From Candidatus Roizmanbacteria bacterium GW2011_GWA2_37_7 (GTDB taxonomy: Bacteria > Patescibacteriota > Microgenomatia > UBA1406 > GWC2-37-13), in assembly GCA_000990445.1 (NCBI GenBank), contig LBTJ01000001.1, forward strand, positions 1 through 55,545: DNA of 55,545 nt, given 5' to 3'. Both the position numbers and the translations under genes were made by a program. Below the pieces are notes generated by a model. The model worked only from the letters and a program-made list of their open reading frames with translations. It was not told the DNA's origin and did no database searches. Every line of letters begins with the position of its first letter. The first letter of the stretch is position 1. This document shows positions 1 to 55,545 of the stretch, piece after piece.

Positions 1-579
1 AAGTCAGAAGAGACATTTATATATTTAGCCATGATAGGACTCATGCTCAGAAGAACGGAGGTCTCAAATAAGGGCTAAAGAATCCAAACAGGCTCTAAGC
101 TTGCTGGATTCCCGAGTATCAGATTGGGCTGGACAATTGTTCCACGGTCACTTTCAAATAAAAAGATAGAGAAAGGACAACTTAATTCAATATGGAGGAG
201 AAGACAGCAGACGGGTTTCAATGGTGCCTCAGTTATTGTTCAAGAAGGTGGAATTGCGGCATTATCATCTGAAGGAATAAAAGAAAGTAATAAAAATATT
301 GATTATTACATGACTAACACCGCTTTAATTAAAAGCACCTGTAACAAAATAGGTTTTAAATCATATGGTGGGACGAATGCCCCTTATGTATGGTTAAAAA
401 CTCCGCAAAAAATGAAATCGTGGGACTTTTTTGATTTTCTTCTTAAAAAAGCTAGTACTATTTGTGCTCCAGGAATAGGTTTTGGTTCCTCATGTGAAGA
501 TTTTTTTAGACTCTCAGGATTTGCCAAAAAAGAGGATATTAAGGGAGCTTTACGATGTATGCAAAGGGCATTCCTTTAA
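1..579 (+). pseudogene. dapL: LL-diaminopimelate aminotransferase (DapL-type class I aminotransferase), 3' part only, interrupted by an in-frame stop
   Basis: Frame-1 translation gives SKLAGFPSIRLGWTIVP, FNGASVIVQEGG, YGGTNAPYVWLKTPQKMKSWDFFDFLL, PGIGFG and FFRLSGF, which are C-terminal signatures of DapL-family aminotransferases. Similarity continues upstream of the TTG at 124 to about nt 79 and then meets TAA at 76-78. The 5' part lies off-window. Confidence 0.55.
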
Positions 580-629
580 AGTATTTTTACCATTTTGTTT
601 CATGCCTTATAGCATTATTATACGAATCC

Positions 630-658
630 CGTCAACCTTCCTGACAATTCTGTCATTC
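630..658 (+). promoter_or_regulatory. Copy 1 of a 29-nt operator-like motif containing the palindrome TGACA-N4-TGTCA
   Basis: The sequence is cgtcaaccttccTGACAattcTGTCAttc. It is 27/28 identical to the copy at 1967-1994 and lies in the intergenic region downstream of the dapL fragment. Confidence 0.5.
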
Positions 659-897
659 TCTTTCTCCCCCTTTTTCCATATATTGAATCTGTTTCTTGTT
701 TGAGAGGTTAGGCGAGGTTGCAATAGCCGTGACCTCAACCTGATCTCAAAAACCAGAAGCACCTCAACAATCTGTGTGACGCATCTTGTATGAAAGGAGA
801 ATTCTCATGCGTCAAAAGCTTGTGTTCTTGGTCGTGATCACAAGCGAAAAACCAACCGATTTTGTCCTTATTGCCGTTAATTTTGAGGTTAAATACT

Positions 898-1938
898 TTA
901 TGAAGACTCGAATTTATGAATTCTTTGGCAATAATGAATCGTAGTTATGTCTGCTGGACTATAATATTCAATTTCAAATCTTGGATCATCATAAAGCGGA
1001 ACAACATATATATTATATGTCAATCTCATTCCTTGATACATAATGATTAAATTTATATACCATTCGTCTTTAATGATAGATCTCTGCAAAGATCTAAAAT
1101 GAACAATAAATCGTAACAAATTCTCGTGCCAAATAACTCTATCATTTCCCATTAATATTTTATTCATTTGAAAAGCTGGATCAAAAAGAATTTCAATCGC
1201 AGTTGGATTTTCCTTATGAATATTGGACATTTCTTCTTTTTTCATATCAAGGATTTTACTATGTTTATTATTTATATATATAACCCGCCAACAAAAATCA
1301 TATAAGACTGCTGAATACTGATATGACTCTAATACTGGTGCCATTGTTTCTTGAACTGACTTTATTTCTTGTTTCGTAGGCATATAATTACATAACAATA
1401 AAATATTATTTATTTCTTGTTTTTGGAGTCCAAGCACATTGCAGTATTTTTCAATAAAATTTTTATCAATATTTGTTGAATCACCCCTTTCAATTTTGTC
1501 AATAAAATCATAATCTGATACATTAAGGGCAAGCATCATTTCTGATAAAGTTATATTTTTTTGAATGCGATATGTTTTTAATAGTGAACTAATATCTTGT
1601 ATTGTATTTTGATTAATAATTTTTTCTAAAAACTTAGGAAGGTTTATTTTCTCTTGATCAGTTAAGTAACCTTGGTTTGCTGCTTCAAAAAAATGGTTTA
1701 CTTCAGAAATCAACCGTATTGCTCCACGTTTGATAAAAATATTTACAATTGTTAATAATATTCTTCTATCGCTAGGAACTCTTGTTCCGTTTTGCCACCT
1801 TGTAAATAAAGAGCTTTCATACACAATGCCTTCTTGAGCAAGAAGATCTCCAAATTCGGAAAGTGTTTCGATTTCTGCACGAAGACGATATTTTTTAAAT
1901 AGTTTTGCAAAGCTTATCCTGCTTGAAGTTTTTTTCAT
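898..1938 (-). CDS. XRE-family transcriptional regulator with two helix-turn-helix modules and an uncharacterised C-terminal domain
   Basis: 346-aa ATG ORF. The N-terminal FAKLFKKYRLRAEIETLSEFGDLLAQEG...SLFTRWQNG is HTH_XRE-like. A second HTH-like stretch is LLKTYRIQKNITLSEMMLALNVSDYDFIDKIERG. The remaining ~170 aa were not recognised. Confidence 0.6.
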   Translation of the reverse strand: MKKTSSRISFAKLFKKYRLRAEIETLSEFGDLLAQEGIVYESSLFTRWQNGTRVPSDRRILLTIVNIFIKRGAIRLISEVNHFFEAANQGYLTDQEKINLPKFLEKIINQNTIQDISSLLKTYRIQKNITLSEMMLALNVSDYDFIDKIERGDSTNIDKNFIEKYCNVLGLQKQEINNILLLCNYMPTKQEIKSVQETMAPVLESYQYSAVLYDFCWRVIYINNKHSKILDMKKEEMSNIHKENPTAIEILFDPAFQMNKILMGNDRVIWHENLLRFIVHFRSLQRSIIKDEWYINLIIMYQGMRLTYNIYVVPLYDDPRFEIEYYSPADITTIHYCQRIHKFESS

Positions 1939-1965
1939 AGGCAGAAGCTATTATAGCCTACTTCC

Positions 1966-1994
1966 AGTCAAACTTCCTGACAATTCTGTCATTC
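1966..1994 (+). promoter_or_regulatory. Copy 2 of the TGACA-N4-TGTCA operator-like motif, in a divergent promoter region
   Basis: The sequence is agtcaaacttccTGACAattcTGTCAttc. It lies 29-56 nt upstream of the regulator ATG at 1938 (minus strand) and 33 nt upstream of the MazG-like ATG at 2027. Confidence 0.55.
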
Positions 1995-2026
1995 ACTTTT
2001 TTGATTCTCATAGGTATAAAGTTTGT

Positions 2027-2356
2027 ATGAAGAAACAAAAAAATCAAAGTATCACGATGCATAAACTTAAAAATATGCTCTGGGATCTTACTGATGGTAA
2101 AGATTGGGAAGATAAATATTACCCCGACAACCTTGCAAAATCGATTGTCATAAGCTCAAATGACCTTTTAAAAGAATTTCAATGGGTAGACAACGTAGAT
2201 TCATGGGAAAAAATCAATAATGAAAAAGGTAAACAAAAAATTGCATATGAGATGATTCATGTTATTTATTACACAATGATGCTCGCAGAAATCATGAAAA
2301 TTGATATTGTCACATATCTGCAAATGAGACTTAGAGAAAAATATAGCTTAGTGTAA
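2027..2356 (+). CDS. MazG-like / DCTPP1-like nucleotide pyrophosphohydrolase-fold protein, possibly catalytically divergent
   Basis: 109-aa ORF. DWEDKYYPDNLAKSIVISSNDLLKEFQW followed by IAYEMIHVIYYTMMLAEIMKIDI matches the all-alpha MazG/dCTPase pattern (xFQW helix, then ExxD helix). Several acidic metal ligands appear substituted. Confidence 0.55.
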   Translation: MKKQKNQSITMHKLKNMLWDLTDGKDWEDKYYPDNLAKSIVISSNDLLKEFQWVDNVDSWEKINNEKGKQKIAYEMIHVIYYTMMLAEIMKIDIVTYLQMRLREKYSLV

Positions 2357-2552
2357 TTGCGCCTTATATCTTTGCTCTTTTTTTAAAAATAATTTTCAAA
2401 GGTATCCCTATACAAATATAAAAGAATAAAAAAATACCTATAATGCCTGCAAAAATAAGTAACAATATATTTTCTATATTCCTTCTCATAGATACTACTT
2501 AAGTTAAAAGTATATTCGCGCCTTGTAGTATAAATTCCTTAACACGAAATAA

Positions 2553-2581
2553 GAATGACAAAACTGTCAGAAAAGCTGACC
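2553..2581 (-). promoter_or_regulatory. Copy 3 (inverted orientation) of the TGACA-N4-TGTCA operator-like motif
   Basis: The reverse complement reads ggtcagcttttcTGACAgtttTGTCAttc, which is 23/29 identical to copy 1 with both palindrome half-sites intact. It lies just downstream of the stop of 2597..3166. Confidence 0.45.
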
Positions 2582-2596
2582 ACAGGAAGCTTATTT

Positions 2597-3166
2597 TTAC
2601 GCGGGATTTTCTCTCATGTGCTTTACGATCATGTCACGAAGAAGTTTTGATTTGGTGACGCCTCGTTCTTTTGCTGCGTCATCGATATATTGGAGAAGTT
2701 TGGGGCTGAGGAAAAAATTAAAGCGTTTGTCCCGTTTTTCACGGGCAATTTCTAGAGCATTTCGAAGGACTTTCCTATAGTTGTCATTGTTATAGCTCTT
2801 AATAATGAGTTTTTCATCTTCTATGCCTGATAAAAAATATGGGATATTGTCTTTGTAATAAAGAACTATTGTGGGTTTTGATGATTCAAGGGATTTTTGT
2901 ACAATAAATCCATTCCCCAAACTATGAGCGCTTGATTCAATAATACAAATATCAGCTTCCTGAATACACTTCATTTTCTTACGATAGTTTTCAACCTGCG
3001 CCTTCCTACCCTTAGCCATAAAATCAATATATTGTTCATAGGTGATTGACACGGCTTCGTCATCCACATGAGAATAACCCATATGTTCAAGCACTTCATA
3101 AATATGACGATAATATTTTCCGAATTCTTTTTCCCCTGCATAAGTAGCACCAAAAAATACTTTCAT
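2597..3166 (-). CDS. Nucleoside 2-deoxyribosyltransferase-like (NDT/DNPH1/SLOG-type Rossmannoid) domain fused to a C-terminal ribbon-helix-helix (CopG-like) DNA-binding domain
   Basis: 189-aa ORF. MKVFFGATYAG...EADICIIESSAHSLGNGFIVQKSLESSKPTIVLY fits the NDT-family layout. The C-terminal KRFNFFLSPKLLQYIDDAAKERGVTKSKLLRDMIVKHM is a typical RHH. Confidence 0.55.
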   Translation of the reverse strand: MKVFFGATYAGEKEFGKYYRHIYEVLEHMGYSHVDDEAVSITYEQYIDFMAKGRKAQVENYRKKMKCIQEADICIIESSAHSLGNGFIVQKSLESSKPTIVLYYKDNIPYFLSGIEDEKLIIKSYNNDNYRKVLRNALEIAREKRDKRFNFFLSPKLLQYIDDAAKERGVTKSKLLRDMIVKHMRENPA

Positions 3167-3183
3167 ACAATAATTATAATAGA

Positions 3184-5286
3184 TTAATAAACCATCTCAA
3201 ATTGAAATTTAAACCTTGCATTCCATGGATAATCCCCACCAAGCATAATATATCGGATACTATCCTGCACAACAGGAAAAATTCTTTGAATAACCTCAAC
3301 AATTTTAAGCTCTTTTTCATCTTTTTTCTTGCTCGTATCTCCTGCAATCTGAACCATATTGATGTATGCATCTCGCACAGGCTTAATAAATAACAGCTGT
3401 TGCATGTACGATACAAAATAATTATTACTTAATGGTAAGATTTCTATATGTTTTGAAAGCTCATCGGTTTGCAAATGTGAAAAATTTCTTGTCATGGTAA
3501 CGTCGATTTTTTTCAATGCAAGTTCTTGCTCATTTTTCATTCGTTCTAGTTTTAATAAACTTTCTTGTGAGCCTTGGACAATAACATGTATTTTCTTGTT
3601 TACCCATTGTATAAATAAAAGATGTTTCTGTCTATTGTTTAATTTCAATTTACCATGTAAATATGAAATATCACCAAAAAACTGCTCAATATACTCAATA
3701 TTATGAATAATATTTTGATTATTTACCTGCAAATATTTATAAAGAACAAAGTCTGATTGAAATCTTTGTATAAAAACTTTTTTAATTTTTTGAAGAGCTT
3801 CTTGAGTGAATAAACTAGCGTCTTCCTGTCCTATTGATTTATTTTTATACAATAGCTGAAACAGCATTTTTGCTTTAGTAAACATATTTATAAAATTATG
3901 AGTCACAGTCATTTTTCTTCGTATATTGCAAATTTTTGTTTTTACCTTTACAAAATTGATAAGGATATGCTTGGACACGAATATTGCATTTGGGTTTTTA
4001 AAACGTTCAAGGAATGCAATAGTTGTATCAACATTATGAGTATGCATTCGTAATGGTGAATCGAATATTTTGCTTTCTAATCCTTCTTGTAGTATTTTTT
4101 TTAATTCTTTTCGTGTAAACGCAGAATCCTCATGAAGAAGTTTTCCACGATAATTAAAGTCAAGAAATCCTGAAAATCCCACACTTAGCTTTGTATAATT
4201 TTTTAATAACCATTGATACTGTGCAATTTCCTGACAATGAAAAGGGGTAAGAAATGATTTTTTCCAATTTTTGATCAACTTTGTATCTGTTAATTGGAGG
4301 ATAACTGAGTGCATCCAAATATTTGAACGCTCTGTATCCAGATGATCTATCTGTTTGCCCCGTACATGTAGAGTAGCTTGATCAATATGAAACTGCTTGT
4401 AGTATGTGGCGTATTTCTCTTTAAGATATTGTTTTACTATTTGAAGAATCTCTGGTCCAAAGTATGTATATAAAACCCATGCCTTGATATGTGTATCAGG
4501 ATCATGGTTTGCAGGACTTAATCTACACTTCTTTTCTAATGCTCGCATATATGGCTCAACCATCTCAAACCAATTCTTTAAATAACCACGCGTTCCAAGC
4601 TTCAAATCAGTAAATGGCACTGTCACTAGTATATTATTGGGGTCATGCAGTCGAACATACCTTTTTACTGCATGGACAATTCCATCGTATACCCGTTGGG
4701 TTACAGACTCTGCATCCTGGATTCCATATTCTTCAAACCGTAAATACCAAGGAAATGTTTCGTCATACATAATGTTAAGACCATGTCGCGGTATAAGCGC
4801 TCCAGTAACCTGTGTCCATGTAGGAAACTGCAAACACATCCTAGTGATATACTGGCATATTAATGGAGATAACTCATTATCTTGTTGCAGAATGCGAATA
4901 ATTTTCGTATCAATACTTTCTAGGGCGCACGCTCCACCAAGTGCAATAATTTGATCATTAGGCAAACTTTTTTCCAACCACGATGAAAAATTCCCACCTA
5001 TCATAGCAATCTTTGTTACGGCTTCTCCATAGATATTTACCAATCTATCAAACTCATTTTCAGATATACTAAACCATCCTTTTGAATATACCGAGTTTGA
5101 TAAATACGACCTCTGTTCTATTGAAGAAATTGAACGACCTTTCGTTATTGATTCATATGCGCTTTGTGCATATTCCAGTCTAGATAAATCAAAAGCAGCA
5201 TGCGACTTTGGATTCTCTGAAATCACCAAAGCCACAGCATTCATAATCTTTTGATACTCTTGATAAGTTAATAAATTCTGTATCAT
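3184..5286 (-). CDS. Large (700 aa) cytoplasmic protein of unknown function, co-oriented with and 17 nt upstream of the NDT-RHH gene
   Basis: Uninterrupted 2.1-kb ATG ORF. No signal peptide, transmembrane segment or catalytic motif that I can recognise. The nested antisense ORFs are shadows. Confidence 0.7.
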   Translation of the reverse strand: MIQNLLTYQEYQKIMNAVALVISENPKSHAAFDLSRLEYAQSAYESITKGRSISSIEQRSYLSNSVYSKGWFSISENEFDRLVNIYGEAVTKIAMIGGNFSSWLEKSLPNDQIIALGGACALESIDTKIIRILQQDNELSPLICQYITRMCLQFPTWTQVTGALIPRHGLNIMYDETFPWYLRFEEYGIQDAESVTQRVYDGIVHAVKRYVRLHDPNNILVTVPFTDLKLGTRGYLKNWFEMVEPYMRALEKKCRLSPANHDPDTHIKAWVLYTYFGPEILQIVKQYLKEKYATYYKQFHIDQATLHVRGKQIDHLDTERSNIWMHSVILQLTDTKLIKNWKKSFLTPFHCQEIAQYQWLLKNYTKLSVGFSGFLDFNYRGKLLHEDSAFTRKELKKILQEGLESKIFDSPLRMHTHNVDTTIAFLERFKNPNAIFVSKHILINFVKVKTKICNIRRKMTVTHNFINMFTKAKMLFQLLYKNKSIGQEDASLFTQEALQKIKKVFIQRFQSDFVLYKYLQVNNQNIIHNIEYIEQFFGDISYLHGKLKLNNRQKHLLFIQWVNKKIHVIVQGSQESLLKLERMKNEQELALKKIDVTMTRNFSHLQTDELSKHIEILPLSNNYFVSYMQQLLFIKPVRDAYINMVQIAGDTSKKKDEKELKIVEVIQRIFPVVQDSIRYIMLGGDYPWNARFKFQFEMVY

Positions 5287-5361
5287 ATAATAATGTGATG
5301 TATATTTTGAGCAATAAATTATACTATAAGATATATTTATTTCTACAAAAATACATATTTC

Positions 5362-7056
5362 TTACTCATATCTCTCAAAGTACACTTTTAGTATCTCTTT
5401 TGCAATAGGAGCCGCAATATCAGACCCTTGTCCTCCTTCTTCAACTAAAACCGTAAGTACGATCTCTGGATTGTCAAATGGTGCAAAAACTGTAAACCAT
5501 GCATGAGGTTTCCCAGATTTTGCGTGAGATTCAGCTGTTCCGGTTTTACACCCAACAGAGATATTTGTAGTAATTACTGCTGTTGGACTTGCCTCTTTCT
5601 GAATACTATCAGACTGTATTTCTTGTTCTGAGATATTCTCTTGCTGTTGAACAGAAAAATTGAAAAATGGCCACCCAGTACCTCCGGTTTGACAGGCTTT
5701 GTGCATTCCTTCCCGAATCAACTCATATGTTGTATTTGACATCAGAAGTTCTTTACACGATGCGTCGTGTGCAGATTGTACTTTCAGAACTTTCGGATCA
5801 CACAAATACCCGCCGTTTGCAAATACCGCAGTTGCCCGTGCTATCTGTAATGGTGTTGTGGCAACATATCCTTGGCCGATTGATAAATTGTACGTATCTC
5901 CCAAAAACCATCGTTCTCCAAATGTATCTTGTTTCCAAAATGTGGATGGAATAATACCCACTGCTTCGTCAAGCCCAAGGTTTGATGAGTTTTGAAATCC
6001 AAAAATTTCAGCCCATTTTTTAATTTTTTCTGGGCCAAGTTTTCCACCAAGAAGATAAAAATATATATCATTGGAGCGTTGAAGCGCCTTGAGCATATTT
6101 ACTTCTCCCTCTGTGCGGCCATACTCCAGATAATACCAATTATGAAATTTCAGTGGTCCAGCTTCAAGAACTCCGCTATCCATAATAGTCTCATCCGGCG
6201 TGATCACTTTCTCTTCAAGACCGGCTGCAGCAATAAATAATTTAAACGTGGATCCAGGAGCATACACGCCTTCTGTTGCTCGGTTGAAAAGCGGTTCATC
6301 CTTGTCATCAATCAGCTTTTTGGCTAATTCCGAGTCTCCGTCCTCAAAAATCTGCGGATCATATCCGGGTGTTGAGGCCAAAATAAGTACATCGCCTGTG
6401 TCGGGCTTTAGTCCAATCACTGCTCCTTTCGTATCGCCCAGAAGCTCCATTGCCTTCTCTTGAAGTACGATGTCGAGGGCAAGCTTCAGATCGTCTCCTG
6501 CCTTTGGATCAAGAACGCTAAGTGTTTTGATATATTCACCATGCGCATCAATTTCGACAAGCTTCTTTCCGCGCCTACCGCGAAGCTCGCATTCATAGAG
6601 TTGTTCTACTCCTTTTTTTCCAACTTTATCTCCATACTTAAGTTTGTTCATACACGAGTCTGATTCCAAATCATCTGTATCGGCAATTTGCCGATACCCA
6701 ATGATATGACTTATTACATCAGAGTATTTATAGATTCTGTTTGAAGTTACACGCTCGTCATTGTCAGAAATATCTGGAGTTGTATTTGAGACAAGAATAA
6801 CGCCTTTTCGATCAACAATCGTACCTCGAGGCGCTTCAATAACAATCTCTTTGACTCTATTGTCGTCAGAAAGTACTGAGTAATAATTGCCTTTGACAAT
6901 AGTAAGCCTGAATAGTTGAACAAGTGCTATCAAAAAAAATATTGCCACACCAAGTCCATACAGTAAAAATAGGCCTTGCGAATATGACCGTTGCCTTGTG
7001 TCAAATGACATTGAGCCTGTATCGCCTTTGCGGATATAAGATAGTTTTTGATTCAT
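5362..7056 (-). CDS. mrdA: Penicillin-binding protein 2 / class B transpeptidase
   Basis: 564 aa with an N-terminal membrane anchor. Contains the three transpeptidase motifs: SxxK (PGSTFK), SxN (SNDIYF) and KTG (KTGTAE). Confidence 0.85.
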   Translation of the reverse strand: MNQKLSYIRKGDTGSMSFDTRQRSYSQGLFLLYGLGVAIFFLIALVQLFRLTIVKGNYYSVLSDDNRVKEIVIEAPRGTIVDRKGVILVSNTTPDISDNDERVTSNRIYKYSDVISHIIGYRQIADTDDLESDSCMNKLKYGDKVGKKGVEQLYECELRGRRGKKLVEIDAHGEYIKTLSVLDPKAGDDLKLALDIVLQEKAMELLGDTKGAVIGLKPDTGDVLILASTPGYDPQIFEDGDSELAKKLIDDKDEPLFNRATEGVYAPGSTFKLFIAAAGLEEKVITPDETIMDSGVLEAGPLKFHNWYYLEYGRTEGEVNMLKALQRSNDIYFYLLGGKLGPEKIKKWAEIFGFQNSSNLGLDEAVGIIPSTFWKQDTFGERWFLGDTYNLSIGQGYVATTPLQIARATAVFANGGYLCDPKVLKVQSAHDASCKELLMSNTTYELIREGMHKACQTGGTGWPFFNFSVQQQENISEQEIQSDSIQKEASPTAVITTNISVGCKTGTAESHAKSGKPHAWFTVFAPFDNPEIVLTVLVEEGGQGSDIAAPIAKEILKVYFERYE

Positions 7057-7062
7057 TACCTC

Positions 7063-8841
7063 TTATTCTATCAATCTTTTTTCTTCTTCTGAAGCAACTA
7101 CCTGAAAACCGACATGAGACTGTCCGGCAAAGAAAAGCCCTTCTCCAATCCCTGCAGAAAGCAAAAAATGTTTTTCTCCTCCTGTCAGGTAAAATGTTTT
7201 GGTAATGCGGTCTACTGCAGCTGTTGATTGTTTGAGAATAATCTGAAGACTTGAGTTTGTGATGATTGCCTTTCCTTCGTCTGTTGCCAAAAAATCCTCA
7301 ACGTCTTGCGTGATCGTGGTCATGCCAAGTTTATATTTTCTCGCACGTTTTGCAAAATTATGAAGATATGCTCCTGAGTCTTTATTTTTTATAAGATACC
7401 ATGCCTCATCAACGATCAACACTCGTTTCCGATGTTCACCGCGTCGCACGCGATGCCATATATAGTCAAGGATAATATACATTGCTACGGGCCGTAAATT
7501 TTCCTCCAAATCGCGAATTCCAAACACGGTAAATGTATTTTTAATATCAAAGTTCGAGTGGTTATTAAAAATTCCTGCTGCCGACCCTTCCACAAATTTC
7601 TCAAGCCTATCAGCAAGTTCCCTTGCCTCAATCGCCTCCATGCCGATCAAAATCTTATACAAATCTTCAAGAAGCGGCGGTTCTTTCATAAATGTTTCAG
7701 GCTCCTGGGTGATTCCTTTTTCCCGGTATGTTAATACAAGCGCCCGGTCAAGCAGCGCGTCTTGAGAAGGGGTTAGTTCTCCCATAATAACCTTCATGAG
7801 TGAGTGCAAATCAAGAATTTTGTTTGGAAGCTCATCTGGTTCTGGATTTTCGTCGTTCAAATCAAATGGATTGAGCTTATACTCTGAGCTTGCTGAAAAA
7901 TCTACAAATTCTCCGCCTAAATTTTTACAAAGCGTTCTGTACTCATTCTCAGGGTCAAGAATAATAACGTCAACATCCATCATCAAAAGCCTCAAAGCCT
8001 CAAGTTTCACCATAAAACTTTTTCCTCCTCCTGACTTTCCTAAAATCACTGCATTTGCATTCTCGAGAGTAAAACGATCAAAAATAATTAAGCTTCCGTC
8101 GTGCTGATTGATACCGTACATGACCCCTTCGTTTCGGGTAAGAGAGGCTGTTGAAAATGGAAATGTCATAGCAAGTGAAGTCGTGTCCATATTCCGCCAT
8201 ATCTGAAGTTGATCTCGGAACATCGGTAAAGTGGACTTAAATCCTTCTTCTTGCTCAAGCGTCGCTTGTTTTGAAACAATAAGAAGTGACGACAGCGTTG
8301 AGTCGATCTCTTTGGTCACACTATTGAGCTCTGCCTCGGTGTCGGCAGGTACTGTGATATAGAGTGCAAACTGGAAAAACCGCTCTGCACCTTTTGCAAG
8401 CTCAGCTTGAAGAGAAAGCGCATCGTCAAGCGCAACCTGCACAGTCGGGTCTATCACTTTTCCTGCTTTTATATCACTTTCAACTGTTGCCTGCATCTCA
8501 GCAATTTTCCTCTTCAGTTCATTGAGAATGGCTTTTGATTCCGAAGGATAAATAAACATTGAGATGTTGAGCGGATGATCGTAGGTGATAAGCGAGTTCA
8601 TCCAGTTTGCCGAAACATAGCGCGGATATCCAACTACAAACAATGTCCGATAATATTTCGCGTCGATTTTAATATGATTAAAATCTACCTCAACATATGA
8701 AGGGGCGACAATATCTCTGATTGCCACATCGCCTTTGGACAACACATCAGCTACTTTGAGAACGCCACCGGGGATATTGCTTTTGTTTGCGTCCTTATTA
8801 CTATCTTTCTTGTTTATTTTATTTTTATTATTGAATAACAT
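7063..8841 (-). CDS. virB4: VirB4/TraC-like type IV secretion ATPase, C-terminal major part of an apparently split VirB4
   Basis: 592 aa with Walker A GKSGGGKSF and Walker B RVLIVDEAW. YYRTLFVVGYPRYV and the TTITQDVEDF region resemble Gram-positive VirB4 homologues (PrgJ/Orf16-like). Confidence 0.8.
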   Translation of the reverse strand: MLFNNKNKINKKDSNKDANKSNIPGGVLKVADVLSKGDVAIRDIVAPSYVEVDFNHIKIDAKYYRTLFVVGYPRYVSANWMNSLITYDHPLNISMFIYPSESKAILNELKRKIAEMQATVESDIKAGKVIDPTVQVALDDALSLQAELAKGAERFFQFALYITVPADTEAELNSVTKEIDSTLSSLLIVSKQATLEQEEGFKSTLPMFRDQLQIWRNMDTTSLAMTFPFSTASLTRNEGVMYGINQHDGSLIIFDRFTLENANAVILGKSGGGKSFMVKLEALRLLMMDVDVIILDPENEYRTLCKNLGGEFVDFSASSEYKLNPFDLNDENPEPDELPNKILDLHSLMKVIMGELTPSQDALLDRALVLTYREKGITQEPETFMKEPPLLEDLYKILIGMEAIEARELADRLEKFVEGSAAGIFNNHSNFDIKNTFTVFGIRDLEENLRPVAMYIILDYIWHRVRRGEHRKRVLIVDEAWYLIKNKDSGAYLHNFAKRARKYKLGMTTITQDVEDFLATDEGKAIITNSSLQIILKQSTAAVDRITKTFYLTGGEKHFLLSAGIGEGLFFAGQSHVGFQVVASEEEKRLIE

Positions 8842-8851
8842 AGTATTCGGA

Positions 8852-9508
8852 CTATCCGCTTGTCAACACCACATCGGTATAACTGTCTACAGGCGCCAGC
8901 TGCTTTCCGACATTTGATGGATTATAGATGTTGTAAAACAACTCAGTCATCTCTTGCTGTTGGAGCACTGATGGCTTTAAACCAACTTTTGCCAAAAGTC
9001 GAAGCAAATGATCCCGTTTTGGATATAATGATGTTTTTGCTCTGTTAAAAATATATTCTTTGCCGTAGTTTTTTGCCTTCACACCGCTTACACCCATCTC
9101 CAGCGGATTAAACGGAACAGCAAAAAAGAACCGCTTTTCCATGACAGTATTTTTTTTGACAATCATTTTGATAAACTCGCGATACTCTTCAAGACGGGAC
9201 CGTATTATTTCATTGCGTTGCGTATCGATTTTTGACTCTAAATACTCCAAGTATGATGAAATATTCATCATTTTTGAGATGATCACAATCTGAACAGGAA
9301 ACGACAAGGAATTCAAAAGGCTTCCATACATATAGATCATCGACATCTGATCTTCGGTCGACAACAGCCAAAAATTGACCGCGCCCACCTCAATAATTGT
9401 TACCGCTGAATAATCCCTCATAAGCATGATGTCGTCTTTGATCTCATCAATCTCAATAAATGACTGTGTTGTTGATTTTTTTGGAGAAGTTGGTTTTGTT
9501 TTTGACAT
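8852..9508 (-). CDS. VirB4 N-terminal-domain-like protein, the separate first part of the VirB4 homologue
   Basis: 218 aa. FIEIDEIKDDIMLMRDYSAVTIIEVGAVNFWLLSTEDQMSMIYMYGSLLNSLSFPVQIVI mirrors the N-terminus of single-chain Gram-positive VirB4 proteins. It ends with TAG 10 nt before the ATG of 7063..8841. Confidence 0.55.
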   Translation of the reverse strand: MSKTKPTSPKKSTTQSFIEIDEIKDDIMLMRDYSAVTIIEVGAVNFWLLSTEDQMSMIYMYGSLLNSLSFPVQIVIISKMMNISSYLEYLESKIDTQRNEIIRSRLEEYREFIKMIVKKNTVMEKRFFFAVPFNPLEMGVSGVKAKNYGKEYIFNRAKTSLYPKRDHLLRLLAKVGLKPSVLQQQEMTELFYNIYNPSNVGKQLAPVDSYTDVVLTSG

Positions 9509-10341
9509 TATAAAATTTCCTTTGAATAAAACTGCAATGGCTTTTGTTTGTCAGAATCAATCTGCACATTCATTGTATCAAAAAAGTAGTTTCCTTTTGG
9601 ATCGCTGATCTCAAATTGGTACTCCCCTGGTGACAAAGGGCTGTATGTTGCAAATATTCCATGTGGATTCGTCTTCAGAAGCCGAAGCTGATTACCATCT
9701 GTATCTTTGATCGAAACCAGCGTGCCTGGGAGTGGGATTTGCTTTCTGTTTTTGATGACCCCGGTCACAAAAGGTTGTTTTATTATGTCCGGTTGGGAAG
9801 CTTTTGATTGCGTTGAAAGCGAAACATCTGCTTTTTTTATTTTGGACGGATCTATGTTTTTCGTCTGCTGTAATAAATCGTTGATATGAATTTGTTGTTT
9901 TTTTGATCGCGTACTGATTGACGTGTCTATATCTCTGTCTGTATTTTTTTTACTTTGTAAGTACTTATCTAGTTTTTCTTTTGTCTCTATATGAGTCATC
10001 GCAAGATGAGGATCAGAGGTAAAATATAGGTTTTCAAGGGTTTTGATGGTGTCCCTTTGCTTTTTAAAAACATACTGCGTTGGAGAGTTTATGCGCTTGA
10101 TAAAGTTTTTCATCCAGACCTCAAGCGGCCGATCCTGAATAGGAATAAATGCAAAAGCAAGCCCTACAGCTCCAACCAAAACCCCCAAAAGAATATTTAC
10201 ATATAATATTGGGATAACTTTGTACACAATAAAACCTATGGGAAAAAAAATGACTAGATACAAAAACTGACGCAATGTCATAAATCCGATAAGCTTGAAC
10301 TCAAATGTAGTGATCTGTCGTGGTACAGGGTGCTGGTCCAT
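9508..10341 (-). CDS. PrgI-family (VirB3-like) membrane protein with a C-terminal carboxypeptidase-regulatory-like beta-sandwich
   Basis: 277 aa. The N-terminal VPRQITTFEFKLIGFMTLRQFLYL plus two transmembrane helices is the PrgI signature. The C-terminal GVIKNRKQIPLPGTLVSIKDTDGNQ...GEYQFEI is CarboxypepD_reg-like. Its stop overlaps the next start as TAATG. Confidence 0.65.
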   Translation of the reverse strand: MDQHPVPRQITTFEFKLIGFMTLRQFLYLVIFFPIGFIVYKVIPILYVNILLGVLVGAVGLAFAFIPIQDRPLEVWMKNFIKRINSPTQYVFKKQRDTIKTLENLYFTSDPHLAMTHIETKEKLDKYLQSKKNTDRDIDTSISTRSKKQQIHINDLLQQTKNIDPSKIKKADVSLSTQSKASQPDIIKQPFVTGVIKNRKQIPLPGTLVSIKDTDGNQLRLLKTNPHGIFATYSPLSPGEYQFEISDPKGNYFFDTMNVQIDSDKQKPLQFYSKEIL

Positions 10342-10371
10342 ATTCTTTAGTATAGCGTATATCGTTTAGCG

Positions 10372-10671
10372 TTACACATTTGAAAGTGCTTCTTTCACAA
10401 GCGCATCAGCCTCAGTGTTTTTATCACGAAGAACATGTTTGTAGGATATGGGAAGTCCCAGTTCTATCTCAAGAAGTTTAACTTGTAAATGTAATGGCAA
10501 CGTCGCAATCTCATCCAAAAACTGACTGGGTAAACTCTGAAGATATACGGTGCGGTCCGTGGATGTGTAGGCATTCAACTGAGTACCCCCCAGACGTGTC
10601 ACGCGCAAGTCAAACTCTCCAACGCAGTATGTTTTTAAAAAGCAAAGGGAAGTGTAGATAGTGAGTTTCAT
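10372..10671 (-). CDS. RNase H-like (RVT_3/RnhA-type) protein, short and probably degenerate
   Basis: 99 aa. The C-terminal YKHVLRDKNTEADALVKEAL matches the RNase HI C-terminal motif and the start LTIYTS resembles IYTDGA. The protein is about 30 aa shorter than the family and the DEDD residues were not recognisable. Confidence 0.35.
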   Translation of the reverse strand: MKLTIYTSLCFLKTYCVGEFDLRVTRLGGTQLNAYTSTDRTVYLQSLPSQFLDEIATLPLHLQVKLLEIELGLPISYKHVLRDKNTEADALVKEALSNV

Positions 10672-10684
10672 GCAGACAAGTATA

Positions 10685-11548
10685 TCAAAGCTCCCCCAAC
10701 TTTTCTTTTCTCTCCGCCTCTTGTTTCACAAGATTGAGAAAGCGTTCGGTTGAAGATATACGTCGATGACCAACAATATTTGAAATATATTCAAGTGTAG
10801 AACCATTTCGCAACTGATGTGCAATAAAGGTATTCCGAAGATCGTTGACAGTCGCATTCTCTATTCCAACTTCCTGAAAACATCTATCAATAATCTGCCG
10901 TATGTTTCGAATCAAAAGTTGCTTGCCGGTGCGAGTGATGAATACATGATCTGATGCACCATTATTTCCCCTTTCCTGAACATAATTGGCAAGGGCTTGT
11001 TTTACCGCGTTGTTCAGTGGTATTTCTCGTTCAATATTTTTGCCATATTTTCTAATGTGTAGCATGTCGTCTTTGATATCTTCAAGTTGAAGTGTTGCGA
11101 GCTCGCCGATTTTCATACCGGTCTGAAGGAGCGTCTCAACAAGCGCATAGGTACGGATATCTTCTTTTGCAACATCACGAAGCGCTCTATACTCCATTTT
11201 GCTTAAAATACGTGGCGGGGTTTGGGTGTATTTTGGATGAGAGATATCAAACGCTGGGTTTGCAGTAATAACATCTTCATGTTTGAGAAATCGGAAAAAT
11301 GTCCGGATTGAGTTGAGTTTTCTTGAGGCAGATTTTTTTGTGTATTTCTTTTCAAGAAGATTTTGAATAAAGCCCTCAATATCATCTTTCCGAACATCAC
11401 GAATATCGGTTTTCTCGCGTCCCGCAAGATATCCGATAAACTGCTCAATATCTTTTTTGTAAGCTACAATGGTAAATTTTGATTTTCCTTGATCCTTTAG
11501 GAAGGCGACAAATCGTTCCAAAAGCTTTGGAAGAAAGTATTCATCCAT
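10685..11548 (-). CDS. xerC: Tyrosine recombinase XerC/XerD family
   Basis: 287 aa. Has an N-terminal SAM-like core-binding domain (FLKDQGKSKFTIVAYKKDIEQF) and a C-terminal catalytic region with ...HQLRNG...LEYISNIVGHRRISSTERF. Confidence 0.8.
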   Translation of the reverse strand: MDEYFLPKLLERFVAFLKDQGKSKFTIVAYKKDIEQFIGYLAGREKTDIRDVRKDDIEGFIQNLLEKKYTKKSASRKLNSIRTFFRFLKHEDVITANPAFDISHPKYTQTPPRILSKMEYRALRDVAKEDIRTYALVETLLQTGMKIGELATLQLEDIKDDMLHIRKYGKNIEREIPLNNAVKQALANYVQERGNNGASDHVFITRTGKQLLIRNIRQIIDRCFQEVGIENATVNDLRNTFIAHQLRNGSTLEYISNIVGHRRISSTERFLNLVKQEAERKEKLGEL

Positions 11549-11742
11549 ATGAGCCTATAATATAGCATAGACTAAAACAAATAGCAACTTGTATATTATC
11601 ATATATATGTGTATTTAATAAGTAATTGATTGATTAATATTTTTTTTAATCAACATAAAAAATAATGACATCATTGTCTCTTCACATCAAGCATTTTTAT
11701 TTTGTCACGATATATTGCTGTACTTTATGATCGTGGTTGGAG

Positions 11743-11771
11743 TTGAACACTGTCTCGTTCAGAGGTACAAT
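11743..11771 (+). promoter_or_regulatory. Sigma-70-type promoter candidate for trxA
   Basis: TTGAAC at 11743-11748, a 17-nt spacer, then TACAAT at 11766-11771. It lies 34 nt upstream of the trxA ATG. Confidence 0.45.
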
Positions 11772-11804
11772 GTGACATTTGTTACTATTTACTCAATGTA
11801 ATGT

Positions 11805-12128
11805 ATGGCCGTACTATCGTCTTCGCAAGACTCGTTTCAAAAAGATGTTCTTGACGGAAAAGGATTTGTTTTTGTTGATTTTTATGCTGACTGGTGTGGA
11901 CCGTGCAAAATGACATCACCAATTATTGACGAACTTGCAAAAACAATGAAAGAAGTGAAATTTGTCAAAGTGAATGTAGACGAAAATCAACAATTAGCTG
12001 GTCAATACTCAGTCTTTTCTATCCCAACTTTCATGATCTTCAAAAATGGAGCAATGAAGAATCAGTTTGTGGGAGCCCATAGCAAAGAAGGATTTGAAGA
12101 GGAAATAAAGAAAGTGATGAATGCATAA
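11805..12128 (+). CDS. trxA: Thioredoxin
   Basis: 107 aa with the WCGPCK active site and typical thioredoxin length and flanks (FVDFYADWCGPCKM...VDENQQLAGQYSVFSIPT). Confidence 0.92.
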   Translation: MAVLSSSQDSFQKDVLDGKGFVFVDFYADWCGPCKMTSPIIDELAKTMKEVKFVKVNVDENQQLAGQYSVFSIPTFMIFKNGAMKNQFVGAHSKEGFEEEIKKVMNA

Positions 12129-12158
12129 AATAGACAAAGTGTCGGGAGAAGGATCTAT

Positions 12159-12653
12159 TTATCTCTGAATCATAACTCTTACCACATGTCCATGAATTTT
12201 TTTTAAGGTGAGGTGCGCTTGTTTTAGCATAAAAAATGCGATTTCAGCAAGCCACCGGAAAGAAGACGAGATGGGTTTATGCAGTCCCTCAACAACTTTT
12301 TCGTCAGCAATCGGTAGCTTGACCTTATGTTTTTGGTCAAGTGATGAACTGTCAATTGATTGAAGGCCGGCTTTTTTGAGTTCAGGATGAATTTCAGGCT
12401 GATCACGAGCAACCTCAACAAACTTCTTGACCTCCCTATCCTCGATGGTCGGCTCTGTTTCAACCAGAGTTACTTCCGGAGACGGCAGTGCTTCTGATAC
12501 AATTTCTATCGGCTCCCCTTCTTTAGTGACCCTGACTGTTTGTTGTTTTTTATTGTCGTCAATAAGATGCTTAATCGAGGTATGATTTATTCCTTGTAGC
12601 GCGGCTTGTTGTACTTTTTGTTTTTGATCGTCGGTCATATATTTAGTGTACAT
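12159..12653 (-). CDS. Hypothetical protein; start trimmed to the first ATG that does not overlap the upstream gene
   Basis: The ORF-track entry 12159..12788 overlaps the 3' end of 12664..13974 by 125 nt. The ATG at 12653 (MYTKYMTDDQ...) removes the overlap. No recognisable domain, and the C-terminus is amphipathic (FRWLAEIAFFMLKQAHL). Confidence 0.5.
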   Translation of the reverse strand: MYTKYMTDDQKQKVQQAALQGINHTSIKHLIDDNKKQQTVRVTKEGEPIEIVSEALPSPEVTLVETEPTIEDREVKKFVEVARDQPEIHPELKKAGLQSIDSSSLDQKHKVKLPIADEKVVEGLHKPISSSFRWLAEIAFFMLKQAHLTLKKIHGHVVRVMIQR

Positions 12654-12663
12654 GAAATTATAC

Positions 12664-13974
12664 TTATTTTTTATTCGACGGACATCGTTTATTGCCACAA
12701 ATATATGTCTTATCATCAAGCTGCAGATTGCCTTTTTTATTTTGGCAATGAGGACATGTGACACATACTTCTTTTGACTTTCCACCAATCAATTGCATAC
12801 TATCAACTATTGAATACCCCCCCTGAACAAGGTTTGTTAATGTGTCCATTTCTGCCATCTGTGTCACAGGACAAGAAGATCCAGATATAGTAAGTTCCTG
12901 ATACTTAGCCATGCTTCCTGCAAACAAATATAATGTTCGTGGGTCTGAAATATCATACTTAAATACTTTCATTTGTTTTGCATCTTGCGCAAAACGATAT
13001 TCATCGGTTTTTTCCTGTCTTAATGTGCGGTTTATGATCCGCGCTGTATTAAACATTGCACCAATAAGTTGCTTTCCTTTTTCTTCAAGATCGTTGAATA
13101 CAGCATCGCCTTTATTTAATGTACGCATGTTCATTTTATGGATAACTCTCATATATTCCTCAAGCCATGGTCTAATATATGGCAATACTTTGTGTCTGAA
13201 CTGTTCGGAATATACGATATCTTGTTCATGTATCCCAACCAAATCATACAGATACGCAAGGTCTTCGTCTTTTTGTGAGTTGTAGAGTATTGGATTATGA
13301 AGAAAGTCTATATCAGACGTTGGTCGAGAAGTTTGGGCACCGATCAAAGCATTCATCTTCTGAAAAATTTCTTTACTTCTGTATGTTGTGTTTCGTGGCT
13401 CATCATACCGAATTAATAACTCACGCATTGGTCTTCCGTTGAGTGCCTTATCATACTCATCTACCATAAACACAAATGCAAATCCATAGTCTGCAAATTT
13501 TGGAGGCGAAACCCATAATGCACGGTTGCACGAGCTAGTAAGCCCCTCTGATATTTTGTCAAGACCTTGTCCTTCATGCCATTCACGCGATCCATATCCC
13601 GCCGTTGCAGCGGCGTGGCGATACATATCGCTCACATTTGTCCCAACCATTTCCAAAACTCCATCGCTTCGCACAATTCCTGATAATTTTTTTACTCCTA
13701 CATTCCCTGCAAACTCTTCAAGATACGATAGGACATTTTCTGAAATATAATAATTTTGTTGTTCTTGAGTAAGATGAGCTAATTTTTGTATTCGTTCCGC
13801 GTCGTTTTTTGGAGAATATGATTCAAAAATTGATCGCTCATCTTCTGCCATATGGGCTTCGGCTCGTTGCCAGATTGGAATCGATGCTTCATAGTCGGCT
13901 CGAGAAACAATAAAATCAGACTCAAAAGGAAGCGCTTTATAGTAATTAATTTGAGGAGACTCAACAAATGACAT
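12664..13974 (-). CDS. Hypothetical 436-aa protein with a C-terminal Cys4 zinc ribbon
   Basis: Long ATG ORF. The C-terminus is CVTCPHCQNKKGNLQLDDKTYICGNKRCP. The rest was not recognised. Confidence 0.65.
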   Translation of the reverse strand: MSFVESPQINYYKALPFESDFIVSRADYEASIPIWQRAEAHMAEDERSIFESYSPKNDAERIQKLAHLTQEQQNYYISENVLSYLEEFAGNVGVKKLSGIVRSDGVLEMVGTNVSDMYRHAAATAGYGSREWHEGQGLDKISEGLTSSCNRALWVSPPKFADYGFAFVFMVDEYDKALNGRPMRELLIRYDEPRNTTYRSKEIFQKMNALIGAQTSRPTSDIDFLHNPILYNSQKDEDLAYLYDLVGIHEQDIVYSEQFRHKVLPYIRPWLEEYMRVIHKMNMRTLNKGDAVFNDLEEKGKQLIGAMFNTARIINRTLRQEKTDEYRFAQDAKQMKVFKYDISDPRTLYLFAGSMAKYQELTISGSSCPVTQMAEMDTLTNLVQGGYSIVDSMQLIGGKSKEVCVTCPHCQNKKGNLQLDDKTYICGNKRCPSNKK

Positions 13975-14189
13975 ATGATTCCCTGCTCGGGGCCAGGTAC
14001 CATACGGGACCTGCTTTGGGGGTTTGGTCGGTCTTCGGACTCTTCGACTCGCTTCGCTCGCTCAGAGCAAGCTTAAGAAACGATTCAAATTACCGCTGCG
14101 GCACAGTTGCTGATTTACACAGCATTCCCGTTTTGAAAGGGCGTCTTCCCATCCCGACGTAACGTCGGGAAAGTGACGTTCACCAAACC
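13975..14189 (-). promoter_or_regulatory. GC-rich structured 5' leader, a candidate riboswitch or cis-regulatory RNA of unclassified type
   Basis: A ~215-nt GC-rich island in AT-rich DNA abuts the ATG at 13974. A closing helix pairs GGUUUGGU with ACCAAACC about 150 nt apart. Perfect hairpins include CCCGACG-UUA-CGUCGGG, UGCUG-UGUAAAU-CAGCA and GUC-CGAA-GAC. A 3' CCCC/GGG helix overlaps the AGGGA Shine-Dalgarno-like site. Confidence 0.5.
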
Positions 14190-14282
14190 AATAATTATTA
14201 AAGTATCCATAGAATACTCTGAAAGAGTTCATAATTCAAGCGTGATACAATAAATTTGTGGGAAAAGTGCATCTTCCGTATA

Positions 14283-14709
14283 TCAGACTTCTTTCATAGC
14301 AACTTCTTGTTTTGAGTATTTGCGTGCGAGTATAAATAAAAGATCTGACAACCTATTGAGATATCGAAGTATAATGTCATCATTTTTAACTTTTTTATTT
14401 TTATTATTAATATACTGAACTATTCTTCGTTCTGCTGACCGTACTATTGTCCGGGCAACATGTAGCCTAGCTGTTTGTTCTGATCCCTGTGGAAGAACAA
14501 ATCGAATCAGTTTTGGCAATATGGTTTCTCGTTGTTGTATAGATTTTTCTATATAGGTAAGATTGTTCACTACCTGTTTCGCGTCGAGTTTTGCTCCGGA
14601 AAGATATGCCATGATCAAATATAAATGGAATTGGATCGTTTTTTTTAACTCGAGTACCACCAAAAAGTGCTGTGGTTCCATCATCTCCTGTTTTTGTTGT
14701 AATACTCAT
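14283..14709 (-). pseudogene. pduO: PduO-type ATP:cob(I)alamin adenosyltransferase with an internal deletion plus frameshift
   Basis: The N-terminal frame gives MSITTKTGDDGTTALFGGTRVKKNDPI. The C-terminal frame gives IQFHLYLIMAYLSG...LPQGSEQTARLHVARTIVRSAERR...RYLNRLSDLLFILAR. The two frames meet near 14629-14633 and the expected EAYGTIDELNS segment is absent. Confidence 0.65.
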
Positions 14710-14780
14710 GTGAATAACTTCAATTCAAATAAACCATTATCTATCTTCATGCCGTTTTCTCTATTATAATCAAGATAGCA

Positions 14781-15797
14781 ATGAAAAAAAATAATAAATT
14801 AATCCTTCCAATTATATTTATTCTTGTTGGTATTATTATTTTTTTTGTATTGTATACTACATCTCTGACAACTAATACGCAAACCAAGCAAATATCTTCG
14901 TCATACGCATCTTCAGTAAATTTTGATCAATATTGCCAAGACGGGGTTTATTACGTTCAAAAAGATGGAAAGCGCATTTCCTGCGGACGGGCGCCAAACT
15001 GCGGCGGAAAATCATATGAAAATGTTGTGGGTATAGAGTATAGAAGCAAAGCAGAGTGCTGGGTTGAAGACTATTTTGGCGGCTCCCGATGTGCGGCATA
15101 CTGTTCAGGAAATATTCCGCTCTGTTGTTATAAATTAGAGCAGACAAAAAACCCCGAAGACTGCACATGGCCAGAACGAGGATATTGTCTTCCAAGCCAA
15201 TGCCAAGGCGTAGGTGAAGGATGTGGAAACGCAATTATTACATGGTGTACAAGCATTGATCATTGTGTTTCTGATGCAAATAACATTCCTTATATTCCTT
15301 TAGACAATCGGCTTTCGGGTCAATCCGGTACACGTATATCTCCAACAAATCCTCCACAGCCAACCTCAACGCCACAGCCCCCAACAAATCCTCCAATAGC
15401 AACAAACCCGCCACAACCTCCCACATCAACCACACAGCCAAATCAGCCAACTACTCCGGTAGGTACATCACCAACGAATAAACCCAGACCGACAAATCAA
15501 AGCCAACCTACAATAACGCCGAGCTACCCTCCTCATAATGAGACTCCGTATCAACCTCCCCAACCAACCAACACGCCTTTTCTCTTTCCGACAATAAAAT
15601 TCAAAACACCAAAAGAATTAGCGCGTGAAGTGATCAATCCGGAAAATATTCAAAAACTGAATGACACAACGAAAGCTCCACTCGAAGCTCCAGAAAAAGC
15701 AGTTCATTTTATTAAGAATATTGATACAGCAATTGAGCAGGCTGCTGAATCGTGGATATTTAAAATTCGAATATTTATTCAGAGCTTCGTTCGATGA
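14781..15797 (+). CDS. Membrane-anchored or secreted Cys-rich protein with a long Pro/Thr/Gln-rich linker
   Basis: 338 aa with an N-terminal transmembrane or signal segment (LILPIIFILVGIIIFFVLY), about 18 Cys in the first half, and then low complexity of the PTNPPQPTSTPQPPTNPP type. Confidence 0.6.
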   Translation: MKKNNKLILPIIFILVGIIIFFVLYTTSLTTNTQTKQISSSYASSVNFDQYCQDGVYYVQKDGKRISCGRAPNCGGKSYENVVGIEYRSKAECWVEDYFGGSRCAAYCSGNIPLCCYKLEQTKNPEDCTWPERGYCLPSQCQGVGEGCGNAIITWCTSIDHCVSDANNIPYIPLDNRLSGQSGTRISPTNPPQPTSTPQPPTNPPIATNPPQPPTSTTQPNQPTTPVGTSPTNKPRPTNQSQPTITPSYPPHNETPYQPPQPTNTPFLFPTIKFKTPKELAREVINPENIQKLNDTTKAPLEAPEKAVHFIKNIDTAIEQAAESWIFKIRIFIQSFVR

Positions 15798-15803
15798 AGG
15801 TAT

Positions 15804-16895
15804 CTAACATTCTGCATATCCACATCCATAACACTTTGCACATCCTTCCTCACGAGCCAACAGGGCCTGACCGCATTCTTTGCAAATATCAAAATGCATG
15901 TCTTGAGATTCTGCTTCTTGTTTGATAAGCGGGGCGGAATGGTCTGGATCTTCAAGAAGTGTTGGTTGCTCAAGTTGAGAAACCAACTCGGCATCCTCAA
16001 CTTTGCCATTGCCGTTTCCATTGCCATTGCTTATCCCCATATTTGTTGTATTTTTAGTAAACTGATTTTTTTGTTTGTTCAGATACTCAAAATGCATCCG
16101 AAGAACTTTTGCAACCGCATCCGGAAGACTTCGAACGCGCTCTTTTCCAAAACCCAACGTACGCCCGCCACCAATACCCTGCAGCTCTTTAATGACGTTT
16201 TTGATCCGCTCTTCAGGTGTGAGATGCGCTGTTGAACGAAAGTACATTGATATCATCCGACCCAAACCTTCAGCCATAGCAAACACATCTGTTCCAGCCT
16301 TCCCAATGGTCATAAACACCTCGTGCGGCTCGTTGTTGCCGTTTGTGTTGATGGTGATGTACGCTCGCCCTACTGGCGTATCAATTTTGTACGTTGCGCC
16401 ATGCACCACCATTGGTCGAGGTTTTATTGTTGGAAGTTGGACTTTATTCTCTGCTTTTCCTGTGGCGTCTTTGAGCAGTGGCTTTCGCTCCAAAACTCCT
16501 TGTCTTGAGCCTTCGCGCATATACGCAATTCCTTTTAATCCTTGATCGTATGCCATAGTATAGATGCGCTTTACATCCTCAACAGTATGCGATTTTGGTG
16601 CATTTACTGTTTTGGAGATCGAAGCATCAACATATTTTTGGATTGTTGCCTGAACCATCACATGATCTTCGGGACTTAAGTCATTTGCTGAGACAAAATA
16701 ATCTGGGCGTTCAATTTCTTTATGTTTGAGTTCTTTTTCATGCTTTGTGTACCATTCTTCATATAAATAATGTCTGATGGCATGTTCACCAAGCCGATCG
16801 CGGCGTATAAATTCAAACTCATACACCGGCTCTATTCCTGATGTCGTGCTAGCCATAAGCGAGGTTGATCCTGTAGGAGCTTGCATAAGAATCAC
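15804..16895 (-). CDS. nrdJ: Class II (adenosylcobalamin-dependent) ribonucleotide reductase, C-terminal fragment
   Basis: 363 aa starting with GTG. Contains APTGSTSLMASTTSGIEPVY and ISKTVNAP, plus the C-terminal Cys cluster CKECGQALLAREEGCAKCYGCGYAEC. An NGNGNGNG insert is present. Confidence 0.75.
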   Translation of the reverse strand: MILMQAPTGSTSLMASTTSGIEPVYEFEFIRRDRLGEHAIRHYLYEEWYTKHEKELKHKEIERPDYFVSANDLSPEDHVMVQATIQKYVDASISKTVNAPKSHTVEDVKRIYTMAYDQGLKGIAYMREGSRQGVLERKPLLKDATGKAENKVQLPTIKPRPMVVHGATYKIDTPVGRAYITINTNGNNEPHEVFMTIGKAGTDVFAMAEGLGRMISMYFRSTAHLTPEERIKNVIKELQGIGGGRTLGFGKERVRSLPDAVAKVLRMHFEYLNKQKNQFTKNTTNMGISNGNGNGNGKVEDAELVSQLEQPTLLEDPDHSAPLIKQEAESQDMHFDICKECGQALLAREEGCAKCYGCGYAEC

Positions 16896-18163
16896 TGAGT
16901 TTCTGATACCATTTCTTTTTCTTTTGCATAGTCAGACGAAGCGCAATATGCCTCGTGTGCGATAAGCTTATACACTTTGTCAATAAACCGAATAGATTCT
17001 GGCGATCCGTATCGAATGTGGAGCTTTATCAAACTATCTCCAAGCCCCATCGTCCCCAAACCAATCCTTCGCTCACCCTCAAGTTGTGTTTTTCGAATAC
17101 CCGGAAACACGTATGGATCCATATCAATAACATTATCTTGAAGTCGCACAGCAATGCGCACAGTTTCACGAAGAAGATCAAAATCAAACTCTCCAGCCTG
17201 ATCTATTTTATACCCTTTTACCAATGCAGATAAGTTTATTGATCCAAGATTGCAAACTCCCCACTCTGGCAAACCTTCTTCGCCGCAAGGATTTACGCAT
17301 ATAATTTTATTCCAATACGAATTGTTATGCATTTTGTTGTACCGCTCTAAAAATACGACTCCTGGCTCTGCAGAGCGCCAAGCAGCTTGAGCAATCAGCT
17401 CCCAAATCTTTCGTGCGCGAACAACTTTACGCACAATGATTTTCTTTCCTCGTGCTTTCCAGCCTTCGATATCCCCGTCCCATTCTGCGTCATAGTCTGG
17501 ATCGTTTTTATCAGGAAATATGAGGGGCCAGTCTTCGTCTTTTTTCACCGCATCCATAAATGAGTCTGACACCGCAACTGAGAGATTCGCACCATTGATT
17601 CTGGTTAAATCTTGCTTTACTGTGATAAACTCTTCAATATCCGGGTGCCAGTCCCACAACATAAGCATCAAAGCTCCGCGCCTGGTTCCGCCCTGCTGAA
17701 TAATATCTTTTGTTGCAAGTGAAAAAATTTCTGCCCAGTTGCACGGTCCCGATGAAAATCCATTGACTTTTTCAACACGTGCGCCTCGCGGACGAAGCGT
17801 TGAAAGATTGATGCCAACTCCCCCTCCCCGAGCCATAATCTCAATCATCTCCCCAAGTGTTTGCAAAATTCCTTGCCTTGAGTCTCTGGGCGATGGAATG
17901 ACAAAGCAGTTATAAAATGTTACTGAGTATCCTGTGCCGGCCCCTGCCAAAATACGACCTCCTGGGACATACTTAAAGTTCTCGAGTGCATTATAAAACT
18001 TTTTAGACCATAATTTTCTTTGTCCTGGTTTTTCTTGTGATGCTATAGCATCTGCGATACGCCTCCACATTTCGTCCGGAGTTTTTTCAATTGGAGTTCC
18101 GTCTTTATCTTTTAAAGAGTATCTATCTAAAAAAACCTTTTTTGACACGCCTTGAAGTTCCAT
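16892..18163 (-). CDS. nrdJ: Class II ribonucleotide reductase, N-terminal fragment
   Basis: 423 aa. Contains VFLDRYSLKD, GGGVGINLSTLRPRGARV, TRRGALMLML and VNPCGE (the class II active-site Cys loop). Its TGA stop overlaps the GTG of the next ORF as GTGA at 16892-16895. Confidence 0.8.
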   Translation of the reverse strand: MELQGVSKKVFLDRYSLKDKDGTPIEKTPDEMWRRIADAIASQEKPGQRKLWSKKFYNALENFKYVPGGRILAGAGTGYSVTFYNCFVIPSPRDSRQGILQTLGEMIEIMARGGGVGINLSTLRPRGARVEKVNGFSSGPCNWAEIFSLATKDIIQQGGTRRGALMLMLWDWHPDIEEFITVKQDLTRINGANLSVAVSDSFMDAVKKDEDWPLIFPDKNDPDYDAEWDGDIEGWKARGKKIIVRKVVRARKIWELIAQAAWRSAEPGVVFLERYNKMHNNSYWNKIICVNPCGEEGLPEWGVCNLGSINLSALVKGYKIDQAGEFDFDLLRETVRIAVRLQDNVIDMDPYVFPGIRKTQLEGERRIGLGTMGLGDSLIKLHIRYGSPESIRFIDKVYKLIAHEAYCASSDYAKEKEMVSETQ

Positions 18164-18170
18164 ATCTATT

Positions 18171-18617
18171 TTACAATAATTTTTTCAATTCTTTCTCAAA
18201 CTCTTCTACATCCACAAACCTCCGAAACACTGATGCAAAACGTATGTACGCGACTTTATCCATGTTTTTTAAATATTTTGCAACTATGTCTCCAATATTT
18301 TGACTCCGTATCTCTGTTTCCCCCTCATTGGTAATCTCCTGTTCTACTTGATTGACAATATCTTCTACTTGATCTGCTGTTACAGTTGTTTTCCCAACAG
18401 CCTTAAAAATGCCGTTTACAAGTTTTTTTCTGTCAAAACGCTCTCTCCTATCATCTCGTTTTATGACAAGTATCGGGAGCTCCTCTACTCGCTCATAAGT
18501 GGTAAATCTTTTTTTACAGTTGGTACACGACCTTCTTCTTCGTATGGTTGTGCGATTCTCTAAAACGCGTGTTTCTATTACTTCTGTGTTCGTGTTTTGA
18601 CAAAAAAGACATTTCAT
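18171..18617 (-). CDS. nrdR: Transcriptional repressor NrdR
   Basis: 148 aa. Has the N-terminal zinc ribbon MKCLFCQNTNTEVIETR...CTNCKKRFTTYERV followed by an ATP-cone. It lies directly upstream of nrdJ. Confidence 0.9.
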   Translation of the reverse strand: MKCLFCQNTNTEVIETRVLENRTTIRRRRSCTNCKKRFTTYERVEELPILVIKRDDRRERFDRKKLVNGIFKAVGKTTVTADQVEDIVNQVEQEITNEGETEIRSQNIGDIVAKYLKNMDKVAYIRFASVFRRFVDVEEFEKELKKLL

Positions 18618-19050
18618 ATCTTGAGTATATTTTCAATGTATACCACTAGGTGTAGTATTTCAACTGTATTTATTATATCAAAATATATCATTATTTGTAG
18701 CACATATTTACTTTAAAACCTGTAATAATATTAGTATTTTTGTATAATGTTTGAACAATATATCATAGATATGTCATTATGAAAGCGTAGAGAAATAAGT
18801 GTTTTTCGTTTCTATTCTTTGCTAACGTACAAAATATGAGTCATATAGTACACAAAACAACTTTTATAATTCTTACATTTTAAGAGCGTCAGGTAGTGTG
18901 AAGTTCTTTAATAATTAGGGTTTATGTAAAGCTCCATGTTTATAAACCGGCATGCTGTCTTTTCTATAAGTTCTTTATTGTGAAGCCCCTACTTCTCTTT
19001 ATGCTTATGTATCTCTTTTTAGGTAGTATTTTGCCTGTTATAATTGATAC

Positions 19051-19558
19051 ATGAACACATATGTCCTTGATACAAATATATTATTTAATATGGAGGCGCA
19101 GTTGGGGTTGGGCAACTCAACAAAAGAAATTCTTGAAAACTTGGTAAAAATACTCCCCATTGCTCAAAAACAACAAGAAGTGGGACATTTCCATTTCTGG
19201 CGCTATTTTTAACACCCTGATTGATGATTATCGCTCCAGAGCGTATCGTGGAATGAAAGTTTCTGAAGAAGAAATAACCAAGACAGCCGAAATGTTTATG
19301 GGGAAAGAGGTACTGCCTCAAAAGGAATTTCAGATAACAATCGGCAAAATAGTCACCAGTTTGCGCGATCGATATCGAAACGCAACGCGTACTGGTACAA
19401 TCGACAGCCAAGCGGATTTTGATTTGATTATGATTGCAAAAGAATCTCAAGGCGCTTTAGTCACTACAGATGAAGGCGTCAAACTATGGGCTCGGAAGAT
19501 TGGGGTGACAGAGATGTCTTCTCAGGTTTTTGGAAAAAAGATGCGAGCGTATCTTTGA
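19051..19558 (+). pseudogene. PIN-domain protein with an apparent +/-1 frameshift
   Basis: The ATG at 19051 gives MNTYVLDTNILFNMEAQLGLGNSTKEILENLVKILPIAQK and then stops at about 19210. The rest of the domain (..ISISGAIFNTL...DFDLIMIAKESQGALVTTDEGVKLWARKIGV) is in the frame of ORF 19160..19558. The switch falls in the caaaaacaacaag region at about 19165-19180. Confidence 0.5.
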
Positions 19559-20165
19559 TATCTTTGAGTTTTCCTGATCCTTCTTTTTGTTCTATTTTGA
19601 TTGTAGCCGGCACGTCTTCCTCTTCTTCGTCGTCTGGGATCAGGTATGATAGTAGTTTGATCATTTTGTCGGTAAAGGCTAACTGTGGCCGTTCTTGAAA
19701 AACAATATGCTCTGCAAGAATCCTAACAATATCTTTTTTCACAATAGTATCAGGAACAACCAAATATGCATGCATATTATACGGCGGATGCGTCACCACA
19801 GTGAGTATAATAAAGCCAAATCTTTGACTAAAATAAAAGTGTGATAAAGCTTCCCACCGCATAGTAATACCGGCTGTTTCTATTCCAAACTTGGTAATTC
19901 TGTTTTCAATCTCAGGTGGTGGCGTGACAGTAAGGACATAAAATAAAAATAGTATCGACCAAATTGGAATGATAAGTATTCTGTCCCCAAGAAAAAAAAT
20001 AATCGCGGTTAAAAGAAGCGCTACTGCAAGATAGAATCGAAGCACATTCTTGCTTCTTTTTTTATATGCACGAAGCGGCGCCTTCCAACTGTATACGACT
20101 TGAGGATTGAGCGATGCTGGAAGTGGAGTTGCTTTTTGAAACAATGTTTCTTTCTGATCGTCCAT
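19479..20165 (-). CDS. Hypothetical membrane protein (2 transmembrane helices)
   Basis: 228 aa ATG ORF with hydrophobic helices LAVALLLTAIIFFLG and IIPIWSILFLFYVLTV and an acidic tail. It overlaps the convergent PIN 3' end by 80 nt. Confidence 0.55.
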   Translation of the reverse strand: MDDQKETLFQKATPLPASLNPQVVYSWKAPLRAYKKRSKNVLRFYLAVALLLTAIIFFLGDRILIIPIWSILFLFYVLTVTPPPEIENRITKFGIETAGITMRWEALSHFYFSQRFGFIILTVVTHPPYNMHAYLVVPDTIVKKDIVRILAEHIVFQERPQLAFTDKMIKLLSYLIPDDEEEEDVPATIKIEQKEGSGKLKDIKDTLASFFQKPEKTSLSPQSSEPIV

Positions 20166-20310
20166 ACCTTATTGTTCTATGTTTTGTAAAGAAAGTCAAG
20201 TTTATTGTTGGTGTTTTTTTGTATGTTGGGAATACGTAATTCAAATAATAATCACCTTGTACTTTATCAACATAATAAATATAATTATTAGGTTACTAAA
20301 TAATTAATCT

Positions 20311-20784
20311 ATGCTTACATCAGCATTAAAAAAACTTGTTGGTTCTTCAACTGAGTTTGACAGTTACACTCTGCTGCGCCTTCAGGCCAAATCATATCGT
20401 TTAATTAAAAACAGTGTTTCAGAAACATTGAGTAGGCATGGATTATCTGTTCTTGACTGGAGTCTTCTTGGAATCCTTTTTCAAAAGCCTGAGGGAGGTC
20501 GGTTTGTTGAAATATCGCAGGAGATGGGAGTGGAACCGCCGTTTGTTACTGAGCTTGTGACAGTTTTGAAGAAAAAGGGTTTTGTTAAAATAGAAAATAA
20601 CCCTGAGGACCGGCGTGCAAAATACGTTTTGCTTTCAAAAAAAAGTACGGATAGTATCCCCTCAATTGAGCAAGAAATCAAAAATATTTTGTCTCAGTTG
20701 TTAGATGGAGTGTCTTCTTCTGAGTTTCGGGGCTATAAAACAACCATGGAAAAGATGCTGAAAAATCTCAATAAACACTCATAA
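20311..20784 (+). CDS. MarR-family transcriptional regulator
   Basis: 157 aa. Winged HTH LSVLDWSLLGILFQKPEGGRFVEISQEMGVEPPFVTELVTVLKKKGFVKIENNPEDRRAKYVLLS. Confidence 0.8.
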   Translation: MLTSALKKLVGSSTEFDSYTLLRLQAKSYRLIKNSVSETLSRHGLSVLDWSLLGILFQKPEGGRFVEISQEMGVEPPFVTELVTVLKKKGFVKIENNPEDRRAKYVLLSKKSTDSIPSIEQEIKNILSQLLDGVSSSEFRGYKTTMEKMLKNLNKHS

Positions 20785-20792
20785 ATTGTTTG

Positions 20793-22157
20793 TTATTGTT
20801 TATTTAGTTTATCTGCGATCTGATTTTGTTCCTGCGAAAGTTGCTCGTCGTCTTTGATCCATTGGTTTTGCTCTTTTGTCAACCATTTATTTGCCTCCAT
20901 TTGTTTTTCTATTTGTTCAAAGCGGGAAATTCGAATTGTAATAATTTCATTCATACGGTCAACGTCAGCTTTATTTTGTTGATAAAACTCCTGATAACTT
21001 GTTAAACGCTGCCATCCAGGACCAATTTCTTTCAATCGGTCAATTGCTTCCTTAAAAGACGCAATCTCACCCGATCCGTAGTTTGGAGGGATATATCCGG
21101 CAAGATGCTGTACAACAACTTGCACTGGACATTTGTTTAGTTCTCCCACAAACGTGCTTACGCCGATCTCATCATAGTCCTCATTGAGCAAAAAATCGCG
21201 TGCACCTGGCTGTTCTAAAAATGCATCAAAAAGCTCTTCTGCGTCATAGTAACCGAGCATTGGGAACTCTCCATACACAATGTTTGAGTATCCAACATCG
21301 TTCATCGCGTCCTTCATTGTATACCCGCTTTTACTGGCTTTTGAGTCAAACTCATTATAGGAAAGCATTGTTTCTGCCCGTCGTTTTGCTGATTGCTCTA
21401 ATTTTATTTGATAGTTTAAAGCGTCAAGGTCGTGTTGAACTCGCTCATTGTTTAAAAGTTTTAAATATAAATCAATATCAAATAACGACTCGTGCTCGGT
21501 ATCAAAATCATGGCCGGCATCTCTCCATTTCAAGCCATACTGTTCTTCCTGTTTCTCAAATGGAATGTAAAATAAAATATCTGCGATTGACACAAAGCCG
21601 ATCTGGCGTGAATCCATACTAATTTTGCGGTTATCTCCCAAAACAACTACCTTGTCTTCTGGTACTTTGATTGGTTTGCAGTCTTGTATTTCGGTTCCGC
21701 CAAATGTTGATCGCGGCTTTAAGGTATATTGTTCTTGTTTTTTTTGTCCGTTTACATATACAAAGCCGTCTTTAATTACTACAACATCCCCTTGTATTGC
21801 AATAACCCGTTTTACAAATCCAGTGACGTCTTTATCCTGCTTTTCAAGTTCTTTATGCGTTTTTTCATTTTCAAATACAACAATATCGCCTTTTTGTATC
21901 GACTGAGGGATAATTTTTTCAAATGCTTTGTTGTGATAATACCGCTGAAATGGGACACTCCCCTCTTCAGGAAGCGTTGGCAGCATTGAGGCGCCGGTAA
22001 CTGGCACCTTAACTGTCAAGATACCTATAGTCTGAAGCACAAACCAACCGGCAATCACTATCCCGGCGAGGAATGACATACGAAGGACAAAAAATAATAT
22101 ATGGAAAGGCCACGAAATAAGAATTTGATACCACAATGATGGATTTTTTTTTGGCAT
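20793..22157 (-). CDS. lepB: Signal peptidase I (S26) fused to a C-terminal CAP/SCP (YkwD-like) domain
   Basis: 454 aa with an N-terminal transmembrane segment. S26 motifs are GASMLPTL, GDIVVF, VKRVIAIQGD and VLGDNRKISMDSR. The C-terminal ~180 aa (ERVQHDLDALNYQIKLEQSAKRRAETM...EDYDEIGVS...VVVQHLAG) is CAP-domain-like. Confidence 0.75.
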   Translation of the reverse strand: MPKKNPSLWYQILISWPFHILFFVLRMSFLAGIVIAGWFVLQTIGILTVKVPVTGASMLPTLPEEGSVPFQRYYHNKAFEKIIPQSIQKGDIVVFENEKTHKELEKQDKDVTGFVKRVIAIQGDVVVIKDGFVYVNGQKKQEQYTLKPRSTFGGTEIQDCKPIKVPEDKVVVLGDNRKISMDSRQIGFVSIADILFYIPFEKQEEQYGLKWRDAGHDFDTEHESLFDIDLYLKLLNNERVQHDLDALNYQIKLEQSAKRRAETMLSYNEFDSKASKSGYTMKDAMNDVGYSNIVYGEFPMLGYYDAEELFDAFLEQPGARDFLLNEDYDEIGVSTFVGELNKCPVQVVVQHLAGYIPPNYGSGEIASFKEAIDRLKEIGPGWQRLTSYQEFYQQNKADVDRMNEIITIRISRFEQIEKQMEANKWLTKEQNQWIKDDEQLSQEQNQIADKLNKQ

Positions 22158-22276
22158 GCGATTTTATTCCTGTGTAATTTGATATAAGTATAGCACCAGA
22201 GAACACGACAACCAACCGAACGATTGTTATTTATTTTTTTGAATGATCAAACAAAGACGTAGTATTATAAAAGAAT

Positions 22277-23254
22277 ATGAAACAAGACAGAAACACAACA
22301 ATAGACTTTTTGCGCGGTCTTGCAGTTTTTTTGATGATTTTGATTCATGCTACTGCATATTTTTTGGATAAATCCACTGTACGAATACTTTGGGACTATG
22401 CGCACTTTGCAGTGCCGCTTTTTGTTTTTTGCTCGGCATATATTACATTTCAACGGAAAGATGTAAAATTAATATCTGCATCTCAAACGCCAAAACGTTT
22501 GCGTCGACTTTTTATTCCGTATTATATTTTTGTGTTTTTTCTCATTTGTGTGTTTGCTCTTATCTTGCGCAAAGACGTTTCCTTTCAATTTATTCTTCAT
22601 TGGGTATTGTTGGGATCTGGCCGTGACGTAGGCTGGCTTGTCGTATTGTTTGTTTATATTCTTTTTTTGATTCCTCTTATTGTACGTATTTCAAAATTTC
22701 AATTGCCGGGAACTGTTGTAATGATAATCGTATGGCTTTCGCCGATTGTACTTCTGTTCTCCCCATATATTGAATCCTTTCGATTGATGATGTGGCTTCC
22801 CTGGTCGGCTTTTTTGGTCTTTGTTTATTGGTTTGTCCAAAATGAAGAGCATATATGGTTTCCTTGGTATATTATTGTTCTTTTTACTGGTGGATTTCTT
22901 ATATCGCGCTACATACTTCTTGCGACCAACCATACACTTATTTTTACAGAAAATAAATATCCTCCTAACTTCTATTATCTTTCCTATGGAATTGTAATGA
23001 CAACTGCCTTATATTATTTTCACCGCTTCTTGGCAGCCTACAATTTATTTGCAACTTGGTTGCAAAAGGTATTTAATTTTTTAAGTAGGCATTCATATTC
23101 GCTGTTTTTTATCCATTTCTTGTATGTGTATCTTTTGCAAGGTCTTGTTGATTACCGCCGTTTGCAATGGTGGGGATTTTTTGGAGTGATTTTTACTCTA
23201 TCTATTTTGACACAAATGATTATTAATAAGATGACGCGCTTGACGATATCATGA
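22277..23254 (+). CDS. Acyltransferase-3 / DUF1624-type integral membrane protein
   Basis: 325 aa with about 9-10 transmembrane helices and the N-terminal motif TIDFLRGLAVFLMILIHA. Confidence 0.6.
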   Translation: MKQDRNTTIDFLRGLAVFLMILIHATAYFLDKSTVRILWDYAHFAVPLFVFCSAYITFQRKDVKLISASQTPKRLRRLFIPYYIFVFFLICVFALILRKDVSFQFILHWVLLGSGRDVGWLVVLFVYILFLIPLIVRISKFQLPGTVVMIIVWLSPIVLLFSPYIESFRLMMWLPWSAFLVFVYWFVQNEEHIWFPWYIIVLFTGGFLISRYILLATNHTLIFTENKYPPNFYYLSYGIVMTTALYYFHRFLAAYNLFATWLQKVFNFLSRHSYSLFFIHFLYVYLLQGLVDYRRLQWWGFFGVIFTLSILTQMIINKMTRLTIS

Positions 23255-23276
23255 TATCGTGATACTATTTAAGCAT

Positions 23277-23516
23277 ATGAAAAAATTAGTGGCAACAAAT
23301 ATACGATTTCCGGAAGAAGAGCTGATTATGTATAAACGCATTGCCTTAGAAAAAGGGGAAAGTTTATCTAATTTTATCCGCGTAACAATCCGACAGAAGG
23401 TTAAATCGATTAAAAAACAGTCAATTAATAAAAGAGATCCTATTTTTAACATGAAACCTGGTCATTCTGGTATTTCGGATGGCGCCAAAAATCATGACAA
23501 ATATATTTATCGATAG
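23277..23516 (+). CDS. vapB: Ribbon-helix-helix antitoxin (VapB-like)
   Basis: 79 aa from the ATG at 23277. MKKLVATNIRFPEEELIMYKRIALEKGESLSNFIRVTIRQ is an RHH fold. It overlaps the downstream PIN gene. Confidence 0.65.
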   Translation: MKKLVATNIRFPEEELIMYKRIALEKGESLSNFIRVTIRQKVKSIKKQSINKRDPIFNMKPGHSGISDGAKNHDKYIYR

Positions 23517-23907
23517 TGCGGCATTCAAGGCAGTATTTGATGTAAAAGACGACTTTCATTATTGCGCATGGGACTACTGGAACAAGATAGCTACAACTTC
23601 TTATAAACTCATCACAACAAACTACATCCTTGACGAGTCTTTAACATTATTTCGTGCGTATCTCGGTAAACAATATGCTCTGAACTTATATAAAAATATT
23701 TTTGACCATAATGATAAAATTTTATTGGAGCATATTTCTCGGGCAGATGAAGCGGAGGCATGGTCATATTTTGAAAAACTTCCAGGAAGAGGTGTATCCT
23801 TCACCGACTGCACTTCGTTTGCAGTAATGAAGCGACTAAGTCTGAAACAAGCGTTCACTTTTGATAAAGACTTTGAAAAAGCAGGATTCGACGTTGTACC
23901 CTTATGA
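23479..23907 (+). CDS. vapC: PIN-domain toxin (VapC-like)
   Basis: IFIDSAAFKAV...TTNYILDESLTLF...SFTDCTSFAVMKRL...AFTFDKDF carries the PIN acidic residues. The start is at 23479 or 23494. Confidence 0.75.
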   Translation: MAPKIMTNIFIDSAAFKAVFDVKDDFHYCAWDYWNKIATTSYKLITTNYILDESLTLFRAYLGKQYALNLYKNIFDHNDKILLEHISRADEAEAWSYFEKLPGRGVSFTDCTSFAVMKRLSLKQAFTFDKDFEKAGFDVVPL

Positions 23908-23913
23908 TTGTGG

Positions 23914-25689
23914 TTATTTCCTTTCCACATTGAAAAGCGGTCCAACAATCTGAAGATTTGCTGGGGCGCGTAGATTAAACCAACCCTTAAATTCTTCTCC
24001 TCCGAAACTAAAACTACCTACGTCGCCATCACCACTGACAGTAGTTGTCTTTCCGCTTCCAAAATCTGCTGAAATTGACAAAGAATTAATGGTTTTGAAT
24101 GCAGAAGATCCAAGCTCTTGCCTAACTTTTTCAGGGCTCCAATTATCAGTTGAAGAACATCCTTTTGATGGGTCTGGTGAAGGTGCCGGCTTATCTGGTT
24201 GGTAAACATAACATGCGTTAGAAGAGTTTTTCCTTACTAACAAAATTACGTTAATAATGTCGGCAACTTCTTCGGGTCTTAACCAGGCTGTTTTATTGTA
24301 TTGCGGTCTTGATCCCCAGTCGCAATAAAACCAAGGAGAGTCTTTATCCCATGCGCGTTCATTTAATTCTGAAAAACTTCCTGCGTTTGTAGATGTGTCT
24401 TGAAAATGTTTTGTCCATGGTTTGTTTGATCCCCAAATCTCCCCAGATGTCCACGCATAACCTCCGTGAGTCGACGCATACCATGCTTTTACAACTTCGC
24501 CCGTATCATTTGAAACCATAACTTGGACTCCGTCACCACAAAAATTTTTAATTTCATTTACCGTTTCTTCCCATTTTCCGCCTTTATTATTACCTAGATA
24601 AACTTGACAATTTTGATTTGTACAAATTTCTCCGCCTCCCCCATCCGTATAAGCGTAAGCAAAAGATGCCGCTGCGACAACCTGGGCTTTTAATGCTTCG
24701 TATCCACCAGAGTCCCCCCATGTATTTGGCATTTCTCCTATACCTTTTAGGTATTCATATATTGGTTTTTCTCCATAGCCTTGTACTCTAATGTTGTTAT
24801 TTGGAAAATTGCGACACTCAAGTCTTATATTGTTATAATATGCATTTAGTATGGTTTCGTAATTTTGACCAGCCCTAGATCTGCCATATGCTCCAAATTG
24901 ATTCATACCCACTCTATGAACAGATCCGTAAGTATAAAAAGCATAACCTGGGCTAAATCCAGGATCAATATTACGATCGTCAATACAGCCTCCCGTAGAC
25001 AATCCGGCAGATCTTGGTAGATTCAATCCTGCTTGTTTTTGTGCAATAACTGCTTGTTGTTGTGCGGTTAATGATGCTATCTCTGACTTTAATGTTTGTT
25101 CATACTTTTTTGCGCTCAAAACTTCTCCCTCTAAAAACAATGATTGTTTTGCTATTTGCTCTTTGATGGGGATAAGCCGTACTTTTTCATCCTCAAGCTT
25201 GATCTTTTTTTCCTCAATATCCTTGACAAGAAGCACGACGCGGACAATAGTCCTGCGATCGTTGTTAAGGAGGTTTTGCTGATATCTGAACTGTTTTAGA
25301 AATGTTGTAAGGTTGTCTGATACCAATATTTGAAGAATGGCGTCTTGCGTTTTCCCTTTTTGTTTGTAAAATGACGCAACGCGCTCATCAAGAAGTTTTT
25401 TTTGAGCTATGAGTTTTTCTTCTCCTGCTTTGATGTCTTGCTCTTTTTGATCAATGTCTTTTTCAATTTTGACAACCTGCGCCTTGATACTTTCAAGTTG
25501 GGCTGTCAACGTAGTGAGTTGTTTTTCGTTTGTTGCTGTCGCTTGCTCTGATGACTTAAGAAAAGTAGTGAGCTCAGTAAGTTTTTTATTTATATCTTCA
25601 AGTTCGTCAGCGTTCACAGAAAACCTTACTGAGTTGCATCCGGCAACAAAAAATATAACCAAAATCACTATAATTAAAATCTTTCGCAT
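23914..25689 (-). CDS. SpoIID/LytB-domain peptidoglycan-processing lipoprotein with an N-terminal coiled coil
   Basis: MRKILIIVILVIFFVAGC is a lipobox signal peptide. It is followed by about 200 aa of coiled coil and then VGMNQFGAYGRSRAGQNYETILNAYYNNIRLE, which is typical of SpoIID/LytB. Confidence 0.6.
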   Translation of the reverse strand: MRKILIIVILVIFFVAGCNSVRFSVNADELEDINKKLTELTTFLKSSEQATATNEKQLTTLTAQLESIKAQVVKIEKDIDQKEQDIKAGEEKLIAQKKLLDERVASFYKQKGKTQDAILQILVSDNLTTFLKQFRYQQNLLNNDRRTIVRVVLLVKDIEEKKIKLEDEKVRLIPIKEQIAKQSLFLEGEVLSAKKYEQTLKSEIASLTAQQQAVIAQKQAGLNLPRSAGLSTGGCIDDRNIDPGFSPGYAFYTYGSVHRVGMNQFGAYGRSRAGQNYETILNAYYNNIRLECRNFPNNNIRVQGYGEKPIYEYLKGIGEMPNTWGDSGGYEALKAQVVAAASFAYAYTDGGGGEICTNQNCQVYLGNNKGGKWEETVNEIKNFCGDGVQVMVSNDTGEVVKAWYASTHGGYAWTSGEIWGSNKPWTKHFQDTSTNAGSFSELNERAWDKDSPWFYCDWGSRPQYNKTAWLRPEEVADIINVILLVRKNSSNACYVYQPDKPAPSPDPSKGCSSTDNWSPEKVRQELGSSAFKTINSLSISADFGSGKTTTVSGDGDVGSFSFGGEEFKGWFNLRAPANLQIVGPLFNVERK

Positions 25690-25758
25690 ATTGTTTATTA
25701 TACATTGGGTCACTAATTCCGTATTTGAGTTTCCTACATTAATGTATACTTTCTTTAT

Positions 25759-26349
25759 ATGATTGCAGCGTTTCGGTATATTTTTTTGTTATTGTTATTT
25801 TTTATTTTTCTCCTCCCCACCCCCTCCTATGCAGTGCGGTATGCAGAATGTGATGCTTGTGGATACTGTATAGGAAAAGATGTGCCTGAGAGTTGGGATG
25901 CATGCAGGAAGTGCTTATATCCACAAATAACCAATGATGCGGACGATAATGAAACGCTTGAGATTATTACTGATCCAAATGATACACGACTTGATCCTGC
26001 CAAAAAAGCCTTAAATCAACCCATTCCTCCTGCAAAAGGAAGATACTATACCCAGCTTGGCTGTGTTGACACATCGCTTACATCATTCTCAGATCCTGCA
26101 GCTGCTGGCGGTGTATTAAACTTTATTCTTACAAAGCTCATCTTTCCATCAACAGGTGCGCTTGCTTTTCTCTTTCTTCTTTATGGTGCGTTCTTGCTCA
26201 TCACTGCACAAGGTGCAGAAGAACAGATTGCACGAGGAAAAAGATATATCACCGGAGCTATTGTTGGGCTTATCTTTACCTTTAGTGTTGTTTTAATTGT
26301 AAATATTATTGGAGGAGATATATTGAAGATACCGGGGTTGGACAGATGA
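25759..26349 (+). CDS. Cys-rich secreted protein with a C-terminal two-helix TrbC/VirB2-like (pilin-like) membrane domain
   Basis: 196 aa with a signal peptide and the CDACGYC...CRKC motif. The C-terminal GALAFLFLLYGAFLLITAQGAEEQIARGKRYITGAIVGLIFTFSVVLIV resembles a VirB2/TrbC hairpin. Confidence 0.4.
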   Translation: MIAAFRYIFLLLLFFIFLLPTPSYAVRYAECDACGYCIGKDVPESWDACRKCLYPQITNDADDNETLEIITDPNDTRLDPAKKALNQPIPPAKGRYYTQLGCVDTSLTSFSDPAAAGGVLNFILTKLIFPSTGALAFLFLLYGAFLLITAQGAEEQIARGKRYITGAIVGLIFTFSVVLIVNIIGGDILKIPGLDR

Positions 26350-26380
26350 ACGCAGATCGCACTTTTAGAATAAAAATAAA

Positions 26381-27394
26381 TCAAAACACATAAATCAGTA
26401 AGATAATCATCAAACCAGCAATAAACATTGTGACAAGTAATGGCCTGTCTGTGGTTATGATTTTCTCTGGACGCTCTCCTTCTTCTTTTTCATATAATAG
26501 CTGTGCGTAGCGGGCTATACCATACACGACAAATGGAACAGTTAGCATCATAAGCTTGCGCGCTTCAAGATTTGAAAATGAAGATATTGACCGGATGATA
26601 TTATATTTTTCACACTCATTAATATCTTTTTGCTTTTCATAAATCTGTTTACAGATTGAGGCGCCGCCCCCATAAATTTGCTGTTGAGATGGATCTATGT
26701 AAAGTGTATATGTGTATAGGGCGTATGATACGATTGTCAGTGTCGCAAACGTTGTTGAAAGAAAATATAGCATATGGTTTTTGTAGCGGAAAAGTGATTC
26801 TCGTGTGTCGCGCCCATTGGCGACGAGTTCTGCATGGCGTTTGACAGAAGCCATAAAAAGAGAAACAAAAAATATAGTCATTAAAAGCCAAATCGGAACA
26901 TGATATCCCGTAACAACCACTCCGGCTAGGGTTCGAAGCACAAATGAAAATGAGATGGTAAAAATATCCACAACCGGATACCGCTTAAGGTATAAAGAGT
27001 AGTAAAAATGGAGAAGGAGAAAAATTAATGAAATAAAAAAGAATGATAATGAAAAGAAAAGCGATAGCAATAACGAAACAATAGTCATCACAAAAACCAA
27101 AAAAGTTGCTTGTGGTATGGTGATTGCCCCAGATGCAATGGGACGATATTTTTTCATTGGGTGTTTTTTGTCGTACTGATAATCAATAATGTCATTGAGG
27201 ACATACGAGGCAGACGACAGCAAACAAAACACAAAAAACGCATAGATGGTTTTCAATAAAAGATCAGGCTCAAAAAGCTTACCTCCAAATAAAATTGCGG
27301 CAAAAATAATGAAGTTTTTGATCCATTGATTTGCGCGGATTGCTCGGAGATACAACACAATTGTTGTTTTCATTTTGTTTAGATTATACATCAT
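26381..27394 (-). CDS. UbiA-family prenyltransferase (decaprenyl-phosphate phosphoribosyltransferase-like)
   Basis: 337 aa and polytopic. Contains RANQWIKNFIIFAAILFGGKLF and NDIIDYQYDKKHPMKKYRPIASG (Asp-rich motif). Confidence 0.75.
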   Translation of the reverse strand: MMYNLNKMKTTIVLYLRAIRANQWIKNFIIFAAILFGGKLFEPDLLLKTIYAFFVFCLLSSASYVLNDIIDYQYDKKHPMKKYRPIASGAITIPQATFLVFVMTIVSLLLSLFFSLSFFFISLIFLLLHFYYSLYLKRYPVVDIFTISFSFVLRTLAGVVVTGYHVPIWLLMTIFFVSLFMASVKRHAELVANGRDTRESLFRYKNHMLYFLSTTFATLTIVSYALYTYTLYIDPSQQQIYGGGASICKQIYEKQKDINECEKYNIIRSISSFSNLEARKLMMLTVPFVVYGIARYAQLLYEKEEGERPEKIITTDRPLLVTMFIAGLMIILLIYVF

Positions 27395-27403
27395 TTGCTG
27401 GTT

Positions 27404-27700
27404 CTATATGACGCGCAAGAGACGAAATAGAAGAAAGGTTAGGAAAAAAAATAGAATAACATGAAAAATCGGGATATAAAGAGTTAAAAAAATAGTAACA
27501 ACTGCAAGAATAAAAAATGCTTCATTATGGATTGCTGGTAAAAGTCCTTTGGTAAAAAGCATAAGGATTACCATGGTAAGCAAAACTTGTTTATCAAACC
27601 ACCAGATATCCCATCCAAAAAGGAGAGCAAACCCCAAAAGCAAACTTGCTATTATGAGAAAAATTTCTTTTGTGTCAAAGAAAAATGGACCGAAATACAT
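27404..27700 (-). CDS. Small hydrophobic membrane protein (3 transmembrane helices)
   Basis: 98-aa ATG ORF, almost entirely hydrophobic helices, 9 nt upstream of the UbiA gene. Confidence 0.5.
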   Translation of the reverse strand: MYFGPFFFDTKEIFLIIASLLLGFALLFGWDIWWFDKQVLLTMVILMLFTKGLLPAIHNEAFFILAVVTIFLTLYIPIFHVILFFFLTFLLFRLLRVI

Positions 27701-27746
27701 AGGATATTAATACAACTACATTTTATTGTATATTACTTTGGATTTA

Positions 27747-28154
27747 CTATTCAACAGGAACATACACTTTCACTGTTCTTCCATCTGATAAAACAAGAGT
27801 GTGAATTTCCAGTTTTGTTCCTTTTTCAATTTTTATATATCTCTTTTCATTTTCGCCGCCCTCAGACGCATACACGCCTTTTGCTATTGATGTGTAATTG
27901 GTTCCCTTTGGTGGAGTTGCTTGTGGGATTTTTGCAGTTTCCAGATGGTCTTTGAGCGTGGCGTCTTCTTGAATATTTCCAAGATAGGCAAAAACAGCTA
28001 TGGGGGATTTTTGAAGTGTTGACATAAAATCTGGATTTAGGGTTGGGGTGTTTGCCACAAAAACGTGCGGTGTTAAAGACCGCATAATACTAAATGAAAA
28101 AACCATTGATACTGCTATAAGAATGTATAATTTTGTTTTCTTTTTTTTGTGCAT
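27747..28154 (-). CDS. Hypothetical secreted or anchored protein
   Basis: 135 aa. MHKKKKTKLYILIAVSMVFSFSI is a signal or anchor segment. No recognised domain. Confidence 0.5.
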   Translation of the reverse strand: MHKKKKTKLYILIAVSMVFSFSIMRSLTPHVFVANTPTLNPDFMSTLQKSPIAVFAYLGNIQEDATLKDHLETAKIPQATPPKGTNYTSIAKGVYASEGGENEKRYIKIEKGTKLEIHTLVLSDGRTVKVYVPVE

Positions 28155-28169
28155 AAAGGCGCTTAAATG

Positions 28170-29351
28170 TTATGGTGTACAAATAACAGGTTTGGCTATT
28201 CCAAGCTGCGACATAATAGCAACGACTTCATCTGAGCAAAGTGTTTGTGTATTAATATTGAGTGTTACGACAAATGTCGTTGATGGAGCGGGAGTTGGTG
28301 CTTCAAGCACATTATTATTTCCTGAGATAACTGGTAAATAATATAATAAGCGCTGCTTTAATGTGGGCGTTGGTGTGAACGTTGGTGTGGGTGTTGGATT
28401 ATCTGGCTCGTCGGGTATTAGTGCATCTTCTGGAATGTCTGGAATATTTGGCTCGGGAGAGTTTGTGGGAGTTGGTTCTTGCTCAATAATATCTTTTTCC
28501 GGAACACCGCCCCAGTAGTCTGGCTTAAATATTGAGATAAATGGACCGTTGTCTCGAACCCCAACCAACACACTGCTTCCGCTTGCTTTGCCAAGAATAT
28601 GGCCCGGAAGCACCATGGGTAATTGTATTGGGTTTAAATCTGCGCCCGCTGCTTCTTGTGCGCCTTTTGCCTTATTGTAAGCATTTTGTATCTGCTGGTC
28701 GACGCAGATATTTTTAACATAGATCCAATATCCTCCACTGCAGATTTGACCACTTGCACATGTTTTTGTGCCGGTGAAATACTCATGTCTTCCGATATGA
28801 AGCGTCACACGATCGGAAGCTGCAAACACAACCATCGCCTCATATCCTCCGCCAATATCATATCCTGTACCTGGCATTTTAATATCTCGATTCTCTGAGT
28901 CAACGGGCACCTCAAGGACGTATGTGCCCCCAATGCTTGGAAGGTCGTATGCCGCGATAAGGCGTTTTGGTTTGTATCCAAACATTGAGGCCATCATATT
29001 CCTAACATTTCCATCTACTGGTCCGCCGTCTGTTTTTGTAAGTGTCAAAACGCCTTCGTCGCTTATTGACTGGAGGTTGGATGTGTCGACCAAACCGTCA
29101 TAGTCGCTTCTGTGCTGGCTAATTGGCCAACGATTTTCTGCGTTTGATGCGTCAGTTTCTGTTTGTCCAAGAGGTATTGGCACACCAGAATCATACGGAC
29201 AGCTCGTGGCTTCGGCATATGAACTGGTGGTTTTTGAGGTTGTGTTTAAAGTACTCGATAATAATATCGCTGCTCCAGTGATCACCAGCACCCCAACAAC
29301 AATTAATGTTGACGCTTCTGCGCGTATAAGCTTTTTGCTTTTTTTACTCAT
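28170..29351 (-). CDS. Hypothetical secreted protein with a Pro/Thr-rich segment
   Basis: The start is set at the ATG at 29351 (MSKKSKKLIRAEASTLIVVGVLVITGAAILL). There is a PT-rich linker EPTPTNSPEPNIPDIPEDALIPDEPDNPTPTPTFTPTPT. No recognised domain. Confidence 0.55.
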   Translation of the reverse strand: MSKKSKKLIRAEASTLIVVGVLVITGAAILLSSTLNTTSKTTSSYAEATSCPYDSGVPIPLGQTETDASNAENRWPISQHRSDYDGLVDTSNLQSISDEGVLTLTKTDGGPVDGNVRNMMASMFGYKPKRLIAAYDLPSIGGTYVLEVPVDSENRDIKMPGTGYDIGGGYEAMVVFAASDRVTLHIGRHEYFTGTKTCASGQICSGGYWIYVKNICVDQQIQNAYNKAKGAQEAAGADLNPIQLPMVLPGHILGKASGSSVLVGVRDNGPFISIFKPDYWGGVPEKDIIEQEPTPTNSPEPNIPDIPEDALIPDEPDNPTPTPTFTPTPTLKQRLLYYLPVISGNNNVLEAPTPAPSTTFVVTLNINTQTLCSDEVVAIMSQLGIAKPVICTP

Positions 29352-29464
29352 GCGTACTTTGATTATAGTAGGAAAACAACACCAACACAATCAAATAATA
29401 AACTCTGACTGTTGCAAGAAATGTCCTTATCATCTATGATGTATGCGTTAGCATGTAATGTATT

Positions 29465-30535
29465 ATGAGCCGTCCGTACCTTATCGTTCCACAACTGATC
29501 AAACAACCCACGTGGGGGGGGGACTATATTTTACGTCTTAAAAAATGGAATAAAAAACAATATCAAGGAGTAAAAATTGGGCAAAGCTACGAACTTTCTG
29601 GCTCCTCACGGCTTGCTACTTATGCCAGCCACAGCGACGACCTTCAAGACATGATGGATTCAAATAACGACCAATGTATACTAATTTCCGAAATTGAGCC
29701 GGTGAATCTACTTATTAAACTCAATCAGGCTTTTGGCAACTCATTTCAGCTTCATATCAAGCCGAATTTGCACAGCGCTCGATGGAAACCAAAACCAGAA
29801 TCGTGGTATTTCCTTGAAGACGGACTTATCACGCTGGGAGTGTGTCATGATACTGATCTTGGACAATATAAAAATACATGTGTTGAGATTGATGTATTTA
29901 TGAATAATCTGTCAAAACAAGTAAAAAACAGCGAGATTTCTCTTATGGCTGCACGACAACAAGCAAAAAATTTTGTCCAGAAAAAAAATCCATGGCAGTT
30001 TGTGAACAAATACCGCGTTGCAAAATACAACCTTATTGATCTTTCAATTGGGGGCATCCATCATTCGTGGGAAGAAGATATGGTGAATAATCCCAACGGA
30101 AATATTGTATTTGAGGTCCAGCTTGAGGCGGGCGATGATAAAGCAACAATACGCGCATTTGACCAGGGAAAAATAAAAGATGACGGGTCAATTCGAAAAC
30201 TTAATATTGATGATTATTTTAATAATCTTAATAATGATCCGTCTCATAACGACATTTCTTTTTTAAAACGTGCAAAACAGAATGGTAATCTCTTAAAAAC
30301 TCAGTATTATACTGTTGACATTATAAAAATAGATAGTGAGATTTGTGTTGAGGGGATAAAAACATATCAGCACCTCTATGTGCGCGACGGCGCAGTGTGT
30401 GTTGTTGGCGGAAACACTTCGGTTGTTGTAAAGAAAGGAAATTCTTGTTTTCTTCCCTCTTCGGCCACCAAGTATATCATTCAAAAAAATGAACCCAAAT
30501 CTGTTGTTCTAAGAACATATCCTATATATAGTTAA
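29465..30535 (+). CDS. Type I phosphomannose isomerase-like cupin protein
   Basis: 356 aa. The N-terminal LIKQPTWGGDYI is typical of class I mannose-6-phosphate isomerases. It lies adjacent to pgi, and the assignment is tentative. Confidence 0.45.
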   Translation: MSRPYLIVPQLIKQPTWGGDYILRLKKWNKKQYQGVKIGQSYELSGSSRLATYASHSDDLQDMMDSNNDQCILISEIEPVNLLIKLNQAFGNSFQLHIKPNLHSARWKPKPESWYFLEDGLITLGVCHDTDLGQYKNTCVEIDVFMNNLSKQVKNSEISLMAARQQAKNFVQKKNPWQFVNKYRVAKYNLIDLSIGGIHHSWEEDMVNNPNGNIVFEVQLEAGDDKATIRAFDQGKIKDDGSIRKLNIDDYFNNLNNDPSHNDISFLKRAKQNGNLLKTQYYTVDIIKIDSEICVEGIKTYQHLYVRDGAVCVVGGNTSVVVKKGNSCFLPSSATKYIIQKNEPKSVVLRTYPIYS

Positions 30536-30577
30536 GTAAAATAAATAAATAATTTGTATTATTAATTATTTAGATAT

Positions 30578-31867
30578 ATGCAATTTTATTATAAAAATAC
30601 TGCTCTTATTGATTCTTCCTCGCTTTCAAAATATCTTTCAAAACTTGAGACATATTGTGTACGTCTACAAAATGTTGTTTTTGGTGGAGGATATGATGAG
30701 CTTGAGGGATCGATCAATCTCCCGTCTGATGAAAATCTTTTTAATGATGTATGTGCGCTTGTAAAAAAAATAGAAACAAAAACGCTCCAATATATTATTG
30801 TTGTTGGAATTGGAGGATCAAATTTAGGAACAAAGGCGATATATGATGCACTTTTTGGATATTACGACGTCTTAGATTGTGAACGATTTCCGAAGATTAT
30901 TTTCCTTGATACGCAGGATCCAGATGTGCTTATGAAGATTGGCCGACTTATAGAAAAACTCTCTCATAAAGACCAAATAGTAATAAATGCAATAAGTAAG
31001 TCTGGCAGCACCACCGAAACTGCTGCAAACCTTGAGGTCGTCTCTTCTACTCTTTTTCACAAATTCGGAAATATTTCTGATCGTTTTGTGTTTACAACTG
31101 ACGAAGAGTCAAATATGTATAATATTGCTAAAAAAATACATATTAAAACTCTTGTTATTCCTAAAAAAATCGGTGGCCGCTACTCTGTTTTGTCTTCTGT
31201 TGGTTTGTTTCCATTGATGCTTGTTGGACTTGATGTTATTAAGCTTCGACAAGGTGCGGAAAATGTGCGGAAAATGTGCGTGAATTCTTCTATGCTGGTA
31301 AATCCTTCGGCAATTTCTTCGGCTTTGCTTTATCATTATTATCTTTGTGGAAAAAATATAAACGACAACTTTATTTTCCTTCCTCAACTTGAGTCTTTGG
31401 GAAAGTGGTATAGGCAGTTGATGGGGGAGAGTATTGGAAAAAACGGGAAAGGCATCACGCCAACTATTTCTATCGGCTCCACCGACCTTCACTCTGTTGG
31501 CCAACTTTATTTGGGTGGTCCAAAAGACAAAATCACATCATTTATTTATAGTCAGGAAGTAGACCAAGGAATTTCGGTTCCAAACAATCCTCGGTTTGGA
31601 CTTGTTCCGGAAATTGAAGGAAAGAAAATTTATGAAATCATAAATGCTATTGTTTCTGGAACTAAAATTGCATATCAAAAACAAAAGCTTCCGTTTGTTG
31701 AGATTGTGCTTGATGGGATAAGGGAAGAAGAAATTGGTGCTTTTATGCAGTTTAAAATGATTGAAATGATGTATCTGGCGAAACTTCTTAAGGTTAACGC
31801 CTTTGACCAGCCGCATGTTGAGCTGTATAAAATAGAGACAAAAAAAATACTGGAAGGGAGAGTTTAA
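30578..31867 (+). CDS. pgi: Glucose-6-phosphate isomerase
   Basis: 429 aa. Contains VVGIGGSNLGTKA, SKSGSTTET and GGRYSVLSSVGL, the SIS-domain motifs of short bacterial/archaeal-type PGI. Confidence 0.85.
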   Translation: MQFYYKNTALIDSSSLSKYLSKLETYCVRLQNVVFGGGYDELEGSINLPSDENLFNDVCALVKKIETKTLQYIIVVGIGGSNLGTKAIYDALFGYYDVLDCERFPKIIFLDTQDPDVLMKIGRLIEKLSHKDQIVINAISKSGSTTETAANLEVVSSTLFHKFGNISDRFVFTTDEESNMYNIAKKIHIKTLVIPKKIGGRYSVLSSVGLFPLMLVGLDVIKLRQGAENVRKMCVNSSMLVNPSAISSALLYHYYLCGKNINDNFIFLPQLESLGKWYRQLMGESIGKNGKGITPTISIGSTDLHSVGQLYLGGPKDKITSFIYSQEVDQGISVPNNPRFGLVPEIEGKKIYEIINAIVSGTKIAYQKQKLPFVEIVLDGIREEEIGAFMQFKMIEMMYLAKLLKVNAFDQPHVELYKIETKKILEGRV

Positions 31868-31868
31868 T

Positions 31869-32879
31869 TCACGCATTTTTTAGTTGGTTTGCGGTTCTGG
31901 CATGCGGTACATATTCATGAAGTATTGTTTCCACAAAAAGAAGTATTGGTATTGCAAGTAGAACGCCCAAAATACCACCAATACGACCACCAAGAAGAAG
32001 GGCAATAAGGGTTAAAATTGGGTTTAATCCAACTGCTTTTTTCATAATAATCGGCACAATTAAGTTGTTTTCAAGTTGTTGTACGATTATATACAACGCT
32101 GTTGCTGAAAACCCAGTAAAATAGTTTTGGCTAAATCCAATAATAATCGCAGGAATGGCAGATATTACCGGGCCGATGTTTGGCACAACTTCAAGAAGGC
32201 CTGCTAGAACTGCAAGAGGAAGCGCATATCTGACCCCAACGAGTAAAAGACCAACATAGGTAAGGGTTCCAACAACAGTCATAAGAACGATCTCTCCCCA
32301 AAACCAAGAAGACATGCGCTTCTCTGCGCAAGAGAGGGTGTTTGAGAGTTTATCTGCGATATTTTTACCAAAATAGTGGTGAAGAAATCTGTCAACGAGC
32401 GTTTCTTCAAGTAGGAAATATAATGCAAAAAACATTGTGGTAACGACAAAAAGCGTGTTTGAAAACACAGAAGATATAAAGTTAAAAATATTGTTCGTGA
32501 CGTCTGGAATGTATTTTGTTAAGTTGGTTGGGTCTGTAATGTTTTTAATATATGGAAAAGTTTGCTGAAAGATTATCGGCAAGCTTCGAATAAGGTTTGA
32601 TGTCTCTATAATTATTGGTGGAATGATCACTGAAATGATTGAGATAAAGAAAAGAATAAATACAAGATATACAAGAGTGACGGCAAGTCCGCGTGGTATT
32701 TTTTTTCTGACTAAATAGACTACTCCTGGCCGGAGAGCGCTCATAATAATAAACGCAATAAGAAGCGAAAATAGAATGTCTCGGACAAACCAAAGGAAAA
32801 ACAAAGAAAGGGGTATTAGGGTAAAGAGCGCTATTGATCTTGGTGTAATGGTTATTATAATGTTGTTATTTTGCTTCAT
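31869..32879 (-). CDS. AI-2E family transporter (PerM/UPF0118)
   Basis: 336 aa with about 8 transmembrane helices. The C-terminal LLGGRIGGILGVLLAIPI is typical of the family. Confidence 0.7.
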   Translation of the reverse strand: MKQNNNIIITITPRSIALFTLIPLSLFFLWFVRDILFSLLIAFIIMSALRPGVVYLVRKKIPRGLAVTLVYLVFILFFISIISVIIPPIIIETSNLIRSLPIIFQQTFPYIKNITDPTNLTKYIPDVTNNIFNFISSVFSNTLFVVTTMFFALYFLLEETLVDRFLHHYFGKNIADKLSNTLSCAEKRMSSWFWGEIVLMTVVGTLTYVGLLLVGVRYALPLAVLAGLLEVVPNIGPVISAIPAIIIGFSQNYFTGFSATALYIIVQQLENNLIVPIIMKKAVGLNPILTLIALLLGGRIGGILGVLLAIPILLFVETILHEYVPHARTANQLKNA

Positions 32880-32911
32880 GTTTTTTCATTATACACTACG
32901 CGGGTTTGTGA

Positions 32912-34009
32912 CTACTCTTGTATTCTCACCGGCATAATAATGTGAAAAAAGGCTTTGTCCCCTTTTGCTTTAAATAGAGCGGGTGTGTCGGAATGGAGCA
33001 GCTCTATAACAACTTCGTTGGCAGAAACATTGTTCAAAAAGTCTATTACATATCTATAATTAAATGCGACGCGGACAGGATCTCCTTCAATTTCAATATC
33101 TTGTGTTGTTGAATTTTCGGCATTCGCCTCTTTTTTTGGTGACAATATCAACCCTTTCTTGGAGAAATCGTACATGATCACGTTCGAGTAGTCGCGCGCA
33201 AAGATTGAGATTATTTTCGTGTTCCTCAAAAGCTCGTCGCGATTAAGGATAACTGTGGTCTTCTTGTCCTCTGGGATAACTCGTTCATATGGAGGAAACT
33301 CCCCATCAATCAGTCGTGAAAAAAACTCTTTGTTTCCAACGACAAAACGGACAATCTGCTCTGTTTCTGAGTAAGCGAAACCTATTTCCTCTTGATCTTT
33401 CGCTTGTTTTTGGACCTCTCGCAGAAACTCTGAGGGTACGATCATGGACGAAAATGCCTCTTTTCTTTTTTCCTTCACAACAGAAAGTCGGAATCCGTCT
33501 GTTGCTACGAGCGTGAGCTCTCCTTCGGTTGCAACAAAGTTCACCCCAGTTAAAACAGGGCGCGACTCATCGGCTGAGGAGGCAAATAAGAGACAAGAAA
33601 GTTTTCCAAGCAAAAACTCTTTATCAATTTTCTGCTCTTTTTCTTTGAGCTTTGGAGGAAAAGGAAAATCTTCTGCAACAATGAGGGGAAAGTTTCCTTT
33701 TGTTTTCCCTTGTTTTATCTGCAGGCCGGCTTTCTGGATATCAACGTCAATAGCTCCTGCCGGGAGAATCTGCAGAAACTCCATTAGTTTTTTTGGTTCT
33801 GTGAAAAATTCGACTCTGTTTGGGACAATCAGTGGCAATGTAATATGGCAGAAAGAATTTAAGTCGGTTGCGTAGAGATGCATAAATGTTTTATCAAGCA
33901 AGATAAAAATTCCTTGTAGAGCGGCTGGTGTATTGATTTTGTCTGAAGAAAACCTGTGTGCGGTTTGAGCGCTTTCAAAAAATTGAGCCTTATCTATTGA
34001 GAATCTCAT
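32912..34009 (-). CDS. dnaN: DNA polymerase III beta sliding clamp
   Basis: 365 aa immediately downstream of dnaA. Three-domain clamp pattern (RPVLTGVNF...LVATDGFRLS...RLIDGEFPPYERVIP). Confidence 0.9.
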   Translation of the reverse strand: MRFSIDKAQFFESAQTAHRFSSDKINTPAALQGIFILLDKTFMHLYATDLNSFCHITLPLIVPNRVEFFTEPKKLMEFLQILPAGAIDVDIQKAGLQIKQGKTKGNFPLIVAEDFPFPPKLKEKEQKIDKEFLLGKLSCLLFASSADESRPVLTGVNFVATEGELTLVATDGFRLSVVKEKRKEAFSSMIVPSEFLREVQKQAKDQEEIGFAYSETEQIVRFVVGNKEFFSRLIDGEFPPYERVIPEDKKTTVILNRDELLRNTKIISIFARDYSNVIMYDFSKKGLILSPKKEANAENSTTQDIEIEGDPVRVAFNYRYVIDFLNNVSANEVVIELLHSDTPALFKAKGDKAFFHIIMPVRIQE

Positions 34010-34125
34010 TGATAGTTATATATAAAATAGTAGTATTAGGGACTGTGCATAAGTGTATAAAATATCAGGTGGATTTTCAAGACAGAAAGAAGATAAAAAA
34101 AACCAATGTTCATAAGGTGTGAAAA

Positions 34126-35451
34126 TCATGTTGACACAAAAAGAGACCTTGTAATGGACGAGAGCTCTTCGCGGAAAGAGCCATCTCTCATATTGAGATT
34201 TCTTACTTTATTCATCGCATGAATGACCGTTGTGTGATCCTTGCGCTTGACTAGAAACGCGACCTCTTCGAGATTTAGCCGAAGTTCGCTGCGCAGGAGG
34301 AACATAGCCACCTGGCGCGCAAGAGCAATGGCGCTTTTGCGCGAAGCCCCTTTCAGCTGCGACTGTGTTACGTCATAAAATGAACAAACCGCCTTTATTA
34401 TGTCTTGCGGAGCAAGTTTTTGTTTTCTGCTTTTTGCTTTGTCATGAAAAAAATCTTCAATAAGCTCAAGACTTACAGCCTGTCCGTTTGCAACACCACG
34501 AGCATACAAGGACAAGAGCGTTCCCTCAAGCGATCGCGTATCAATGACGGTTTCAGCAATTATTTTTGCCGCCTCAATATCAATTTCAATATTTTTCTCC
34601 CGTGCTTTAATAAGCAAAATAGCGGTGCGCAACTCAAAATCTGGCTGTTGGATGTCGACGATAAGTCCGCCAGAAAAACGCGAACGAAGCCGGTCTTCAA
34701 GTTTTTGAATTTCTTGTGGTGGGCGGTCCGATGTCAACACAACCTGCCCACCAGCCGAAACAACACTATTGAACGTGTGGAAAAATTCTTCTTGCACTGT
34801 TTGTTTTCCTGCAATAAACTGTATATCGTCTATTACAATAAGCCGAAGTGAGCGATATTTCTTTCTGAAGCGCGGCGTTGTTTTTCCACGGATAGATTCA
34901 ATAAGCTCGTTCATAAAAGTTTCGCTCGAACAGAACAAAACATCGCTTGTGGCATCTTCCTCAAGCACCACGTGGGCGATGGCCTGGGCCAAATGTGTTT
35001 TTCCAAACCCAACACCGCCATAAAAAAACAAAGGATTATATGAAGATCCTGGAGTTTTTCCCACAGCCTGAGCAGCGGCAAACGCAACTTGATTTGTTGG
35101 AGAGACAGCGAAGTTTTCAAATGTAAAGTTTGCGCGAAGCCCTGCCCTACGAAAGACATCTTCTTTTGAAGGCTGAAAACTGAGCAGTGGACTTTCAGAT
35201 GCGCCTTGGTCGGCTCGCATTAAAAATTCCACTCGTGTCTTTTTTTGTGCGTATAGTGTAAGGCTGCGTTCAATGTCTTGTTTTTTCTTTTCTAAATATT
35301 TTTTTGCCCCCATACTGGCACAAGACAAAATAACAACATCGTCTTTGATCTTAATTGGTAGAGCGTCTTTCAAAATAGAATAGTAGATGGGATTTTTCCT
35401 TTTTTTATCCTTGATAGCGGCAAGAAACTCGTCCCAAAAAGACTTTAACAT
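34126..35451 (-). CDS. dnaA: Chromosomal replication initiator DnaA
   Basis: Contains Walker A GGVGFGKTHL, LIVIDDIQF, SDRPP, and the C-terminal DNA-binding VAFLVKRKDHTTVIHA. The start is set at the ATG at 35451 (MLKSFWDEF). Confidence 0.92.
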   Translation of the reverse strand: MLKSFWDEFLAAIKDKKRKNPIYYSILKDALPIKIKDDVVILSCASMGAKKYLEKKKQDIERSLTLYAQKKTRVEFLMRADQGASESPLLSFQPSKEDVFRRAGLRANFTFENFAVSPTNQVAFAAAQAVGKTPGSSYNPLFFYGGVGFGKTHLAQAIAHVVLEEDATSDVLFCSSETFMNELIESIRGKTTPRFRKKYRSLRLIVIDDIQFIAGKQTVQEEFFHTFNSVVSAGGQVVLTSDRPPQEIQKLEDRLRSRFSGGLIVDIQQPDFELRTAILLIKAREKNIEIDIEAAKIIAETVIDTRSLEGTLLSLYARGVANGQAVSLELIEDFFHDKAKSRKQKLAPQDIIKAVCSFYDVTQSQLKGASRKSAIALARQVAMFLLRSELRLNLEEVAFLVKRKDHTTVIHAMNKVRNLNMRDGSFREELSSITRSLFVST

Positions 35452-35561
35452 AAGCCAAAAATGAAAGAATGAATAAGTTGTGGATAAGTTGTCCACAAAC
35501 AATAAACATATTAACACAAAAAATTTATTTTTGTTTTATAAAATGTGTGATAATATAGATT
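35452..35561. other. DnaA-box-containing intergenic region, a candidate oriC or dnaA promoter
   Basis: There is a perfect box TGTGGATAA at 35479-35487 (reverse complement TTATCCACA). One nt away is TTGTCCACA at 35489-35497, forming an inverted pair, followed by an AT-rich stretch. Weaker boxes lie in the dnaN-dnaA gap, for example TGTGCATAA at 34044-34052. Confidence 0.55.
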
Positions 35562-36245
35562 ATGTTTTTTGATATTTTGTTTCCTGCGCGGTGCGTTGGG
35601 TGTGCGCGTATCGGGTCGTCGATCTGTTCAAACTGTGTCAAAGAAATTTATCCAATACAAAAAGACCTGTGTCCAGGCTGTTTTCAATCTTCGCCAGATG
35701 GGAAAACCCATGCGCGATGTTATGCCAAAACACATCTTGACGGAGCGCTCGCAATTGTGCGTTTTTGTGGAGTGACAAAAAAAATAATCAAAGAAGCAAA
35801 ATATCAACGAGCACACAAAGCCCTCAAAGATTTTTTTATGCATATCCCAAAACATTGGTTTAATAAAGTTCAAAAACTCCCATATAAAAATATAAGCGCA
35901 GCGCTGTGTCCAATTCCTTTACATAAAACAAGACAGAATATTAGAGGCTTTAATCAAGCAGAGATTCTCGCAAACCACTTTAAGCAAGAAATAAAGCTAC
36001 CGGTTGAAGATTTGTTAGTGAGAATAAAAAATACACCGCCGCAAGCACAACAAAAAAGTCGTGCCCTGAGAAAAGCAAATATTTATGGGGCGTTTCAAAC
36101 AAAAATATCTAAAAAACTTCCAAGCACAATCATACTTATAGACGATCTATACACGTCAGCAAGCACAGCAAACGAAGCCGCAAGAACCCTCAAAAAAAGC
36201 GGAACGACACAAGTTTTTTTGCTTGCGCTTGCGCATGGACAGTAA
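35562..36245 (+). CDS. comFC: ComF-family phosphoribosyltransferase-domain protein
   Basis: 227 aa. The N-terminal Cys4 motif is CVGCARIGSSICSNC...CPGC. The C-terminal PRTase motif is IILIDDLYTSASTANEAARTLKKSG. Confidence 0.75.
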   Translation: MFFDILFPARCVGCARIGSSICSNCVKEIYPIQKDLCPGCFQSSPDGKTHARCYAKTHLDGALAIVRFCGVTKKIIKEAKYQRAHKALKDFFMHIPKHWFNKVQKLPYKNISAALCPIPLHKTRQNIRGFNQAEILANHFKQEIKLPVEDLLVRIKNTPPQAQQKSRALRKANIYGAFQTKISKKLPSTIILIDDLYTSASTANEAARTLKKSGTTQVFLLALAHGQ

Positions 36246-36287
36246 TGTCTTGTTTTTCGTATCCTATAATGTTATACTAACCACACT

Positions 36288-36752
36288 ATGGAATTCAATC
36301 GACTTGTTTCATTAGTATTGGGTTTTATCGTTCTTATTCTTGCGTTTGTTTGGATAAGCAATCGGTTTCGAGCAAAAAAAACCCCTACACAAACCAATCA
36401 GCCGACAATTACTATCACCATTGCCCCGACAGGAAAAGAGGAGAAACAAGACGGAGGATGGAATCCGCTTGCGTTTTTATTTAAAAATAATACACCAACA
36501 CCAACAAACCCAGTAGCCGAAATAAACATCCCAATTAATGAACAAATAATTTCTCCTACACCCCAAACAAAAGTAAAAGTTGTCGAAGGGGGAATCGTAG
36601 ACCAAAGCAATTCATCAAACGAGCGCACAATATACACCGCTTATAATCAAAACATAGTACATCAAATCCCTGAAACAGGAGCAGCAACAGCACTTCTTCC
36701 AATTCTATCTGTGTTGTTTGCTGGCGGCATGTTGATAAAAAAATCTTCATAA
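36288..36752 (+). CDS. Surface protein with an N-terminal anchor and a C-terminal LPXTG-like sorting signal
   Basis: 154 aa. The C-terminal IPETGAATALLPILSVLFAGGMLIKKSS is a PETG motif followed by a hydrophobic helix and a basic tail. Confidence 0.55.
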   Translation: MEFNRLVSLVLGFIVLILAFVWISNRFRAKKTPTQTNQPTITITIAPTGKEEKQDGGWNPLAFLFKNNTPTPTNPVAEINIPINEQIISPTPQTKVKVVEGGIVDQSNSSNERTIYTAYNQNIVHQIPETGAATALLPILSVLFAGGMLIKKSS

Positions 36753-36861
36753 TCTTGCGTTAAAATTTTGTCCTTCGTTATACCATTACTCCATTGTATT
36801 GTTTGCATTTTTTCAATGTGTTTGTAATAATGAGTGATGTTAATATTTGTCACTTGTCACC

Positions 36862-37905
36862 ATGAATAAAAAACCAACAAACAACGAACAAAACCCCAAA
36901 AGCAAAGCAATAAACCTTGCAATTGAGCAAATTCAGAAGCAGTTTGGAAAAGGCGCCATTATGAAGCTGGGAGCAGGTCCAGCAACCCCAGTAGAAGTAA
37001 TCTCGACTGGCATTTTACCCCTTGATCTTGCTCTGGGAGTTGGGGGAATTCCACGCGGAAGAATTGTAGAAATCTATGGTCCAGAAGCATCGGGAAAGAC
37101 AACTGTTACGCTATCGCTTGTATCTCAGGTTCAAAAAAAAGGAGGCACAGCGGCGTTTATTGATGCAGAGCACGCGGTTGACCCCACATGGGCAGAAATT
37201 CTCGGTGTGAATCTAGACGATCTTCTTATATCTCAACCAGACACTGGAGAGCAGGCATTGGAAATTACCGAAACCCTTGTTCGTTCAGGGGCGGTTGATC
37301 TTATTGTAATTGACTCAGTAGCCGCCCTTGTGCCGCGTTCAGAAATTGAAGGAGACATGGGGGATGCACAAATGGGTTTACAAGCACGGCTCATGTCGCA
37401 AGCACTTCGGAAGCTTACTGCGGTTGTTTCAAAATCAAAAACAACCATTGTGTTTACGAATCAACTTCGTATGAAAATTGGCATTATGTTTGGAAATCCA
37501 GAAACAACCCCAGGAGGCATGGCTCTCAAGTTTTATGCCTCTGTGCGCATGGAAGTGCGAAAAATCCAAACACTCAAAAAAGGAGATGAGGTTATTGGCG
37601 CAAGGGTACGCGTTAAGGTTGTTAAAAACAAAGTGGCGCCGCCGTTTAAGAAAGCAGAGTTTAGCATCACTCCTGAGGGGGTGGACAATCTTGGTTCGCT
37701 CATTGACATTGCGGCAGAAAAAAAGATTTTGGAGAAAAGCGGGGCATTTTATAAATATAACAATGAAGTTGTTGGTCAAGGGATAGATCAAGTAAAAAAC
37801 ACGCTCAAAGACAACACAAAAATGCAAAAAGAAATTGAAAAAAAAGTCTACGCAACCCTTTCTATAAACAAACCAACTCAAGAAACAAAAGACCAAAAAC
37901 AATAA
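36862..37905 (+). CDS. recA: Recombinase RecA
   Basis: Contains Walker [17 protein letters not shown] and IVIDSVAAL, with L1/L2 loop regions. The start is at the ATG at 36862. Confidence 0.95.
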
Positions 37906-37944
37906 AAAGAAAAAAAACACACAAACTTAGAAACAAATTAATGT

Positions 37945-38433
37945 ATGAATCAGCGTCAAAAACAAGTACAAATACTTATAGAAAAGGCGCTGTTTTATCT
38001 ACGCTTCCGTGCGCGAAGCGAACAAGAGATGAGACAGTATCTTCAAAAAAAATCACAAACATACAGGTTTGATGAAGAGAATATAAAAGATACGATTGAC
38101 CATCTTATAAAGCACAAATATATTGACGATAACAAGTTCGCTCAAGCATATGTGCGATCAAGAACGTATATAAATCCAAAAGGTAACTACGCAATAATTC
38201 AAGAATTACTTCAAAAAGGGATTAAGAAAAAAATTATTGATTTAGCGCTTCAAACAAGCGAGATTGACGAATATTCACGTGCACTGAGCGTATTGAAGAA
38301 AAAAAACAACTCTCTCGCTCCTCTACCAGCGCACCAAAAGAAAGCCCGTGCCTTGGCACATTTACAAAGAAGGGGGTTTTCGTATGATACCGCAATTCAA
38401 GCATATAAGCAGTATTTCAATACAACATTTTAA
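37945..38433 (+). CDS. recX: Recombination regulator RecX
   Basis: 162 aa directly after recA. Three-helical-repeat pattern (ALFYLRFRARSEQEMRQYLQKK...YIDDNKFAQAYVRSR...IIQELLQKGI). Confidence 0.75.
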   Translation: MNQRQKQVQILIEKALFYLRFRARSEQEMRQYLQKKSQTYRFDEENIKDTIDHLIKHKYIDDNKFAQAYVRSRTYINPKGNYAIIQELLQKGIKKKIIDLALQTSEIDEYSRALSVLKKKNNSLAPLPAHQKKARALAHLQRRGFSYDTAIQAYKQYFNTTF

Positions 38434-38708
38434 GAGTTTTATAATTCACAAGATGCTTCTTGAAGAATTTGGTTATACGCAGTACAATAGAAGGGTTAAT
38501 AATTACTAAGACAGATCAATTATATTTTTATTTTAATATGTCACTTCCTACTCGTTTTGTATATTCCAAAACACACAAATACAAATAGAAGGCGATTATC
38601 ACACGGACCCATGACCATATGGGTGCCCGCACTTTTATGTGATTGGCGTGGACATGTTAAACTACTAAACCCCCAAAACATACAGATCCGTCTTAAATCA
38701 TAAATACT

Positions 38709-40163
38709 ATGTTACAATCATTGATTCGATCGTTGTTTCAAAAAGAGCGACAAGAAGAGATGCAAAAGGTTGAACACAAAGCAAAAGAACTTATACTTAA
38801 AGCAAATGAAGAGGCGCTCCATATTAAACAAGAGGCAGAACAAACCGGAAGAAAAACTATCCAAGAAAGAATTGAGCTTGAAAAAAGACTTGCGCGAAAA
38901 GAACAAAATATTGAAGAGCATGAGAAAGAAATTCAAAACAAAGAGCAAGTCCTTGTTGAGAAAATAAAACAAACAGAGAGCAAAAAAGAAGAGTATGAAA
39001 AAGAAAAGGATAAAATTATTGCAAAACTTGAAAAAATAGCTCAGATGACAAAAGACGAAGCGCGGAAACTTCTCCTTTCTGCATGGGAAGATAAATTAAA
39101 AGGAGAGGTTGCAAAACGAGTCCGCGATTCAGAAGAGCAGATACAAGCAAGCTCCATTGAGAAATCAAAAGAGATCCTTATGGAGGCTATGCGCTACGGA
39201 GCAACAGATTATGTTTCTGAGTATACCTTAGCTGTTATACAACTGCCAAATGACGACTATAAAGGAAGGATTATTGGGAAAGATGGGCGCAATATACGCG
39301 CATTTGAGCTTTCAACTGGCGTTGATGTTGATCTTGAGGAAGAGGGGATAATCCGCATATCATCTTTTGATGCAATACGCAGGGAGATTGCGAGAATTGC
39401 CCTAGAAAAACTTATTAAAGATGGGCGAATACAACCACAAAGAATTGAAGAGGTTGTTCATAAAGTTAAGGATGAAGTTGACCAAACAATTCTTAAAGCA
39501 GGAGAGGATCTTACACATAGAGTAGGAATTTTTAATTTACCAAACGAAATAATAAAACTTCTCGGACAATTTAAATTTCGTTATTCTTACGGCCAAAATA
39601 TGATTCTTCATACTCTTGAGGAAACCAAAATTGGCGTTGCACTTGCACACGAGCTAAAAGCAGATGTGAACATAGTGAAACTCGGCTGCCTGCTCCACGA
39701 TATAGGAAAAGTTGTAACAGATAAAGAAGGCTCACATGTAGAGCTTGGTGTTGAACTTCTAAACAAACACCGCTTCCCAAAAAAAGTAGTTGACACAGTA
39801 GCAGCTCATCATGAGGATATTCCATTCCCTTCAATTGAAGCAGTTATTGTCTATGTTGCCGATGCTGTATCAGGAGGAAGGCCAGGAGCACGACATGAAG
39901 ATTTTCAAGAGTATTTAAAACGGATTAATATCATCGAAGAAACTGCAAAAAAACAAAAAGGCGTTCGAGACGTCTACGCACTACAGGCGGGTCGCGAACT
40001 TCGTGTTGTCGTACGCCCAAATGAAGTGTCAGACGACGAAGCAACCATTATGGCAACCAAAATCAAAGAAGAACTGGAAACAAAATTTGATGTTTTCCCA
40101 GGGCAAATAAAAGTAACTGTTTTGCGAGAGTATAGAGCTGAGGCAGTTGCGAAATATAATTAG
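38709..40163 (+). CDS. rny: Ribonuclease Y (KH + HD domains)
   Basis: 484 aa with an N-terminal coiled coil, KH domain GRIIGKDGRNIRAFE, and HD domain LLHDIGK...AAHHEDI. No N-terminal transmembrane helix is visible in this ORF. Confidence 0.88.
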   Translation: MLQSLIRSLFQKERQEEMQKVEHKAKELILKANEEALHIKQEAEQTGRKTIQERIELEKRLARKEQNIEEHEKEIQNKEQVLVEKIKQTESKKEEYEKEKDKIIAKLEKIAQMTKDEARKLLLSAWEDKLKGEVAKRVRDSEEQIQASSIEKSKEILMEAMRYGATDYVSEYTLAVIQLPNDDYKGRIIGKDGRNIRAFELSTGVDVDLEEEGIIRISSFDAIRREIARIALEKLIKDGRIQPQRIEEVVHKVKDEVDQTILKAGEDLTHRVGIFNLPNEIIKLLGQFKFRYSYGQNMILHTLEETKIGVALAHELKADVNIVKLGCLLHDIGKVVTDKEGSHVELGVELLNKHRFPKKVVDTVAAHHEDIPFPSIEAVIVYVADAVSGGRPGARHEDFQEYLKRINIIEETAKKQKGVRDVYALQAGRELRVVVRPNEVSDDEATIMATKIKEELETKFDVFPGQIKVTVLREYRAEAVAKYN

Positions 40164-40393
40164 TTTATTTTATTAATTATTTATCTGTTGTTTGTTCTTA
40201 TCTTGTCACAATAATATAAAAAAAAATTTAATAAAATGTTTTTTGATATAGATTGTAACAAAAAGATATTTTAAGTATGGATTGACAAGAGGCCTCCGAG
40301 AATATACAGTGTAAGGGTATATTAAGATATTTCTTGCTCCGACACTCTAACAAGAGTATTGGAGGAGTTTGATAAAGAAGGGGGGTGAAATAC

Positions 40394-40666
40394 ATGACAA
40401 AAGCAGATTTAATTGCACAGGTTGCAAAAAAATCAGGGCTGACTTCAAAAGCAGCAAAAGATGCAGTAAACGCAGTGTTTGACACTGTTGCGCAAGCAAT
40501 GGAGAGGGGCGAAAAGGTAGTGGTGACAGGCTTTGGTACATTTCTTGTACGAAATCGAGCAGCACGGAAAGGACGAAATCCTCAAACAGGGGCCGAAATC
40601 CAAATTCCTGCAACAAAAACACCAGGCTTTACCGCAGGTAAAAGTCTTAAAAGAAGAGTTAAATAA
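40394..40666 (+). CDS. hup: DNA-binding protein HU
   Basis: 90 aa. [30 protein letters not shown]...[29 protein letters not shown] strong SD AAGGGGGGTGA lies upstream of the ATG at 40394. Confidence 0.92.
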
Positions 40667-40686
40667 CTCTTTTATACAAGATGCAG

Positions 40687-40746
40687 CCCCGCTCTGTTGA
40701 TATCGATCGTGTCAATCTATGCCAAGAGAGCGGGGTTGTATTTTTC
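40687..40746 (+). terminator. Rho-independent-like terminator after hup
   Basis: A 9-bp GC stem pairs CCCCGCUCU (40687-40695) with AGAGCGGGG (40727-40735). It encloses a smaller stem and is followed by UUGUAUUUUU. Confidence 0.5.
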
Positions 40747-40755
40747 TAACAATAT

Positions 40756-41298
40756 ATGAAACGAATTATTCTATCAGTCATTATTATATTATTGTCGGTA
40801 ACAGTCGTGCCAACATTGTATTCTGTGACTGAGCCACAGTCTGTTGACATTGAAAAAAAAGAGGTGCTATATCAACTTCCATATCCGGGTCTTCTTCCAG
40901 GACACCCGCTCTATATATTAAAAATACTTAGAGATAATATTTTGCTTTTCACAACCAGAGACAATCTAAAAAAATCAAAACTATACCTTCATCTTTCAGA
41001 CAAAAATATGGCAACTGCAATTGCTCTTATCAATGAAGGGAAAGAACAGACAGCAATAAAACAACTAGAACTCGCGGAGCAGCGCTTTTTACTCATCCCA
41101 CCAACACTACAAGAGCTAAAAAAACAAGGAGGAGAATATCCAAGTGATTTTATTATTGATTTACATCAAAGCAACCAAAAACACAGAGAAGTAATTACAG
41201 AGGTAATCAGCAAAGTTACTGAATCTGACATTGATGTACTCAATGAGCTTTTGAAACAAAACAAACAAGCAGAGGGATTATTGCAAAAAATTCAGTAA
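40756..41298 (+). CDS. Hypothetical secreted or anchored helical protein
   Basis: 180 aa with the N-terminal signal or anchor IILSVIIILLSVTVVPTL. The rest is predicted helical and no motif was recognised. Confidence 0.5.
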   Translation: MKRIILSVIIILLSVTVVPTLYSVTEPQSVDIEKKEVLYQLPYPGLLPGHPLYILKILRDNILLFTTRDNLKKSKLYLHLSDKNMATAIALINEGKEQTAIKQLELAEQRFLLIPPTLQELKKQGGEYPSDFIIDLHQSNQKHREVITEVISKVTESDIDVLNELLKQNKQAEGLLQKIQ

Positions 41299-41392
41299 CT
41301 TATTGTATAAAAAAACTATAGCAAGCAGCTTGTTTTTTATATGAAATATGGTATAGTAATAACCTATTTAAGATAGTAAAGGAGCAGAGTTT

Positions 41393-42475
41393 ATGCCAAA
41401 AATAAAACCGCAAAAAGATCATACGCCGCCAAATCCAATGAAAGCACTTCTTCAGTCCAGCAATATATCAAATATTCGGAAAAATACTGAAATAGATGCG
41501 AAAATACTTGCATTATCAAAAAAAAACGTACTTTTTGATGTTGGCGCAAAAGCAGAAGCAGTCCTTGGTGAAAAAGAACTGAAAGAGATTACTACATATC
41601 TTCCCTATCTTGGTGAAGGCGACATTGTAAAAGTTCGCATTATTTCAGCAGAGTCACGCGAAGGATATCCTGTGGTTTCGATGCGGTCATTTTTTGAAAA
41701 AGGGAAATGGGACATTCTTCAGGAGAAAAAGAAAAATGAAGAAGATATTGAGGTTGTATGCGGGGAGTACGGGAAAGGAGGAGTGTTTGTTGATTTTATG
41801 GGAATCCGAGGGGTTATTCCAAAAATACAACTAACCACTGATTTTCTTGAAGACCCATCGCGCCTTGCAGGGCAGCGTATTAAAGTAAAGGTTCTTGAAG
41901 TTGATGAAGTAAAAAATCGTCTTGTTGTATCACAAAAAGCAGCTGTTTTGCAAATTTCTCAAAAAGAAATGAAGAAGCGCTTTGCAAAAATCAAACTGAA
42001 CGAAGTATACGACGCCAAGGTGCTTGGTGTTTCAGAGTTTGGTATTTTTTGTGAAGTCCAGGGTGTTGAAGGTTTGGTTCATATTTCAGAGATATCGTGG
42101 GAAAAAGTGACCAACGCATCAATATATGTTAAACAAGGAGAAATAATTAAGACGATGGTTGTTGAAAAAAATGACGAAGATTTAAAACTGAATCTATCAA
42201 TAAAAAGGCTGGCAAATGATCCGTGGGAAGACATAATCAACAAATATCCTAAAGAAAAAGAACTAGAAGGAGAGGTGGTGAGGAGAGAGAGATATGGGTA
42301 TTTTGTACGACTAGAGCCTGGGGTAGAGGGGCTTATCCATGTGAGCAAACTAACAGGTTCAGAAGAGTTTGAGCTTGGGAGAAAAATCAAAGTATTTGTT
42401 GAGCGGGTAAGTAAAAACGATCGACGAATGAGCTTAATTCTTCCTCAAACCGACAAGCCCGTGCTTTACCGATAG
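41393..42475 (+). CDS. rpsA: 30S ribosomal protein S1 (four S1 domains)
   Basis: 360 aa with repeated S1 OB-fold modules (GDIVKVRII.., GEYGKGGVFVDFMGIRGVIP, YDAKVLGVSEFGIFCEV..GLVHISEIS, GEVVRRERYGYFVRLEPGVEGLIHVSKL). SD AAAGGAG lies upstream. Confidence 0.85.
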   Translation: MPKIKPQKDHTPPNPMKALLQSSNISNIRKNTEIDAKILALSKKNVLFDVGAKAEAVLGEKELKEITTYLPYLGEGDIVKVRIISAESREGYPVVSMRSFFEKGKWDILQEKKKNEEDIEVVCGEYGKGGVFVDFMGIRGVIPKIQLTTDFLEDPSRLAGQRIKVKVLEVDEVKNRLVVSQKAAVLQISQKEMKKRFAKIKLNEVYDAKVLGVSEFGIFCEVQGVEGLVHISEISWEKVTNASIYVKQGEIIKTMVVEKNDEDLKLNLSIKRLANDPWEDIINKYPKEKELEGEVVRRERYGYFVRLEPGVEGLIHVSKLTGSEEFELGRKIKVFVERVSKNDRRMSLILPQTDKPVLYR

Positions 42476-42483
42476 CTCTAGCC

Positions 42484-42813
42484 CTATATTTGGTTTTTCA
42501 CTTCAGAGATATCTCTTCTAAGATCTTCAAGCGCAGATGACGACGCTTGTTTAATTTTGTCCTCTAGGTTTTCTACTATTGAATGTAAATGTTCCAATAT
42601 TGTTTTATGATCATCATTCGAGAGATTGTGTAAAAATATTTTTTTTTCATCTTCATTCAATTCTGTAAGCACAACATCAATTACAACATGATGAACAGTT
42701 ATGTGGATGAGCTCAACCAACTCGTCTCGTTCATGTGATTCAAGCTCAAGCTCGTCAAGTTCAACGGAAAGAGTGCCTACCGCAACAAGATGGCTATAAA
42801 ATTGTTTGTTCAT
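42484..42813 (-). CDS. Hypothetical acidic helical protein
   Basis: 109-aa ATG ORF, 2 nt downstream of 42816..43727. No recognised motif. Confidence 0.45.
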   Translation of the reverse strand: MNKQFYSHLVAVGTLSVELDELELESHERDELVELIHITVHHVVIDVVLTELNEDEKKIFLHNLSNDDHKTILEHLHSIVENLEDKIKQASSSALEDLRRDISEVKNQI

Positions 42814-42815
42814 GT

Positions 42816-43727
42816 TTATTCGGTGTAAATAGGCCCGAGTGGAATAGTGTCGTGTGGATCGTCAATAAAATAGTATAACACCGGGCCTTTTGATCCACCG
42901 TCCTGTCGTTCTAAATATGTCATTACTTCTGGCGACCCCCCAAGATGTTTCCCAGTATTTTGTGCAGGTCCGGCATCACCTATTACGACAATTACTGCAT
43001 TTCCATTTTCAGGATTTACCACAAGCATTTTACGGAATTTAAAAAAATGATACAAGTTGTTTGAGTTTTTGTTCCACCCTGGTGATAAGAATGTTTGAAC
43101 AGCAATATAATATTTTTCACGCAGGATGTCTTGCTGAGTTAATTCTGAGCGGGAGTTTGCGAAATATCCCCACGCGCCACGCCCAGGAGCCATACCAGAT
43201 GACCAGTATTTTTTTTCTTCATCATTTTCAAAATGCGTATACATACTATCTCCAGGATATCGAACAAGATGTTGTTCTGCGCCAATAATCCCATAGTTTT
43301 GGTTTAGTTTTTTTCCTTCAATCGTTGTTGATGCAGGGACATGAAAAAAAGTGGTGAGGATATGGCCTATTTGTTTTTCTTGATCGTCTGAAAGAGATTG
43401 GACTATGCCGGGAAGGGCAGAAGTAAGCTGGCGGATTAATTCATCTTTTGTATGCGCAGGGCGTTCCTCGGCCGGCGTTGTGGGAGGAAGAAGACTTTGT
43501 GTTATTGTTGTTGCGTTTGCCGGATGTGTGAGCATAAGCAGACCGGTTGCAGACCCAACCACTAGTTGTTTGGTGTTGTCCCGCATCCACTGCAAGGATT
43601 GTTTGTGTTTTTTCCAAAGATCTTTTCGTATTTTTTGATGGCGCTTTATCCATATATTCTTAAGACGTTGGAAATGTGGCTTTTGGCCGGTGGTCATAGA
43701 AAAGTTTGGAATAATAATAAATACCAA
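42816..43727 (-). CDS. Hypothetical secreted protein with a possible RlpA/expansin-like double-psi beta-barrel at the C-terminus
   Basis: MLVVNPENGNAVIVVIGDAGPAQNTGKHLGGSPEVMTYL resembles the DPBB core (V.V.N..NG..V.V.I.D.GP). The N-terminal start is uncertain (43727 or 43697). Confidence 0.4.
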   Translation of the reverse strand: MVFIIIPNFSMTTGQKPHFQRLKNIWIKRHQKIRKDLWKKHKQSLQWMRDNTKQLVVGSATGLLMLTHPANATTITQSLLPPTTPAEERPAHTKDELIRQLTSALPGIVQSLSDDQEKQIGHILTTFFHVPASTTIEGKKLNQNYGIIGAEQHLVRYPGDSMYTHFENDEEKKYWSSGMAPGRGAWGYFANSRSELTQQDILREKYYIAVQTFLSPGWNKNSNNLYHFFKFRKMLVVNPENGNAVIVVIGDAGPAQNTGKHLGGSPEVMTYLERQDGGSKGPVLYYFIDDPHDTIPLGPIYTE

Positions 43728-43740
43728 AACCTGTTTTACA

Positions 43741-44184
43741 TTATTGGGTACTGTTTTTTGTTGAGTTTACAACATTTGAAATTCGATTTTGATCAACAGA
43801 TATCTTGAGCGGTCTCACCATTTGTACACCAAGAGACGCAAGCTTGTATCCAAAACCCAACATAAACTGCATGATAAAATAATAAACTGTGAGATTAAGC
43901 ATCTGATATAAGACTGTTGGATCAATTAAATTCGGTAAACTTACCCCACCCCCAGAGCTCAGAAGCGAAAGCGGGTCTTCCTGGATCTGCTTGAGCAGCT
44001 CATCAGGGTTTGACGAATCAATGTTTTTTGAGGTATTTTGATTATTGTTTTGGGCGGTTGTATTCAATATTTTGATGGGTTGCGCTTTTCCCGTAAATAC
44101 AAGAATTATTTGAAACGCAGCGACCAACATAAGAAAAATTCCAACACCAAGAAGTACGTATCCAATAATTTTTTCAGAGGGCAT
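43741..44184 (-). CDS. Hypothetical membrane protein
   Basis: 147 aa with an N-terminal transmembrane helix (IIGYVLLGVGIFLMLVAAFQIILVF) and a second hydrophobic segment near the C-terminus. Confidence 0.5.
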   Translation of the reverse strand: MPSEKIIGYVLLGVGIFLMLVAAFQIILVFTGKAQPIKILNTTAQNNNQNTSKNIDSSNPDELLKQIQEDPLSLLSSGGGVSLPNLIDPTVLYQMLNLTVYYFIMQFMLGFGYKLASLGVQMVRPLKISVDQNRISNVVNSTKNSTQ

Positions 44185-44228
44185 AACTCATTGTAATATA
44201 ATTGCAAATAAATTATCATGAGCACACT

Positions 44229-44783
44229 ATGATTGAATCGTTTATAGCTTTAACATCAGGGATACTATTGTTGGGTATTTTTTGGTTAACATCTGATCCG
44301 CGTTCAAAGTCTGAAAGATTCCAATATTTTTTTAAATCAGAAAAAATATATCTTTTTACTACCTACCTATTTGTTCTTGCAACTCAGTTTGGCTTTCTGC
44401 AAAAGGGTTGGTTTATGATTATTCCCACACAAAATATTCAGTTTGCAGGATTTATTTTATATTTTTTTGGGTTTCTATTTGCTATCTGGGCAAAACTTAT
44501 CATGGGCTCAAATTGGGGTACTCCTGCACAACATACCATTTCAAGACAAAGCATACTGGTAACAAGCGGCCCCTTTTCATTTTCGCGTAACCCGATATAT
44601 TTAGGACTTCTTATTGGTATGACTGGATATTTTCTTACATTTGGTAGTTTACTCATTCTCCTTATCGCTGTTCGGTTCGCATACCTTCAATATATCGTAA
44701 TACCAAAAGAAGAAAAGCTACTTTTGACATACTTTGGAAAAAAGTATAAAAAATATATGAGCACGGTTCGACGGTGGATATAA
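44229..44783 (+). CDS. Isoprenylcysteine carboxyl methyltransferase (ICMT)/phospholipid methyltransferase-family membrane protein
   Basis: GPFSFSRNPIYLGLLIGMTGYFL is the family motif, and there are 4-5 transmembrane helices. The ATG at 44229 is preferred over the TTG at 44202. Confidence 0.65.
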   Translation: MIESFIALTSGILLLGIFWLTSDPRSKSERFQYFFKSEKIYLFTTYLFVLATQFGFLQKGWFMIIPTQNIQFAGFILYFFGFLFAIWAKLIMGSNWGTPAQHTISRQSILVTSGPFSFSRNPIYLGLLIGMTGYFLTFGSLLILLIAVRFAYLQYIVIPKEEKLLLTYFGKKYKKYMSTVRRWI

Positions 44784-44797
44784 TAACTCATAATATA

Positions 44798-44819
44798 TAT
44801 ATCCACAACGTGTGGATAA
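44798..44819. promoter_or_regulatory. Inverted pair of DnaA-box-like 9-mers
   Basis: ATATCCACA at 44798-44806, spacer acgt, then TGTGGATAA at 44811-44819 (reverse complement is a perfect TTATCCACA). The arms TATCCACA/TGTGGATA are perfect inverted repeats. The pair is embedded in an extremely AT-rich 133-bp gap. Confidence 0.5.
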
Positions 44820-44916
44820 CGAGATAAATCAATTATAATTATTGTCATAAAAACTATTATAAAAATAAATATATATATAAGATGGTTGATAAATTGATAA
44901 TAAAAAAATATACTAT

Positions 44917-46209
44917 ATGCAACGGCACATTGTAGACCTTCATATTCACTCACACTATTCCCGCGCAACAAGCAAACATTCAAATATTGAAGGTCTGTAT
45001 TATTGGTCAAAGATAAAGGGGATACATATTGTGGGAACCGGAGACTTTACTCATCCTTCTTGGTTTGCAGAAATGAGAGAGAAGCTTGAAGCTACAGAAA
45101 GTGGGCTGTATAAACTAAAAGATGAGATTGCACAAAAGATAGATAAAACATTGCCACAATCAGTACGTGAAAATCCAGTACGATTTGTTCTTACTGTTGA
45201 GATCAGTAATATTTACTCAAAAAAAGGCAAGGTTCGTAAACTTCATAATTGTATTGTGGTTCCTTCATTTGAGGTGGCATCATATATCAATGCACAGCTT
45301 GACAGAATCGGGAATATAAAAGCTGATGGCCGTCCAATTTTAGGGATGGACAGCAAACATTTGCTTGAAATCACCCTTCAATCACACAATGATAGTTTGT
45401 TTTTTCCAGCACATATTTGGACGCCATGGTTTGCGATGTTTGGATCAAAATCTGGTTTTGACTCGATTGCCGAGGCGTTTGAAGATATGGCGCCAGAGAT
45501 TCGCGCAGTTGAAACCGGACTTTCATCCGACCCATTTATGAACTGGCGCCTTGACGAGCTTCAAAACGTAACCATAGTTTCAAATTCTGATGCGCATTCT
45601 CCCCAAAAGCTTGGGCGCGAGGCAAATATTATCAGTTCACCCTTAAACTATAAAGATATTATTGGAGCAATAAAAACAAATGATGAACGGATGGTAGGTA
45701 CCATTGAATTTTTTCCCCAAGAAGGAAAATATCATTATGACGGACATAGATTGTGTGGGTTTAGCTGCGCTTCAGAAGAAACAAAGAAGCTCAACGGGAT
45801 ATGTCCAAAATGCCACAAACCACTCACGGTGGGAGTCGAGTATCGAGTAGGGGAAATTGCCGATCATCCTGAAAATTATAAACCCACAAAACACAAACAA
45901 GTCGAGTACGTAATCCCTCTCCCTGAAATGATTTCCGAGATGATGAAAGTGGGGGTACAATCAAAAAAAGTCCAAACAGAGTATGAAAAGGTTTACACAG
46001 CTCTTGGCGATGAGTTTAGTATTTTGCGGTCTCTGTCCCTTGGAAAAATCCGAACTGCGGGGTTTGTCGAACTTGCAGATGTTATTGAGCGCATGAGAAA
46101 AGGCGATATATATATAGAGCCAGGATATGACGGGGTGTTTGGGAAAATCAAACTTTTCAAGAGCGACATTGAGCGGAAAAAACTTGGAAACCAGATGAGT
46201 TTGTTGTGA
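44917..46209 (+). CDS. endoQ: Endonuclease Q-like PHP-domain nuclease with a zinc finger
   Basis: 430 aa. Contains DLHIHSHYSRATS, IVGTGDFTHPSW, AHIWTPWFA, GLSSDPFMNW, SNSDAHSPQKLGRE, GKYHYDGHRLC, CPKCHKPLTVGV and the C-terminal PGYDGVFGKI. These follow the order of conserved blocks I recall for archaeal/Bacillus EndoQ. Confidence 0.75.
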   Translation: MQRHIVDLHIHSHYSRATSKHSNIEGLYYWSKIKGIHIVGTGDFTHPSWFAEMREKLEATESGLYKLKDEIAQKIDKTLPQSVRENPVRFVLTVEISNIYSKKGKVRKLHNCIVVPSFEVASYINAQLDRIGNIKADGRPILGMDSKHLLEITLQSHNDSLFFPAHIWTPWFAMFGSKSGFDSIAEAFEDMAPEIRAVETGLSSDPFMNWRLDELQNVTIVSNSDAHSPQKLGREANIISSPLNYKDIIGAIKTNDERMVGTIEFFPQEGKYHYDGHRLCGFSCASEETKKLNGICPKCHKPLTVGVEYRVGEIADHPENYKPTKHKQVEYVIPLPEMISEMMKVGVQSKKVQTEYEKVYTALGDEFSILRSLSLGKIRTAGFVELADVIERMRKGDIYIEPGYDGVFGKIKLFKSDIERKKLGNQMSLL

Positions 46210-46226
46210 TACTCTATAATATTGTA

Positions 46227-46255
46227 TTGACTCGCGGTAATACGTTGTATATACT
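46227..46255 (+). promoter_or_regulatory. Sigma-70-type promoter candidate for the DinJ/RelE-like operon
   Basis: TTGACT at 46227-46232, a 17-nt spacer, then TATACT at 46250-46255. It lies 8 nt before the ATG at 46264. Confidence 0.45.
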
Positions 46256-46263
46256 TATATTAT

Positions 46264-46557
46264 ATGAGCACATCAGTCATCACCGTCAAGGTTGATAGTA
46301 AAACAAAAAGCAAGTTTCAGGACATCGCCCAACAGCTTGGGATGCCGATAAGCTCTCTCATTCGTGGCTTTATTCGCCACCTTATTCAAACGAGGAGGGT
46401 AGAATACTCGCTCAATGAGAAGCCCACGCAATATCTCATAGATGCCCTTCGAAAGTCTGAGGAGGATATCAAAAAAGGAAACATGATTTCCTTTAATAAT
46501 CCAAAGGAAGAGCTTTCATATTTACAAACTCTTATTAAAGAAAATGAGAGAAAGTAA
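46264..46557 (+). CDS. RelB/DinJ-family RHH antitoxin
   Basis: 97 aa. The N-terminal VITVKVDSKTKSKFQDIAQQLGMPISSLIRGFIRHL is a DinJ-like RHH. It overlaps the toxin gene by 14 nt. Confidence 0.7.
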   Translation: MSTSVITVKVDSKTKSKFQDIAQQLGMPISSLIRGFIRHLIQTRRVEYSLNEKPTQYLIDALRKSEEDIKKGNMISFNNPKEELSYLQTLIKENERK

Positions 46558-46813
46558 GAGCGTCGAATATTCAAATCAATTTACGAAACAATTAAAAAAG
46601 GCTTCAATCAAAATCAAAAAGGCATTCTTACGACGCCGTCAATTATTTATTCAAAATCCACAGCACCCTCTGCTCAAAAACCATTCGCTTGTAGGAGAAC
46701 TAGCGGGATTATCAAGTTTTAATGTAACTGGAGATTGGAGAGCTGTATTTAAAGAAGAAATAAACAAAATTACTTTTGTAGCACTTGGCACGCACAGTCA
46801 ACTATATAGATAA
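46544..46813 (+). CDS. RelE/YafQ-type mRNA interferase toxin
   Basis: 89 aa. FTKQLKKASIKIKK...LLKNHSLVGELAGLSSFNVTGDWRAVF...ITFVALGTHSQLY fits the RelE/ParE superfamily layout. Confidence 0.7.
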   Translation: MRESKSVEYSNQFTKQLKKASIKIKKAFLRRRQLFIQNPQHPLLKNHSLVGELAGLSSFNVTGDWRAVFKEEINKITFVALGTHSQLYR

Positions 46814-46851
46814 ATTTTCTTCAGAATTTGAGGATAAAGTAGAATAGGCAC

Positions 46852-48314
46852 ATGGATATTTACTTTCCATTAAACACAAAGCAGCGGGAAGCAGTCAAAG
46901 CCGATGGTTCAATCATCATCAATGCCGGACCCGGCACTGGGAAAACCAAAATAGGCTAAAAAGAGATAATATACGACCGCTTCCATATATCGCAACATTT
47001 CATGCACTTGCATATGGAATATTGCAGGATGTATATGTGAAGATTGACGTTGTTGAAAAGCAAGAAAACAAAAAGGCAAATGTGCATAATCAGTTTACAT
47101 ATGACGAACTTATTCAAAAAACAAGAGAGCTATTAAATGCAAAAGAACCCAAGATAAACAAATGGCGTTCACGCTTTTCACATATTCTTATTGATGAATT
47201 TCAAGACACAAATGTCATGCAGTTTGAAATAGTTAAAAATCTATTACACACAGAAAATCTCTACGTCATAGGCGACCCATACCAGTCAATTTATGGCTTT
47301 CGTGGGGCAGATCCATCAATTTTTCAAATAATATGTGTCGATTTTCAAAACGTTTCAGAAATTACTCTAACTCAAAATTACCGATCAGGGCAAAACATTA
47401 TTGATGTAAGTCACAATCTATTTCCCTCATCCAAACGTTTACTATCAATGATAGATTCTCAAGGCGCAGTCCAATATATTATCACTCAAAATGAAAAAAC
47501 CGAAAGCAGATGGATATTAAAGGATATTCAAAATCATATAGGAGGAGCGGATTTACTGCAGGCAAGCGACAATAGAAGCAACGATCAAAACTATCGTTTT
47601 TCTGATTTTGCCGTTATTTTTCGTACTCATCATATTGGGCGTATTTTGGAAGGATATTTTTGTAAAGAGAGTATTCCATACCAGATGATTGGTGGTGATT
47701 CATTGTTTGAGCGGCCGCATATTTATGCCATTACGAGTGCAATGAAAACATTATTGAAAGAGGGCGATACAAAAGCAAAAGTTTCAAATATTATACGCAT
47801 GATTGTTGAAAATAAAACTATTGAAACAATGATAAAACATTCAGAACAAAAACAGACCGACGTTCAGCACTTTGTAAGCATGATGTGTCAGTTTGATCGA
47901 TACGAAGATGGATTATTTCAAGCCATTCAGCACATTACCTATTTGGAAGAGCACGAATATTATGATTATCAGGCAGATAAAGTCACCCTGCTGACCATGC
48001 ATGCAGCAAAGGGTTTGGAGTTTGCGCATGTATATATCGCAGGGTTTGAAGAAGGGATGATCCCTCTCATAAGAGGAGATATTGATAGTGAGGAGGAAAA
48101 GCGATTGCTCTATGTTGCCATGACACGTGCAAAAAAAACATTGTCGCTCATCAGGCCAAAATATCGTTTTGGGAAAAATACACAGGAAACACGATTTTGT
48201 CGCATGCTTGCAAAAAATCCTGCATTTCAGAAAAAAATCGATAAAGAAATTGTAGCAGGCGAAAAGAGACGAAAAAAATGGTTCGATAAAAAAAGTCAGA
48301 TGAAGATGTTTTGA
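46852..48314 (+). pseudogene. UvrD/PcrA-like superfamily 1 helicase, disrupted by a stop after the Walker A motif, a frame change and loss of motif Ia
   Basis: The ATG at 46852 gives MDIYFPLNTKQREAVKADGSIIINAGPGTGKTKIG and then TAA at 46957-46959. Another frame continues ..ATFHALAYGIL..ILIDEFQDTN..VIGDPYQSIYGFRGA..QNYRS..TMHAAKGLEF..LLYVAMTRAKK. The usual TFTNKAA region is missing. Confidence 0.65.
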
Positions 48315-48659
48315 AAATGAGATACACACAAAGTACGCTATTTGATATAATATTCTCTCCGGAATTATTTTTGTCGCGTGAAATTTTTACAAGCGCTTGT
48401 TTGAGGTTTTTAGCATTTGGGAGTATTTGAAGAAGTTTTTGCGTCTCTAGAATCTGAAGGGCTATAGCAGCATAGAACTGACGCGCATATTTGTATGAAG
48501 ATACTGATTTGAGATATGGTTTGAGTACGCTATCTTCCATTAGATGTTATAAGAAATAAAAAGTTATATAGTAATCGACTTATTATATCCACACAGCAGG
48601 ATATAATAAGTTATTGAATAAAGATTATAGGATATAATGCGAAATTATGTTAGGTGCTT

Positions 48660-48944
48660 TTACAGTTCGCTCACCTGTATAGCATCAAGGAAATACCAAA
48701 TGAGATACAAGAGGCCAATGGCGATTGTAAGAAGAACTACTCCTATCACTACCCAGATCAAAAAGCGCTGTGTTGTGGTTTTGGTCATTTGAAGATGCTC
48801 ATCATACTCAATAGCAGCAAATATAGTTGCGTGATATAGGTCAGAAAAAAATCGCTTCAACCAATCAATAACTGTCCACATATATGTAGTATAACGAATC
48901 AATGTTGAAAGAAGCGCTGTAAGAATTGGAACAAAACTGCACAT
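48660..48944 (-). CDS. Small membrane protein (hypothetical)
   Basis: 94 aa with two hydrophobic helices (FVPILTALLSTL; FLIWVVIGVVLLTIAIGLLYLIWYF). Confidence 0.4.
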   Translation of the reverse strand: MCSFVPILTALLSTLIRYTTYMWTVIDWLKRFFSDLYHATIFAAIEYDEHLQMTKTTTQRFLIWVVIGVVLLTIAIGLLYLIWYFLDAIQVSEL

Positions 48945-48966
48945 GCAATTTATACCTATCGAAGTT

Positions 48967-50553
48967 TTATATGCAAAGAACTATTCCTTCGAAAGGACGA
49001 AGATTTACTCGATTTTGTTCTTTCCTATTTTTCACATCAAGTTTTGTAGAAAGTATGGTTTTCCAATCACCTGTGGGCAATTCAACTCCTTGAATTTCTT
49101 CTGAAAAATTCGCTAATATCAGAGTTTCTTCATCTACTCCTCGACGAATAAATCCTAATACATGTGGATTTTTGCATTCTAAAGGAATATATTTTCCTTC
49201 CGTGAGACTTTTTCTTGTTTTTCTAAGATTCAAGATAGATTTATAGAGACTAAGAAAAGATTCTTTATCAATTTCTTCTGATGCAACATTTCTTTCTGCA
49301 GATTCTTTCTCTATAGGAAGCCACGGTTCAACATTTGAAAAACCTCCATATTGTGTTGTATCCCATTGCATCGGGGTTCGCACAGGGTCGCGCCCAAAAT
49401 GAAAACCTTTCATATTTAGGGCCATAGGATCTTTCATTTTTTCTTTAGGAATATCCATATTCTTCATTCCCAACTCTTCTCCATAGTAAATAAATGGTAT
49501 GCCACGAAGTGTCAATTGAAGAAGAGCGGCTGTTCGTGCAGCATCCTCACCAAGTTTTGTTACGATCCTTGGCTTATCATGATTACCAAGTACATATGTT
49601 GGGAAAAAATCATCACCTATCATTTCATCAAACTCATCAATAAACCTTTTTTGTTCTTGTGCATTCCAAGGAAGAGAGAGAAATGAAAAGTTAAAGGGGG
49701 CGAAGCTTTGATGATCTACAATCCTGTAAAGATTTACTATCTCTTGGAGAAATGTATATATTTCGCAGACCATAAACCTATCATCAAATTCATTTATCAC
49801 GCTATGAAATTTTTTAAGCATATGCAAGGTCTCCGGAAGAGCTAGCGTATAGATATGCAGTAAGCTATCGTACTGCATGTTAAGCTCGGGAAGATATGCG
49901 GGATTATATGGCTCGTCACGGAAAAAAGGATCCTTATAAAGGTAATATGCGACATCAACACGAAATCCATCCACGCCTCTTTTCAACCAGTAACGCATAA
50001 CGTTTAATATTTCATCAACTACGTGTGGGTTTCTCCAATTAAGGTCAGGTTGACTTACATCAAATGTATGAAGATAATATTCCTCTGTTTTTTCATCAAA
50101 TTTCCAGGCTGATCCACCAAATTGAGACAGCCAATTATTTGGTGCCGATCCATTTTTTTTTGGTTTTTTCCATATATACCAATCTCTTTTATGGTTATTT
50201 TGAGAAGAACGCGACTCTTTAAACCATGGATGTTCAAAAGAAGTATGGTTGGGGACAAAATCCATAAGAACCTTCATGTCCTTATCATGTGCTTTTCTTA
50301 AAAGGTTATCAAAGTCAGATAATGTTCCAAATATTGGATCAATATCATAATAATTTGAGATATCATATCCAAAATCATGCATCGGAGAACAATAAATTGG
50401 AGAAAGCCACAATGCGCCTATTCCTAAATCCTTTAAATAATCCAGTTTTTCTGTTATCCCATTTAAGTCGCCTATGCCATCTCCACTACTGTCTTTAAAA
50501 CTTCGTGGATAAATTTGGTAGACAACTCGTGCGCCCCATGTGCTATTCATCAT
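48967..50553 (-). CDS. GH13 alpha-glucosidase / oligo-1,6-glucosidase-type alpha-amylase family enzyme
   Basis: 528 aa. Contains VVYQIYPRSFKDSSGDGIGDLNGITEKLDYLKDLGIGALWLSPIY, DFVPNHTS, GVDGFRVDVA and GNHDKPR, the GH13 conserved regions I-IV. Confidence 0.88.
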   Translation of the reverse strand: MMNSTWGARVVYQIYPRSFKDSSGDGIGDLNGITEKLDYLKDLGIGALWLSPIYCSPMHDFGYDISNYYDIDPIFGTLSDFDNLLRKAHDKDMKVLMDFVPNHTSFEHPWFKESRSSQNNHKRDWYIWKKPKKNGSAPNNWLSQFGGSAWKFDEKTEEYYLHTFDVSQPDLNWRNPHVVDEILNVMRYWLKRGVDGFRVDVAYYLYKDPFFRDEPYNPAYLPELNMQYDSLLHIYTLALPETLHMLKKFHSVINEFDDRFMVCEIYTFLQEIVNLYRIVDHQSFAPFNFSFLSLPWNAQEQKRFIDEFDEMIGDDFFPTYVLGNHDKPRIVTKLGEDAARTAALLQLTLRGIPFIYYGEELGMKNMDIPKEKMKDPMALNMKGFHFGRDPVRTPMQWDTTQYGGFSNVEPWLPIEKESAERNVASEEIDKESFLSLYKSILNLRKTRKSLTEGKYIPLECKNPHVLGFIRRGVDEETLILANFSEEIQGVELPTGDWKTILSTKLDVKNRKEQNRVNLRPFEGIVLCI

Positions 50554-51773
50554 AGGATTATTTTTTTATTGCTTATCACAATACTTTTAAGCAATGTATG
50601 AAAATCTGCAAATTGCTTCTCTGCAGTAAATTTTTCTTCTACGGTAATATGCCCATTTTTTATGAACGTATTACGAACTTTTTTATCAGTAAGAATTTTT
50701 TCAATTTTTTGAGCCAATATGATTGGATCATTGGGCTGAACAAGATATCCGCTATATCCATCGCTAATAATCTCAGGCATTCCTCCGGTTTTGGCTCCGA
50801 TTACCGGAAGACCACATGCCATTGCCTCAAGAAATATCTGACCCAGTGTTTCATTTTTTTCAGCGGGCAACACCAAAACGTCCGAACCTCTATATACATT
50901 TGGCATTTGATCTAATTCAAACATCTTTACAATAGTTTTATCTTCAATATTATTGATTTTAATATAGCCAAGAAGCATTTCAAATGTATTGTCAAACTCA
51001 TCTTTTAAATTATCCGAGGCCTTTGCAACAGCAATAAGCAGGCGCAGTTTCGGATACCGAGGAGAAATTCTTGAGAATGCTTCGATCAAATTTATCATTC
51101 CCTTTTCCCTCAGCATATTTTTAGATCCGGTAATGATTCTTCCTGCAGTGAGAACAATTTTTACATCTTTTTCAAGTCCAAGTTCGATTTTGAGAGCATC
51201 TCTAGATTTTGGTATAGGATTGAAATCAAGTGTATTCACTCCCAAATAATCGGTCGAAAGCTTGCTGATGTTTGTTCCTTTTTGAAAACAATCTCCGGCC
51301 ACACTTTTACTCACGCAACTGACACGATCCCACATGAGCTCATTCGTAAGCGCTATTCGAAGGGGAGTTTCGGCATACATATGAAGACGAAGCATGAGTG
51401 GTATCTTGTAAAGTGCGGCTATCATATTGAGCCGAAAACTGTACCCAGCAGGCGGTCCAAACAGAATATTTTCTGCGCAAATGACATCAATACCATGTTT
51501 TTTTATAATTTCTTCAATCAAATCTGAAAATCCTTGTTCTTTACTCGCCTTATTCACAGCAGAACGTTTTTTACGCGGAATAGAAAGATTGTTGTCATAG
51601 TAAATAGTCATATTCCCATCGACCGTTGTGTGACTTTTTTCTGTCGTTGGGAGAATAAGAAACGTTTTGATATCTTTCCGTTTTTTAAAATAATTTATGA
51701 GATTAATAACGTATCGCTCCACTCCGCCAATACTTTCAAATGGCGAGTTGGGACTTATAAATAGTGCTTTCAT
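50550..51773 (-). CDS. GT4-family glycosyltransferase
   Basis: About 407 aa. The C-terminal GT-B motif is VLVLPAEKNETLGQIFLEAMACGLPVIGAKTGGMPEII.DGYSGYLV. It overlaps the GH13 start by 4 nt. Confidence 0.8.
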   Translation of the reverse strand: MKALFISPNSPFESIGGVERYVINLINYFKKRKDIKTFLILPTTEKSHTTVDGNMTIYYDNNLSIPRKKRSAVNKASKEQGFSDLIEEIIKKHGIDVICAENILFGPPAGYSFRLNMIAALYKIPLMLRLHMYAETPLRIALTNELMWDRVSCVSKSVAGDCFQKGTNISKLSTDYLGVNTLDFNPIPKSRDALKIELGLEKDVKIVLTAGRIITGSKNMLREKGMINLIEAFSRISPRYPKLRLLIAVAKASDNLKDEFDNTFEMLLGYIKINNIEDKTIVKMFELDQMPNVYRGSDVLVLPAEKNETLGQIFLEAMACGLPVIGAKTGGMPEIISDGYSGYLVQPNDPIILAQKIEKILTDKKVRNTFIKNGHITVEEKFTAEKQFADFHTLLKSIVISNKKIIL

Positions 51774-52244
51774 ATGCATAATTAAAGTATATAAAATTTA
51801 TTTTTAACTTCATTCCTGCTTTTTCAATTTTTCAAGCTACATATTGAGGAAGATTGCGTACACTTTTCATTTGGATTTAGTATTACCCGCAAAGTCTGAA
51901 TCAATAATTTAGGGGAGAAAGATAATGGAGTATGAATAAAAATTTCCCAAACAGTATCTTTTTCTATTTCGAAACAAATCTAAATTTAAAGAGATGTAGT
52001 TCTTCATCTATACCAATCGTTGCTCATTTTGCAAATATTTCATCACAAAATGAGCTAAGAACTCGTCCATCAATAACCTGATAGATATTGATGGTTACGG
52101 CTCTTTGTGTCGCATACATATATGAATCGACTTGTTGATGGATGCGACCTTACGAGTGTATATACTCGTAGCATTCTCAAGTGCGAAGGGTATATCAAGA
52201 ACATCATATCACATTTGGAGGTATTAAACAATAAATATTGACTA

Positions 52245-52547
52245 TTACACCCATATGATAATGTCATAGTTAATTTTTCCGGTAAAAATTTGTTGTAAAA
52301 CACTTTCTATTTCTTCAGAGATGCCAAGATATGAAAAGTTTGACGATTCTTTTGTGTCCTCAATATTGACATTTTGGATTGATTTATTATTAACGCCTTT
52401 ACTAGTATATTTTAAGTAGGTAATAAACAGTGAACCCGTAACGATAGAGAAAATTAGAATGGATAAAACAATTAACCCAATTACTTTCTCTTTATTAGCA
52501 GGCGGGATATCTTTTTGAGGTAATTTTGAACTGCTTATATCTACCAT
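52245..52547 (-). CDS. Small single-pass membrane protein (hypothetical)
   Basis: 100 aa with one transmembrane helix, VIGLIVLSILIFSIVTGSLFITYL. Confidence 0.4.
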   Translation of the reverse strand: MVDISSSKLPQKDIPPANKEKVIGLIVLSILIFSIVTGSLFITYLKYTSKGVNNKSIQNVNIEDTKESSNFSYLGISEEIESVLQQIFTGKINYDIIIWV

Positions 52548-52686
52548 AAGTGAATTTATATATACTAAGCTGCGAGACCGTTTTTGAACGGTCGCGGTAC
52601 CACTTGGCTGGCGGTTTACGAAAAATGTCGAACTTCAATCTGTTAGCGCGCGATTTTATGCTCAGTTTCGCCGAGCATTGATTGTT

Positions 52687-53421
52687 CTAAAGCAAAAGTT
52701 TATCAGCCTTTGCCTCCATAAACTGAAATTTCTTCTCTCCTAAAAAATTGCCTGCATCATCTTCTAGTATAAATATGAAGTAGTGAAGATTACTTTCTGT
52801 TGCCGAGCTCACGTCCTTGACCAATCCATTGATCACCAATTCCTGTCCGAACCAGTCTTTAAAATGCGTTTTTGCTGGCTGGTTTGGAAAGGAAGGATAG
52901 GTTAAGACCCCACTCTTTGTTTTACCGGATCGAATGTCTAATAAGGTGATCCCCTGACAAGCTGTGCCGCAATGACTCAAAAAGAAGAGATGGTTATTGC
53001 CAAGCCAGTGGATACCGCTTCCCATATCAGATAAGAAAGTGTAATAGACTTGTCTGGTCATGCCGCTTTCTAGACTTAAGAGAATGAATGACAGTTCTTC
53101 TGAAGATTGATCATTTGGCAAATAAAAGAAAGCTGCTTGCTTTTGAGAAGGAGATAGAGCTAAGGACAATAGCGCTTTGTCATTGTAGTGTACTTGCTTC
53201 TTTGCCCCATCCTTTTTAGTTATAAAAACGGCATTATACTTTCCTTTCTGAATCTTTTCGTAATCATCTTTACTTAGACTAAGAACATCAATGCGGTTCG
53301 TTGGCGGGCTTACCACCACAGGCGAGAAGGAAGTGACTATTTGTTTCTGTGAAAAAAAATATCTACTTGTAACTAAAGCCAGTAATACGAAAGAGCAAAC
53401 AAATAAGTATTTTCGTGTCAT
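52687..53421 (-). CDS. Hypothetical secreted or anchored protein
   Basis: 244 aa with the signal or anchor YLFVCSFVLLALVTS. It overlaps the upstream lysin gene by 4 nt. No recognised domain. Confidence 0.55.
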   Translation of the reverse strand: MTRKYLFVCSFVLLALVTSRYFFSQKQIVTSFSPVVVSPPTNRIDVLSLSKDDYEKIQKGKYNAVFITKKDGAKKQVHYNDKALLSLALSPSQKQAAFFYLPNDQSSEELSFILLSLESGMTRQVYYTFLSDMGSGIHWLGNNHLFFLSHCGTACQGITLLDIRSGKTKSGVLTYPSFPNQPAKTHFKDWFGQELVINGLVKDVSSATESNLHYFIFILEDDAGNFLGEKKFQFMEAKADKLLL

Positions 53422-54638
53422 AATTTAAAGAAGAAAATATTAGCCCTTTCCTCGTATTCGTTGACATAGCTGATGGTAAGAGTGGGTTTTTGTTTTTCAG
53501 CCCAACCAGGAGTATTAATACTATCATCATAGTAATGGTTTGCTCTTTTGGTGAGATCCGACACTTCACTATTGATAATCTTTCCAGCAATTTTATAGGA
53601 ATGCTCCCAGGCTGTTTTATCAATCTCAAGACCTTTATAGAGGGGGTCCTCTACATACTCGCGATTAGGGTCATCTTTATTGAATGAACTGAATTGTTCC
53701 GGTTCTGTAATCACTCCCCAATAAGTATTGGGCCATCTATTGCTCTTTACCCTATTTTTGATTACCCAACCAATAGCAACTCTTGCCTTGTCAGGCACAA
53801 GTGTTTTTCTAGCTTCACCAAATAAAGCGCGGGCTAAGATAATCTGATCGGGGTCATCGGCAAAACCCCCAGTCCACTCGGGATCCTCAACCGTGGGAAT
53901 GCGTTTAGGTGTATAGTCTCCCAAATCTAAAGTAACTGTGTGTAGGGTTGGTGTCTTGTCTACCCAAAATTCAATGTAATGGACGTCTTTGGTCAATTGT
54001 CTGACAAATGTCTTTTCCTCTCTCCTCACTCCTGAAAATATCTGTTCTGGTTTTGCGTGCCATGCCCAATTTCCCCAAAAGATAGACTTTCTATTCTGTT
54101 CTATATGACCGTCAACTATCAGCTTAACGTCGTCGCCATCAAATAAATGCCAGTCAACAGTGACATCTGCCGTAAGAGATTCTAAAGGAAGATCAATCAA
54201 CGCAAACGCATACCACGGCCGCCTGTCACCGTCCTCAGCCTGATCGTCCAAGGAAAACGAAATCTCCGGTGGGTTTTGAATTGGTGTAATGCTGTACGTT
54301 TCGATAATGGCACCACGTGTTGGGATAAGTTTTAATGTGTGACTTCCTTTATTGAGAGGAAGAAGAAAGATCACGGTTTTGGCTAGCCCTTTGAGAGCTG
54401 TACCATTCCACGCTGGTGGAATATCAACGTATTGAGGTTTATCTACTGAAGGGGTTTCTCTAGGTTTGATATTATCTATTTCTACACGAAGGTTTTCTCC
54501 TCCCCATAAACCCAATAATTTCCCCGATCGGCAACGTGCTTTGATCAATATGGCGTAGAGTCCAAACGTATCAACTGCAAAGTTGATGGTATCTAGCTGT
54601 GTAATCTTTTTACCTGTCATATTTAGATCGTAGCACAT
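53418..54638 (-). CDS. Cell-wall hydrolase with a C-terminal SleB/CwlJ (Hydrolase_2) domain and two N-terminal beta-sandwich-like repeats; no signal peptide
   Basis: 406 aa. ILARALFGEARKTLVPDKARVAIGWVIKNRVKSNRWPNTYWGVITEPEQFSSF matches the SleB-family core. The N-terminal halves share the pattern ..LRVEIDNI..KGSHTLKLIP.. / ..VKLIVDGHI..DVHYIEFWVD... Confidence 0.65.
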   Translation of the reverse strand: MCYDLNMTGKKITQLDTINFAVDTFGLYAILIKARCRSGKLLGLWGGENLRVEIDNIKPRETPSVDKPQYVDIPPAWNGTALKGLAKTVIFLLPLNKGSHTLKLIPTRGAIIETYSITPIQNPPEISFSLDDQAEDGDRRPWYAFALIDLPLESLTADVTVDWHLFDGDDVKLIVDGHIEQNRKSIFWGNWAWHAKPEQIFSGVRREEKTFVRQLTKDVHYIEFWVDKTPTLHTVTLDLGDYTPKRIPTVEDPEWTGGFADDPDQIILARALFGEARKTLVPDKARVAIGWVIKNRVKSNRWPNTYWGVITEPEQFSSFNKDDPNREYVEDPLYKGLEIDKTAWEHSYKIAGKIINSEVSDLTKRANHYYDDSINTPGWAEKQKPTLTISYVNEYEERANIFFFKL

Positions 54639-54695
54639 AATTTATAAACAATTTCCTTACAATTTTTGCGTATTACGAGCCGACGGTCTTGTCCT

Positions 54696-54753
54696 GAATG
54701 AAATCGAAGGATTCGGGGGCGCGGAAAGCGCTACCCCTCGGCGGTTTTCTTCT
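54696..54753. terminator. GC-rich hairpin cluster, a possible terminator of the BrnTA-like operon or part of a leader for the lysin gene
   Basis: GGGG-GCGC-GGAAA-GCGC-ua-CCCC at 54715-54737 has UUUUCUUCU on the plus side after a 7-nt gap. On the minus side there is a second small hairpin CGAA-UCC-UUCG followed by AUUUCAUUC. Confidence 0.3.
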
Positions 54754-54795
54754 CCTTACTGGCTGCGGGAACTGTAACAGGTTAGAAATAACTTA

Positions 54796-55116
54796 TTACA
54801 ATTTAATAGAGTAAACTCCTGTTACGTAGTCTCTTATTAGAGCATTAAGAAGTGTTTGGTAAGGAATATTTTTTTTATTAGCTTTTGCCTTCAACCTAAT
54901 TAAATCACCCTGATTTATACGAATGGTAATTTTCTGTGATTGTTGTAGTTGTGTATATCTCTTAGCCGCTTCCTGAAACATTTTTTTCATTTCTTCAGAA
55001 TTCTCAACAGGTTGCCACTCTCCCCGTGCTATAGATGTTTCTATTTCCTTTTCATAATCATCAAGGATAAGATTTTCAAATGGATTTATTTGATTTTTTT
55101 GTTTTTGATAAGCCAT
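54796..55116 (-). CDS. brnA: BrnA-like (CopG/RHH C-terminal) antitoxin
   Basis: 106 aa. ..ILDDYEKEIETSIARGEWQPVEN.. then KITIRINQGDLIRLKAKANKKNIPYQTLLNALIRDY is the COG3514-type layout. It lies 3 nt after the toxin gene. Confidence 0.6.
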   Translation of the reverse strand: MAYQKQKNQINPFENLILDDYEKEIETSIARGEWQPVENSEEMKKMFQEAAKRYTQLQQSQKITIRINQGDLIRLKAKANKKNIPYQTLLNALIRDYVTGVYSIKL

Positions 55117-55119
55117 AGT

Positions 55120-55401
55120 TTATTTTTTAAGATAAATTTTAGTTAATTTACGATCTGGATATACCGTTTTTAAGAATGCAACATTTTTCTTTTTGTCCCA
55201 AACAAAAGGAACTGCATAAATATAGTCATTTATATTCACTATTAGTATCTGCTGGTGTTTATATTTTTTCCTATTTTTATGCTCGATAACAGTTATATAT
55301 CCACCATGCTCTAAGGTATCTTTGACATGTTCAAAACAGACACCACGAGTTTTTTTGAGCAACTCATTCTTTTCTTCACTATACTCAATATCAAAATCCA
55401 T
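55120..55401 (-). CDS. brnT: BrnT-like (DUF497-type) toxin
   Basis: 93 aa. DIEYSEEKNELLKKTRGVCFEHV resembles the FEWDxxKxxxNxxKHGVSFEEA start of BrnT. The C-terminal AFLKTVYPDRKLTKIY resembles IRIISARKATKKE..Y. The toxin-first gene order matches BrnTA. Confidence 0.5.
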   Translation of the reverse strand: MDFDIEYSEEKNELLKKTRGVCFEHVKDTLEHGGYITVIEHKNRKKYKHQQILIVNINDYIYAVPFVWDKKKNVAFLKTVYPDRKLTKIYLKK

Positions 55402-55447
55402 TATAGTAAATATAAACCATATGTATGGCTTTTGTCAATACTTTTTG

Positions 55448-55518
55448 CTGGGAGACTTGGATTCGAACCAAGATAAACGGATTCAGAGTCCGTTGTCCTA
55501 CCATTAGACCTGCCCGCA
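55448..55518 (-). tRNA. tRNA-Gln (anticodon CUG), with an imperfect acceptor stem
   Basis: The minus strand reads TGCGGGC-AG-GTC-TAATGGTAG-GAC-A-ACGGA-CTCTGAA-TCCGT-TTAT-CTTGG-TTCGAAT-CCAAG-TCTCCCA-G. The anticodon and T arms are perfect, with a U1-A72/G73 Gln-like end. Pairs 3-70 (C.C) and 7-66 (C.U) mismatch and position 8 is A. Confidence 0.65.
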
Positions 55519-55545
55519 ATGCTACGCATAGCGTTGCAGGCGGGC

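What the first reader, a model, noticed from the sequence alone, without database searches (positions are those of the whole stretch)
898..5286. Nucleotide-centred accessory locus: XRE regulator, MazG-like protein, NDT-like::RHH fusion and a 700-aa orphan
Four neighbouring genes with no obvious housekeeping role sit between a decayed dapL and PBP2. They are a double-HTH XRE regulator (898..1938), a divergently transcribed MazG/DCTPP1-like protein (2027..2356), and a convergent two-gene unit. That unit is a 700-aa orphan (3184..5286) followed 17 nt later by a nucleoside 2-deoxyribosyltransferase-like domain fused to a ribbon-helix-helix (2597..3166). MazG-like and NDT/SLOG-like domains are established nucleotide-processing or nucleotide-sensing modules and recur in phage-defence and modified-base contexts. 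RHH and XRE domains are typical switch components of conflict systems. Add a large uncharacterised partner and a shared operator motif, and this is the most plausible undescribed system in the window. The alternatives are a defence or abortive-infection module and a regulated nucleotide-salvage module. Function is inference only.
Basis: partly seen in the sequence, partly recalled or inferred. Interest (0 to 1): 0.7.

Follow-up and report, generated by a model that had tools for sequence, protein, structure and literature searches.

The report
Swappable enzyme–regulator cassette beside a small regulon
The four genes are real but form two separate units in a Roizmanbacteria-type (candidate phyla radiation) genome: a swappable pair made of a large unknown enzyme and a DNA-binding regulator built on a dead nucleotide-enzyme fold, and next to it a small operator-controlled regulon. 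Nothing found here marks it as a nucleotide-processing or phage-defence system.

Summary
They do not form one system.

**Unit A (about 2968..5330).**
- It holds the 700-aa protein and the 189-aa DNPH1/NDT-like::RHH protein.
- The 700-aa protein belongs to a rare family: 79 hits among 1.84 billion representatives, no Pfam match and no confident structural match.
- The pair has its own conserved promoter. It sits after PBP2 in a syntenic XerC–RNaseH–PrgI–TraC–VirB4–PBP2 block.
- The slot is polymorphic. It holds a 700-aa gene, an unrelated 389-aa gene, or nothing.
- Genomes 88–92% identical in the flanks lose all DNA similarity from the promoter to about codon 66 of the 189-aa gene.
- The regulator's NDT-like domain co-varies with the upstream gene. 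Its RHH does not.

**Unit B (about 600..2600).**
- It holds an HTH-N::MmyB-like regulator, a MazG-like protein and a 40-aa peptide.
- These share the operator TGACA-N4-TGTCA, which marks a regulon across relatives.

**Other results.**
- Both "nucleotide enzyme" domains lack their canonical catalytic residues.
- No PADLOC family was matched credibly, and there were no viral relatives.

**Best reading.** Unit A is a co-adapted enzyme plus sensor-regulator cassette, with a separate regulon beside it. A toxin–antitoxin-like reading is not excluded.

The parts
3184..5286 (-). 700-aa protein: a member of a rare, uncharacterised, enzyme-like family. It has an alpha/beta N-domain (about residues 1-435) and a long helical C-domain. 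It is the variable 'X' gene of the cassette.
   Evidence: ORF. No hit in Pfam, NCBIfam, PHROGs or PADLOC. 24 clusters and 79 representatives among 1.84e9 proteins. AF2 pLDDT 87.5 for the full model and 83.4 for the N-domain. Foldseek found no hit with E<0.1; the top weak hits are cyclodipeptide synthases. Family-wide invariant residues are G117 G118 C120 E123 E176 Y200 R309 K311 Q312 D314 H315 D376 H385. No TM segment.
2597..3166 (-). 189-aa regulator: a catalytically degenerate DNPH1/NDT-like domain (about residues 1-140) fused to a C-terminal ribbon-helix-helix (about 145-185).
   Evidence: The family profile matches DNPH1/Rcl at 9e-9. In that alignment, catalytic Glu aligns with I88, Asp with K64 and Tyr with F4. 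RHH families are hit in relatives, and PHROG CopG-like scores 6.6e-5. 206 clusters. The RHH is the most conserved part.
2968..5316 (-). Swapped cassette segment: the 700-aa gene plus the first ~66 codons of the 189-aa gene. This stretch has no DNA similarity to 389-type relatives whose flanks are similar.
   Evidence: blastn of the window against L039, L045 and L040 gives similarity at 2606-2974 and from 5309-5317 onward, with nothing in between. L003 vs L039 and L030 vs L039 have flanks 88-92% identical and the same breakpoints.
5318..5330 (-). Conserved promoter element CTTATAGTATAAT (extended -10) in front of the cassette. It is shared by 700-type and 389-type loci.
   Evidence: The element sits in the PBP2-to-X spacer of most loci. 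It has one exact copy in the window. A promoter-like TAGAAA-16-TATAAT lies at 5345..5318.
898..1938 (-). 346-aa regulator: an extra N-terminal HTH ('HTH-N', residues 1-105), an XRE HTH (116-176) and a MmyB-like ligand-binding domain (about 190-340).
   Evidence: Pfam and PHROG HTH hits. The profile matches 3pxp at 3.4e-7, and MLTR_LBD is hit in 4 of 9 relatives. In relatives HTH-N also occurs alone, on NB-ARC/TPR proteins and on an NDT-like domain.
1966..1996 (+). Operator site 2 (GTCA-N7-CTGACAATTCTGTCA). It lies midway between the divergent -10 boxes of the 346-aa gene and the MazG-like gene.
   Evidence: The same motif lies about 36 nt upstream of the MazG-like start codon in 20 listed loci (about 11 distinct contexts).
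2027..2356 (+). 109-aa MazG/DCTPP1-like all-alpha protein with a degenerate metal-binding site.
   Evidence: 4qgp 5e-14 and DCTPP1 1e-6. The canonical E..E..E / E..D positions read S43, D46, K49 / E74 (K in relatives), H78 (N or T in relatives).
2367..2489 (-). 40-aa hydrophobic small ORF, 67 nt downstream of operator site 3.
   Evidence: Translation. Homologues in L060 (1e-7), L034 (6e-5) and L011.
2556..2570 (-). Operator site 3. It overlaps a terminator-like hairpin just after the stop codon of the 189-aa gene.
641..655 (+). Operator site 1. It heads a conserved leader of about 130 nt and a 45-aa relic ORF (808..945) of a secreted-protein gene that is intact in L025.
5362..8841 (-). Context: PBP2 (5362..7056) and a VirB4-like ATPase (7063..8841). 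They are the conserved left flank of the cassette.
   Evidence: Pfam. Synteny.

Best explanation
The region holds two adjacent but separate units.

**Unit A is a two-gene cassette with its own promoter.** It sits at a fixed chromosomal site after PBP2.
- The 700-aa protein is a soluble enzyme of an undescribed family. Its N-domain is a Rossmann-like alpha/beta fold with an invariant Cys/Glu/Arg-Lys-Gln-Asp-His/Asp/His set. Its C-domain is long and helical.
- The 189-aa protein is a transcription factor. Its highly conserved RHH binds DNA as a dimer.
- Its DNPH1-like domain has lost catalysis. I infer that it acts as the oligomerisation and sensing domain, matched to the upstream gene. It would do this either by binding a small molecule made or used by that enzyme, or by binding the enzyme itself.
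- In related genomes, recombination has replaced the enzyme gene and the first ~66 codons of the regulator together: 700-aa type, 389-aa type, or none.

**Unit B is a small regulon.** A palindromic operator, TGACA-N4-TGTCA(-N7-TGAC), is centred about 42 nt upstream of short-leader or leaderless promoters.
- It is probably bound by the HTH-N/MmyB-like regulator.
- It would control the regulator's own gene, the catalytically degenerate MazG-like gene, a 40-aa membrane peptide and a now-decayed secreted-protein gene.

**Shown:** gene content, homologies, missing catalytic residues, synteny, cassette breakpoints, domain-specific co-variation and operator distribution.

**Inferred:** DNA binding by the RHH and HTH domains, the sensing role, enzyme activity of the 700-aa protein, and which regulator binds the operator.
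For: **Pairing of the 700-aa and 189-aa genes.**
- They are adjacent in all CPR loci but L017, including non-PBP2 contexts L018, L065 and L070.
- The slot is polymorphic: 700-aa, 389-aa, HMGL-like or empty.

**Co-variation.**
- Fitted model: id189 = 28 + 0.44*idPBP2 + 11*sameX.
- When PBP2 is more than 80% identical, 189-aa identity is 58% across cassette types against 92% within a type.
- The divergence is confined to the NDT-like domain (47% vs 62%). The RHH is unchanged (83% vs 82%).
- All 15 type-discriminating positions lie in residues 7-95.

**Breakpoints.** Flanks are 88-92% identical at the DNA level, with no similarity from the promoter to codon ~66.

**Promoter.** The element CTTATAGTATAAT is conserved in both cassette types.

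**Dead catalytic sites.**

**Modularity of the NDT-like domain.** It also occurs fused to HTH-N instead of RHH (L025, L067). This fits a modular sensing or oligomerisation domain.

**Operator.**
- There are 33 exact copies in 1.2 Mb (window plus loci). By my own estimate about one to two would be expected by chance.
- They lie about 36 nt before MazG-like starts, about 63 nt before AstE_AspA-like starts, and 40-140 nt before HTH-N genes.

**Regulator type.** MmyB-like assignment.

**Enzyme-like conservation of the 700-aa family.** It holds down to 16-20% identity.
Against: - No biochemical or expression data exist for any of these proteins.
- The fold of the 700-aa protein has no confident match (best Foldseek E 0.1-0.25). 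"Enzyme" therefore rests only on the pattern of invariant polar residues.
- The co-varying N-terminal part of the regulator could reflect protein-protein binding, as in antitoxins, rather than ligand sensing.
- The 189-aa gene often occurs without any upstream X gene, so its core role does not need X.
- Which regulator binds the operator is not resolved. The RHH protein is present in every locus sampled, because the loci were chosen through it or through the 700-aa protein.
- Distant 700-aa homologues in Nitrospira lack the 189-aa partner.
Confidence: 0.55

Rival explanations
1. Unit A is a toxin-antitoxin-like or effector-immunity-like conflict cassette. X (the 700-aa or 389-aa protein) is a toxic or effector enzyme. 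The 189-aa protein neutralises it through the NDT-like domain and auto-represses the promoter through its C-terminal RHH. This is the same layout as HicA-HicB, with the toxin gene first and an antitoxin carrying a C-terminal DNA-binding domain.
For: The cassette is polymorphic at a fixed site and has sharp recombination breakpoints. X is the fastest-evolving gene of the block: 49% identity against 74-91% for its neighbours, and 22-31% among 389-aa proteins. The regulator's N-terminal subdomain switches together with X. A weak HicB-like/CopG-antitoxin hit covers the RHH part. The cassette has its own conserved promoter and a lower GC than its flanks.
Against: The 189-aa gene is lineage-wide and strongly conserved. 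It often stands without X, in housekeeping or envelope contexts such as after Pth or YkuD and beside MTase and GT4 genes. The 700-aa family also occurs without the partner in Nitrospira, next to AroM, ATP-grasp and AsnB-like genes. The 189-aa and 700-aa proteins have no PADLOC hit. Neither family has viral relatives. 700 aa is very large for a type II toxin.
Confidence: 0.2
2. The 700-aa protein is a cell-envelope, peptide or peptidoglycan-related enzyme that belongs functionally with PBP2 and the T4SS-like operon. The 189-aa RHH protein is the regulator of that operon, like the RHH accessory proteins of conjugation systems.
For: The position after PrgI-TraC-VirB4-PBP2 is fixed and on the same strand. 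Distant 189-aa genes follow a YkuD L,D-transpeptidase and sit beside glycosyltransferases. Neighbours of 700-aa homologues include a dipeptide epimerase, AstE_AspA-like proteins, peptidase S51, DUF1177, AroM and a TupA-like ATP-grasp. The RHH part hits NikA-like and RepB-type models. The weak structural resemblance is to cyclodipeptide synthases.
Against: The cassette has its own promoter and is swapped independently of PBP2. The slot can be empty. The neighbouring peptide-metabolism genes lie in the variable region and differ from locus to locus. The Foldseek evidence is below significance.
Confidence: 0.15
3. One reading: all four genes form one nucleotide-centred defence or abortive-infection system, in which MazG-like and NDT-like domains process or sense nucleotides under XRE/RHH control.
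For: The four genes are adjacent here and in L014 and L030, and they co-occur less tightly in L001-3 and L031-33. Both folds are authentic relatives of nucleotide enzymes. Binding of a nucleotide-like ligand is not excluded.
Against: The MazG/XRE module is absent from about half of related loci and combines freely with 700-type and 389-type cassettes. The operator does not precede the 700/189 unit. Catalytic residues are missing in both domains. The 189-aa and 700-aa proteins have no PADLOC hit, and the other two gave only a generic HTH hit and a weak Cas4 hit. There are no viral relatives. The locus is a syntenic chromosomal site, not a mobile island.
Confidence: 0.05

Closest known systems
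DNPH1/Rcl and nucleoside 2-deoxyribosyltransferases (Pfam PF05014)
   Same: The N-terminal ~138 residues of the 189-aa family align to DNPH1 over the full domain (E 9e-9). Four relatives reach PF05014.
   Different: The catalytic Glu nucleophile aligns with Ile/Leu/Val, the catalytic Asp with Lys (or Met), and the catalytic Tyr with Phe. The domain is fused to an RHH or, in paralogues, to an HTH. It behaves like a sensing or oligomerisation module of a transcription factor.
RHH regulators and antitoxins with a C-terminal DNA-binding domain (CopG, NikA, RepB-RCR_reg, HicB)
   Same: It has a C-terminal ribbon-helix-helix with an invariant DKRFNFF..P..L...TKS..R signature. The gene lies directly downstream of a partner gene, and a conserved promoter element lies in front of the pair.
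   Different: The partner-side domain is a DNPH1-like fold. The partner is a 700-aa or 389-aa protein, not a small toxin. The family is vertically conserved across Microgenomates and often has no partner.
MazG / DCTPP1 (RS21-C6) all-alpha NTP pyrophosphatases
   Same: Clear homology over the whole 109-aa protein (4qgp 5e-14).
   Different: The metal-chelating E-x2-E-x2-E and E-x2-D positions are mostly replaced: S43, K49, and K/N/T in relatives. NTP hydrolysis by the canonical mechanism is therefore unlikely.
MmyB-like transcription regulators (XRE HTH plus PAS-like ligand-binding domain; PDB 3pxp, Pfam MLTR_LBD)
   Same: Residues ~116-340 of the 346-aa protein and its 269-aa relatives match 3pxp (3.4e-7) and MLTR_LBD. 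A pseudo-palindromic site lies upstream of the target promoters, at an activator-like position (about -42).
   Different: It carries an additional N-terminal HTH domain. In relatives that domain is free-standing or fused to NB-ARC/TPR or NDT-like modules.
Cyclodipeptide synthases / HUP-class Rossmann-like enzymes
   Same: They are the only recurring structural neighbours of the 700-aa N-domain. Several independent CDPS entries rank at the top, followed by LarE and NAD synthetase. A conserved small-residue-plus-nucleophile motif (GGxCxxE) follows strand 1, where CDPSs carry their catalytic Ser (position recalled from my own knowledge).
   Different: E >= 0.2, probability <= 0.6 and TM <= 0.46, so this is not a demonstrated relationship. 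The protein is three times larger and has a 260-residue helical C-domain.
Chromosomal T4SS of Patescibacteria (PMC12102498)
   Same: The flanking PrgI, TraC-like and VirB4 genes match the chromosomal, monoderm-conjugation-like T4SS described for this group.
   Different: The passages of that paper I read and searched do not mention PBP2, the 189-aa regulator or the variable cassette. No evidence here ties the cassette to secretion.

Membership tests
DNPH1 / nucleoside 2-deoxyribosyltransferase | Sequence homology across the Rossmann-like domain | tested here: met
   Profile of 38 family members against PDB: DNPH1/Rcl E 9.4e-9, residues 3-138. PF05014 in 4 members.
DNPH1 / nucleoside 2-deoxyribosyltransferase | Catalytic Glu nucleophile (rat E93 / human E104, in GYELG), plus catalytic Asp (rat D69) and Tyr (rat Y13). 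Residue identities are from established knowledge of the family. | tested here: not met
   In the HMMER alignment Glu aligns with I88 (hydrophobic in the family consensus), Asp with K64 and Tyr with F4. The Asp column is pinpointed by the D69N and D69A mutant entries in the output.
Ribbon-helix-helix (CopG-like) DNA-binding domain | A beta-strand-helix-helix module recognisable by RHH family models | tested here: met
   RepB-RCR_reg in 12, NikA-like in 13, RHH_3 in 7 and RHH_1 in 4 of 38 members (best E 2e-5). PHROG CopG-like 6.6e-5. CopG in PDB reaches only E 0.1. No structure model was made for this protein.
MazG / DCTPP1 NTP pyrophosphatase | All-alpha MazG fold homology | tested here: met
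   4qgp 5.3e-14 and RS21-C6/DCTPP1 about 1e-6.
MazG / DCTPP1 NTP pyrophosphatase | Metal-binding acidic motif E-x2-E-x2-E ... E-x2-D | tested here: not met
   The aligned positions are S43, D46, K49 ... E74, H78 in the window. The last two are K and N/T in relatives.
MmyB-like transcription regulator | N-terminal XRE HTH followed by the MLTR ligand-binding domain | tested here: met
   Profile against 3pxp: 3.4e-7 over 180 positions. HTH_31 in 8 and MLTR_LBD in 4 of 9 relatives. The window protein on its own shows only sub-threshold HTH hits.
Known anti-phage defence systems (PADLOC-DB 2.0) | A match of any component to a defence-system model | tested here: not met
   Only a generic HTH model (1.5e-4) and a weak Cas4 hit for the MazG-like protein (0.014). 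Nothing for the 189-aa or 700-aa proteins.
Type II toxin-antitoxin system | Two adjacent co-transcribed genes, one a DNA-binding antitoxin that pairs specifically with the other | tested here: inconclusive
   Adjacency, a shared promoter and a partner-specific N-terminal segment are present. However, the 189-aa gene is often solitary and core-like.
Type II toxin-antitoxin system | Toxicity of one partner that is neutralised by the other | not testable with these tools
   This needs expression experiments.
Cyclodipeptide synthase | Structural match to the CDPS fold with its catalytic Ser/Tyr/Glu/Tyr set | tested here: inconclusive
   Several CDPS entries rank at the top, but with E 0.2-0.3 and TM <= 0.46. 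Catalytic residues could not be mapped.

The most novel reading that the evidence does not exclude
The cassette is a new kind of polymorphic two-gene module in candidate-phyla-radiation bacteria. A fast-evolving enzyme with a previously unseen fold (or its 389-aa alternative) is paired with a regulator/neutraliser whose dead DNPH1-like domain is exchanged together with it. The module would act in conflict or host interaction, for example as an effector-immunity or toxin-antitoxin pair placed beside the T4SS.
Probability: 0.2. Interest if true: 0.75.

Novelty: new variant of a known kind. Interest (0 to 1): 0.5.

Why it matters
- **A widespread regulator type with no prior description found.** The full-text search I ran turned up no earlier description of it. 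It is a transcription-factor family spread across Microgenomates, with more than 200 clusters, built from a catalytically dead DNPH1/NDT fold plus an RHH.
- **An example of co-inheritance.** A sensing subdomain and its partner gene are exchanged as one recombination unit at a fixed chromosomal site.
- **A rare protein family worth solving.** The 700-aa family has 79 representatives among 1.84 billion proteins. It has a confident AlphaFold model, a clear set of invariant polar residues and no recognisable relative. That makes it a good target for structure and activity work in a group of organisms whose biology is mostly unknown.
- **A caution for annotation.** "Nucleotide-enzyme domains plus XRE/RHH" is not enough to call a defence system. 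Here both enzyme domains are pseudo-enzymes.
- **A testable cis-element.** The operator regulon (MazG-like, AstE_AspA-like, small secreted or membrane proteins, HTH-N regulators) gives a concrete element to test in Patescibacteria, where almost no regulation has been mapped.

Tried and rejected
- **Family libraries.** Pfam, NCBIfam, PHROGs and PADLOC scans of the four single proteins gave only sub-threshold hits. Profiles built from relatives were needed.
- **700-aa protein against solved structures.** The sequence profile found only coiled-coil noise.
- **Foldseek on the 700-aa protein.** The full model was dominated by coiled-coil hits. The N-domain alone gave no significant hit against PDB or BFVD.
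- **Distant 700-aa homologues.** Ten of them, including 965-1001-aa forms with extra N-terminal regions, have no Pfam domain.
- **Alternative slot genes.** hhalign of the 700-aa family against the 389-aa and HMGL-like slot genes showed no relationship. The 389-aa protein is not related to the convergent class-I methyltransferases by BLAST.
- **Searches that returned nothing useful.** The contig look-up for P0190 found no record. One literature query was wasted on 'arom' prefix matches, and 'DUF1177' has no useful literature.
- **Rfam.** The conserved leader at 560..900 gave no match.
- **Promoter and terminator scan.** Counts were not above shuffled expectation overall, so only individual sites next to conserved elements were used.
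- **Class I SAM-methyltransferase reading of the 700-aa N-domain.** I considered and rejected it, because no methyltransferase appears among the Foldseek hits.
- **Simple vertical divergence as the cause of the cassette difference.** I rejected it, because the flanks are 88-92% identical at the DNA level.

Full report
**1. Observation**

| Coordinates | Strand | Length |
|---|---|---|
| 898..1938 | - | 346 aa |
| 2027..2356 | + | 109 aa |
| 2597..3166 | - | 189 aa |
| 3184..5286 | - | 700 aa |

- Flanks. PBP2 (5362..7056) and a VirB4-like ATPase (7063..8841) follow on the minus strand. An aminotransferase-like fragment precedes the region. Its Pfam Aminotran_1_2 hit (E 0.0016) is below the family cut-off, and it carries an in-frame stop at nt 76-78.
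- Composition. GC is 26-33% across most of the region against 39-44% in PBP2 and VirB4.
- Solubility. None of the four proteins has a transmembrane-like segment.
- Family libraries. Single-sequence scans gave only sub-threshold hits, so I built profiles from relatives.

**2. The organism and the conserved block**

Homologues of the 700-aa protein are full length and 33-49% identical. The records that carry a name are Roizmanbacteria or Woesebacteria (Microgenomates, candidate phyla radiation).

In every Roizmanbacteria-type contig with enough flank, the order on one strand is XerC/D-like, RNase H, PrgI, TraC-like, VirB4, PBP2, 700-aa, ~190-aa. The T4SS genes match the chromosomal, monoderm-conjugation-like system described for Patescibacteria (PMC12102498).

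Identity to the window in the closest relative (L001) is:

| Gene | Identity |
|---|---|
| XerC-like | 91% |
| PrgI | 78% |
| TraC-like | 89% |
| VirB4 | 90% |
| PBP2 | 74% |
| 189-aa protein | 76% |
| 700-aa protein | 49% |

The 700-aa gene is by far the fastest-evolving gene of the block.

**3. The 189-aa protein**

- A profile of 38 family members matches DNPH1/Rcl at E 9e-9 across residues 3-138. Relatives hit the RHH families RepB-RCR_reg, NikA-like, RHH_3 and RHH_1. The NDT-like::RHH call is therefore correct.
- The catalytic residues are missing. In the alignment the Glu nucleophile (GYELG) pairs with I88, the catalytic Asp with K64 and the catalytic Tyr with F4. The Asp column is unambiguous, because the D69N, D69A and wild-type Rcl entries differ only at that column. 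The roles of these residues come from established knowledge of DNPH1.
- The RHH segment (DKRFNFF..P..L...TKS..R) is the most conserved part of the protein.
- The family is much larger than the 700-aa family, with 206 clusters.

**4. The slot is polymorphic and the pair is a cassette**

*What fills the slot.* A metagenome scan with the 189-aa family returned 80 loci. tblastn mapping shows what lies between PBP2 and the 189-aa gene:
- a 700-aa gene;
- an unrelated ~389-aa gene with a weak methyltransferase-like hit;
- an HMGL-like gene (L026);
- nothing, in which case a convergent class-I methyltransferase lies downstream.

*Other contexts.* More distant 189-aa genes (35-48% identity) sit after peptidyl-tRNA hydrolase or a YkuD L,D-transpeptidase, beside methyltransferase and GT4 glycosyltransferase genes. 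The 700/189 pair also occurs outside the PBP2 context (L018, L065, L070). Only L017 among CPR-type loci has a 700-aa homologue without the partner.

*Co-variation.* At matched PBP2 divergence, 189-aa proteins linked to the same upstream gene type are about 11 points more identical. The fitted model is id189 = 28 + 0.44*idPBP2 + 11*sameX. In the bin with PBP2 above 80% identity, the figures are 58% across types (n=4) and 92% within a type (n=1).

| 189-aa pairs compared | NDT-like domain identity | RHH identity |
|---|---|---|
| Same upstream gene type | 62% | 82% |
| Different upstream gene type | 47% | 83% |

All 15 type-discriminating positions lie in residues 7-95. Several of them fall on columns that align with the DNPH1 phosphate loop, the catalytic Asp and the residue next to the phosphate-binding Ser. 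That mapping is my reading combined with recalled DNPH1 structure.

*Breakpoints.* DNA comparison makes the event explicit.
- L003 or L030 (700-type) against L039 (389-type) are 88-92% identical up to about 45 nt past the PBP2 stop.
- They then show no similarity until about codon 67 of the 189-aa gene, and are 72-76% identical from there on.
- In window coordinates the swapped segment is about 2968..5316.

*Promoter.* The left breakpoint abuts the conserved element CTTATAGTATAAT. It is present in both cassette types and has a single exact copy in the window, at 5318..5330.

**5. The 700-aa protein**

- Model. AlphaFold2 with 21 homologues gives a confident model (pLDDT 87.5, pTM 0.75). It has an alpha/beta N-domain of about 435 residues and a long helical C-domain. 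The N-domain alone gives pLDDT 83 and pTM 0.86.
- Structural comparison. Foldseek against PDB and BFVD finds nothing with E below 0.1. The only recurring weak neighbours are cyclodipeptide synthases (probability up to 0.6, TM up to 0.46), followed by LarE and NAD synthetase. This hints at a divergent HUP-class Rossmann-like fold at most. A sequence profile against PDB finds nothing.
- Rarity. An exhaustive profile search of 1.84 billion representatives finds only 79 proteins. Ten distant members have no Pfam domain.
- Conservation. Across 31 members down to 16-20% identity, the invariant set is G117 G118 C120 E123 P155 G162 E176 W180 Y200 F225 Y275 R309 K311 Q312 D314 H315 D376 H385 P618 L619 N622. 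That pattern is enzyme-like.
- Neighbours of distant homologues. In Nitrospira MAGs they lie next to AroM, TupA-like ATP-grasp and AsnB-like genes. In L017 the neighbours are peptidase S51 and DUF1177. In L006 they are a dipeptide epimerase and an AstE_AspA-like gene. This suggests a peptide or amino-acid theme, but the neighbours are not constant.

**6. The XRE/MazG unit**

*MazG-like protein.* It is a true homologue of 4qgp (5e-14) and DCTPP1 (1e-6). The canonical metal ligands are mostly replaced: S43, D46, K49 and E74, H78 in the window, with K and N/T at the last two positions in relatives.

*The 346-aa protein.* It combines an extra N-terminal HTH ("HTH-N", residues 1-105) with a MmyB-like regulator (3pxp 3.4e-7; MLTR_LBD in 4 of 9 relatives). 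In relatives HTH-N is:
- free-standing;
- fused to NB-ARC/TPR proteins of 699-725 aa;
- fused to an NDT-like domain.

CTGACA-N4-TGTCA occurs three times in the window against 0.13 expected, with a third half-site (GTCA-N7) beside it.

*The operator across loci.* In the window plus the 106 fetched loci, TGACA-N4-TGTCA occurs 33 times in 1.2 Mb. By my own estimate about one to two copies would be expected by chance. Where the copies lie:

| Position of the motif | Listed loci | Approx. distinct contexts |
|---|---|---|
| ~36 nt before a MazG-like start codon | 20 | 11 |
| ~63 nt before an AstE_AspA-like gene | 7 | 6 |
| 40-140 nt before an HTH-N-type gene | 8 | 6 |

Some sites count in two rows, because they lie between two divergent genes.

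*Site 2.* It lies midway between the divergent -10 boxes of the 346-aa gene and the MazG-like gene. That puts it about 42-43 nt from each predicted, nearly leaderless start. This is an activator-like position and is consistent with MmyB-type regulators. The step is inference.

*Site 3.* It lies after the stop codon of the 189-aa gene and 67 nt before a 40-aa hydrophobic ORF (2367..2489). That ORF has homologues in three other loci.

*Site 1.* It heads a conserved leader of about 130 nt and a 45-aa relic of a secreted-protein gene that is intact in L025.

*Relation to unit A.* No copy of the motif precedes the 700/189 unit. The MazG/XRE module is present within 2.4 kb of the 189-aa gene in about 12 of 25 distinct Roizmanbacteria-type loci, and it combines with both 700-type and 389-type cassettes.

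**7. Defence or phage links**

- PADLOC returns nothing for the 189-aa and 700-aa proteins. The other two give only a generic HTH hit and a weak Cas4 hit (E 0.014).
- None of the three families has a relative in 2.9 million viral contigs.
- BFVD gives no structural match.

**8. Interpretation**

The evidence supports two units.

- **Unit A** is a co-adapted enzyme plus regulator cassette at a fixed site. The RHH gives a constant DNA-binding function. The dead DNPH1-like domain, above all its first ~66 residues, is specific to the upstream gene.
- Two mechanisms fit unit A. In the first, the domain senses a small molecule linked to the enzyme. In the second, it binds the enzyme directly, as in toxin-antitoxin or anti-activator systems.
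- I prefer the sensor-regulator reading (0.55), for three reasons. The 189-aa gene is lineage-wide and often solitary. The NDT-like domain also recurs on other DNA-binding domains. The type-specific residues fall on pocket-equivalent columns. The TA-like reading keeps about 0.2.
- **Unit B** is an ordinary operator-controlled regulon that happens to lie next to unit A in a variable region.
- The single four-gene nucleotide-centred defence system is not supported.

**9. Novelty**

- Each fold or domain type other than the 700-aa protein is known.
- New here are the family-level architecture (pseudo-DNPH1::RHH), its cassette-style co-replacement with an upstream gene, and the 700-aa family itself.
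- A full-text search found no prior description.
- I rate this a new variant of a known kind, of moderate interest.

Noticed in passing
window 12664..14684 (-): A cobalamin riboswitch (14009..14202, Rfam 58.5 bits) lies upstream of a 436-aa ORF (12664..13974) that has no Pfam family. A cobalamin adenosyltransferase-like gene (14283..14684) sits just upstream of the riboswitch. The 436-aa protein may be an unrecognised B12-related protein or transporter.
   Followed up: partly
window 2367..2489 (-): A 40-aa hydrophobic small ORF (MRRNIENILLLIFAGIIGIFLFFYICIGIPLKIIFKKRAKI) lies between the MazG-like gene and the 189-aa gene, 67 nt downstream of operator site 3. It has homologues in L060 (E 1e-7), L034 and L011.
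   Followed up: partly
window 600..945 (+); L025 10998..11620 (-): Operator site 1 is followed by a conserved leader of about 130 nt. The leader contains a hairpin (GGTTGC-N7-GYRACC) with wobble and compensatory differences between the window and L025. A 45-aa relic ORF follows in the window. In L025 the same leader precedes an intact 138-aa protein with a signal peptide and no Pfam family. Rfam gave no match.
   Followed up: partly
L004 11369..13468; L006 13310..15487; L025 8822..9364; L067 10589..11374: The extra N-terminal HTH of the 346-aa regulator (HTH-N) is a mobile DNA-binding module. It also heads NB-ARC/TPR STAND proteins of 699-725 aa and small HTH-N::NDT-like proteins in the same variable region.
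   Followed up: partly
L019-L022 (Nitrospira MAGs), 9.9-14.9 kb: Distant homologues of the 700-aa protein (24-28% identity) sit next to an AroM-family gene in three independent loci. TupA-like ATP-grasp genes or ~500-aa proteins with a PP-loop-like motif but no Pfam hit lie nearby. This could be a separate uncharacterised peptide or amino-acid pathway.
   Followed up: partly
L026 8001..9168; L077 10001..13058: Some genomes carry two copies of the 189-aa NDT-like::RHH gene, tandem in L026 and about 2 kb apart in L077.
   Followed up: no
window 1..579 (+): The aminotransferase-like reading frame that runs in from the window start has one in-frame stop at nt 76-78, just before the conserved GSKxAGF..RLGW lysine motif. 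This fits a pseudogene, but the gene is cut by the window edge.
   Followed up: partly
window 3173..3200 (-): A strong promoter-like site (TTGAGA-16-TATAAT, 11 of 12) lies inside the 3' end of the 700-aa gene, 7 nt before the start of the 189-aa gene. The regulator may therefore also be transcribed on its own as a leaderless mRNA.
   Followed up: no
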